Part shown: piece by piece, positions 1 to 64,000 of the stretch
Layout of the letters: each line of letters opens with the position of its first letter
Position numbering within the stretch: the stretch's first letter is position 1
NCBI GenBank assembly: GCA_951406725.2
Contig: OX597819.1
Location: 51,584,001-51,648,000, forward strand
Source: Octopus vulgaris
Lineage: Eukaryota
DNA: 64,000 bases
Direction of reading: 5' to 3'
The notes under the pieces: model-generated
What the model was told of the DNA's origin: nothing
Database searches by the model: none
What the model saw: only the letters and a program-made list of their open reading frames with translations
Made by a program: the position numbers and the translations under genes

Positions 1-14
1 CATATATTTATGTC

Positions 15-67
<53 letters not shown>

Positions 68-80
68 GCGTGATTCTGTA

Positions 81-136
<56 letters not shown>

Positions 137-696
137 CGTGCGTGTAGTGTGTAGTGTATGCGCTTGTCTATAATAAAATCATATTTATTGTTATTTAACC
201 TGTCACTGAATGCTGAATGCGTATTTACTCTTTTCAAATGAAAAAAAATAATAATAATAATGATAACTTGTCAATATAAAACATTTCGTATACAAGATGG
301 CACCAACATGAGCTTAGCAATTATGGTGGAAATTCACTAAAGATCGAACGAGAATAAAAGATATGAGTAACGTGTATGATTTGAACCCATACTCCAGTGC
401 TGAACTCTTTTAGCGTACTGCTCTATACTACCGGCTGATTCGATAAATTCAACCTGAACTCAGTACTGCTGGGTAAAATTTAAAATAATATCTTGTGGTA
501 TAATTGTTTCAAATCTCGACTCAGGGGCACCAAATTCTAAGGAAGGAGGGTTAATCAACAACATTTACCCCCTGGTAAGTTGTTTTATCCATCCACAAAA
601 CTATGCTAAACAAAGCTGACTTAGGTGGGAACTAAATTCAGAACACAAAAAACCGGAACGAATATTGCCACGCAATACTATTCCAACACTCTAATA

Positions 697-1537
697 CAGG
701 GATGCCCAACCTTTTTTTTTTATCTATGAACCCCTTTGATTACAATTTTATTCTGGTGCACCCTCATAGGCATTCCATATTTAAAAACTAGCTTTATTGA
801 ATCTTTTTTCAAAATTTTTACACATTAACTTGTGTAGGTTGAACTATGTAAAATGTTGGAGAAAAGAAACCAAGCTGTTTCTTGCAATTCATATTAATAC
901 ATATATTTAGAGCAAAATATTTTTAGGCACCCTTAAAATACATTTTTAGTAGCTTTAAGATTTCAGTGATGTAATACTCTCTCTCTCTCTTTAACTAATT
1001 TCAGTCATCTGACTGCTGTCATGCTGGAGCACCACCTTTAATCGAACAAATCGACCCCAGGATTTATACTTTGTAAGCCTAGTACTTATTCTATCGGTCT
1101 CTTTTGCCGAACCGCTCAATTACGGGGACGTAAACACACCACCATCGGTTGTAAGGCGATGGTGGGAGAACAAACAGAGACACACAAACATATACACACA
1201 TACATATTTATACATATATACGACGGGCTTCCTTCAGTTTCCGTCTCCCAAATCCACTCACACGTCTTTGGTCGGCCTGAGGCTATAGTAGAAGGCACAT
1301 GCCCAAGGTGCCACGCAGTGGGAATGAACCCAGAACCATGTGGTTGGTAAGCAAGGTACTTATCACACAGCCACTCCTGCGCCTTTGAAAATGATATTGT
1401 AGGGTAAGTGTGAGAGGCTGGATTTGGCTGGTTTAAATAGAGGGTTGAGAGACTACAATTTACTATTTTGTTGTACGGACCCTCAAAATCTTATATGGGC
1501 CCTCAGGGGTCATATGGGTCCCGGTCGAGAACAACTG
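697..1537. mobile_element. Non-autonomous hAT (Charlie-like) DNA transposon, interrupted by later insertions
   Basis: Termini cagggatgcccaacc ... ggtcgagaacaactg resemble CAGtggttctcaacc-type TIRs; flanked by an 8-bp target site duplication ctctaata (689-696) / ctctaatg (1538-1545). Confidence 0.75.
995..1383 (-). mobile_element. tRNA-derived SINE family A, full length
   Basis: Minus strand: ggcgcaggagtggctgtgtg head with A/B boxes, ccttgggca...tgccttctactatagcc body, internal (TA/TG) tract, ggtggtgctccagcatgacagcagtcagatgactgaaa tail; many copies in window. Confidence 0.9.
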
Positions 1538-1589
1538 CTCTAATGATATGATTCTGCGAGCTCACCGCTATGCTTCATGGCATAATCAT

Positions 1590-2010
1590 TTCTTCTATGA
1601 GTACAAACCCTGACATTTTTGTAGGAGTGGGGCAGTTGATCACAATACTCAACTGGTACTTGATTTATCGACTCCGAAAGTATGAAAGTTAAAGTTGACC
1701 TCGGCGAAATTTGAACTAAGAATCGTAAAAGCAGACTAAATGCCGCTAAGCTTTTTTATTCGGTGTGCTAACGATTCCGCCAGATCGTCGCATTGGTTTC
1801 AAATTTTGGCACAAGACCACCAAGTGCTGCTGAGGGTGTAAGTCGATTACATCGACCCCGGTGATCAACTGGTACTTATTTTATCGACCCCGAAAGTATA
1901 AAAGGTAAAGTGGACCTCGGTGGCATTTGAATTCAGGAGTTCAAGTCGGAAGAAATGCCGCTAAGCGTTTTAGTCCGGTGTAGTAACGATTTTGCCAGCT
2001 CAATGCCTTA
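1590..2010 (-). mobile_element. Two degenerate SINE family B copies
   Basis: aactggtacttattttatcgaccccgaaag...gacctcgg...atttgaactcag...gctaagc...aacgatt blocks matching the reverse complement of 2040-2260. Confidence 0.85.
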
Positions 2011-2039
2011 TTTAATGGGATAATTCTAAGAATAGGAAA

Positions 2040-2459
2040 GGCGGCGAGCTGGCAGAATCGTTAGCACGCCGGGCGAAATGCTTAGCGGTATTTCGTCTGC
2101 TGCTGCGTTTTGAGTTCAAATTCCGCCGCGGTCGACTTTGCCTTTCATCCTTTCGGGCTCTATAAATTAAGCACTAGTTACGCACTGGGGTCGATGTAAT
2201 CGACTTGGTCCGTTTGTCTGTCCTTGTTTGTCCCCTCTGTGTTTAGCCCATTGAGGGTAGAAAAAAGAATCAGGTATTTCGTCAGACACTACGTTCTGAG
2301 TTCAAATTCCGACGAGGTTGACGTTGCCTTTCATCCTTTTCGGGGTCGATTAAATAAGTACCAGTTACGCACTGGGGTCGATGCATTCAACTTAATCCGT
2401 TTGTCTGTCCTTGCTTGTCCCTTCTATGTTTAGCCACCTGTGGACAATAAAGAAATAAA
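2040..2459 (+). mobile_element. tRNA-derived SINE family B with duplicated 3' module
   Basis: ggcggcgagctggcagaatcgttagc head, B box gagttcaaattcc, central gtcgactttgcctttcatcctttcggggtcgataaa..aagtaccag (resembles the Meta/Sauria SINE domain), tail ...aaagaaata; B-box-to-tail module present twice. Confidence 0.9.
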
Positions 2460-2963
2460 TACTAAGAATATGAACAATGAATGCAACAAAGCAAATCGGG
2501 TTACATTCTATTTTCGTTTTACACTGGAATCGTGCATTAAAATAAATAAATTAATAGAATTCTTCAATTCTTAGATTTTAAATATTTTCTAGATTAAAAA
2601 CAGGAGTGACAACTAATGCAATAGATCTTACTGTATCTCAATCGCCATCTTTATTTCTGCTATTTGCTTTTATCTGGTATTGTTAATAATTGTAGTTTTT
2701 TTTTTTTTTTTTTTTTGAGGGGTTTTCATTTCCGAAATTGTTTTGTACTGGGTTCTTTTCGTGTCTTTTCCATTCTTGTTTTTTCTGGGTTTTTTCTGAG
2801 AATTTATTTTATTTTAGCTATTTTTATTTAATTTTTCTTTTAATAACTCTAGTTTCTTTCTAACGCACCGTATTTAATTTCTTCAAGATTTAATTTCTTC
2901 ATGATTTCTTAAACTGTCAGTTATAATCTACCCGTGCAATGGAAGATCACACACGCACGCACA

Positions 2964-3061
<98 letters not shown>

Positions 3062-3345
3062 CAATTTATCCATACGCAGTTTTCACTGAGTGAAATATAT
3101 TAGTGATGTGTACGTGACTACGACACTTAACGATTGAGAAAATAAGGCGTTGCTACTGTCTAGTCTTGAGTCGTGGGGATGATATCCTGCCCGTTTCAGA
3201 TTGTGGTTCGTATGTAATTGCATATAATGTACATGTGTGCGTGTGTGTATGTGTATATATACATATATTTATGTGTGTGTGTATGTATTTGAAATGTGTA
3301 TATGTATTTGAAATACATATATATATATATACACTCATATATACA

Positions 3346-3414
<69 letters not shown>

Positions 3415-3417
<3 letters not shown>

Positions 3418-4449
3418 ATAAATAAAAATATATGCATACATACAAACATATATGTACGTACCTACATCTACATGTATATATACATGCATATATAAATAAA
3501 TATACGTAAGTACAGGACGCCACAACAAGACGTAGAAACGGGAAAAACAAAAATTTAGCGACAAGTACAGGACAGGCTACACAAGGAAAAATCCAAAAAT
3601 TTTTTACAACAAGAAAACAAGTACAGGACAAGCTACACAAGGAAAAATCCACCGTCATCAGCTGTCGCTAGTTAACTCAGGCGTGTTTCGAAGGCAAGAC
3701 AGGACACTCGTTAACTAGGCCTTCCTGCGAGAGAATTAAAATAAAATTCCAAGCAGCGGGGTAAAACGGATAAGAACACAAACAGGATGTAACAATAAAA
3801 CTACACAATAAAATACAAGATAAAAATACATGTACCAAAAAATACAAGACGAGAAATAAAAAGGAAATACAATACGAGAAATCAAACAAACAAGAGGACA
3901 AATGAGAAAAACCAAACAGACGAAAAAGGCCTTTTTTTGGCTAGACGAAATATGTTGTGTGGCAGCGTAGGGAAGCAAGACTTTTCAGTAGCAGAGGCAG
4001 CGTGCGAAAGAGAGAAAGTTTTTAAGCTGGGAGTGAGAAAGAAGGAAGGAGGAGGGGGACACGCGTCTAAGAGAGAGAAAAGGGGAAGAGTGAGAGGGAG
4101 CGAGGGTGGAGAGAGTAAAGCAAAGGGAGAGAATTGCACGTCTTAAATATTTATATAAAAATTGAATGGAGACAAGAAGTGGAAAGAACCGACAAATCGA
4201 AACGAACCTGACGCGGGGCGCTGTCAGACAATAATGTGATAATTAAAAATATATGCATACATACAAACATATATGTACGTACCTACATCTACATGTATGT
4301 ATATATACATGTAGATGTAGGTACGTACATATATGTTTGTATGTATGCATATATTTTTAATTATAACATTATTGTCTGACAGCGCCCCGCGTCAGGTTCG
4401 TTTCGATTTGTCGGTTCGTTCTTGTCTCCACTTCTTGTCTATCCATTCA
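3415..4449 (-). mobile_element. Non-coding PLE/retrozyme-like element (family E): ~820-bp unit bounded by a direct repeat, followed by an inverted partial copy
   Basis: aaaaatatatgcatacatacaaacatatatgtacgtacctacatctacatgtat at ~3424-3478 and ~4245-4298, inverted copy 4305-4449; related fragments at 50040-50275, 60825-60955, 61380-61877. Class assignment is inference. Confidence 0.55.
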
Positions 4450-4471
4450 TCTATATCTATCTATCTATCTA

Positions 4472-4516
<45 letters not shown>

Positions 4517-4619
4517 ACGAATGGGTGAACAAGCGAAAGAAGAGAACACTCAACACATTCAGTAGAAGTCAGGGACCTGCGAAACTTGAAGTAGCAGAGA
4601 ACCAAATCAGACTGCTTTC

Positions 4620-4666
<47 letters not shown>

Positions 4667-5188
4667 AAATGGGACAAGAACGCAAAGCATCCATATAAAC
4701 GACACAAAGAAAACAAGGACAGGTCATTCGGAGTTTTCTTTCCTCAGTCGAGTTCCAGATTATCTTTGCAATTTCGGTTTTATATAAATATATATATATA
4801 CATACCCGTTTCCAATTGAACGGTTAACTTTCCTCTGTTATATATGGTAAACCATTTCGTTGTATACCTAAGATGTACACTTCTTAGGCGATCTATAGCG
4901 TAGTCTGAGCTTTGAGAAGTTTTGGTAGAGCAACATCATAACGGAGTTATTAAGTAGCTAAATTTTTACATAGATGAAGCTTGTAAGTCTGTTTTTTCTC
5001 GTTTCCTCGATAATAGCGCGAATATTGTGAAATGCTGATCTTGTTTAAGTATTAGTACGCTTGTCTCTTACTATCAGTCTTTAAGCATAAACTTCTCTCT
5101 TTCCCTCTCCACTCTCTCTTTTTCTCTCCCTCTCTCTCTTTCTCGAAGTCTTATTATGGCAACCGAATAATTATTACATATCATATTA

Positions 5189-5245
<57 letters not shown>

Positions 5246-6673
5246 AGAGAGAGAGATAGATGGATAGCTAGCTAGCTAGATAGATACATAGATACATACA
5301 TACATATATACATACATACATACATACATACATACATACATACATACATACATACATACATACATACATAAATGCATACATATATACGTAGGATATGTAT
5401 ATTTCTTTAGCATCACTAAGCGTATATATATGTAATGTCAGTAAGCGTACGTATCAGTCGGGAAAATATGGACGTTATAGAGCCTAACACTGAGTTGTTG
5501 GTTGTCTTTACACCTGTTCCAGGTTATATTTTTGGTCTTACATATGGTTTCCTTCATGTGAAATTGTGCTGTTGAAACACCTGGTCGGCTTTGAATGAAT
5601 AGATCTATTACCGACGGTATTCCAACTATGACCATCCTGCCTTTAAAGATAATGTACCACTGCATTATCCAATGTTTTTTTATTAGTTTTTTCTCATTAT
5701 TTTCTTTAAGCTAATAAGATATGATTCAGTAGAGATTTAACTGCTACTTCTCGCACGTCAAAACAATACACTGATCCTACATCGTGGTACCATTGGTGAT
5801 GCTATTGTTGCTCTTTATGATGCTGTTTTTGCTGCTGTTATTGGTACTGCTCGTGGTGGTACTCCTTTCATTGCAGATGCTGTTACTGTTGGTGACGGTT
5901 CTGCAGCTGGTACTGCTGATGCTGCTGTTGATGCTGCTAAGTGGCTAGTATTTCAGTTGAATCTTCTCTCACAGCAACTGCAACTTTTTAACACGATATA
6001 AGACATTATATAACGTTACCTTTCCTTGTTTAACACAATAGACTGCATTTCGAGTGTGATTTGATTGCTATTTCTAGAAAGTCGAGCGACTACATCAAGA
6101 GTGCCTCGTGATGCCATAACATTACTGTTCTTCTTATTGCTGTTGTTGTTGATGCTCCCGTTGTTGATGTGAGGGAGTATTTATACTTACACCAGATCGA
6201 TGACGCCAAGCATCTTGTTTCTAAATTATAAATATTATTCTACAACAACATTTTGACTATATAAATATGTTATAAACATTGAAGAGGTCTTCATATATTA
6301 AATTATTTGTTTATTATGTTGTATGGTGTTCGAACTAATTTACTCAATCGCTTTATTTTTATTTATTTATTTTTTTTTTTTACTAATGTATTCCTTTATA
6401 TTGCCTCTCCTTCGCTTCTTTTTTCCTCCATTGTTCGCTTTTTTGTTTTCCAACCCTTTTGTTCTCTTTCCTCCCTTCTTTCGTCTTTAGGTCATTTTCG
6501 TTTCTTTTCCTCTTGCCTTATTTTATTCCCCGTTATATTTTCCTTTATTTCTATTATCCTTTATTCGTTGTTTCTTTGTTTCATATTTCTCTCCTTCTTC
6601 GTATCAATCTTTATATTCATTTCATTCCCCCTCTTTATCTCATTCCCTCTTCATTGCTCGCCTTTATATTTAA

Positions 6674-7191
6674 CTAGCAGTATCGCCCGGCGTTGCTCGG
6701 GTTTGTAAGGGAAATAACTATATAAGCATTTTTAGAGAGTTACTTCCTTTATAGATGCCAATTCGGGCTTTCTTAGCCATTTCTGTTTTGGTGTCTTCAA
6801 GCCATGAAGTCGTTGTTCTAAAAGAACGCTGGTCTCCTTGACAACGCATTACGACGTTGATTTCCTTAAACTCCCTTCCCCACAGCTTCACGAGGGAGGG
6901 AAGAAGGGGGAGAAGCAAACACAGGTGCAGGTGTTTGAGCGTGGACGCCAACTCCGCCGCCATCGACACACGAAAAATTATGCATTAAAATGGAATAAAA
7001 AATTATGTTAAATTATTTTTAAAATCATAGACTCATCGTAGACGCGCGCTAATAGCCAGACGGGCTTGATATTAATCACGACTATAAGATACCCGAATTT
7101 GGTTAAACTGCACCGCAAAATTGGGAGGAGTTAGGAATCTAAATCGTAGGAGACAGACACTCACACAACTACAGTTTTATATATATAGAGA
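6674..7191 (-). mobile_element. Non-autonomous Helitron
   Basis: Minus strand begins TCtctatatatataaaac and ends cccgagcaacgccgggcgatactgCTAG (GC hairpin just upstream of CTAG); inserted between A and T with no TSD. Confidence 0.85.
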
Positions 7192-7359
7192 TTTCTTCCT
7201 TTTTCTCCCATATTTATCTCTTTCAGTTTTCCTTTATATCTTTCATGCACTGGAATATTGTTATATTTCCTTCTTATTTTTCCCTCATTCATTTTCTCAT
7301 TGTCTTTATTTCCTCCTTTATTTCAGTTTCTATTTCACAGATTTCTAGTTCATATTTTC

Positions 7360-7560
7360 TAGCAGAATCATTAACGTGTCAAAAAATGCCTTGCTGTATT
7401 TTTTCTGCTGCTTTACGTTCTGAATTGAAAGCCCGCTGAGTACAGCTGTGCCTTTCATTGTTCCAGGGTCGACAAAATAAAGTACCAGTTACGTACGAAG
7501 TCGATTTAATCGACGAACACGCCTTCTTGTCAGATTTAAAGCCTTGTGTCTACGATAGAA
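7360..7560 (+). mobile_element. Degenerate SINE family B (a further minus-strand copy at ~8060-8240)
   Basis: agcagaatcattaacg...tacgttctgaattgaaa...gcctttcattgttccagggtcgacaaaataaagtaccagttacg. Confidence 0.75.
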
Positions 7561-8673
7561 GCAGTTCTATAACTGTTATTAGTATTACGGCTTTTGTTTT
7601 CTGTTTCCTCCCTCGTCTTGCAATCATCTGTGTCATCATTCTATCGCGTCTTTTTGTGGTTCATCAATGTTCTTTTTCAACGGAACCAGCAATAACCATT
7701 TGGATTACAATAACTGAAGCTGTTTATTCCACTACTATTGAAGGTAGCCAAGGCAGACACTCTGTAGAGGTCGTCCGATTTGCTCAAAATTGCAGCAAAA
7801 TCTTCCTCAAGTACCACGAAGTGTCCTATTAAAGGACATGTTATAATATGTGTCCTTGAGTTTTCTCTATACATAAGAGAATACTGGCTGGATGACTTTC
7901 ACTTTCAGTCTTATCTCTTAAGGATGACCTGTTGCTAATCAACAGTACAAAGAACCATAACGATGATAATAATTCTTTCTAATCTTCGTACAAGGCCAGA
8001 AATTCCATTATGCATTTTGTTCGATTCGCTGATGACCAATTATATTTATAATATTTCGAAATTTTGGCACAAGACCAGCAATTTTTGGTGGCGGGGGGGG
8101 CGGTGTTGTCGATTACATCCACTCTAGCAATCAACTGGTACTAATTATATCGACCCCGAGAGGAAAAAAATCAATGTCAACCTCGGTAGAATTTGAACTC
8201 AGAACGTAAAGACAGACCGAAATGCTGCCCGGCGTGGTAATGATTAATAACAACAAAACAACAAAAAATAAGTGTTCCTCCTACCAGCTCCTCTCATCAT
8301 TGACACATTCCCCAAAACCACATGCGCTATCACTCTCACTACCATCATCACTACACACTGCTATCATGCCGGACATCATTCTTGCCCTCACTTCGATTGT
8401 TGTAGTCTAGTCATTCTGATGCATCATGAATGTAATAGCTTCAATCCTATCCTGACTTCATGCAAGACTATCGCTTCCCTCAACGCCTCTGGCCAACGTT
8501 GTTCAACATGACTCGGTCAATATTACACCCGGCCTGACGCCGATACAGTTGTTATCAGACAAACAAAAACTACAGATAACGAAAACGTCTCCACCCAGAA
8601 AACAAATCGAGAAGAACGTCATATATGTGTGTGTATGTGTGTATTATAAATGTATTATATATGTGTGCATGTG

Positions 8674-8740
<67 letters not shown>

Positions 8741-8742
<2 letters not shown>

Positions 8743-8828
8743 ACTTTCTCTATTCCTGAGCGTTATACTAATACATCTGTTTGTTTTGTACACCACCTGT
8801 CTCCGTCGTTTATTTTTTCGTAAATTCT

Positions 8829-8832
<4 letters not shown>
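8741..8832 (+). mobile_element. 3' fragment of HHR-bearing mini-element (family P) between (TA)n tracts
   Basis: agactttctctattcctgagcgttatactaatacatctgtttgttttgtacaccacctgtc nearly identical to 39334-39425. Confidence 0.8.
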
Positions 8833-8883
<51 letters not shown>

Positions 8884-8885
<2 letters not shown>

Positions 8886-8984
8886 CGCAGGAGTGGTTGT
8901 GTGGTAAGTAGCTTGCTTACCAACCACATTGTTCCAGCTTCAGTCCCACTGTGTGGCACCTTGCACATGTGTCTTTTACTATAG

Positions 8985-9064
<80 letters not shown>

Positions 9065-9288
9065 TGTATGTATGTATGTATGTGTGTGTCCCACCAACAT
9101 CGCTTGACAACCGATGCTCGTGTGTTTACGTCCCCATAACTTAGCGGTTCGACAAAAGGGACCGATAGAATAAGTACTAGGCTTACAAAGAATAAATCCT
9201 GGGGTCGATTTGCTCGACTAAATGCGATGCTCCAGCATGGCCACAGTCAAAATGATTGAAACAAGTAAAAGAGTAAAAGAGTAAAGAG
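8884..9288 (+). mobile_element. SINE family A with internal (TA)n/(TATG)n expansion
   Basis: Head ggcgcaggagtggttgtgtggtaagtagc at 8884; tail ...ctccagcatggccacagtcaaaatgattgaaacaagtaaaagagtaaaagag. Confidence 0.9.
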
Positions 9289-9480
9289 AAAATATATATA
9301 TATATACATACACATATATATATGTGTGTATGAGTGTGTGTGTGTGTGTGTGTGTAAATATATATATATATAATTACACATATACATAAGTGTGTATGTG
9401 CGTGTGTGTGTATCTGTACGCGAGCGCGTGTTTGTGTGTGTGTGTATACATATGTATATATCTATACTTATATATATTTA

Positions 9481-9550
<70 letters not shown>

Positions 9551-9918
9551 TACATAAATACACTCACATGCACATACACGCATACGTGTGTGTGTCTGTG
9601 TGTAAACAAATTAGATTCCTCATCAGGAATTCCATACTAATATGAATCATTACAATCAACAAAAATATGCAAATACCTTTCGTAGCCCAGACGTTCACAT
9701 CTGGGCTACGAAAGGTCTTTACTTGTAATCATTCATACCAGTATGTAATTCCTGATGAAATGTAAATTATTATATTTCATGAAGAGTTTCTTTTTCTTTG
9801 TCTTTGGAATTAATTAGACTCCGAAACAATTTAAAGAATGTATATTGGTTCTGTACCAACTTGGATTTGAATTGGATTAAAGTTCGTCTATAGTTGCAAT
9901 TTTTTCCTTTCATTATAC

Positions 9919-9955
<37 letters not shown>

Positions 9956-10269
9956 CGTACATTTAAACACATAAGAGATGGCCATAACTCGCTAGAAAGA
10001 GTAGTTAAACTACAAACCACAAATAGTTGTAATTTTGAAAGGGAATGAAAAATAAAAACATTTACCCTAATGTTTTATTATTTTCATTCCCTTTCAAATT
10101 TACTACTATTAGTAGTTTGAGTCAGATGTCTTGTTATGACCATCTCTTATGTGTTTAAATGTACGCTGTATTTTTATATGAATAATATATAGTCTATTGA
10201 CTAGTTTTTCTTCTCGCTAGACCACTGGTAGCAAGGAATTTTTCTAAATTTTTTTTTTGCTACCCTAAG

Positions 10270-10306
<37 letters not shown>

Positions 10307-10308
10307 CA

Positions 10309-10515
10309 TACGAGGCGGTGCTGGGTTCATAGTATCACGAAAGGCCTGTTAGAGGCGCAAACGTTCCAAGTTCTTTTACAGGACTTAGAAAAACTGAAGA
10401 TTCGCTGCAATAAGTGTGTGAATCAGAGAGGCCAATACGCTGAATGAAATCATAATTAACTGACCCTCCTATATTTTCTTTTACCCAAAGCCAAAATGTG
10501 TGAGATCCTTGGTAC
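10309..10515 (+). mobile_element. Mariner-derived MITE
   Basis: TA-flanked; retains a decayed mariner transposase C-terminus (GLRKTEDSL/CNKCVNQRGQYAE*); homologous to 63004-63221. Confidence 0.7.
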
Positions 10516-11200
10516 AAATATGTATATGTATATTCATTATCATCTGGGCAATAACCTCAAAACGTGCATTTAAAAGCTTCCATACGGTTATCGGCTACCA
10601 TATACCATCATACGTTTACAGGATATACACATGGAAATCCATTTGTGTACGCAGAAATTTATATACACATTTATAAAAATTTCTAGTTCTCTCCCTCTTT
10701 TTGCTTTATATATATATATTAATAAATTTCAGGGTAGTAAAATATTATTTAGAAATTTTTTACCACCGTGGCCTAGCGAGTAGAAAAACTAGTCAACAGA
10801 CTATATATTATTCATTATATATACTGTGTAACTGTGTACATTTAAACACATATGAGATGGCCATAATCGGACATCTAAACCGCTAGAAGGAGTAGTTAAA
10901 ATCCAAAACCTAATTGTGGTTTGGATTTTAACTACTCCTTCTAGCGGTTTAGATGTCCAATTATGGCCACCCCTTATGTTTAAATGTACACTATATATAT
11001 ATATATTTCGTTTTTGGATTTGGTTTGCAAGATTCTTTATGTGAGTTCATGTCTTGAAGCATATTCTTTTGTGTCTGGGGAGAGTCATTTTCTTTTTGTG
11101 CCTTATAATTTAACACACTCACCGGTAAAATTTTACTGGTGAGTGTGTTAAATTATAAGGCACAAAAAGAAAATGACTCTCCCCAGACACAACATATATA

Positions 11201-11253
<53 letters not shown>

Positions 11254-11474
11254 GGACTCCTTCGTCGCTAGACGACGTATGAGGGTTTCCGACAATCTCT
11301 TACGGAACAACCACACTGATGATTTGTTTATAGGGATAAACTATTTGTGTACATATATGATCACTCCTTCTATCAAATCGACGTTACCTGTGCAGGTGCA
11401 GTGGCTGCCACATGTGAAGAGCACAACGCCACGCCCCGTCTGGGAATCGAATCCACTTCTCGCAATCTCGTATA

Positions 11475-11506
<32 letters not shown>

Positions 11507-12009
11507 TGTGCGAGCGCGCGTGCGTGTGTATGTGTCTTTGTGTGTATATACGTACGTATGTATGTATGTGTATATGTATATATGTATGTATATATTTGAA
11601 TATACCTCGACGCTGCAACAGTGCGAGACCTATTTAGTATTTCTTACTCATTAAATAAACCAGAAACAACAATGCAAATATTTTCACACCAACTGAAAGA
11701 ATGTATGCGATGTCAGTCATTTACGAATTGTCATAGCCTTGAGTCGAAGTTCACGTTTCATGGGTGGAGTTCTAGGTCCCGATCCAACAAGTGTAACACG
11801 TATGCAGGTTCAAAGAGATTTTACCCCCAACCCTTACACACCTGCTATCGATCCTCCTCATACAGATTTCAGTCACTCATCCGTCTAAGCAGCGCTGCGT
11901 TCGCCAGCCGACTGACCCAGACACAATAACGTGTTGACGCCGTACTCACGCTATCCGCCATTTGTTTTGGCTATTTCTCTTTATTAAGATGCTCTATTCT
12001 GCTTATATA

Positions 12010-12600
12010 GGCACAGACATGGCTGTATGGTAATAAACTTGCTTTCCAACCACATGGTTGCGAGTTCAGTTCCACTGCGTGGCACCTTGAGCAAGTGTCT
12101 TCTACTATAGCCTCGGGCCGACCAAAGCCTTGTGAGTGGATTTGGTAGACGGAAACTGAAAATGTCCGTCGTATATATGTATGTATGTGTGTGCGTATGT
12201 TTGTGTCTGTGTTTGTTCCCCTAGCATTTCTTGACAACCGATGCTGGTGCGTTTATGTCCCGTCACTTCGCGTTTCGACAAAAGAGACCGATAGAATAAG
12301 TACTAGGCTTACAAAGAATAAGTCCCGGGGTCGATTTGCTCGACAAAAGGTGGTGTTCCAGCATAGCCGCAGTCAAAAATGACTGAAACAAGTAAAAAGA
12401 ATAAAAAAAAGTATAGCCTCGGGCCTACCAAAGCCTTGGTTGCTTATATACATATGAGTGTATATATTGTCCACCTGTTATCGCTAGGCTTACAAAGAAT
12501 AAATCCTGGGGTTGATTTCTTTGACTAAAACCCTTTAAGGCAGTGCTCCGGCATCACCGTAGTCAAGTGACTGAAACAAGCAAAACAATTAAACAATAAA
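12010..12600 (+). mobile_element. SINE family A, full copy plus partial second copy
   Basis: ggcacagacatggctgtatggtaataaacttgc...ccttgagcaagtgtcttctactatagcctcgggccgaccaaagcc...cagcatagccgcagtcaaaaatgactgaaacaagt. Confidence 0.9.
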
Positions 12601-12884
12601 AGTGTATATTCGTGTTTCCACACATTTAAAGACAAGAGAGAGCATTGTGTGAGATATTGAATTGAACAGCATCGATTAACTGAAATTACTCGAGTAATTA
12701 ATTTGTTGACGAGAACTTCCTCTAAACAAAACTAATGTCTAAAAAGAGGCTGGAGAGTTAAATAAAATCGACTGATAGAATATTTTCAGCGATATGGAAT
12801 ATGTTGATTAAAGGAGCAGCGATGTTTCTGTCTTATTATAACTCTTTAGCAAAGTACACACGTACACATACGCACGCACACACA

Positions 12885-12953
<69 letters not shown>

Positions 12954-13008
12954 GTATGTATGTATATATATGTATGTATGTATGTATGTATATGTATATG
13001 TATATATA

Positions 13009-13041
<33 letters not shown>

Positions 13042-13045
13042 ATAT

Positions 13046-14415
13046 TTTTCTTTCTAGTTTCAGCTCAGAGCTGCGGCCATGCTGATGCACCGCCGTTTTG
13101 CTACATTGTTATTACTAAGAGCCTCTTCTAATATGCGGTACTTGGTGACGAATGGAGTTTGATATAGCTACTCTCATTTGCACCTCTTGCCGTGAGGTAG
13201 GTTTATCTGGGACTCTCGACAGGAAGAAGTCCACCTTTGATTTAAAAACCCCTACATCTACTTTGTGCAGGTTCCTCAGACTCTTCGAGAGAATATTAAA
13301 AAAGTGGGGTCCCCTGAAACCCAGGCTGTTGCAGTAACTGGTCCTGAAGCGCGGTGGCGTTGCTGGGATATTTGGCACTATGATGTGTCATCCCGTTCTG
13401 GAATTGGTGTAGCTTTCAATGCCAAAATTTGGCACAATTCCTTCCAGGATCTTCCAGATGTATATTACTGCATACATCTCCCGTCTTCTTTACAGGGAGT
13501 AGAGTTTTAGCTGTTTCAACTTTTCCCAGTAGCTGAGCTGTTGTAAAGAGACGATCTTCTCTGTAAATCCTCTCTGGATTGCTTCAAGGTCCGCTGTTAA
13601 TTTCACACTGGTGGGTGACCATAGCTGTGAGTAGTAATCCAGGCGGCTGAAGACGAATGTCCGCCAGAGGACCATCATGGTTTCCTTATCTCTGGTTCTG
13701 AATGTTCTTAGGATCCATCCAGCCAGTCGTCTGCACTTTGTCGCCATCCTGGTGATGTGCACTTGGAAAGAGGTATCATCACTTATGTCCTTACCCAGGT
13801 CCCTCACTGATTTAGGCTCTGGGATCGTAATTCCCTGTGGACAGGTGTACTCTGTAAGTTTAATATTCAGTTTTGGATGCTGGTAGCGCAGGGCTTGAAC
13901 TTTTTCAGCATTAAACTGCATATTATTATCCTCAGCCCATCTGTAAATCGAGTCCAACTCCTGCTGCAGGTGTGCAACATCACTGGGGTTCTGTATTTTC
14001 TGCGAGACTTTCGTATCATCTGCATAGCTTGCAAGAGTTGCTATCCGGGCATTTGAGGGCATATCTGAGAGGGCCACTATAAAAAGTAGTGGTCCCAAGA
14101 CAGTGCCCCGTGGAACACCGCTCACTATTTGTGTGTTCATAGAGGTGGCTACATTAGTCACTACTGCCTGACTCCTATCTTTCAGGAAGTCATGTAACCA
14201 CTCTCCAAGTTTTCCAGCTATGCCAAGGTCACGCAGTTTGTGGCATATCATACCATGATCCACCTTGTCAAAAGCTTTTGCAAAATCAAAGTATATTATG
14301 TCCACATTTGATTTGTTGAGTAACTGCCTCAACACCCAGTCATAATGTTGTTAAGTGCTGAAATCATGCAGCTCCTACCTGGTCGAAAGCCATGCTGGGT
14401 ATCACTCAGCAAGTT
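13046..14415 (-). mobile_element. 5'-truncated non-LTR retrotransposon (CR1/L2/Jockey-group LINE): disrupted RT C-terminal half plus 3' UTR
   Basis: ORF 13490-14335 has RT motifs YFDFAKAFDKVDH, SGVPRGTVLGPLLF, YADDTK, VRDLG, RLDYYSQLWSP; upstream QHGFRPGRSC; frame-broken continuation to 13115 (GPHFFNILSKSLRN, FKSKVDFFL). Confidence 0.93.
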
Positions 14416-14682
14416 ATTTTCATCGTTACCACCACCACCACCACCATCAACAATAATAGCTATAATATCCCAACCACCGCCACTGTTATCATTAAACACC
14501 GCTTACACCAACACCACCACCACCACCATTGTCGCCACTACGAGCAGCGACAATCATAACGAAATCGCCATCACCAACACCACCTACACCAACACCACCT
14601 CCACTACTACCACCACTAACATCACCACCAGCAGTAGTACTGTAACGAAATGTCTATCAGCGCTACCATAATCATTAAAGAC

Positions 14683-14852
14683 CTACCAACACCGACACCG
14701 CCAACATCACATCAACACCCACCAGAACCAACGCCAACACCGCCAACATCACATCAATACCCACCAGAACAAACACCAACACCAACACCACCAACATCAC
14801 ATCAACGCCCACCAGAACCAACACCAACACCACCAAGATCACATCAACACCC
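14683..14852 (+). repeat. ~42-bp C/A-rich minisatellite, ~4 copies, within an (ACC)n-rich tract
   Basis: accaacaccaacaccgccaacatcacatcaacacccaccaga repeated. Confidence 0.85.
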
Positions 14853-15220
14853 AACCAGCACCAACAGCGACACCACTACACTCTGTCATAACTCTTCTGT
14901 AACCTGACAATGTCGGCTGACAATCGCTGACACCATTAAACATTACCTTCATTATTTAGTTCCAGGCCGCTTCTGTCATCAACGTTTAAAATGCGCCATC
15001 TTATATACAGTCAATCAACGCACTCTATATATATTCCTGTATAGTTCAACACTTCACGTCGTTATTTTCCCTTATCCCCGTAGTTCTCTTCTTCTCCCAC
15101 TTCACATTTCACTAAACAGACCCTTATATTCTCTCACCCATATCACTTACACAATTCGGGGTGTATACGAGTGTGGGCAGGTCTGTCTGAGTGCGTGTAC
15201 ACGGGGATGTGCGTGTGTGT

Positions 15221-15251
<31 letters not shown>

Positions 15252-15457
15252 AGTGTGTATGCTGTGTGTTGATCACTCATTCTTTCGTTCGTTGCTAATA
15301 TGTGTCTGTATGTCTACCCCAATCTCTCTTACTTTTTTCAATGTGCACGTGCGTGTGCGTATGCGTGTGCGTATGCGTGTGTGCATGTATGTGTGTGTGT
15401 GTGTATACTACACTGTCACACACACACATTATATATATATATATGTATGTATGTATG

Positions 15458-15493
<36 letters not shown>

Positions 15494-15542
15494 TGTATGT
15501 ATGTATGTATGTATGTATGTATGTATGTATGTATGTATGTTG

Positions 15543-15573
<31 letters not shown>

Positions 15574-16491
15574 TCTCCTTACTTTCCTGCAAAGTACTTA
15601 ACTAAGTTATACACGGTACCTACGCTGAATTGTTAATCAATGAAGGGCATACCAAGTTTATTATAACATGATTTCTGTATACCTACCCGAGCATACGTCA
15701 TGCCATTTTAAATGTCCCGGAAAGAACATACACCACTATTACCACCACAACCACCACCAACACCATCACAAAGAAATACATCTGGAGAAGTAAGGAGTAA
15801 CTGAATGTAATAACACTCTACTTAAGACAACCTATTTTGGACACCTCTACATGGTTGCACTCGCAATAATTTCCTTCTATTTCTTTCAATACTTGCACTA
15901 GCATATCGAACGAGTAAAGAAAGGTGTTTTGATAAATCGAGAGTAGGTTCGTGCGCTAGCTTATCTTCCTGTGCCTTCATACTTTCTGCTGTATAATACC
16001 AATAGAGAAACCATTTAAACTGTTCTATAATGCACTACCTTGGACGCTTCTAAATGTTTATGAACACTGATTGCTTTGCGAAGACGTCCATCAATCAGAT
16101 TAACAGATGACACAGAATGTCACCGAGAACCCTCCTATGCCGTGGAAGATATAAATGAGTGGAGTATAAGAATCAATGAATTTAAGTAAGCCAGATCCGA
16201 CGATGAATATCTATAAGCAAATATTCTTGCTGTGTTCAGGAAAATGAGGAAACGATCTCTGATGAAACAGCGAAAAACAATGCTGCAAGTCAAATCGATT
16301 TCTTTCTTTTCTGACCATAAAGAGTATAATAAATGGTTTAAATCACAGGTTTTGCTCTACCTATGTATCTACTTATCTATATATGTATCTAACCTTTCCC
16401 ATAAGGTAGGTTAGATACACATATAGATAAGGTAGGTTAGATACATATATACATAAGATATAGATTATTTAATCCCTAATGTGAATCTAGT

Positions 16492-16742
16492 GGAGGCACG
16501 TGGCTTAATGGTTAGGGTGTCAGCATCATAATCGTAAGATCGTGGTTTCGATTCCTGGACCGGGCGACGCGTTGTGTTCTTGAGCAAAACACTTCATTTC
16601 ACGTTGCTCCAGTCCACTCAGCTGGCAAAATTGAGTAACGCTGCGATGGACTGGCGTCCCGTCCAGCAGGGGAACACATACACCATAGAAACCGGGAAAC
16701 CGGGCCCATGAGCCTGGCTAGGCTTTAAAAAGGCGCATTTAT
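16492..16742 (+). mobile_element. tRNA-derived SINE, head D + tail 1
   Basis: ggaggcacgtggcttaatggttaggg...ggtttcgattcc; gttgtgttcttgagcaaaacacttc body; gcgatggactggcgtcccgtccag...gaaaccgggaaaccggg tail (resembles Nin/Deu/V-SINE type domains). Confidence 0.9.
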
Positions 16743-16746
16743 TTCT

Positions 16747-17045
16747 GGAAGCGCAATGACCCAGTGGTTAGGACAGCGGATTCACGGTCGGAGGATCGCA
16801 GTTTCGATTCCCAGACTGGGTGTTGTGTGTGTTTATTGAGCGAAAGCACCTGAAGCTCCACGAGGCTCCGGCAGGGGGGGGGGCGACCCCTGTTGTACTC
16901 TTTCGCCACAACTTTCTCTCACTCTCTCTTCCTGTTTCTTGAGTAACGCTGCGATGGACTGGCGTCCCGTCCAGCTGGGGGAAACACATACGCCACTGAA
17001 ACCGGGAAACCGGGCCCATGAGCCTGGCTAAGCTTGAAAAGGGTG
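16747..17045 (+). mobile_element. tRNA-derived SINE, head C + tail 1
   Basis: ggaagcgcaatgacccagtggttaggacagcgg...gtttcgattcccag; same tail as 16492-16742. Confidence 0.9.
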
Positions 17046-17119
17046 ACGGTTATCGTTTTTAATGTGAATCTAACATCCTAGAATTGACTACACAGACACA
17101 CACACACATATATAGATAA

Positions 17120-17178
<59 letters not shown>

Positions 17179-17399
17179 GCTAGATAGATAGATAGATAGA
17201 TAGACATACATACACATACAGTTAGTTAGTTAATTTGGCTCAAAAGCAAATAGGGTGGCCAAATGTTGGTTTACAGTTATTCAACTATCAGGGTTAAAAA
17301 TGCGTACTTACTAAAAGTGCACACTCATCAGTATGCTCCACATTTTAATATATTATAGAAACTCTATATAGCACTCATTAATTATATAAAATACATCAA

Positions 17400-17974
17400 T
17401 TGATTTCAAATTTTGGCACACGGACAGCAATTTCGAGGAAGGGGTAAGTCGTTTGCATTGTACCAGTTTAACTGGTACAACATTACTGGTATAATATAAG
17501 TACCAGTTTGACTGGTACTTATTTTATCGTCCCCGAAAGGATAGAAGGCGATGTCGAAATCAGAACATGTAGACAGACGAAATGCCTATTTCTTGACTAC
17601 CCACAAGGGCTACACACAGAGAGGACAAACAAGGACAGACAAACGGATTAAGTAACTGGTACTTAATTTATCGACCCCGAAAGGATGAAAGGCAAAGTCG
17701 ACGTCGGTGGAATTTGAACTCAGAACGTAACGGCAGATGAAATACCTATTTCTTTACTACCCACAAGGGGCGAAACACAGAGAGGACAAACAAGGACAGA
17801 CATAGGTATTAAGTCGATTACATCGACCCCAGTGTGTAACTGGTACATAATTTATCGACCCCGAAAGGATGAAAGGCAAAGTCGACCTCGGCGGAATTTG
17901 AACTCAGAACGTAACGGCAGACGAAACACCGCTAAGCGTTTCGCCCGGCGTGCTAACGTTTCTGCCAGCTCGCC
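17400..17974 (-). mobile_element. SINE family B with triplicated internal module
   Basis: Three blocks actggtact...tatcgaccccgaaaggatgaaaggcaaagtcgac...cagaac at ~17510, 17655, 17840 and a single head ending at 17974. Confidence 0.9.
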
Positions 17975-18773
17975 AAATGCATCTACTTAAGCATGACTGC
18001 AGTGTTATGCAAATTAAGCACTCTATCCGAATGCGGGCATGTTATAACGACTATAAACGGTTATATGCAGTAATTGTGTCTATGGAGAGACAACTACATA
18101 ATCGACTATTAATCAAATAGTAAAATAAATAGAAACTAGCCAAGGTAAATTCACCTTTCTAGTCAGAGAGAGAAAAATTCGTTATTTACTTCTGGTACTA
18201 ATTTTCACAGAGCATTAGCAATTTGTGTTTACTAAAATTATGTATTCCTTAATCTAATGTATTTGTATATAGTGTATACGCTGTGTCCAAGATTCTTCCA
18301 TTCCATTTTATTTCCTTCTCAGAGACTTTGTTCTTATATCTCCAATTACTTAATTAACTGATTAATTAATTAATTAATTAATTAATTAATTAATTAATTT
18401 TAAACTTCTTGTTGAGCACTCTTAGCGGAAAAATGCTTCACGTTTAGATGAATTAAAACGTGCAGTGTTAAGCACTTGTGTATTCAGTTATACACATGCG
18501 CACGCACGTGCACACAGACACAGAAATACACACACACACACATACACCAATACGCACACAAACACACACTCATATGCACATACAAACGCAAATACGCATG
18601 CACACTAGCACACATACACAAGCATATATATATATATATATATATATATACAGGTATATGCACACATACATATTTACGCGTATATATATATATATGCACA
18701 TAAACATATCTATATATCATATATTCATATATATACGTATATATACATACATATATATATATACACATATATA

Positions 18774-18818
<45 letters not shown>

Positions 18819-19361
18819 TATAGATATACATATGCATATATATACATATCTATCCGTATATATATATTTCTTATATATACATATGCATGTATGTTTGTCC
18901 ATATAGGAGTGTATGTGTGTGTATAATTTTCTACATGGAAATGTATAAGCGATGATGATAACTCATTACATTAATCTTTTCAGCGTGGAAAGAGAAATAA
19001 TCATTATATACAAATGGAATCTTGAATAAATAATGTTTTACTTACATTTATATTTTATTTAGTAGAACGGCACGATTTGATGGTTGCATATGAATGGTGT
19101 GTGTAAATAATTAAAAACTGCTTTTTCTTTATTACTTGTATTAACTCGAAATTTCATTAGAATCTTTAGGTGATTAATGACTGTCTAAATAGTTTAAATA
19201 ATCTATTATTTGCAAAGAGTAAACATTTATGGTGATGTACACGCTTATAACGGCGAGTTCAATTAGAGAATATTGACGTGTTATTACATAAAGACGCACT
19301 GTGATTAACAAAGTGCTTCACTTTGAAAAGAAAGAAAAATATACATATATATAAATAATAC

Positions 19362-19420
<59 letters not shown>

Positions 19421-19421
19421 G

Positions 19422-19484
<63 letters not shown>

Positions 19485-19667
19485 ATGGAACGGCAGTCAT
19501 GAGATAATGTACAACATAACCAATAAGTGTGATAATTAAAATGTAACAGCAAATGAGATAATGATTGACATAAATATACATTGTGTATATACGCATGCGT
19601 ACTTACGCTCGACAAAAAATTAGGTAGTGGATATACATTGAGAATAATAGCTTTAATTATTCATAAC

Positions 19668-19772
19668 TTAGGCATGATACCACAACATTGTGTTAGAGAT
19701 GCAGTGGTTATTCGACGAGCATTTCATTTGAATCGCTCCGAATGGATGAATGGCAATATCAAGCTTCCCTGG
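19668..19772 (-). CDS. Candidate terminal coding exon (PGKLDIAIHPFGAIQMKCSSNNHCISNTMLWYHA*)
   Basis: Acceptor atccctatag, phase 0, unique sequence, open to TAA; no homology recognised. Confidence 0.25.
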   Translation of the reverse strand, partial: PGKLDIAIHPFGAIQMKCSSNNHCISNTMLWYHA

Positions 19773-19842
19773 CTATAGGGATATTTACTGTATATGTCTA
19801 CAAATCATAAATCTCTGAACGAGATATAAACAGTAACCGCTC

Positions 19843-20158
19843 GACAACGTAAGGGGTATTAGCCATCTGAATGTGGCTAGCCACTGGGGAGGTGTTACTA
19901 ATGCTTTTAGCCCCAGGCGATCAACGTCACCAGAAGGACTTTAGACACTATCTCAGTGCCCTTGTGTTATTTGCGAATCGGGTCTTCGAGGGAGGATGAC
20001 CTCCCTTTGCAAATAACACAAGGGCACTGAGATAGTGTCTAAAGTCCTTCTGGTGACGTTGATCGCCTGGGGCTAAAAGCATCAGTAACATCCCCCCCCC
20101 CACACACACACCCCTAGTGGCTAGCCACATTCAGATGGCTAATACCCCTTACGTTGTC
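19843..20158. repeat. Inverted repeat with ~130-150-bp arms and a ~34-bp spacer holding its own hairpin
   Basis: gacaacgtaaggggtattagcc...cttgtgttatttgc / gcaaataacacaag...ggctaataccccttacgttgtc; spacer agggagg-atga-cctccct. Confidence 0.95.
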
Positions 20159-20716
20159 TACGAACCAATCGTTAGTCAAAGTGAGTAGTGAAGAAAACCT
20201 ATAGCGTTTCGACGATTTCTTCTGTAGCCTTTTTTAAGGAACAGCTTGATGTACAGGGTGAACAGTGAAAAATGGCGTCGGAGAACGTAATGATCAAGAG
20301 TTGTAGTTGAGAAAGATTTAACTGACACGGAAGACTCAAAGCCTCAAAAGATGATTGGAAAAGATTTGAGTGTTTTATGATGATTCACGCCGGGTGTCAA
20401 AAAAGTCGCATCATAACTGCTACCCAATGCTCTGTGAAACTTTGTAAAAGCTGTAAGACGTGTCATGGATTCATGAGAACCAAGTTCCTCCAGAATGTGA
20501 TATCTGTAGGTGTATCTTCAGTGAAGGTGCGTTATGGCACCCCACACTTTTGACTCAGTTCAGACAGCTGTGTGAAAGTAATGGAGACTGTGGTCAAACC
20601 GTAGCTGGAGAAGATGGTTGCTAGATAGTTGTATGTGTGGCAACAGGATTCGACTTCTTGCCATACGTCCGGAAAGAGTTAGAAGTGGTTGTCAGAGAAT
20701 ACACATACATACATAC

Positions 20717-20847
<131 letters not shown>

Positions 20848-21489
20848 GTTAAACCTGGTACTTATTCTATCAGACTCTTAGACCGAACCACCAAGTTACG
20901 GGAGCGTAAACACACCAACATCGGTTGTCAAATGGTGGTGGGGAACAAACACACACACACACAAACATGTAAACTTTCCGGAGTATGCTCAATGTCTTTG
21001 TACCAGACATCTCTCAAGTGTGCGCGCGTGTGTGTGTATGTGTGAATGCATAGTTGTGTACGTGTGTGCATGAGCGTGTGTCTGTGTGAGTGTATGAGTA
21101 TGTACATGTATCTGTATGCTTTTATTTGTCACCATCACCACTTACGAACAGATGTTGATTTGTTTACGTACCCGTAACTTAACGACTCAGCGGAAGAAAA
21201 CGATAGAATAAACACCAGACTTTAACAATAAGTACTAAGCCCTTCAATATGGTGCCCCAGAATGGCCGCAGTCCAGTGACATGAATTTAGATAAATAGGT
21301 TACGGTGGATTAACTGAATGATATAGACGCAAAGCTATTAAATTGATTTAAATTTCCACTCACGGAAAATAAAGGCACAAACGTGACCTCGATTGCCAGC
21401 AACTAAAGGCGGTGCTCCAGCATGGACGCAGTCGAATGACTGAAACAAGTAAAAGAGTAAATAGAGTGTACCATATTTCCGGGGGGGGG

Positions 21490-21796
21490 GTGACGCTTGT
21501 GGCAGGTCTTCCAGATCGCCCATCGTCTTCCAGGGGCGTTATTCCGGTTTTGGAGCGCCCGTGCCACTCGAAATATCGCGTGCGACCCATTGCCTCGTCA
21601 CCGTAAGCTCTTCGAAGCGTGATCAATGTCTTTGTAGCAGACTTCCCAATTTTAATGCAAAATTTCACGTTGATTCTTTGTTCTTGTCCATAATAACGCA
21701 GCGATGTCACTCGGCACACTGTGTACGCAACTGTGTGCTGTCATCTGTTGGTGCGCTTCAAAACTAGTCCGGTAGTTTTTTGATACTATCTCGTAG
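21490..21796 (-). mobile_element. Mariner transposon 5' fragment (TIR + N-terminal HTH)
   Basis: EQRINVKFCIKIGKSATKTLITLRRAYGDEAMGRTRYFEWHGRSKTGITPLEDDGRSGRPATS; TA-cgagatagtatcaaaaaactaccggac terminus. Confidence 0.9.
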
Positions 21797-22284
21797 TATA
21801 TCGCACAACACATTGCCAATTTTTTTCAACCACCGGAGTATGTTGGGACTATGGAAGAAAAGTTTATATTACACAGAATGTATAAAACGAGACCAAGCTA
21901 AGAGTCTGAAAACAAGCATGGACACTTACGATACACTTATGAAAATGCTTTGGTCAGGCAAAAGGTTAATTACAATATCTGTACGTTGTGTAAATACGGA
22001 TCTCAACGACAAAAATAATTTCTTTACGAAGTTTTACGTGGCCTTAGAATGTGGGACGGCTAATCTCCATGCCGTCTCATTGTTTGCACTGCTACAGGAA
22101 ATTGCCAGGATGACATCACAATGTATACATGTAAACATTTGCATTTGAATAAAAGTGGTCGTTCATATTTCGTACATTTCACTCCTTCTCTCTCTCGATT
22201 TTTTTCTCTATAAGTGCGTGTATATATGTACATGTACGTACGTATATGGAAGTGCATGTGTGCATAGATTCACACACACAGTTA

Positions 22285-22345
<61 letters not shown>

Positions 22346-22374
22346 CATAACATAGTTAAGAACAGAATTTTTAC

Positions 22375-22425
22375 CATTTGCTTCACATGAGATTGTATAA
22401 ATGTTTCTAAAGGCTCCTCCAGCTC
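22375..22425 (-). CDS. Candidate internal exon (ELEEPLETFIQSHVKQM; an alternative acceptor 4 nt upstream gives TGAGGAFRNIYTISCEAN)
   Basis: ttttcgaagacag acceptor, atg/gtaaaa donor; 51-nt unique island between microsatellites. Confidence 0.35.
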
Positions 22426-22807
22426 CTGTCTTCGAAAATATACATTTTACCGACATCCATACATAGACACACGTTTGTGTGTGTCCCTGTGTATGTGTAT
22501 TTGTGTATGTATGTATACATACATACATACATTTACATACACACACAGGCCACACACACACATATGTACGCGCATGTATATTGATATATAAATATATGTG
22601 TGTGCATTTATTTATATATATGTGAGTGTATATGTGCATATACCCACACACACTCTAGCAGATGTATATATATATATATGTACCTGTATGTAGATGTAGA
22701 TCTGTGTATATGCTGTTCTTTTAATATCGTTGTGGTTAAGTGTATATATAAAATACTAACATACATGCAAACACGCAAATATATATATATATATACATAT
22801 ATATACA

Positions 22808-22850
<43 letters not shown>

Positions 22851-22941
22851 ATATATAACTGTATGTATACATAATTATGTATTTATTGTATGTTTAAGCA
22901 TATACCTATTTGTGTCTACACACAATGGAGACACATGTGTA

Positions 22942-22979
<38 letters not shown>

Positions 22980-23122
22980 CAAACATAGAGAAATACATAC
23001 ACAAATATCTATTCATATATCTCTATGAATAATATTTTTATGCATTCATGCAGAAATGAACAAATAAACTGTAAGGTGTTTGGGGTACACACACACTCAC
23101 ACACGCACACAAGCATTCGCTG

Positions 23123-23184
<62 letters not shown>

Positions 23185-23712
23185 GTATACATATACGCAA
23201 ACATATTTGTGTGTGTAACCATATGTATATGCATATATATGTACAGATATAGATATATTGATATATACATTCATATATATACATATACATATACGCCAAG
23301 ATTTATACGCACACGCGTATGTATGTATGTATGTATGTATGTATGTATATATCTACGAATGTATTCATGCATACATATACTTATATTCTATATGTTATGC
23401 ATTATGTATGTATATAATTCTTTCTATCGCTATATGCTTGTATTTATTTGTATTTACATTTTTTTTAGTATATATTTATTTATGATTATCTGTGAAAGAA
23501 CATGTACATACATATATTAACTTGCATGCAAGTATGCGCGTGTGTGTATGAATTTATATACATATATACATACATATACATAAACAAAATGTGTGCATGT
23601 ATATATATTCAATTTATCTATCCACATACATTCTTAGGAAATGTGCCAAATCGAATTTTGTACGTTTTCAAGCAAAAGATCTATTTTATTTTCCAAAGAG
23701 AAAAAAAATCAC

Positions 23713-23769
<57 letters not shown>

Positions 23770-23970
23770 CATACATATATACGTATACACACATATATTT
23801 GAGAAAATATCCGATATTCCTCTTCTTTGAGTATTTCGTTATTTCTCTTTCAAATTTTTTACTGTTTTTTTTTTTACCTTCAGCTATTTCTTTTTGTTAT
23901 TTTGTTATTGTTGTTGTTTTACCTTGTTGTTTTTGAAACCTTTATTTTTTTATTAGTATTTTTTTTTTAC

Positions 23971-24096
23971 CTCCAGAAGCAGAAGAGTGAAACAGTTGAC
24001 TGTTATATCTGCCATTTTTAGCTTTCGATTTACCAAGCTGCTTGCTGACTTTGTGCAGAGGCCATCAACAAATATTTGAATTGCTCCTGCAGTTTT
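23971..24096 (-). CDS. Candidate internal exon (KTAGAIQIFVDGLCTKSASSLVNRKLKMADITVNCFTLLLLE)
   Basis: atatttatag acceptor, gag/gtaaaa donor, 126 nt, open phase 0-0, unique sequence. Confidence 0.35.
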
Positions 24097-24534
24097 CTAT
24101 AAATATTTGGAACCTTGTATCATTGAATATTCTAGAATAAGCTAAAGGATATGGAAAAGATGGTGGGAAAGAAGAAGAAGAAGAACAACAACAACATCAA
24201 CCACAAAAAGAAAAAGATAAAAATAAGTGACCAACTAACCACGCTTCGGACGAATTAACTCTTCAACTAGTTTGGCTCGTATATGACTTTTGTCGTACAC
24301 ATTGAAAGCAATAAAATTTTCTTAAGTGGCTATTGCTGTTTGGTTGTGCATGTATATCTATGTATATATGAATATCTATATATGTAGATATATGTTCATA
24401 TACACACACGCACTAACGCACACACATACAACATACTCTTACAAACACACAAACAATGCACACACACACACAAGCACAAACGCAGGTATACACACACGCG
24501 CACACACCCTTACATGTGTGTTGTGTGTGTATGT

Positions 24535-24792
24535 GAGGACGCGTGGCCTAGTGGTGAGGCTGTTGCACTCACGATCTAGTGATCGTGTGTTCGATTCTGA
24601 GACGGTCGGCGCGTTGTATTCTTTAGCAAAACACTTCCTTTTACCTTGCTCCAGTTCTCCTTACGATTAAGGAGTAAGGTTGGCCTGCTCGACTAGCCAG
24701 CGGCGTGGTGTCATTCGAAAGCTAAACTGATGCAAAGCCTATTGTGGCCATCGATGTGTAACAACCTCTGATAGTCTGTTAGGTCACGTGAT
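24535..24792 (+). mobile_element. tRNA-derived SINE, head D + tail 2
   Basis: gaggacgcgtggcctagtgg...gttcgattc...gcgttgtattctttagcaaaacacttc; tail ggcctgctcgactagccagc...ggtcacgtgat shared with 59279-59387. Confidence 0.8.
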
Positions 24793-24804
24793 ATATATAT
24801 ATAT

Positions 24805-25005
24805 AGGGAGAATTCACAAAAAAAAAACAAAAGACGAAGACAGGCGGTGTAGAAATCAAACAGGTGTATTAGTATAACGCTCGGGAATCGAAAAAGTCCA
24901 TAACGTTTCGAGCCTACGCTCTTCCACAGAAAGGAACACAGAAAGAAACAAGGAAAGATACAAGGAGACAAAAAAAACGTGTGTAGTGGCTAGCGATCTA
25001 TCATG
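24805..25005 (-). mobile_element. HHR-bearing mini-element (family P)
   Basis: Minus strand ctttCTGTGGAaGAGCgtagGCTCGAAACgtt at ~24898-24933, then gagcgttatactaatacacctg...ttctcccta(ta)n. Confidence 0.8.
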
Positions 25006-25056
25006 GTGATACATATATATATCCGCATGTGTGTATTTGTGTGTGTATGTATGTGT

Positions 25057-25123
<67 letters not shown>

Positions 25124-25917
25124 TTTGTTCAGATGCAATAGATTACGAAACTGTTTTATTCCAAACAGAAATTTATAAAACATTGTGATATAAGCGAGAT
25201 GTGCTCAATAAATTTAACCGTATACCGGAGGGAGAAAGGGGGAGAAACATGGACATAACGAAGCCATAAACAGATAGATGATAAATAAGGTCTATATAAA
25301 GAGAACAGAATTTTCCATAGATCGAATGAATTAGAATTAATAAAGGTAAAACGATATTTTCTGAAAAATATAGATTATGAGTAGGGAAAAGAAAATCAAG
25401 GACTAATTTGAGTTAAGATTGTGAAAGGATAGATTATACACTAAATGGCAGTTATATGTTAATTGAGAAATATTAAAGTGTGAATCAAGTCGTGATAAAA
25501 TATTTAGGTAAAAATGTGTGACAAAGGGAAAGGAAAGGAAGACGAAATGGTAAGAAACGATATTGATAAGATTAAAGAATTATTAGTACAAAGAAGATTA
25601 TGCTATTAATATAACATTTAAAATGTATCTAGAAACAGTATTATAGAAGATATTTCATGTTGTTCGTAAATAAATTATAAATATGTTGGGCGGATATTAT
25701 CTAAGAATAGTTGTTTGACAATTAGATCAAAATAGGATAAATTATATTATATAGCTAAGAAAATAAATATTATGTATTCTTGTCTCGAGAAATAAGTCGT
25801 ATATCTACAGAAAGGGAGAAGAATACAGCACATATTCTAAGTCAACACAGTAAAACTGTTTAAGCGTTAGGCAAGGGAATTAATTACAAGACCGGAAACT
25901 ATGATTTGAAGGACCGG

Positions 25918-26039
25918 GACCTAAAAATGCCTAAAATTTAAAGCGTCTTAAAAGGACCTCGACCTGAAAATGCCTAAAATTTAAAGCATCTTAAAAGGAC
26001 CTTGACCTAAAAATGCCTAAAATTTAAAGCATCTTAAAA
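25918..26039 (+). repeat. 43-bp tandem repeat, ~2.8 copies
   Basis: gacctaaaaatgcctaaaatttaaagcatcttaaaaggacctt starting at 25918, 25961, 26004. Confidence 0.95.
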
Positions 26040-26346
26040 ATGGTTTATCCTTTTTACTGCGGAAACGAGATATATCCAGTCAAAATGTCATTACCCTTCA
26101 GTGCGGAATGCAGTTTATATACTTATATATCTTTTGTTAAGGAATGTAATGTGTGAAACTATCATTTTTGTGATGGGTGAGGGGATATATATTGAGTTTA
26201 TTGAGACAATGTGAGATGCAGAATATATCAACTCTACTCTTTGGTGCATATTTAATATCATTACTGCGAAATTAAATTTCGAAGTTGAAGGGATTAATGA
26301 ATGATATAATTACAATGAACAAATACTGCAACATATTTCGTCTGAC

Positions 26347-27038
26347 ATTCGAACCATTCTGCCTGTTCACCATCCTAATAAGAGATTAACAATTAACTAA
26401 AATCATTATAATTAATGCTCAGTTTGAAATTTTCAGGTTAGTAGAGAGGATCGAATTCTAAAAGGTCTCATGTTCCGGAGGAGGCCTAGTGGGGCAGATT
26501 TTAGCGAAAGTTATATCATGTGACATAATGTTGGAATGATAAGCGATGAAGGAGACGTATGTTGGGATGTACTCTTTACTCTTTTACTTGTTTCAGTCAT
26601 TTGACTGTGGCCATGCTGGAGCACCGCCTTTAGTCGAGCAAATCTACCCCAGGACTTATTTTTTGTAAGCCTAGTACTTATTCTATCGGGTTCCTTTTGC
26701 CGAACCGCTAAGTTACGGGGACGTAAACACACAAGCATCGGTTGTCAAGCGATGTTGGGGGGACAAACACAGACTCACAAACACACGTACATATATATAT
26801 ATATATATTTCTTTACTACCCTCAAGGGGCCAAACACAGAGGGGACAAACAAGGACAGACAAAGTGATTAAGTCGATTCCATCGACCCCAGTGCGTAACT
26901 GGTACTTAATTTATCGACCCCGAAAGGATGAAAGGCAAAGTCGACCTCGGCGGAATTTGAACTCAGAACGTAACGGCAGACGAAATACGGCTTCGCATTT
27001 CGCCCGGCGTGCTACCGTTTCTGCCAGCTCGCCGATAC

Positions 27039-27113
<75 letters not shown>

Positions 27114-27538
27114 TATACATATATATATATATGTCCCCCCAACATCGCTTGACAACTGATGCTGGTGTGTTTACGTCCCCGTAACTTAGCGGTTCGGCAA
27201 AAGGAACCCGATAGAATAAGTACTAGGCTTACAAAAAATAAGTCCTGGGGTAGATTTGCTCGACTAAAGGCGGTGCTCCAGCATGGTCGCAGTCAAATGA
27301 CTGAAACAAGTAAAAGAGTAAAGAGTACATCTCAACATACGTCTCCCTTATCGCTTATCATTCCAACATTATGTCACATGATATAACTTTCTCTAAAATC
27401 TGCCCCACTAGGCCTTCTCCGGACCTTTTAGAATTCGATCCTCTCTACTAACTTGAAAATTTCAAACTGAGCATTAATTATAATGATTTTAGTTAATTGT
27501 TAATCTCTTATTAGGATGGTGAACAGGCAGAATGGTTC

Positions 27539-27542
<4 letters not shown>
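26347..27542. repeat. Inverted duplication with ~415-bp arms (26347-26765 / 27132-27542) comprising unique flank plus SINE A 3' half
   Basis: attcgaaccattctgcctgttcacc...gttggggggaca reverse-complemented; near-identical ORFs 26511-26738(-) and 27159-27386(+). Confidence 0.95.
26807..27034 (-). mobile_element. SINE family B, intact monomer in the spacer of the inverted duplication
   Basis: Close match to the reverse complement of 2040-2270. Confidence 0.92.
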
Positions 27543-27591
<49 letters not shown>

Positions 27592-27620
27592 CAAAAATAA
27601 GCAACAAGAATGGATCCAGT

Positions 27621-27710
27621 AATTAGTACAATTGTTTCATACTATAACAATTTATTAAAGCTGCAGATATTACAGCAGATATTAATATGTCAAGTAATCT
27701 TCAGCTAATT
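27621..27710 (-). ncRNA. Type I hammerhead ribozyme with extended stem II
   Basis: AAUUAG-CUGAAGA-[uUACU UGACA UAUUAA uaucu GCUGUA auauc UGCAGC u UUAAUA aau UGUUA u AGUA u]-GAAAC-AAUU-GUA^-CUAAUU: canonical core, 6-bp stem I, palindromic stem III, GUA cleavage triplet. Confidence 0.85.
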
Positions 27711-28376
27711 TCATATAGGTTTTCCAATAATGTACAGTTCTCAGATCAATTAGTAACATCCTAGAGAAGGTTGACAGCCTACTCTATTATTTCTGTAAGA
27801 AATAATAGAGTAGGCTGTCAACTCTGTTCTTTGGAGACCTACGAGATTTTAAATTATCGAAATAATAAAAATCTACTAAATAATCGGCTAGAGCTAGGTC
27901 TGTCTTGCAGTCATTCAAAAATTAGAACTTTCAAATATTTTATATAGAAATTTTAAGGTTTTCCTACTTTTTCTAACTGTATCTTTTTAATATAATAATA
28001 ATATGAAATATACTATACCAACCTTTAACTGACTTTTATAGTCAACTAAAGTAACCTTACTTTAATCATGGAATTGCACATTTTCCCAATTCTATTCTAA
28101 ATTTAACATGTAATACTATTCCCCTAGTTATAAAATTCGATATTTTTTTGCCCTTCTTTTCTCCAGCTAACTTGCTCCCTTAACCTGCCCCTACTACCAT
28201 TCTTATAACTAGGGAAATTTTTCTTGCAACAGTTAACTGTGAACTTAATCTTGGTCTGCTTGGCATCCTACTTCATGTTCCTGAAATTCATATCTACAGC
28301 TTTATCGGTATATTTACCTTCTCTAGGATGTTACTAATTGATTTGAGAACTGTACATTATTGGAAAACCTATATGA

Positions 28377-28465
28377 AATTATCTGAAGATTACTTGACAT
28401 ATTATATCTGCTGCAATATTTGCAGCTTTAATAAATTGCTATAGTATGAAACAATTGTACTAATT
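28377..28465 (+). ncRNA. Type I hammerhead ribozyme, second copy
   Basis: aattat-CTGAAGA-...gctgca atatt tgcagc...-GAAACAATTGTA-ctaatt; one stem I mismatch next to the core. Confidence 0.78.
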
Positions 28466-28589
28466 ACTGGATCCATTCTTGTTGCTTATTTTTGATTATA
28501 ATCACCCCGCATAATTTTATGAGTAATACCATAAAAAATTCTGGTGCATCTAAATTAAGAACCATATTCATTTGAATCTAAATTGTTTG

Positions 28590-28629
<40 letters not shown>

Positions 28630-28630
28630 T

Positions 28631-28794
28631 ACGACGGGCTTCTTTCAGTTTCCGTCTAACAAATCCACTCACAAGGCTTTGGTCGGCCCGAGGTTATAGT
28701 GGAAGACACTTGCCCAAAGTGCCACGCAGTGGGACTGAACCCGGAACCATGTGGTTGATAACCAAGCTACTTACCACACAGTCACTCCTGCGCC
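28631..28794 (-). mobile_element. SINE family A 5' half
   Basis: acgacgggcttctttcagtttccgtc...ttaccacacagtcactcctgcgcc. Confidence 0.9.
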
Positions 28795-29659
28795 TATTGT
28801 ATGCATAAATTTGTATATTTATGTCAGTTCATGCGAGTACATGTATATGTGCTTACCCACTAATCTGTTTGTGTGCTAGTTATGAGTTTTCTATGGAATT
28901 TTATAAAGTGTATTCAAATTCTAATGGATCGACTATGGATAATATCCTTTCTCCTCATCTACCTTACCTTGGACATTAATGTCTTGAGTCCTAAAGTCAC
29001 TCTCGCATATACGTGACCGAGGTCACAACATTCCCACAACGCGACGCCGATCCGGGAATCAAAATGTCGATATTGCTTTCGTGGGTGTCATATGATAACC
29101 ACCTTTTAAATTGTTATATATTGTTTATGTAAAATGCTGCAAAATTGAAGAGATGGTAATGGCGATTAAATCAGCTTTAGCACATAGCCGGGTTATATCA
29201 ACTCATTTTATTAATTCCGGAACGATGAAATAAAAAGTTGACATTGGAAAGAATTATTTTCAGATTCTGAATTATATCTGATGTTGTTCTCGATTCTGCC
29301 ATCCATTGGAAACTATAAAGACGAAAGGAAGTGCAAGATATTCAAATTTTCAGAAGAGAAGGAACATTTATCCCTCGTGTCTGCAAAAGAACCATTTTAA
29401 AATGACAGTTGATTGTATATAAAAGTGCACATGATGACAACAAAATTATATGGCATGTATGTGTGTATGCGCGCGCGCGTGTGTGTATGTGTCTATGGTT
29501 TTATATTCAGTTATAATAGAAACAATTTTACATTAATCTGAAGAATTACTTTATACTTTCGTAGCGTACAAATTTATTATTCTTTAACGAGAATACTATT
29601 GACACGGGCTTCTAAGTTTCGGTCAGCTAAGCCACCACCGGACTCATATATATCTGTGT

Positions 29660-29739
<80 letters not shown>

Positions 29740-29754
29740 GTGCCTTTAGTAGAA

Positions 29755-29810
<56 letters not shown>

Positions 29811-29934
29811 ATACATATAGTAATGTATATGCTTTGTGTATTTTCCGGTGGCTGCAACGGCGTAGCAGAGTATATAACTCTCATATTGTCGGTATTAAAA
29901 CACCTTAGATTCATGGACAGGTGAGATAACTCAC

Positions 29935-30032
29935 CTTCAATCCCATTTGGGAGTAATAGACATTAATGTTTCGCTTATTTTGTGGATTTTCAACATCACG
30001 TACCCGCCTGGATTGAAGCAACGACTTATATG
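29935..30032 (-). CDS. Candidate internal exon (YKSLLQSRRVRDVENPQNKRNINVYYSQMGLK; alternative acceptor at 30007)
   Basis: Consensus donor aag/gtgagt, phase 0; acceptors ccacaag (30032) or ttcaatccag (30007). Confidence 0.3.
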
Positions 30033-30216
30033 CTTGTGGACAGATAAATTGAATATATAAACATGCACACATTTGTTTATGTATATGTATATATGTATAT
30101 AAATTCATACACACACACACGCATACTTGCATTCAAGTTAATATATGTATGTACATGTTCTTTCACAGATAATCATAAATAAATATATACTAAAAAAAAA
30201 TGTACACACAAATAAA

Positions 30217-30594
30217 TGTTTCTTTATTAGCCGCAAAGGGTTGAACACAGACAGGACAAATTACAAAGTAGGGCTTTTCTTTTGGGGGAGAAAAAAAAGT
30301 GGGGTAGGTTTTCAATCAAAAGGGATCGTAAAAAGGAAAGAAAAAGCGATCAATAGGTATCATGTATCACAGAGATGTCATGGTGTAAAGTGTAAAGAGG
30401 GAAGCAGATAAGGCTTATCCGTGGAAAGAAAAGCCTACGGAAAAGACCGCGGTAACCTCGGTCAATAATATCACATGTTAACACATTTATTTGCAAGTAA
30501 GTAACTCTCTGTTTTAAATTTTTCTGGATTCATAGGATTATGTTCAAGGTAGCTTCGTCATTCATACGTGCCATCCTTGCTACATTCACCCATC
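30217..30594 (-). mobile_element. 3' end of a LINE, possibly L1/Tx1-like
   Basis: Minus strand ORF end WVNVARMARMNDEATLNIIL* followed by a ~310-nt UTR ending ...ctgtgttcaaccctttgcggctaataaagaaa; clade assignment from recollection only. Confidence 0.5.
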
Positions 30595-31724
30595 AACAAA
30601 AGTACTCGTACATCACCTTGTTTTTACCGCTACAACTACTGCGTAGTTGCTCCTCCATACACTTTTGCGTTCATCTTTTCCTTTCAAACTTTCTCCCTCT
30701 ACGGTCTCAATTCCCAACCTCTTCTTCTTTAACAATATCCTTTGCATAGATCACACACACAACATACACACGTGCCCGCACAGACGCAACACTTAATCAC
30801 AATTCCATAGTCTCACTAAACTCAATCCGTATTTAACCGTATTTGCTCTGTGCATCTAGCCTAGAACAACGATTTTATAGAACCGACACTTTGTCTACAA
30901 TTTCATATGTATGTAGGGGTTTATATATGTGCAGCAGATCATCAGGCAGGAAAGGGCTGTGGTGGTGGCAGGGATGAAGAAGTGTGTCACATGGTCATGA
31001 GCCATTCTCATTCTCTCAAACATTCTAAACTCGATTCATTGTGATAACTCACTTTCTCGACGGTATACTTGGTATTTAGAAAGTGATAATAACATGCCGT
31101 ACATTGATAAATGTACTTAGCGATTAGTTATTTGGATTCGCTAATATGCTGACTAGATTTGAGATACCGATAACGAGGGATAAATATTGCTGGTTACGGC
31201 GAAGATTTATTCAAAGATTACTGCGTTTGAATGTTGCCTTTATACGTTGTCATCACATCAATAATTGCTTCCCTTCTTTTTGCTTTTTCTCTTTTTCTTA
31301 TTTTTTTTTATCTATTATTTATTCTTTTTTATTCATTTATTTATTTTTTTATTTTTTGGCTTTACTATATCTATAATAAACGATTCCATTTTAGAAATTG
31401 ACTCATATCGTATCTATTATATTGACATATACAAACTACTGTAGTATTTGCTGTCGATAAAAGTAATCTATTTGCATATATTTTCGAGGATTGCCAATCA
31501 ACGGAAAGCAATTTTTCTTTATTCTTTCCTCTTTTTTTTTTTTTTTTTTTTGTTTTTTAGTACGTTAGTTTCCATTTCCATTAAAACCAGCAAGCTCGCT
31601 CTTGAAAGAAACTTAAGAACTCAAATATAAGTGTCATAACTTCTTACACGCGCTTTGAGTACTGTTACATAAATAACAAACGAAGTAGTCAGGTCACATT
31701 TACATTATCTATATGTAGCAATTG

Positions 31725-32065
31725 AAATGCTTAGTGCTGTTTCGTCTGTCTTTATGTTCTGAGTCCAAATTCCGTCGAGGTCGACTTTACCTTTTTATCT
31801 TTTCGGGGTCGATAAATTAGGTACCAGTTGCGTTCTGGGGTCAATCTAATCGACTGGCCCCCTCCCCAGAAGTTTCTGGCCTTGTGCCTATAGTAGAAAA
31901 GAATCGTTTGCACACCGGACGAAATTCCTAACGGTATTTCGTCTGCCGCTACGTTCTAAGTTCAAATTCCGTCGAGGTCGACTTTGCCTTTCATCCTGAT
32001 GTCGATCTAATCGACTGGCCCCCTCCCCAAAAATTTCGGACCTTGTACCCGGAGTAAAAAAGATT
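31725..32065 (+). mobile_element. SINE family B partial copies in tandem (another at 32948-33150)
   Basis: gagtccaaattccgtcgaggtcgactttacc...cggggtcgataaattaggtaccag...ggccttgtgcc. Confidence 0.85.
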
Positions 32066-33179
32066 ACTGTGCTCCTATCTTTGAAATGTTGCTCTCCCCA
32101 CTTCCAACTTCCAGTCATTTCCAAAACGGAGTTGACTAAAGATACGGACCACAATTTTTGCTTCCTTACAACGTGTTTTTTGCTGCTCTTTTCATTTTTC
32201 ATCGTTCTTTTTATCTTCTTTCTTTTGATAAAGTGCTGCCATCCGAAACGTTGGATTGGGCTGAATAATGAACTAATGATGAAAGCTATTATGGTATTTT
32301 TTATTTTATCTTTTGTGTTATTATTGTCATGATTTATCTATTTATATCTATTTGAATAACATCTCTCTCACACACACTCTCTCTCTCTCTCACTCAGTCT
32401 CTTTCTATTTATATTTATCCACTTATGCATATTTATAGGGAGAAAGAGGAGGGAAGAAGAAGAGAGAGCCGAAAGTCAGAGAGACAGAGAGAGAGAACAA
32501 GAGCGAGATTAGTAATACTTATGTACATGCATGCTTGTGTCTCTTATAATATGTGTAATATATAGGTACATATACATGAGAGCGGGTATATGTATGTATG
32601 TGTATGTGCGCGTGTGTGTGTATGTTTATGTGTGTGCACGTGCACGGTTCAGCCGAAATCACAGCTAATGCCACGAAAAGGTTATTCAACCGTACCACTT
32701 ATCAAATCAATACACTCAACAAACATCTACGTAGAAAATAATAAAAGTACATTTTTCCACGTACATTGTTGTCATTTAATTCCAGGTTGGCACTCCTTTA
32801 GCAGACCTATGAACAAAGCCTTCTAGCCATGACCGTCCCGTTGTTTTTTGTTCGCTTGTTTGTTTGTATATTTTTTAAGCGTCATATAACAAAACACATT
32901 AACTAATATGGATATAGACAGCGTTTTTAATAATAACTTGTTGCCAAGGCGGTGAACAAGCAGAATCGTTAACACATCGTGTAGAACACTTAACGGCATT
33001 TCGTTCGTCTATACGTTCTGAGTTCAAATTCCGTCTAGGTCGACTTTACCTTTCGTGCTTTCGGAGTCGATAAAATAGGCATCAGTCGATGTAATCCACT
33101 TACCCTCTCCCCTGAAATTGCTGGCCTTGTGTCAAAATCTGAAACCAAAAATAATTAGTAGCATTGTGATTTAAAATTG

Positions 33180-33473
33180 TTTATTCCTTCTACAGCCACG
33201 CCTCGCTCATAAGGGCTGGTTTCCCGGTTTCCTTGGTGTATAGGATCCCCACCTAGACGGGACGCCGGTCCGTTGCAGGTGAGCTGCAAGATGCAGGAGG
33301 AAAGAGTGAGAGAAAGTTGTGGCGAAAGAGTCAGCAGAAGTTCGCCATTACCTTCTGCCGGAGCCGCGTAGATGTTTCGCTCGTAAACACACACATCGCC
33401 AGGTCTGAGATTCGAACCCACAATTCTTCGACCGCAAGTCCGCTGCTCTAACCACTAGACCATGTGCCTCCAC
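33180..33473 (-). mobile_element. tRNA-derived SINE, head C + tail 1 variant
   Basis: Minus: ggaggcacatggtctagtggttagagcagcggacttgcggtcg...ggttcgaatc...ctctttcgccacaactttctctcac...ggcgtcccgtc...gaaaccgggaaacc. Confidence 0.85.
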
Positions 33474-33769
33474 GTGATTTAAAATAAAATTGATTATTTT
33501 TATAAGGTTGAACTGTTGTCTAGATGCTCCCTCGGTTTGCTTATTGAGTTATTGTGGTTGTTGTTAATGCAATTGCTGCGCTTCTGTTAGTTACAGGTCA
33601 TCCCTGACTGAATAAACCTATGGTAAATAACTGCTAGGCCCATAAGGTATAGTCCCTCGTCTATTTCTTCCGGCCCATATTTGCACTTCTTTGAGAACCA
33701 TATGTATTCAATAACACACTACAACCACTGTCTCAATAACAATCTGTTACCTCACAACAATCACGCTCA

Positions 33770-34147
33770 GGCGTGGCTGTGTGGTAAGAAGCTTGCTATC
33801 CAACTGCATGGTTCCGGGTTCAGCTCCAATGCATGGCACTTTGGGCTAGTGTCATCTACTAACCCTCGGCTCGACCAAATGCTTGTGAGTGGATATGGTA
33901 AAGGGAAACTCAAAGAAGCTCGTCGTACATATATACATATATACATAAATACATGTGTGTGTGTCTTTGCATCTGTTTTTGTTACCAACCACCGCTTGAA
34001 AACCGGTGTTGGTGTGCTTATGTCCCCGTAGCCTAGCTTTTCGACTTTTCAAAGAAAAAGAGCATTGCTATCGATTCATTCAACTAAAACTGCTTTAAGA
34101 CGGTGCCCCAGCATGGCTGCAGTCGACTGACACAAATAAGAGATAAA
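33770..34147 (+). mobile_element. SINE family A inserted into a minisatellite
   Basis: ggcgtggctgtgtggtaagaagcttgc head; cggtgccccagcatggctgcagtc tail. Confidence 0.85.
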
Positions 34148-34169
34148 TGATTATCTCACAAACGAATGC

Positions 34170-34343
34170 TCATAACAATCACTGTTATCTCACATCAATC
34201 TCTATTATCTCACAAAAATCACTACTATCTCACAACAGTCACTATTATCTCGCAACAATCACTATTATCTCACACAAATCACTACTATCTCACAACAGTC
34301 ACTATTATCTCACAACAATCACTGTTATCTCACAACAATCACC
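34170..34343 (+). repeat. 20-bp minisatellite (tcactattatctcacaacaa), ~9 copies; degenerate units also at ~33710-33765
   Basis: 20-nt periodicity directly visible. Confidence 0.93.
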
Positions 34344-34487
34344 ACTTAACAAACGAGATACTGTCTCATCCTGCGTCCTTTAACGTGATTGATTAAAACT
34401 TCTGCTCATCTTAACCAGTTAGTTACGATGCAGGTGGTGGTGGTGGTAGAGGGGAAACACTGACACAAACACACACACATATATATA

Positions 34488-34650
34488 AGTTCAGCAAAAT
34501 TTAGATTCAGATGAATATGGTACTTAAGTCAAAGGCACCAGAATTTTGTATGGTATCCATATAAATCAATGGGGGTGATTTTTTATTAAAATAAGCAACA
34601 AGTACATCCGAGGTAGAGTGGTACAATTGCTTCACACAATTGTTTGATAT
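34488..34650 (-). mobile_element. Truncated relative of the 27588-28591 element (3' half of HHR + terminal sequence)
   Basis: Minus gaagcaattgtacc...cttgttgcttatttt...atcacccc...aaaattctggtgc...ccatattcatctgaatctaaatt aligns by eye to 28448-28585. Confidence 0.8.
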
Positions 34651-34661
34651 ATATATATATA

Positions 34662-35812
34662 ATACGACTGGCTCCTTTCAGTTTCCGTCTACCATTTCCA
34701 CTCACAATGCTTTGGTCGGCCCGAGGTTATAGTAGAAGACACCTTTCCAAGATGCCACGCGGTGGAAATGAACCCGGAACCATGTGATTGAGAAACAAAC
34801 TTCTTAAATCTACCAAATTTCTCCTTTTCTCCGCGTTTTTCGAATTGTAAATCCTTGTTGATTACTTGACTAAATTCTTTCTCTGCAAAACTGATAACCT
34901 TTACACATTGCCCACCCTCTCTCTAAACCATGTGTTTTCTCTACAAACATGACACTCATATTGGTTTCAAATTTTGGCACCAGGCCAGCAATTTCGAGGA
35001 TGTGGGTAACTCGATTACATCGACTCCACTTGAGTACTGGTACTTATTTAGCGATCCCGGAAGCATGAAAGGAAAAGTCGACCCCGGCGGTATTTGAACT
35101 CAGAGCGTACAGACGATGAAATATCGCTAAGCATTTTGCACGGTTTGCTAACAATTCTATCAGCTCGCTGCCCCAACTTGACCTAAACAATAACAGGGTC
35201 TCTCACACGGAATACTCTGAGTTATCTCTCTCTTGTTCTACTTACGTTCATACTGATCGTCAGCAACATCAATTACACTATCAAGGGAGGACATAAAAAT
35301 GCAATAAAGTTTTTCCACTTTTACTCTAACTCACAAAATTTTTCTGGCATGTTGTGATTTATCGTACAAGACTAACTGTGGCTGTTGGAGCATGTTGAAT
35401 TTAATCCATTCTCCATTTTGTTCTTCATTGACTTTAAGTTCATGTCGGGGCGACAAGACAGATTTACGTCTAATAATTAGGCAAGATATTTATCGTTTCT
35501 CTTCATTCCAGCCTTTGGTTTGGATTTAATAATTTCGTTGATGCTGTGATTAATTTTGTATGCTTGTTGCATCTGTGCATGCTGAGAGAGAGAGAGAGAG
35601 AGCGAGGCGGGGATTATTTTAACACGTTTCAGTCATTTGGCTGCGGCTATGCTGGAGCACCACTTTAAAGGGTCTTAATCGCCCCCAGGACTTATTCTTT
35701 GAAAGCCTAGTACTTATTCTATCGGTGTCTTTTGCCGAACCACTAAGTTACAGGGAGAGAAACACACCACCATCAGTTGCTAAGCGATGGTGGTGGAAAC
35801 ACATACACAAAG

Positions 35813-35845
<33 letters not shown>

Positions 35846-35870
35846 TATACATATATATATATATATATAA

Positions 35871-35952
<82 letters not shown>

Positions 35953-36298
35953 TAAAAAATATACAAACTGGGACAAGAACGTGAAACATTTAGAAGCCGA
36001 CACAAAAAACACGGACGGGACATTCGAAGCCTTCAATCTTCAGTCAAGAACCGGATCATCTTCGCAATTTCGGCTGATTAATCTTGAGATTGCTCCGACC
36101 TGGGCAGCCCCAAAGGAAAATCTAAGCCATATAATATGACGGGCTCCTTTCAGTTTCCGTCTACCCTTTCCACGCACAATACTTTGGTCAGCCCGAGGTT
36201 ATAGTAGAAGACACCTTTCCAAGATGCCACGCAGTGGAACTGAACCCGGAGCGATGTGATTGAGAAACAAACTTCTTACCACACAGCCAAACCTGCCT
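34662..36298 (-). mobile_element. Cluster of minus-strand SINE pieces: A 5' halves (34662-34805, 36137-36298), B (34960-35172), A 3' half (35620-35810)
   Basis: Match to the family sequences elsewhere in the window. Confidence 0.85.
35246..35277 (-). CDS. Candidate 32-nt micro-exon (VIDVADDQYE)
   Basis: Pyrimidine-rich acceptor tttttatgtcctcccttgatag and donor aac/gtaagt; only one open frame (phase 2 to 1). Confidence 0.3.
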
Positions 36299-37792
36299 CT
36301 ATGACATATTTAAGAATGATGTTATACTAGAATTCTATGGTATTCTATATCCGATTGTGCATTTCGTTGCAAGAAATTGGAAAAAGAAAAGCTGTCTTCA
36401 TTTGCACAACCAGAGCGAGACGTTCATTTTAATTGGTACCATCTGTTTCAACCCTTTATAAGGGGCCGGTGAGGGTGTGCTAATTACGAAGTCGTTCGAT
36501 CTAAAGAAATAGCAGTGAAAGGTTTCTAAAAGCAACATCACGTTCCCTTAAACGAAAGAGGTCACATTACATAATGTAGTCCTAGATACACTTAAACCGA
36601 CGGAATGGTTACAGAGAGAATTCGTTCGAGATTTCGTGTGTCCCTGTCTAAGCAGAATTGCCTGTCTCGGGTGTTAAACAATATCAACTGTTTATGAATC
36701 TCAACGTCCAATTTCAACAGTGATATAATAATGATTCTGATAGATGTGGCGATGGTGAAGCTAACAATGATGATGGTGGTGGTGATAATGATGATGGTGG
36801 TGGTGGTGGCAGTGGTGGCAGTAGTGGTGGTGCTGGTGGTTGTTGTTGTTGTTAAGCAACAAGACTGGTAAGGGTGATTAGGTGATGGTCTAGGGCTTAG
36901 GGGCGGGAGACCCCAGACCTTGGAAAAAAAAACTTTCGTCGTCTTGTTGTAGTCGAGGGCTCTTCGTTGACGTCCGACACCACTGGGAGGTGGTCTTCGA
37001 AGTCGCTGGAAATGGAGATCTCCAGGTCCAAATTCTTGAACGGCTGGTGCTGGTGGTGGTGATAATGGCGATGACGAAAGTGGTGGTAGTTGTAGTGGTG
37101 GTGGTGGTGGTGGTGGTGGTGGGGTGGGTGGGGTGTTGTTGCTGGTGATGGTTGTGGTAGTAGTGGTGGTTGTAGAGGTGATAATGATGACGATGATGAT
37201 GATGATTATGGTGGTGTTTGTTGTTGTGGTGGTGGTTGTGATTGTTGTGTTGGTAACGGTGATTGTTGTAGTGGTGGTGATATTTGCCGTTGCTGTTGTT
37301 ATGATGGTGATGGTGGTGGTAGTGGTGGTGGTATTGGTGGTGGTGGTCATGGCTGTAATGGTGGTGTTGAGGGTGATGATGACGATGGTAATGATAGTGA
37401 TGACAACAACGATGATGACCCTCAAGTTCCTCATCTTCACTTCCTTTACTCAGCGCTGACTCCCTTCACCACTAACCCCACCGCCACTACCGCCATCACC
37501 AACACCAATACCACCGCCATTACTCCTACAATTACTAGTGAAAGTAGGTATTGTTTTTTTTTTTTTTTTTTTTTTTTGTAGTTGGGTGTTGTTATTTCAT
37601 ATAGCATTATTAGTTGTTGTGATTGTTCGTTTATCCTGAAAACACCCATCTCTCTTCTCTGTTTAGCGCTCACTAAAACCATTTAATACCAACAAAGGTT
37701 TCTCGAGACTGTAATTTCATTCATCTCAGATCCTCCAGACCAGAAATTTAATCAAGTTAAATAAAAAAAAAAAAAAAGAATTTCTTCACAAT

Positions 37793-37823
<31 letters not shown>

Positions 37824-37834
37824 ACAATACGAAC

Positions 37835-37893
<59 letters not shown>

Positions 37894-38361
37894 AAGAAGA
37901 AAGTTAACGACGGTGATTATAACGCCATGTTTGTTCGCTGACATAGTTACTTGCAAACAAAAGCACAGAAAAGTGTACATACACACACACTCACACACAT
38001 ACACACATATATATGTACACACGCACACATATATATATATACACATATACACACAAATAGAAAGAGAGAGGGGGGAGTGAGAGAGTGAGAGGGAGAGAGA
38101 GATATTCGCGTATATGTATACAAACAAAAATAGACAAATAGGCAAGGAACAATTTTGTTTATAAATCTTGTTTTATACACTCCTCTTTTAGCCTTATAGA
38201 AATGTGTATACATACCTACACACATACATACACACACACACACATAACACACACACACATAACACAGACACACAGACACACACACATATATATGTATATA
38301 ATACATATGCATATATGTGCATATGCATGCATGTATGTATATATATATATATATATATATG

Positions 38362-38408
<47 letters not shown>

Positions 38409-39102
38409 GATTGTGTAGTTATGTGTGTGTGTGTAGGTATGTATGTATATGAACAGGCTGCAAATTACAGCTGACACATCAATATATACCATATATACCA
38501 CATAAAACATTATATATTTTAAGCAACAAAAGACATCGCAAAATGCTTGAAGAAAAGAAAACCCGCAGCCATTGATGGGAATCGAACCACACCTGTCTTG
38601 CTTATCGCATGGTTAGCTAATGTTTCAGTCGCAAATTACAGTCGATTTTATCGACTCTTTCTCTCAATGTATATAGATAGGCTTGTGCCAATATTTGAAT
38701 ATAATAAGCTTTATGTGTCTGGGCACGTTATGTGTGCGTTTGTGTGTCAGGGACGGAGAGAGAGAAAGGTAGACGGACAGACAGTCAGACAGTCAGACAG
38801 ATAGATAGAAAAACAAAAAGACAGACAGATAAACACGCCCACACACACAGAGCCAGTCAAACAGAGAGTATGAAAGATAGGAAAAGAAAATTGGAAATCG
38901 AGAGATATGTTATGAAAGAGAAAAATGAAGCTCGTCCGTTTATATACAAACCTATATATATATTTATGTATGTATATATGTATATATATATATGTATGTT
39001 TGTATATTGGGAGAATTTACAAAAAAAAAAAAAAAAGACGAAGACAGGTGGTGTAAACAACAAACAGATGTATTAGTATAACGCTCGGGAAGTGAAAAAA
39101 GT

Positions 39103-39138
39103 CTTTAACGTTTCGAGCCTACGCTCTTCCACAGAAAG
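39103..39138 (-). ncRNA. Minimal type I hammerhead-like motif, variant core
   Basis: CUUU-CUGUGGA-A-GAGCguagGCUC-GAAACGUU-AAAG. Confidence 0.55.
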
Positions 39139-39214
39139 AAACAAGGAGAGAAAATAAAGAATGTGTAGTGGCTAGCGATCTGCCTATGGATTACACTGAA
39201 CTCCTCTCTTTCTC

Positions 39215-39299
<85 letters not shown>

Positions 39300-39302
<3 letters not shown>

Positions 39303-39335
39303 TCTGTAGAAGAGCGTAGGCTCGAAACGTAAAAG
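39300..39335 (+). ncRNA. Minimal type I hammerhead-like motif, variant core
   Basis: CUUU-CUGUAGA-A-GAGCguagGCUC-GAAACGUA-AAAG; same layout as minimal PLE HHRs (CUGANGA-A-stem-GAAACGUH) but with A6 to U. Confidence 0.6.
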
Positions 39336-39493
39336 ACTTTTTCTATTCCTGAGCGTTATACTAATACATCTGTTTGTTTTGTACACCACCTGTCTTCGTC
39401 TTTTGTTTTTTCGTAAACTCTCCCTATATATATTTATATATATATACATACATACACACACAAACACATACATATGTATATGTATATATATGA

Positions 39494-39542
<49 letters not shown>

Positions 39543-39701
39543 CACACACACACTTACACACATAGGTGCAGACGTGGCTCTTCGGTAAAAAGCTTGCTTC
39601 CTAACCACATAGTTCCAATTTCAATCCCACTGCGTGGCACCTGTCACGTATACCCCATCGGAAACTGCGCAACCGGGTATCGGGTGAGACAATAATGTCC
39701 A

Positions 39702-40063
39702 GGCGTGCTGGCAGAATCGTTAGCACGCTGGGCGAATTGCTTAGCGGCACTTCGTCTGCCGCTACGTTCTGAGTTCAAATTCCGCCGAGGTCGACTTTGC
39801 CTTTCATCCTAAGTACCAGTTACGCACTGGTGTCGATATAATCGACTTAATCCGTTTGTCTGTTCTTGTCTATCCTCTGTGTTTAGCCCCTTGTGGGTGG
39901 TAAAGAAATAGGTATTTGGTCTGTCTTTATGTTCTAACTCCACCGAGGTTGACTTTGCCTTTCATCCTTTCGGGGTCGATTAAATAAGTACCAGTTACGC
40001 ACTGGAGTCGATCTAATCGACTGAAACTCTTTGTCGTTGTTTGTCCCCTTTACGTCCAGAAAT
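39702..40063 (+). mobile_element. SINE family B with duplicated 3' module (SINE A head fragment at 39563-39640)
   Basis: ggcgtgctggcagaatcgttagc...gagttcaaattccgccgaggtcgac; module repeated at ~39940. Confidence 0.9.
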
Positions 40064-40611
40064 AATGTCCAAGTGTTGATCATTATGAAAGGTTCTATTT
40101 GTATCAAATTATCGGATCGACTGTGTGAGTGTTTTGTTGTATGGACGTAAAATAAACGAAAGTCAGTTGGAGAGGTTTTACGTGTCGTTTAGGGCAAGGC
40201 TTAATCACACTCGTCTTGCTTGAGAATTATATTATTCATAGAAACGTATGTGGAATACTCCGCTGTTTATTTAATAATAGTTTCAATTTCATAGTAAATA
40301 GGCCAGAAATTTCAGAGAAGTCTGTTTAATTTGTCGTTGATCTCGCCCTTGTGCATTATTTTATTGACGCCAAAGAGTTGAAAGGTGAAGGTGAATTGGC
40401 GGGATTTGTAAACACAATTTAACAATAACCAAATAAAAACAAATTTACAATAAACAAATAACACAAGGTATTCTGTTCGATAATCTACTGGTCGACACAC
40501 TACTTAATCTGCCATGTCTACGCCTTTAGTCTTTTATGCAGAATAAGCAGGATAGGCAGTTTCATTGATTGCAGAGCTACAACATCCAGCCACCACCAGC
40601 TATCATCCACG

Positions 40612-40687
<76 letters not shown>

Positions 40688-40789
40688 GATATATGTATAT
40701 GCGTACATTAATGCATGTGTATTTATGATACACATATATGCATCCATCCATACATACATACATACATGTATGCATGTATGTATGTAAAG

Positions 40790-41113
40790 ACCCCATTTCA
40801 GCCATGAATAACTATGGGATTGCCCCTAGAAAGCTCCCTTCCGAGGCACAAGTCTGGGCAAGACTGTTTATGGAAGACCAACAGTTATCCATGCATACCA
40901 GCCTCCCCTCACTATGTCACCGATGTTATCTAAGCGAAAGGCAAACGCCGATACAAATTGGCACCAGTGACATCGCAACTCATTTCTAAAGCTGAGTGAA
41001 CCGGAACAAAGTGAAATAAAGTGACTTGCTCAAGAACACACCACACAACTGGTCTGAGAATCGAACTTACTACCTCACGATTGTGAGCCCGATTCTCTAG
41101 CTATACACCTTCA
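40790..41113 (-). mobile_element. tRNA-derived SINE, D-like head + distinct tail
   Basis: Minus: aagttcgattctcagacc...gtgttcttgagcaagtcactttatttcac...cactcagc...aaatgag followed by a 3' region unlike tails 1-3. Confidence 0.75.
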
Positions 41114-41376
41114 CATGTATGAATGTATGTATGCATGCATGTATGTATATTCACAGCGCATGCTCCATGTGTGCAACATTGATCGGCATATCTTTAAGTA
41201 CAGATGACACATAGATCAGTCAATGAGTTCAACCAACAGTGTCAACATTATATGCATCAATGCACCTAACAACGCCTGATTTTAATAAGCACCAGGCTCG
41301 AAATTTCATTCGATATAGCAGCGTTTTAACATCCATGACACATCTGCTACCCTCTCGCCTTATGTGTGCGTTTATA

Positions 41377-41600
41377 TTACTCTTTTACTTGTTTCAGTCA
41401 TTTGACTGTGGCCACGCTGGAGCACCGTCTTTAGTCGAGCAAATCGACACTAGGACTTATTCTTTGTAAGCCTAGTACCTATTCTATCGGGCTCTTTTGC
41501 CGAACCGCCAAGTTACGGGGACGTAAACATAGACACACAAACATATATACACACATACACACACAACACACACACACACACACATACACACACACACACG

Positions 41601-41650
<50 letters not shown>

Positions 41651-42090
41651 CGTATATACGACGGGCTTCTTTCAGTTTCCATCTACCAAATCCCCTCACA
41701 AGGCTTCGGTCGGCCCGAGGCTATAGTACAAGATATTTCCCCCAAGCTGCCATGCAGTGGGACTGAACCCGAAGTCATGTGGTTGGTAAGCAAGCTACTT
41801 ACCACGCAGCCACTCCTACGCCTATATTGGTTACATTCTGAGTTTAAATTCCGTCGAGGTCGACTTTGCCTTTCATCTTTTCGGGATCGATGAAATAAGT
41901 ACCAGTTACGCACTGGGGCCGAAGAAATCAACTTACCGCCTACTCGAAATTTCTGCCCTTGTGCGAGGTCGACTTTACATTTCATTCTTTAGGGATCGAT
42001 AAAATAAGTACCAGTTGATGTCTGAGGTCGGTAAAAATGACTTACCCCGCCCCCCCCCGAAATTGCTGGCCTTCTGCCAAAATTTGAAAC
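41377..42090. mobile_element. SINE A full length (-; 41377-41822) back-to-back with SINE B fragments (+; 41835-42090)
   Basis: Family motif matches. Confidence 0.9.
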
Positions 42091-42186
42091 CATTATAATT
42101 ATTATTAATCAATTAGTATACCAATTAATAAATGATTTAAAATTTCGATGGAGTGGGTAAGTCGATTACATTATAATAATTGCATT

Positions 42187-42257
<71 letters not shown>

Positions 42258-42774
42258 TTTATAACTGAGATAATGACCTTCTCGAGAGACAACAAAATCT
42301 GTTTCATCACACGAGTTCATGTTAAGAATCTTGCAAATGAACTGCAAAATCGAAACGTATGAAAACTGCTCTTCTTCATTTAGATGCCTTTTATTCTTGC
42401 AATAAACAGAACTGTCCTCAACCACAGGTAAAGTAGGTCATGCGTATTCAAGCACAAAAAATATCACCGCAGCCCCTATAAACATCACGTGATTCAAATC
42501 TGTTGAAATTCCATGGGAAATACCTTTTATTTGTCTTGTTTTTCTTTTTATCTATGTTTTTTTTCTTTTTTTATGCTACATCTTTTTCATCTCATTCTTC
42601 TTCTCTAATGCCTCCATTTTCGTTTTTCTTTTTTTTTATCTTTGCTTGAATATTTTCGTTGTTGCCTTTTCTCTTTTTTCTGTCTTCTTCATCATCATCA
42701 TTATCATCATCACCACCACGTTGTCATCTTTTCTTCTTCAGTTCCTTCTTCTCTTGTAACTACTACTACTACTA

Positions 42775-42818
<44 letters not shown>

Positions 42819-42894
42819 TCTTCTTCTCCTTCTCCTTCTCCTTCTCCTTCTTCTTCTTTTTCTACTTCTTTATTATTCTCCTCTTTCTCCTCCC

Positions 42895-42951
<57 letters not shown>

Positions 42952-43642
42952 TTTCTTTTTTATATTCCGCCTCTTCTTTCCCCTCTTTCAATTTCTTTAA
43001 TTCTTATCTTTTCCTTTTCTTTTCATTTTCCCGTACTTCTCATGTTTTTTCTTCTCTTCTCTTCTCTTCTCTTTTATTTTCCCTTTCTCTCCTCCTCCCC
43101 CTCCTTTCCTTCACTCTTTCATCCTTTTGCCCACGTGTGTAACCAATAGGTGGGTCGCCAAATATACTTTCGCGGTCACCTGATTACAATCAATCGGCAG
43201 ATGTTTATATAAAAACACGCTTCAGTAACTACAACGTCAGTCATCTGCGAACAGAAGAAGTGTAACTCAGAGCAGAATATTCCACACAAAAAATATTGTC
43301 TATTTCTTTAGAAGGTTCAGTCTCACTGAGCGGCACCTTGGGCAAGTGTCTTCTACAATGGCCCGGAGCAATTGTGGGGGAATTCGATGGAATTTGATGG
43401 ACAGACACACTACCCTTGCCAACACATCATACACGCGCGCGCGCGCGCGTGTGTGTATGTGTGTGAGTGTGTGTGTGTGTGTGTTTCTGACTGTGATTGT
43501 TCCAAAACTGTTTGACAAGACAACTGGTGTTGGTTTGTTTACGATCTCGTAATATAGCGGTTCGGCAAAAGAGCCCTAGCTTTGAAAACAAAACAAGCAA
43601 AAAAAATACTACTACTACAACTACTACTATTACTACTACTAC

Positions 43643-43721
<79 letters not shown>

Positions 43722-43744
43722 ACTACTACTACTACTACAACTAC

Positions 43745-43775
<31 letters not shown>

Positions 43776-44207
43776 AAGAAGAAGAAGAAGAAGAAGAAGA
43801 AGAAGAAGAAGAAGAAGAAGAAGAAGAAGAAGAAGAAGAAGAAGAAGAAGAAGAAGAAGAAGAAGGATGCCTTGATGCAGTACCAGGCAGTGGCTCTGAT
43901 GGCTTCTGATCTTAACTGATGGGAAATATTATCAATGGGCTAGAGCAAATATTCTGCTCAAATATTCAGTTGTTTGACCATAGGCAGTTGAGAATGTCTC
44001 GTAGTGGCTGACGATATGTGCATCTCTGATCTCGAGCAGAAATAGTGGGGGAGCATCATAGCCAAATGTTCTCTGAAAACATGAGTGTTTCGTTCAACAT
44101 ACTTAAACAACCTTTATTCAGGGACCTTTTGACCAGAAAAGGCTGCTCAACCTGGAGAAAATTGTAACTGGGCCCCACCTGCAAGGTCATGCGTTATTAA
44201 TCTTGGT

Positions 44208-44842
44208 CGAGAAAGGGATCAGTCTGGTTACAGAGAAGAAGCGAAGAGCAAATTTCATATCTGCGCTTTTTCTGATTTTCATTCAAATCGTGTGGTAACC
44301 ATTTGCCGAGCTTTTTTTGATTTTCAGATATCATGCAAATGGTTGCAGGCAGTTTTCTGGTTAACTTGAAGTTCTTTTGCCAAGTTTGGAGTGGTTTTAC
44401 GTGGATCTTTCTGTATGACGGTCTTTAATTGACCGTCATCGATGACAGGTGGGCGTCCACACCCTCACGATCTTCAAGGCTCAGGTCTTCACTGCAAAAT
44501 CGTTTAAACCATTTTTGAGCTGACCACTCACTGGTCATTTCCTCACCAAAAGTTTCGTTGATATCGTGAACAATTTCAGTTGCTTTTTACATCCTTTTTT
44601 GAAGTTGAATAGCAATATTGCTTGAATATCATGCTTTGACAGTTCCATTTCAGATGATTGTAAAATGGATGGAAAAAAAAAAAAAAAAAACAATGTTAAT
44701 TTAATGATGCATTTGGGCAAGCCTATGTCTGTATTATCAGACAATTGCAAAGAAATGTTTAAAAAGAGTTCGAATCTCTACAAAAATCCTGTAAAAATTC
44801 CTCACGGTTCAAAACGTTGCTTACTTATTACTCAGCCTCATA
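44208..44842 (-). mobile_element. Mariner (Hsmar1/cecropia-like) 5' half, frameshifted
   Basis: MELSKHDIQAILLFNFKKG...INETFGEE...KWFKRF...LED...GRPPVIDDGQLK...KDPRKTT...WLPHDLNENQK; terminus gaggctgagtaataagtaagcaacgtttt. Confidence 0.9.
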
Positions 44843-45066
44843 TAAAGGTTAAACTGTCATTAAGGAATCCCAAGTTAACTCGCCGAAGATATAATTTGAA
44901 ACGAGAATGTAACCTTCATATAACTAAGATATGTTCGGCCTGATTTGTAGCTAACTGAGTAACATGCATTGGTTAATTATTATTACATCAGAGGACCTGC
45001 TAGCTAGGAAACATATGTAGCCTTAATTTTACCTGCGGCACTTCCTCAATCTGGATTTGTATGCAT

Positions 45067-45125
<59 letters not shown>

Positions 45126-45166
45126 TGTGTGTGTGTGTATGTGTGTGTGCATATAAACTCAAATAC

Positions 45167-45211
<45 letters not shown>

Positions 45212-45242
45212 TTAAGTATGCAAACATACACACCCCACACTT

Positions 45243-45285
<43 letters not shown>

Positions 45286-45461
45286 CACATACATACATAT
45301 ATACAAGCATATATAGAGAGACAAATGGATATGCACGCATTGTTATGCTATTATAGGAAACAGCTGAATAGACATACGCAAACAGAATATCAAAGGCACT
45401 CCGTCATCCAAACGTTGGCAAATAGATTAACAAGTACACTCACGTGCAAACACATACATAT

Positions 45462-45531
<70 letters not shown>

Positions 45532-45589
45532 ATTCATGCATACAAACATAACATACATATATTCATACGTCACATATACATACACATAC

Positions 45590-45621
<32 letters not shown>

Positions 45622-45790
45622 GCATACATACATAACATACATACATCTTCATACATAACACATATATGTAAATACAGACAGGCATAATAACACGTATATG
45701 CATGGGCGCTAAGCAGTAACTTTTTGGGAGTTCACATATAAGTTCATTGAAACACACACTCACATACATACACACACACACACGCGCGCG

Positions 45791-45831
<41 letters not shown>

Positions 45832-46020
45832 ACATGAAGTTATATACTCTGATATATGCACACGCTGACACACATTGAACATAATGTTACCAGATGTCAC
45901 CCAACCATCACTTAATAAATAGGCAAATGTTATTATATTTGTAAACAGCAAACCACAAAAAAGCAAGTCTCTTGCGATATCAAAGTGCCAAGCCCATCCC
46001 TCTTCAGCACTTAACGTACG

Positions 46021-46119
<99 letters not shown>

Positions 46120-46128
46120 ATATTTATG

Positions 46129-46175
<47 letters not shown>

Positions 46176-46539
46176 ATGTATGTATATATATTTATGTATA
46201 TATATATATATATATAAATAAATATATATATACATACATGCATACATACATATATACACATATATAAAGAGATAGATAGAAATGTGACTGTGTGTATCCA
46301 TCTGGTGCTTACTGTCTATGAATAATGTATTTAACATCATTAGCTACATCTTTATCATCATTCTAATTGTCGTCATCATCACCATAATCATCATCATCAT
46401 CATCGTCCTCATCTTCATCATTATCGTCATCATCATCGTCATCATCATCATCATCATCATCATTATCGTCATGACTAATACCTCAGCATCAGAACGTTCA
46501 ACACCAGCGCCAATTTCGTCGGCATCATCGTCGTCGTCG

Positions 46540-46670
46540 TCGTCATCGTTGTCGTCGTCATCGTTGTCGTCGTCATCGTTGTCGTCGTCATCGTTGTCGT
46601 CGTCATCGTTGTCGTCGTCATCGTTGTCGTCGTCATCGTTGTCGTCGTCATCGTTGTCGTCGTCATCGTC
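46540..46670 (+). repeat. 15-bp tandem repeat (tcatcgttgtcgtcg)n, ~8 copies
   Basis: Directly visible. Confidence 0.95.
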
Positions 46671-46851
46671 GTCGTCACCACCACCACCCACCACCCGTAG
46701 CTATTGTAAACCACCACGTCAACATCAGCCATCAAATGATGCTAGTCATTAGAAAGCAGAACCGGATACAACAACAAGTGAACCTTACTACGCTGGAGGA
46801 AGGTTTGCATACGTCATTCGGTACATCACACCTAGGTTATACATACATAGT

Positions 46852-47249
46852 GGAGGCGCAATGGCCCTGTGATTAAGGCAGCGGACTTGCATTCGTATGA
46901 CCGCAATTTCGATTCCCATACCGGCCGTTGTGTTTATTGAGCGAAAACACCCAAAGATCCACGAGACTCCGGCAGGGGGTGGTGGCGAACCTTGCTGTAC
47001 TCTTTCACTACAACTTTTTCTCTATCTTTCTTCCTGTCTCTGTTGTACCTGTATTTCAAAGGGTCAGCCTTGTCACACTGTGTCACGCTGAATCTCCGCG
47101 AGAACTATATGTATGTAACTCGAGAACCCCGAATTAAGGGTACACGTGTCCGTGGAGTGCTCCATCCCTTGCATGTGATTTCACAAGCAGGCTCTTCCGT
47201 TCATTGGATCAACAGGAACCCTCGTCGTCGTAACCGACGGAGTGCCACA
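46852..47249 (+). mobile_element. tRNA-derived SINE, head C + tail 3
   Basis: ggaggcgcaatggccctgtgattaaggcagcggac...tttcgattccc...gtttattgagcgaaaacacc; 3' part gttgtacctgtatttcaaaggg...gtaaccgacggagtgccac differs from other copies. Confidence 0.85.
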
Positions 47250-47336
47250 AATGTATATATACACACATACATACGTGAATGCGTGCATACAAACATACGT
47301 ACATACATACATATATACATACATATGTGTGTAGAT

Positions 47337-47406
<70 letters not shown>

Positions 47407-47433
47407 CAGATAGATAGATAGATAGATAGATAG

Positions 47434-47502
<69 letters not shown>

Positions 47503-47503
47503 C

Positions 47504-47685
47504 ATGGGTGTGTGATGAGAAGCTTGCTTCCCAACCACATGGTTCTGGGTTCAGTCCCATTGCGTGACACCTTGCGCAAATGTCTTCTTTAGCCTCGGCC
47601 TCGAGCCGACCTAAGCCTTGTGAGTGGACATGGTAGACGGAAACAGAAAGACGCCTGTCATATACATATATGTATATATTTGTGT

Positions 47686-47745
<60 letters not shown>

Positions 47746-47893
47746 CTGCGTTTGTCTCCCTGCCATCGTTTGACAACCGATGTTGGTGTTTAAGTCACTG
47801 TAACTTAGCGGTCCGGCAAAAGAGACCAATAGAATAAGTTCTAGGCTTACAAATAATGAATTCTGCGGTCGATTTGTTCGACCATAATCCTTT
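47504..47893 (+). mobile_element. SINE family A (a more degenerate copy at ~43300-43590)
   Basis: agcttgcttcccaaccacatggttctgggttcagtccc...gtaacttagcggtccggcaaaagagacc. Confidence 0.88.
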
Positions 47894-48922
47894 ACAAATT
47901 AAAAAATATCTTTGTTGTTTTTGTAAAATCTCAGAAAATAATTAAAAATTCACATTTTTTATCAAATTATTTTGTTATACTTGTCTATCTATCCAACTGT
48001 AAACATTTTAAATATTTCACTAACTTTTTGTTATAACTTGGTACATACTCTTATGTACTTACATAAATACTTACGTATGTATGTATGTACGTATGTATGT
48101 TGCGTGGTCGGGTTTTCGACGACTAAACTGGGCTTGCCTGGTGAGGAGGGTTGCTAGAAACCGTGCAGGAATACAAGACGTGTCGAAAAGACGGATGAAC
48201 ACGGTGCAGATTCAAAGACTATGTGGCAATAGCACAGTTCCTCAGAAATTTCGTGATGGTGGCGAGCATACTTGATGATCGCTGAGAACGAGGCACACCT
48301 CAGCTTTTGGTAAAGCATCTCTCTGGGAGAAGATCACGCTGATATAAAATCGGAAATGCAACGAATAGCATTGAACATTTTGGGCATCGTTTTCTTGCAC
48401 TTGGATCGTGCCGCCTCCATATTATTGGATCTGTGACCCATATTGGCGCTGAATATCTTGCCCTAGATTTTCTCTGGATTATGTCCATATGGTAGAGAGG
48501 GTCTGTGAGGTGTTATGCAATCTTTATTGGACCTAAAATTGTAGATCTCCGGCGAGGCGACTTTCCGAAATCTTCCCGAGTAAAATGGTGCCGTGGCGAC
48601 CTTTGACGGTGCAGACGTAAATCTGGGTGAAGTTGACCGCTGGTGCAATAACCTTATACACATGCATTGCTGACATTTTGCATGGGCAATGGTCAGTGAT
48701 GGTCTTTCTTAGTTACGAGTAGATAGTTATCATGTATGTGTATATAGCAGAGACGTTGGTCAGGTTCCAGGATAAAGAGGCGTGGTGATGAAGATGAGGA
48801 AGATAGTGGCAGTGGTGGCGATGGTGCCGATAGATGTGGTAGAATGGCAGTATTTTCATGACAGATGATGATAACGCTGCTGCTGCTGATGGTGATGATG
48901 ATGAATCTGATGATGATGAAGG

Positions 48923-48996
<74 letters not shown>

Positions 48997-49239
48997 GTGA
49001 TGACTTGAGGAAAAAATATGTGCGGATGCTGCTGCTGTTGCTACTGGCGCTCCTGTTGTTGGTGGTGAGATGATAACGACGACGACGACGACGACGACGA
49101 TGATGATGATGATGATGACGATGACGGGGAGGAGGAAGAGGAAACGACGACAGCGGAGTCGATAATGATGATAATGACGATAATGAAGATGTTGATATGA
49201 CAATTATCAACAATGCTGATATATATTTGTGATATACAC

Positions 49240-49307
<68 letters not shown>

Positions 49308-49391
49308 GAGTGTGTGTGTGCGTAAATATATATGTGTGTATGTATGTATGTGTATATATATACTATGCATATATATGTGTATATATATATG

Positions 49392-49481
<90 letters not shown>

Positions 49482-49518
49482 CATTCATACTTATATGTAT
49501 ATATATGCATATATATGC

Positions 49519-49567
<49 letters not shown>

Positions 49568-49575
49568 CATATATA

Positions 49576-49970
49576 GGAGTGGCTTGTGGTAAGTAGCTTG
49601 CGAACCAACCACATGCTTCCGGTTCAGTCCCACTGCGTGGCATCTTGGGCAAATGTCTTCTGCTATAGCTCCGGGCCGACCAATGCCTTGTGAGTGGATT
49701 TGGTAGATGGAAACTGAAAGAAGCCTGTCGTATATATGTATATATATATATGTATGTGTGTGTATGTGTTTGTGTGTCTGTGTTGTCCCCCTAGCATTGC
49801 TTGACAACCGATAATGGTGTGTTTACGTCTCCGTCAATTAGCGGTTCGGCAAAAGAACCGATAGAATAAGTACTGGGCTTACAAAGAATAAGTCCCGGGG
49901 TCGATTTGCTCGACGAAAGGCGGTGCTCCAGCATGGCCGCAGTCAAATGACTGAAACAAGTAAAAGAGAG
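49576..49970 (+). mobile_element. SINE family A, near full length
   Basis: ggagtggcttgtggtaagtagc...aaggcggtgctccagcatggccgcagtcaaatgactgaaacaagtaaaagag. Confidence 0.92.
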
Positions 49971-51260
49971 AAAAGATATATATATATATATATATATATA
50001 TATCTGTGTGTGTGTGTGTGTGTGGCAGAGTAAATGAAGCCATGGCGACTGAAGAAATGGAATTTTCCTTGTGTTATTTGTCCTGTACTCTATTTCTTCG
50101 TTGTTTAAGAAAAATGTCCAGTTCCTTGGTTTTGTGTTTATGTTTTCATTTCTCATTGTGTTCGACGTTTTTTTTTTTGTTGTTTTTGTACCCATATATG
50201 CATGTATATATACATGTAGAGGTAGGTACGTACATATATGTATGTATGTATATATGCATATGTTTTATTTATTAATTTATATATATATATATATATATAT
50301 CGTTCTCACTCCTCGTCACCACTTCCACTACCCAATCCTTCTATCTTTCATTTTACACTCCTATTTTATATCCTGTTTGCATTACATCGGTATGTCATGT
50401 ACAATACCAGCTTGTGGTGAGCAATAACTCCCCCCACCTGCTCAAGCCACTCCCCAGCCTATCCACCCAATACTCTCTTTCCCACCGTGATATAATCACA
50501 AAACTATACTGGGTGGGAAGGGTCATATGATCCGTTGGTTTTTACAATAAATATAAAATAATGTTTTTCATAGTACATTTATGTATACACATACATACAT
50601 ACATACATACGTACGTACGTACGTAGGTACATGCGTATATACATACATACATACATACATACATACATACATACATACATACATACATACATACATACAT
50701 ACATACATACATACATACATACATAGCTTGTGAGTGCGTGAGAAAATACTGAACGATTCAAAGATTAAACGATAGATAGGTATTGCTTACATATAAAAAT
50801 AGACACAAACGCACGCACACACAAAAACACACATACACACATATATAAGCACATATGCTCTTATATACATACATAATACATATATATTAAGCGCTCATTC
50901 ATACAATGCATATGTACATAAAAGCATAAGTACATGCGTGCATTCATATATACACATACATACACATATATACATACACATACATTCGTTACATACGTGC
51001 AGGACAATAGAGGTACATGCTAAAGAATATTACTGAAATAATAAAATAGCAACATCAACCAAATTAAAATGCAACCGACCGGATATTTTACCCTCTAAGA
51101 GCAATTACGTATATCATTATTCATGCGTACAAAATATGATGCGCTAAGAGTAGAAGGTGGTTTATAAAACGTGTATGATAAGACAAAAAAGTAACATATA
51201 AAAAAAGGCGTTTTACATAAAAGTGGACAAATTTTTTAAATTGGTGGGAACACAAGATTT

Positions 51261-51824
51261 TTCCAGCAGTGAAAGAAGAGGGAGAGAGAGATCAGCCGAC
51301 ATTTTAGATATCCACTAACATAACAAATACGATATCACGATACCTCTCCTTTGCCTGATCCGGTAATACATTAGGTATCATCTAAAATGTTGGAATGTGT
51401 CTTGTGCAGATTTGTGGGGCTCTTACATCACATTCACTATTGTAGACCCGCACACAATCCAACGTGCATCAGTAATGTGAATCCAGTGGCCCTCCTCGAG
51501 CAGTAACTAGCGGTATATTTATAAGAATATAAGCGGTATATTTCCAGCAGTGAAAGAAGAGGGAGAAGAGATCAGCCGGAATTTTAGATATCCTGTGCTA
51601 CATTATCCACTAACATAACAAATACGATATCACGATACCTCTCCTTTGCCTGATCCGGCAATACAGTAGGTATCATCTAGAACGTTGGAATGTGTCTTGT
51701 GCAGATTTGTGGGGTTCTTACATCACATTCACTATTGTAGACCCGCACCACAATCCAGCGTGCATCAGTAATGTGAACCCAGTTGCCCTCTTCGAGCACT
51801 AACTAACGGTATATTTATAAGAAT
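51261..51824 (+). repeat. 281-bp tandem duplication, 2 copies
   Basis: ttccagcagtgaaagaagaggga...cggtatatttataagaat at 51261 and 51542. Confidence 0.95.
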
Positions 51825-52168
51825 TAGTCTAGACACTTACTGAAACCAAGCCACTCAATCGGCGCATAAACAGCTACTTGTCGGAAGGCACAGTTTTTGC
51901 TGCTGTAAAGCTACCGACTTACCACCTTAGCCTACGTATAACATCCGTGCCACGAAATCCAGACATTTCAGAAACAACGTTATCCACTCTGTTAAATTTA
52001 TGCTAACAGATGCGTACACAGTGGAGGAAATGCGAGAGACGATGTGCATTAAATCCTAATTTTCCTGATTAGGCCACCATACGCATTTATTGAACCTGAT
52101 GCCATTAGGCAAATGACTTTGCTTTTAGACCGACTCGGAGCCAGATGCATGCGTAGAATAAACACATA

Positions 52169-52537
52169 TTACCTCCGCCTTAACGAAGGCAGAGGTATTG
52201 TTTTCGGTTGTATTTGTTTATTCGCGGACAAGATATCTCAAGAACCTCTGAATGGATCCGGATGAAACTTTCAGGGATGCTTGGTCTCGTGACTGGCACG
52301 AACTGATTAGACTTTGAGATCGATTCGTACCAGACAGGGATTCTGGATTATTTTTGCAGTTGTTTTTTTTTTTTACTCAATTTTTGAGAGCGGTTGGGTT
52401 CATATTTAGCATTCTCGTTTGTGAGAGCAGTCAAGTTTATTTCAGATATTCTCATTTTAAAAGTCATTTCTGGCTAATTGTTGAGAGAACGTTGGTGTTG
52501 CTTTGGCGAAGGTTTGCGCTCTTTGAGTGCTCTTGTT
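52169..52537 (+). mobile_element. Non-autonomous Helentron-type element (HINE/DINE-like)
   Basis: 5' tt-acctccgcc with local inverted copy ggcagaggt; 3' sub-terminal inverted repeat ggcgaaggt followed by hairpin gcgctc-ttt-gagtgc and cttgtt end. Confidence 0.7.
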
Positions 52538-52539
52538 AC

Positions 52540-53730
52540 GGCTATATTAAGGACAAGAAAGTGAAAAAGGTTACTTATCTCGGTGTGAGGAGACGAGTAA
52601 TTTGGTCTTCTTGATAGAGATAAAGTTTTCAAAGGGTGCTGTGACAAAGGAAAGTGCACTGATATCTCAGTTCCTTATTGGACAGCGAGAAACAGAAATT
52701 TCAGTGACTTTCTTATTCCCATGAAAGATCACGTGCAGGCAATACCAGTGACACATGGGCTAAGAAGATGTATGATATAAGATGATCTCCTCAGCTGCAA
52801 ATAGAGCGTACGGAAGTTTTCAAAAGTGAGGACGAAGCGAAATGTCAAGCTGTGTTTTACAACTTAAGCTCGTTCCACAATACTTAGGATAGCAGAACAA
52901 GTATTTTAGTAAAGGATATTGGCTCTTGACTCGTCGTCACCTTCCTGATGGGACATTCGCAGGTTCTAAAAGCATAGGTGTACCAAAATTTTGAGTGAGT
53001 TGAAACCTATATGGATATAAAACTCTAATGACCCCCGAAGATCATAAAGCCATGGAGGAGCTGTGTCTCTGTGTGGGTGAAGACAGAAACATTTCGAAAA
53101 AAATTGTGGTACAGAGCAAAATGAAATGAAGAATACAGGACGGAAAAGATACAATTAGGTCAAGAACTCAGGCAGTTACGCTGTAAAATATCCAGGCTTT
53201 TTTTATATCATATATCTCAAGTGATACTTCAAACGAAACAGCTCTTGAACGTTTATTCAGAGACCAAACTGGACTTAATATGCTAATAAATACAAAAGAG
53301 TTTCAAGTAACAGCTGCATGTTTCCATAACGATTTTCAAACATTGGGAAATGCATTTTCTGAACACAAATGTGTTCTTGCTCGCAAAGCTTGATCTGAAA
53401 GACTTACGAAGTTCCCCATAATTTCCGGCAACGTAAAGTCAAAATCAAGATCAACAGGTTATTGTTATCCTCATAAATGATGTAGGATTTGATGAGGTCG
53501 GAAGAGATGGTGTGGCTAAGTTACAAGGATCTCACAAAGAAGTTTGGAAATTTGAAATGTTCGAACAACAACGAACAATAGAAGAGGATGTAGAAGCATA
53601 ATCCAAAGTACATGAATTGACTGCAAAGAATGTTACTAAAAGAATGGCACTTATAGAGGAAAGTCTGCCAGTCTAAGCTGATAACGACAAATCATGCACA
53701 TAACAGGATAATTCCAAGAGGAACTCATAA
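52540..53730 (+). pseudogene. Heavily decayed Tigger/pogo-like transposase (may extend 5' to ~51250 across the Helentron-type insertion)
   Basis: ~53480-53695 reads DVGFDEVGRDGVAKLQGSHKE...EQQRTIEEDVE...ELTAKNVTKRMALIEESL...DND, like the Tigger C-terminus (GFEEV..DDV.ELL.SH.EEL...LT.K...A..LIEE.L...ND); many stops and frameshifts. Confidence 0.55.
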
Positions 53731-54148
53731 CGAGCCCAGCTCTAACACGAAGGTAAGTAGCGTCAAATGTCAAACACAGTTGCTGCAGATGGTAATATAC
53801 AGGGCAAAAGATAGTGCTTCTTTCCCTTCCAGTAATTCCCATCGCACCACCACCTACCACACAGCAGTCACTATCATTACCAGTGAGAATGTAACCTACT
53901 ACGATATTATCGCATGCTAATTTATTCCCAAATGCAGTTGCCATCAAAAGTCATTATATAAACACACACTGTTCTGTGTCAGCCTAAAAAATTAATAATG
54001 CAACGCATAAAAGTGGTTTGGGGATATTTTTTCCGAAATGATTTCTCTGGAACGCATCGCATTTTATAACACGCAGAAGAGTTTTATGGAATTTCGAATT
54101 ACGGTAGATATGAAGGAAGGAACGCATAATTCCGTAGCGCAAAGGTTA

Positions 54149-54208
<60 letters not shown>

Positions 54209-54216
54209 CATATACG

Positions 54217-54319
<103 letters not shown>

Positions 54320-54472
54320 TACACATGCACTTAACGTATATATATATATATATATATATGCCAGATGAGTAAATGTATGTATGTGTACATGTACATGTAT
54401 ACGTATACATATATTTGTATATAACTATGATATATATATATATCTACATGCATACATAGCATATATAAGTAC

Positions 54473-54528
<56 letters not shown>

Positions 54529-54706
54529 CCATGCGCACACACATATATACACACACAAACGCACAAGATTGAACAAGCGTGGAAGAACAAAAAGTCTAAA
54601 ACAAATGTAGAATAGAAGATAAAGTTAAGAAGCCTCATAAGAGCAGAATGTATTATAAAAAAAACACGTGGAGACCAAATAAAAAACATCAAGAACAATA
54701 CTACTG

Positions 54707-54862
<156 letters not shown>

Positions 54863-54996
54863 GTGGCAAAATTATATTCATAATACACATTATCATTATT
54901 GCTATTGTTACCATTATTATTATCATTATTGTTGTTGTTATTTTTATTATTGTTATTATTATTGTGGTTGTTTTGTTATTATTATTATCATCATCA

Positions 54997-55055
<59 letters not shown>

Positions 55056-55917
55056 GATGATGATATACTAACAACAAAGAAATGTCATATTTTTATCGAA
55101 AATATTTTGATGATGAGCGCCATTTTGTTTTGCTTCGTTTTTGCTTTTTTGTTTTTTACACTCGTTATTATATTCTATTTTTTTTTCTCTTGCTCTCTTC
55201 ATTTTTGTATTTCCTTCATTTTTGTTTTTATTTGCATTCTTTTGATTTCCTTTTACTTTATTGTTGTTATTCTTCTTGTAGTTCATGTCGCTGTCATTGT
55301 TCTTTGCTTTTGCTTCACTTTTGTTACATTTTTTCTTTCTTTTTCCTTCCTTATTTTTACTCTTTCTTCTTCGTCTAATTCCAGTTGCCAATCAGTTAGT
55401 TATGAAACCTTGTTAAGTATGAACCTCGCTTTCATTTTCTTTAGCTTCTGTTTTCCCTCGTTTTCTTGTTTTTTTTGTGTGTATGGAGGGAGGGGGTTAT
55501 ATTCTTTTCTGCCTTTTTCTTTCCTTTTCTATGTTGTTGTTATTTTTCTCTTCATCGCACGGAATTCATTTTTCATTTCTCTATAATTATTATACATCTC
55601 CTCATTTTGCAGCCATTCCTTCTATCTGTCTGTCTATATCGCTCGTCATCTCTCTCTCTCTCTACTCCCCGCTCTCTCTCTCTCTCTCTCTCTCTGTCAT
55701 TCTCTCTCTCTTTCTTTCTCTCCCTCTCTTTCTCTGTTTGTCTTCTATCATGTCAATGTAATTCTTTCTTCTAATCTAAATTTTAGTTCTTTTTTATTAA
55801 TGGGGTTTCTTTTGCATTTTCTTGTTTTGTGACTCTGTGTGTGTATGTGTGTGCATGTGTGTGTGTACATGTTTGTTTCTACCATCATCAGCACTGCCAC
55901 CGCCACCACCAACACAC

Positions 55918-55968
<51 letters not shown>

Positions 55969-56077
55969 TATCATCATTATCAACATCATCATCATCAGAA
56001 GCAGCAGCAGGAACAGCAACATTATAATTAACATCATCATCAGCAGCAGCACCATAATCATCATCATCATCATCATC

Positions 56078-56134
<57 letters not shown>

Positions 56135-56550
56135 GTCTTCCTCATCATCATCGTCACAGTCGTTGCTATTGCCGCCGTCGTCACCATCAACATCCTCCTC
56201 CTCTTCATTATCATCAATATTATAATCGTCGTCGTTAACGTCATCATTGTTGACATCATCATCACTCTCTTGATCATCATCACCAGTCATCATCATCAAC
56301 ATCACCATCAACCTCATCCTCAACATCATCATCGTCGTCGTCGTCGTCGTTGTCATCATAATCATTATCATCATCATCATCACTTGCCTTTTCTTTTTCG
56401 TGTTTTTTTCTTTTCATAATTCCTGTTTTTCATCTCGTAATTTGTTTTTTTTTAATATTTTTTCCTCCCTACAACCTCTCCTTTTCTCTTTCACTTGCTC
56501 TTTTCTTTCTAACCCTTTCCTAACAATCCTCTCGAACCCTCTTCCTCTGT

Positions 56551-56583
<33 letters not shown>

Positions 56584-56773
56584 ATACACATGCACAGGCA
56601 CGCACACTCTCACACATACTCCTCTCTCTCTCGATCCTTCTTTTTTCTCTCTTTCTCAGGTCCTTTCTCGAACTATGACTTCCATTGTGATTATTTCTGC
56701 CAATTTTTTCATTGACGTTCATTTGTTTCTATATATCTTTCTATCTCTTTCTATCTCTTTCTCTCTCTCCCCT

Positions 56774-56810
<37 letters not shown>

Positions 56811-56891
56811 CTATCTATCTATCTATCCATCCATCTTTCTATCTATCTATTTATTTATCTATCTATCTATCTATCTATCCATCCATCTTTC

Positions 56892-57032
<141 letters not shown>

Positions 57033-57589
57033 GTCTATCTATCTATCTGTCTATCTATCTATCTCTTTCTATCTCTCTCTCTCTCTCTCTCTCTCACTCT
57101 CTGTCTCTCTTCTCTCGCTTGCCCTTTTCATACACTTTCTATTTCAATGCATTCGCTCTCCTGTCAGTTTCATATACCACCCACAAGAACAAAAACACAC
57201 ACCGATGTATATCTTGGAAGGAAGCTAAATAAGCATCTATTCACTTATCTCTTTGTATGTATGTATGTATGTATGTATGTATGTATGTATGTATGTATGT
57301 ATGTATATATGTATGTATGTATGTAGATAGGTAGGTAGGTAGGTAGGTAGGTAGGTAGGTAGGTAGGTAGAGAGGGAGGGGGAAGAACGTGGGTTTGAAT
57401 GATTGTATCTATGTTTGTCTCTCTTTATCCCTGTAACTATCTATTTATCGGTCAGACTGTCTTACATGACGTACCAAGGAATGGAGATACTATCCAGTTG
57501 TAATGTGAGAGGTGAGAGGGTAACCTACTATTGCCAATTAACACATACTCATACACACACGTGAATATATATGTATTTATACACACACA

Positions 57590-57632
<43 letters not shown>

Positions 57633-57799
57633 GTTTGTGTCGGCTTCATGCAACTTAAACTTTCGTTGATTTGTTGAACAAATCTTTTGCGTCAAACATT
57701 TCGAGAAGTAAGACAAGTTCAAGATGCTTTCTAGATGTTAGGTGTCTATTCGTCAACTCAAATCACATGGTGTTATTGGTTTCCAAGCGACATCAATTG

Positions 57800-59095
<1,296 letters not shown>

Positions 59096-59387
59096 GGAGG
59101 CGCAATGGTTAGGACAGCGGACTCATGGTCGTAGGATCGTGGTATCGATTCCCAGACCGGGCGTTGTGAGTGTTTATTGAGCGAAACTACCTAAAGCTCT
59201 ACGAGGCTCCGGTAGCGGGTGATGGCGATCCCTGCTGTACTCTTTCGCCACAACTTTCTCTCACTCTTTCTTCTCTTGGCCTGCTCGCTTAGCCAGCGGG
59301 ATAGCGTCATTTGAAGGCTAAAACAATGCGAAGCGCATTTTGACCAGCGATGTGTAGCAACATCTGATAGCCTGGACGGTCACGTGA
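59096..59387 (+). mobile_element. tRNA-derived SINE, head C + tail 2
   Basis: ggaggcgcaatggttaggacagcggac...cgattcccagaccggg; tail shared with 24681-24792. Confidence 0.88.
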
Positions 59388-59399
59388 TATATATATATT

Positions 59400-60285
59400 T
59401 CATTTGTGAAACGTGTGTTCGAGTATTGTCATGAAGAATGATTGGCCCCTTTCTGTTGACCATTCTGGGACAGAGGAACAGCAGTTTTTCGTTCATGGCA
59501 ATGTTTCTGCACTAATGGTATTTTCCAGGTTTAAAAAAGTTATTGTTGATGAGTCCAACAGTACACCAAACATTCACCATAACATTCTTTTTGAAGAGCT
59601 CGGGTTTAGGGAAGGTTTTCGGATTTAGGGAATGTTTTTTTATTATTGTACAGAAACCATTTTTCATCGCAAGTTACAATACGGTCCACAAATGGATCGG
59701 TCTGGTTACAGAGAAGAAGAGACGAGCAAATTTCATACCTGCACTTTTTCTGATTTTCATTCAAATCGTGTGGTACCTATGTGTCGAGTTATTTTTATTT
59801 TCCGATCGCATGCAAATAGTTACAGGCAGTTTCTGGATAACTTGAAGGTTTTTGCCAGTTCTCAAGTTGTTTTACGTGGATCTTTCTGAATAACGGTCTT
59901 TAATTGACCGTCATCGATGACAGATGGGTGTCCACTACGCTCACGATCTTCACGGCTCAGGTCTCCATAGCGAAATCCTTTAAGCCATTTTCGAGCTAAC
60001 CACTTACTGCTCATTTCCTCACCAGACGTTTCGTTGATATCACGAGTAGTTTCAGCTGCTTTACGTCCTTTTTTGAATTTGAATAGCAAAATTACTCGAA
60101 TATCGAGCTTTGGGAGATGATTGTAAAATGGGTAAAAAAAAATCAATCTTAATTTATTATGCACTTGGGTAAGTCTATGTCTGTATTATTAGACAATTAC
60201 AAATAAGTGCTTTAAAAATTTCAAAACTGCAAAAATCCCGTACTAATTCTTCATGATTCAAAACGTTGCTTACTTCACACAGTCT

Positions 60286-60287
<2 letters not shown>
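59400..60287 (-). mobile_element. Mariner (Hsmar1/cecropia-like), same family as 44208-44842, decayed
   Basis: IRVILLFKFKKGRKAAETTRDINE...KWLKGFRYGDLSREDRERSGHPSVIDDGQLK; VPHDLNENQK; IVTCDEKWFLYNN; FPKPELFKKNVMVNVW. Confidence 0.92.
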
Positions 60288-60382
<95 letters not shown>

Positions 60383-60476
60383 TTCGTGTAATACAGTTAG
60401 ATAAAAATTGTATGTAGTTATGTGTGTGTGTGTAATGTATGAGAAAGAAAGCAAAAGTGAGTTAATATATATAGTT

Positions 60477-60551
<75 letters not shown>

Positions 60552-60601
60552 ACATATATATATCATAACTGATAAATTATATATATATATACATGTATGT
60601 A

Positions 60602-60632
<31 letters not shown>

Positions 60633-60728
60633 CATATATATATATATCATACATATATATATATATACATATATATATACATATATATATATCATAACTG
60701 ATAAATTATATATATATACATGTATGTA

Positions 60729-60805
<77 letters not shown>

Positions 60806-60824
60806 GTTCATATATGCATACAGG

Positions 60825-61134
60825 ACATCACCAACGGTGCAAATAACAGGAAATACGTAAACAAACGAGACAAAAACGAGTAAAACACGTAACAAGAAAA
60901 AAGGGAAAACAGGACAACAAGCACAGAGAAAGGACCCTTCATCAGTTGTCGGCTTTTTGATGCGACTCTCTACTGCATACTGTTTTCTTCTTCCATCCTT
61001 CTCTAATTCCCTTTCCTCCCCTCTCTCCTTCGCCGTTTTCTATCTGTCTCTCTCCACTCTTTCTCTTTTTCTCTCTTCCTTTCGTTGCTTACTCATGACC
61101 ATCATCCATCTTTCTTTTCCTGCACGAATGTGTG

Positions 61135-61210
<76 letters not shown>

Positions 61211-61641
61211 ATCTTTTCTCTTTTCAAAAAATTTTTCTCCCACCGTTCATTATTTTCATCTCGTTCTGGTCTAACGACCCTCCATGTTTGTTTTCGTTCG
61301 GTTTCCTGGTATGTCTCCACTGACATTTTTTCTTCCCTCCATAAATCCTAAATTTTATTTTAGAATTTATGGAATCAACTGTCTTTGAAGACTCATATTG
61401 TCGTTGAATGCTCGAGGAGTAGATAGACAACCGAAAACTGATGAAGGGCCGTTCTCTGTGTTTACTTGTCCTGTTTTCTATTTTTTCTTGTTTACGCATT
61501 TTACTCGTTTTCCCTCGTTTGTTTACGTATTTCATGTTATTTGCGCCGTTAGTGACGTCCTGTACCCATGTACGCATATGTATATATATATACTTACTTG
61601 GAAATTGATGTGTGGCGTTCAATTAAATAATAATATTAATA

Positions 61642-61686
<45 letters not shown>

Positions 61687-61877
61687 TATATGAGTACAGG
61701 ACGTCACCAACTGTAAACAACAGGAAATACGAAAACAAAGGAGTTAAATACGGGAGAGAAAATGGAAAGCAGGACGAGTAAAGACAGAGAACGACCCTTG
61801 CTCGAAATAAGGAGTAGATACAAAGCCAACAACTGATGAAGGGTCGTTTTCTGTGTTTCCTTGTCCTGTTTTCCATT
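60825..61877. mobile_element. Alternating-orientation fragments of a family-E-related element (60825-60955, 61380-61590, 61690-61877)
   Basis: Shared tacaggacgtcaccaac...aacaggac...gacccttcatcagttg; 61761-61877 folds back on itself. Confidence 0.7.
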
Positions 61878-61881
61878 AGAC

Positions 61882-61956
<75 letters not shown>

Positions 61957-63003
61957 CTGGCCGTAACTTCGAAGTCACTCTCCATACTATTCTTGTTAAA
62001 GAATATTAAATTTGTACTCTATGATATGTATTGAGCAAAACTATTTAACGTTTATATTATAGCATAAAAACAAACACTAACATAGAAAGATAGATAGATA
62101 TATACATACATACATACACGCACAAACATACGTATACTTATATAAATATATGGATACATAACACATAGATATGCATACACGCTGAACACACACTCACACA
62201 CACTCCGAAACACACACATACAAATATATCTATATGTATGCAAACATAAATTTTATACATGCATAATCACACAAATGTATTTACAAAACAAACACAAGCA
62301 CATTTTTTTATGTAAATGCTTGGTTCTAATAATCCTCTATTCTTACACATACACACACACCGCCAGCACCACATTCCCACTCGTTGTCTTTCTCTCATCC
62401 TCTCACGCAATCATTCCATCACTCATATGATATACCACCACCATCTGTCTCCTCACTCTCCCTATTTCAATCCGCTTCCTGTTGTTTTTTTTTGTTATTC
62501 TTTTATTCTTTTTCTGTTAATTTTTTCTTTCTTCAATCCTTCAAATTTCTTCTCCTGTACTTAGGCTTCTCAGTTTCCTCATTTTCTCCTTCTATCGTTC
62601 TATAATTTTGTCCTTTTTTTTCTTCATTCTCATCATTCTGTTATTCACTGTTCCCCACATATTTTCGTGCGCGCATACACACACATACACGTGCTCCCAC
62701 ACACATACCAAGTACAATAGAAATTAAACACTATTGAAAAGAATTAGTGATTAACGAAACGGAAGGCAAGTGAGGGTGAGATGAAAGCTTGAGAGGATAT
62801 CAATGGAAGAAGAGGACGCGTTGTCAGTACTAGCTTCCTCTAGCTTCTCACTCTCTCTGTTTATTTCTACCCCTCTCTCACTCCTCCCTTTCTTCCCCCT
62901 CCCTCTCTCTCTTTCTCCCTAGATATATATATTTATGATGTCTTGTATTTATGGGTGCGCATGCATGCGTGTATGTTCATACGCGTGTGTATACTTTGGT
63001 GAG

Positions 63004-63221
63004 TACCAGGGGGCGCTGAAAAGTTCCTGACTTTAAGGGTATCGTGAAAGGCCAGGCTGGAGGCCCAACCTTCCAATTTCTTTTACAAGGCTTAGAAAAA
63101 ACTGAAGGACCGCTGCAATAAGTGTGTGAATCTGAGAGGGGAATATGTTGAATAAAATCATTAACTGATTTTATGTATTTTATTTTAATTATGGCCAGGA
63201 ACTTCTCGGCATCCTTTTGTA
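63004..63221 (+). mobile_element. Mariner-derived MITE
   Basis: TA-ccagggggcgctgaaaagttcctg ... caggaacttctcggcatccttttg-TA imperfect TIRs; encodes LQGLEKLKDRCNKCVNLRGEYVE*. Confidence 0.85.
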
Positions 63222-63328
63222 TATATGTACGAGTATGTATGTATTTGAATGCGCATGCGTGTGTTTAGTACTAATCGTTATTTCATACTGGCATCCAGCT
63301 ATTTTAACTCAGCATTACAGATACGTGT

Positions 63329-63835
63329 GGAGGCGCGTAGCTTAGTGGTTAGGATGTCAACATCATGATTGTAAGATTTTGGTTTCGATTCCTGGACCGG
63401 GCGACGCGTTGTGTTCTTGAGCAAAACACTTCATTTCACGTTGCTCCAGTCCACTCAGTTGGCAAAAATGAGTAACGCTGCGATGCACTGGCGTCCCGTC
63501 CAGCTGGGAAACACATACGCCGTAGAAACCGGGAAACCGGGCCCATGAGCCTGGTTAGGCTTTAAAAGGGCGTATTCGTTTTAGTGGAGGCGCGTGGCTT
63601 AGAGGTTAGGGTGTCAGCATCATGATCGTAAGATTGTGGTTTCGACTGCTGGACCGGGCGACGCGTTGTGTTCTTGAGCAAAACACTTCACTTCACGTTA
63701 CTTCCAGTCCACTCAGCTGGCAAAAATGAGTAACGCTGCGATGCACTGGCGTCCCGTCCAGCTGGAGAACGCATACGCTACAGAAACCGGGAAACCGGGC
63801 GCATGAGCCTAGCTAGGCTTGAAAAGGGCGCATTT
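63329..63835 (+). mobile_element. Two tandem SINEs, head D + tail 1 (63329-63575, 63585-63835)
   Basis: Both closely match 16492-16742. Confidence 0.93.
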
Positions 63836-64000
63836 ATTTTATATTTTTAATGTGTTAAAAAAAAAGAAATTAGAGATACGTCACATCTCTTGTCTTTTTT
63901 AACATTCTACAGAAACTTATAAAAACAGTCACAACCTACATTTTCTATACTCTGAATTCAACTGAAATGATAAAAATACTAATGGTTCTAACACTGATTC

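Follow-up and report, generated by a model that had tools for sequence, protein, structure and literature searches.

A truncated, inverted Penelope-like element of Octopus vulgaris and its putative hammerhead motifs with a long, conserved stem II

About one kilobase of the Octopus vulgaris genome, enclosed by two (TA)n tracts, carries two outward-facing copies of a hammerhead-like motif in which stem II is unusually long, and it raises the question of what kind of element this is and what its putative ribozymes do. An earlier note on this DNA proposed a non-autonomous, retrozyme-like family derived from a Penelope-like element (PLE), transcripts of which could cleave themselves from either strand. 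We analyzed the locus within the 64,000-nucleotide stretch that contains it (the window) and compared it with related copies in the genome. The explanation that best accounts for the results, and in which we have high confidence, is a truncated, inverted copy of an autonomous Hydra-type PLE, whose conserved long-stem-II hammerhead fold likely cuts the RNA of the parent element and is predicted to be trapped at this locus.

The features of the locus are collected in Table 1. Inverted arms were indeed found between the (TA)n tracts (27586-27771 and 28316-28500, 97-98% complementary), and the two pLTR arms that they contain differ by 4 substitutions and 1 indel. Both arms carry CTGAAGA-N58/59-GAAAC-AATT-GTA, on the minus strand at 27704-27627 with a 59-nt spacer and on the plus strand at 28383-28459 with a spacer of 58 nt, and the placement of the left core agrees with the cut predicted in the earlier note between 27627 and 27626. 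The 6-bp stem I described for the left copy is present. In the right copy, the core-adjacent pair of stem I is broken by a private substitution, and there are 0 contiguous bp. The proposed relative at 34488-34650 aligns to the tail of the element, but it has only the 3' half of the core, with GAAG replacing GAAA; a 20-nt minisatellite of ~8.7 copies (34169-34346) lies directly to the left of this second stub. On the other side, a (TA)n tract just to the left of the element is flanked by a 266-nt inverted pair (26500-26765 and 27132-27397, 97% complementary) of a very high-copy short repeat.

Table 1. Features of the element and of a neighboring stub, in window coordinates
Feature	Position	Strand	Basis or remark
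Left (TA)n target tract	27541..27589	.	sequence
Inverted pLTR arm	27590..27770	-	ends at insertion site 1, 37 nt past the predicted cut
Putative type I hammerhead, left copy	27621..27710	-	alignment, covariation, folding
Left hammerhead, stem I	27710-27705/27626-27621	-	
Left hammerhead, core	27704-27698	-	
Left hammerhead, stem II	27697-27639	-	59 nt
Left hammerhead, GAAA	27638-27635	-	followed by palindromic stem III
Left hammerhead, predicted cut	27627/27626	-	
Perfect 24-bp hairpin	27771..27821	.	head-to-head inversion junction
C-terminal remnant of GIY-YIG endonuclease frame, with stop codon	27798..27947	+	translated match
3' untranslated region	27948..28315	+	deletion of ~370-390 nt at 28143/28144
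Forward pLTR arm, up to site 1	28316..28500	+	arm comparison, family copies
Putative type I hammerhead, right copy	28377..28465	+	58-nt stem II; predicted cut 28459/28460
One-sided tail, site 1 to site 2	28501..28591	+	stops ~6 nt before the usual site 2
Right (TA)n target tract, then unrelated high-copy repeat	28592..~28631	.	
Separate shorter stub of a related subfamily	34488..34650	-	tail and 3' half of hammerhead core only

The element had been described as having no open reading frame (ORF), and this description must be withdrawn. Positions 27798-27944 are the last 49 codons of a reverse transcriptase (RT)-endonuclease gene, and they match an intact 957-aa ORF elsewhere in the genome (locus L202) with 65% identity over the C-terminal 48 aa (E 2e-21); the remnant itself retains CxxC and CxH. 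In the 2.8-Gb assembly (227 contigs), a 3'-end query consisting of the right-hand 283 nt of the element yielded 2,791 first-look candidates, of which 40 were scored and 30 fetched, and a query with the endonuclease end yielded 463 first-look candidates genome-wide. A family-level core pattern gave 3,698 genomic matches versus 0 for the reversed pattern, so the motif is not a product of chance. The 30 fetched copies share a common 3' end at a TA run and are truncated on the 5' side at many different points. An inverted arm occurs in 13 of the 30 loci (two of them duplicates), and it stops where the left arm of the window copy stops. Near-identical truncated inverted copies also recur every ~8-18 kb at G000:C29:29.56-29.69 Mb (L086-L097), apparently within a larger tandem duplication.

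Longer copies continue upstream into a CxCX5C linker, an asparagine-rich insert and an RT with YRDD, and one of them is a near-complete, decayed unit of ~3.9 kb (L066). The asparagine-rich (AAT)n insert, located between RT and endonuclease, is variable (L032-L058) and prone to frameshifts, and inserts described for rotifer Penelope elements resemble it. In two further loci, L201 and L202, a pair of long-stem hammerheads ~4.6 kb apart encloses an intact ORF (949 and 957 aa, respectively), and four copies of this kind are 94-98% identical in DNA. These ORFs (L201:1871-4720 and L202:1877-4750, on G000:C15 and C19) represent a young sister subfamily with many near-identical copies, which has probably been active recently. 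Because young sister copies have intact ORFs, the family is autonomous, and the window copy is a truncated member of it with a further deletion. Judged from its sequence, the element is derived from an autonomous PLE with Hydra-clade protein motifs by 5' truncation, 5' inversion and internal deletion. A separate decayed RT frame in the window, at 13118-14350 on the minus strand (286-aa open stretch, YADD motif), is one that we take to belong to a LINE-type element.

The Penelope-like origin suggested in the earlier note is borne out by the endonuclease remnant and by the sister copies with intact RT-endonuclease ORFs. The single ORF of L201 and L202, with an RT and a C-terminal endonuclease, has the arrangement of EN+ PLEs, and other hallmarks of that group are present: pLTRs that arise from partial tandems, inverted 5'-truncated copies, and a tail on one end. 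Insertion is into (TA)n, given that 93 of 105 copies reach a TA run within 260 nt and most of the other 12 continue into the ORF. At the RT N-terminus of L201 and L202 we found RIRWK at 35 and ADKTG at 123, corresponding to the RWK and DKT motifs that, with CxCX5C, CxxC and CxH, are published for the Hydra clade (PMC8557442). No CCHH motif was seen by eye in the endonuclease translations. The Naiad clade, with an N-terminal endonuclease and no canonical hammerhead, differs from L201 and L202, in which the endonuclease is C-terminal. The longer sister copy L040 matched the Pfam GIY-YIG model at the cut-off; Pfam had no match for the window remnant, for two RT/linker fragments or for the full ORF, and the RT domain was never matched. 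Among metagenome contigs searched by protein for relatives outside this genome, 140 candidates were considered and 0 were confirmed.

Members of the Hydra clade with a C-terminal endonuclease (EN+), such as Hydra-1_Obim and Hydra-2_Amil, share with the octopus family RWK, DKT, CxCX5C, CxxC, CxH, the position of the endonuclease, (TA)n targets and a hammerhead in the pLTR (PMC8557442). The octopus unit is longer, at ~3.9-4.65 kb versus "generally <3 kb" as published (PMC8557442), and it differs also in its asparagine-rich insert (16% N). In all 26 Hydra rows of File S2 of PMC8557442, stem II has 3-7 bp and a 3-10 nt loop (~26 nt or less), compared with 58-63 nt here. Hydra-1_Obim is itself excluded as the identity of the family, since its N-terminus and hammerhead differ; a near match to its published hammerhead occurs separately at G000:C1:1328887. 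With a unit of 3.9-4.65 kb and a stem II of 58-63 nt, the family is a variant and, on its protein motifs, a probable member of the Hydra clade. A 2026 octopus repeat annotation reports recently active Penelope-like families, and neither "hammerhead" nor "ribozyme" occurs in the available portion of its main text (PMC13282606).

These observations bear on the proposal that the element is a non-autonomous, retrozyme-like unit that spreads as such and cleaves itself from either strand. It is compact, high-copy and mostly non-coding, and it has two ribozyme motifs, all of which would suit a retrozyme. Animal retrozymes, however, are defined by non-coding tandem repeats with a hammerhead in each unit (bioRxiv 10.64898/2026.07.22.740005, in its available part), and no tandem array extends over this element, which contains a coding remnant from the end of an endonuclease gene. 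Moreover, the 1-kb layout is found in no other copy among the 30 fetched, truncation and inversion points vary from copy to copy, and sister subfamilies have intact ORFs. We regard the retrozyme-like reading as very improbable and already largely refuted.

The inversion has left a visible junction. The 24-bp hairpin at 27771-27821 is perfect, as had been stated, with a 3-nt loop and a z-score of -13. In L003 and L012, its two halves map to a single, overlapping part of the endonuclease gene where the hairpin is missing, so it is an inversion junction and not a family feature. It consists of an inverted copy of ~29 nt of endonuclease-coding sequence that faces the forward copy, and the two are joined at a 2-nt overlap. 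The inverted arm then skips ~880 nt between this endonuclease stretch and the pLTR, with 2 matching nt at the jump. Junction palindromes of inverted copies have been described (PMC3846280, available text). Interpretations of the hairpin as a conserved RNA element or a microRNA were considered and rejected on these grounds. A near-perfect hairpin of ~60 bp elsewhere in the window (11064-11196), which scores below threshold against several microRNA models, is probably a small inverted-repeat transposon or another junction. With regard to the origin of the arms, 15 of 111 arm differences match family polymorphisms versus 10.6 expected (in the 32 of 34 pairs with enough relatives). The use of different RNA templates for the two arms is therefore unsupported, and the differences, being mostly private, indicate one common source.

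The window alone says little about whether the motifs are hammerheads. Folded by themselves, the left and right copies are no better than shuffled sequences (z 0.0 to -0.6). In the Rfam search that had been recommended as a check, the hammerhead family was absent among 12 matches at E up to 10 for 27592-28590, and the 150 matches listed of 435 over the whole window included only below-threshold hairpin and microsatellite matches. Support for a ribozyme was consequently sought among relatives. From 103 distinct motifs, 26 sequences were chosen by hand to span subfamilies and were aligned, and pairing was scored on a structure of our own drawing. All eleven core positions are invariant in 26 of 26 sequences while the stems change, and the type I core of CUGANGA, GAAA and UH is present with stems I, II and III. 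Pairing is maintained in 89.6% of cells, versus 78.5% after shuffling (0 of 500 shuffles as high) and 29-50% for slid partners. Changes on both sides were found in 16 of 26 pairs (stem I 6/6, basal stem II 7/10, apical hairpin 2/6, inner palindrome 1/2), in counts that overstate independent events because they are based on related sequences, on our own choice and on our own drawn structure.

Other comparisons point the same way. At the inner pairs of the palindromic stem III, 96% of cells remain paired, and 7 sequences show a double change from AU to GC. RNAalifold recovered, unprompted, six basal and six apical stem II pairs; stems I and III were not recovered. In 115 copies found by flank similarity, among which overlapping loci may have been counted twice, differences from the nearest of four references number 15/1,265 in the core and 855/9,095 at other sites. 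The arm difference GCUGUA/GCUGCA had been offered as a substitution that preserves pairing. It is a one-sided change and by itself no evidence; the pair concerned does covary over subfamilies (UA 11, CG 10, UG 4). The aligned relatives thus support well a hammerhead fold of type I in which stem III is palindromic and the long stem II covaries.

Stem II has three parts: a 10-pair helix at its base, an irregular middle rich in A and U, and a 6-bp hairpin at its apex. The pair at its base is U-U in the subfamily of the window copy and G-C or G-U in most others, and is unpaired in 9 of 26 sequences. The predicted monomer hammerhead fold lies 1.6-4.4 kcal/mol above the minimum. For all 3 of the sister subfamilies compared (L202, L101 and L077), a strand-swapped dimer equals the co-fold of lowest predicted energy, and for the left window copy it lies within 1.6 kcal/mol of that co-fold. 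The predicted dimer energies fit the dimer model of PMC4209133, as far as its available text describes it.

It might be argued that the hammerhead shape is kept mainly as a platform for binding or dimerization, and that cutting is rare or dispensable for copying. The marginal folding energy and the U-U pair at the base of stem II would agree with this view, as would the low activity reported for metazoan PLE hammerheads (PMC4209133, available text). In Poseidon PAc, the one Penelope element tested in vitro, according to the available text of PMC11167929, ribozyme mutants still inserted in vitro, so that cleavage was unnecessary for insertion there, and no RNA ends were found at the cut site. 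However, the catalytic core is invariant while the stems change, and U-U at this position is common in published Hydra hammerheads (PMC8557442) and was noted also in an axolotl hammerhead (PMC7229834, available text). We therefore consider a mere platform rather unlikely. Instead, it is probable that the parent RNA is cut after GUA, either by a strand-swapped dimer or with the help of the element's protein. The long stem II is most likely a structural or protein-binding arm, maintained through selection that acts on active parents.

The copies at this locus are probably in a different situation from those of the parent. Whichever strand is transcribed, the antisense arm is transcribed ahead of the sense ribozyme, and in the minimum-energy fold 76 of 78 motif bases (minus strand) or 75 of 77 (plus strand) are paired with the far arm. 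There is one sense ribozyme per strand, and hence no dimer partner in cis. According to these folding predictions, the locus is probably silent, with each ribozyme trapped by the opposite arm. Self-cleavage of transcripts from either strand, as the earlier note had envisaged, is therefore doubtful, all the more so with stem I of the plus copy broken, and the burial predicted for the ribozymes in the arm-arm duplex counts further against a retrozyme that cleaves on both strands.

The same predictions apply to the idea that the left ribozyme was adopted by the host to cut an intronic transcript. This copy has an intact core and a 6-bp stem I. On the other hand, the arms have decayed by private changes, as in other old copies, the antisense arm is predicted to sequester the ribozyme, and the dimer partner in cis is missing; adoption by the host is highly improbable. 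Contigs of four presumed-RNA runs that were aligned to 27130-35800 consisted mostly of repeats and provided no usable splice joint. As a separate observation, an AG lies immediately before the core (28370-28383, plus strand) and a GTAAA lies upstream (in L081, upstream of the pLTR); judging from these short signals, they could mark an intron that ends at stem I. An intron of this kind has been reported for Drosophila Penelope.

How such inverted copies arise can be approached through their ends. Among 105 distinct copies, a set biased by how loci were found, the end lies beyond the predicted cut by 25-50 nt in 45 and by 120-165 nt in 43, so that 88 of 105 end at one of two sites; of the remainder, 12 have no TA run (mostly tandem junctions that continue into the ORF) and 5 end elsewhere. 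Site 1 is ~35-40 nt and site 2 ~125-160 nt past the predicted cut, ~95-120 nt apart, and both lie inside the 5' leader at TTATA/TATA-like words. The counterpart of the tail in tandem copies is part of this leader, ahead of the ATG. We scored the first head-to-head loci among the core-pattern matches on contig C1 (24 loci, one of them unscorable), and in 23 of 23 inverted pairs there was one arm at each site, an outcome with a probability of ~1e-7 if arms chose independently at even odds. Site 1 is also the sole 3' end of direct copies, for example L066, L201 and L202. A literature search, exclusive of the Repbase and Dfam libraries, uncovered no description of a strict one-of-each rule.

By analogy with Poseidon PAc (PMC11167929, available text), sites 1 and 2 may be RT start sites. 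In PAc, two RT start sites downstream of the hammerhead define and explain the tail, targets are AT-rich, both target strands are extended, and the hammerhead is protein-assisted. The starts of PAc lie inside the ORF and are not homologous to the target, whereas both ends here lie in the leader at TTATA/TATA-like words. PAc also shows no strand difference in its start sites, and so does not predict strict one-of-each ends such as the inverted pairs of the octopus family have.

In the mechanism that we propose, the parent RNA would be cut after GUA, as a dimer or with assistance from the protein. Since both insertion ends are downstream of the cut, copying must cross the cut point on RNA that is uncut, re-joined or tandem, and an uncut, circular or tandem template would allow this. 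The endonuclease would nick both strands of the (TA)n tract, and the two DNA ends would prime reverse transcription, one at site 2 and one at site 1. Synthesis of both copies would end prematurely, in the case of the left copy once it had jumped from pLTR to endonuclease sequence, and head-to-head joining at a 2-nt microhomology would create the 24-bp hairpin. Compared with fold-back, its main rival, we lean slightly toward this priming by both nicked strands.

In the fold-back alternative, a single cDNA primed at site 2 would snap back at a small palindrome, copy itself with a jump, and be cut or captured at site 1. Resolved in this way, it accounts for the same DNA. The palindrome at the junction, a perfect hairpin with 2-nt microhomology, fits self-priming equally well, a single source for both arms agrees with it, and one-of-each ends are predicted by it also. 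Self-priming with resolution by the endonuclease has in fact been proposed for such elements (PMC3846280, available text; PMC8557442). Against fold-back, site 1 alone forms the 3' end of direct copies, as would be expected of a true RT start, and in PAc there are two start sites and each of the target strands is extended (PMC11167929, available text). Fold-back is thus a possible but less likely account than priming from two nicked strands.

The leader between ribozyme and start codon may itself be structured. Ribozyme plus leader fold at z -4.6, with a closing helix that covers the start codon; in L072:1381-1565 and 13 other tandem junctions, the leader is predicted to form a multi-branch fold whose closing 11-bp helix takes in the start codon. 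In this predicted fold, both insertion ends are in unpaired UAUA-like stretches, each immediately 5' to a helix that bears a hairpin. Six of eight single folds, with mostly weak z-scores, show a CACC/GGUG helix immediately beyond site 1. Covariation is nearly absent (a two-sided change is seen at 2 of 41 consensus pairs among 14 close sequences), so the predicted leader structure is only a lead.

Much of the layout of this locus was already known. Inverted, 5'-truncated pLTR insertions have been described with head-to-head arms, a junction palindrome, a tail at one end, internal deletions and N-rich inserts (PMC3846280, available text; PMC8557442). Published tails are 30-40 nt (PMC8557442), versus ~95-120 nt here, and one-sidedness is called "optional" or "often" present (PMC3846280, available text; PMC8557442), versus the strict pattern in 23 of 23 pairs. 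The locus itself is probably a dead, inert stub. What appears to be new is the stem II of 58-59 nt, in a motif that Rfam misses, together with the excess of long-spacer cores across unrelated families and the two fixed insertion ends, of which each scored inverted pair uses one of each. Minimal type I hammerheads of metazoan PLEs have the same conserved core, short stem I and palindromic stem III suited to dimers, with a helix II of at most 7-8 bp (PMC4209133, available text) in place of the long three-part arm. A published precedent exists in PLE-X1_sMoe and PLE-X1_sTam, which have a long stem II region of ~50-54 nt and are marked as non-canonical (PMC8557442 File S2). They are from plant, endonuclease-less elements, two isolated cases with no covariation in the table. 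In PMC8557442, cores were searched with spacers of 7-17 nt, and mention is made of eight Naiad "half cores" with a spacing of 35-50 nt. In the literature covered, including the available text of PMC6765202 and exclusive of the Repbase and Dfam libraries, which may contain this family, we found no description of long-stem-II hammerheads as a class in animal PLEs.

To estimate how common such motifs are, we conducted a genome census with exact core patterns and a reversed control, in which matches may overlap and do not represent copy numbers: spacers of 7-25 nt gave 44,519 core matches versus 4,697 in the control (excess ~40,000), 26-43 nt gave 21,833 versus 6,923 (~15,000), and 44-72 nt gave 54,995 versus 7,390 (~48,000). 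Long spacers make up ~46% of the excess hammerhead-like cores genome-wide, and the ~100,000 cores above control, with spacers of ~7 to 72 nt, are distributed over many unrelated sequence families. In the 593 kb of fetched DNA, 19 long-spacer cores occur outside the query family versus 0 in the reversed sequence, and 9 of the 19 passed the tests for stems I and II. Twenty loci picked for diversity had 21 matches, of which 9 passed all three stem tests, versus 0 of 118 loci that matched a loose core pattern in metagenome contigs (1 of 64 parts scanned). One of the diverse loci, L169, encodes a related endonuclease (48% identity, same cysteine motifs), and the remaining 19 had no protein match. 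With L168 (G000:C1:9288000-9300300), L169 represents a second, distant family with a long stem II and unequal ends of 126 and 41 nt; unequal ends, of 221 and 66 nt, were observed also in L157.

The broadest interpretation, which we put forward tentatively, is that long-stem-II hammerheads are a large, uncounted class (~48,000 sites in many unrelated retrotransposon families, or nearly half of the hammerhead-like cores of this genome) that escapes Rfam and published short-spacer descriptors, and in which the long arm would be the first module of a folded RNA "origin", made up of ribozyme and 5' leader, that places an RT dimer at two start sites ~100-120 nt apart, one for each target strand. If true, this would explain the strict one-of-each rule and offer a direct way to examine how inverted ends are formed in Penelope elements. 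If the class is of this size, animal censuses that use short-stem-II descriptors (7-17 nt spacers, PMC8557442) would be large undercounts, and the class would provide natural variants that show how much stem II can carry. The family also bears on what the ribozyme does in Penelope elements and on how their inverted ends arise. With young copies that have intact ORFs, two sharp ends and a one-of-each rule, the octopus family would allow twin priming and fold-back to be tested against each other in vitro.
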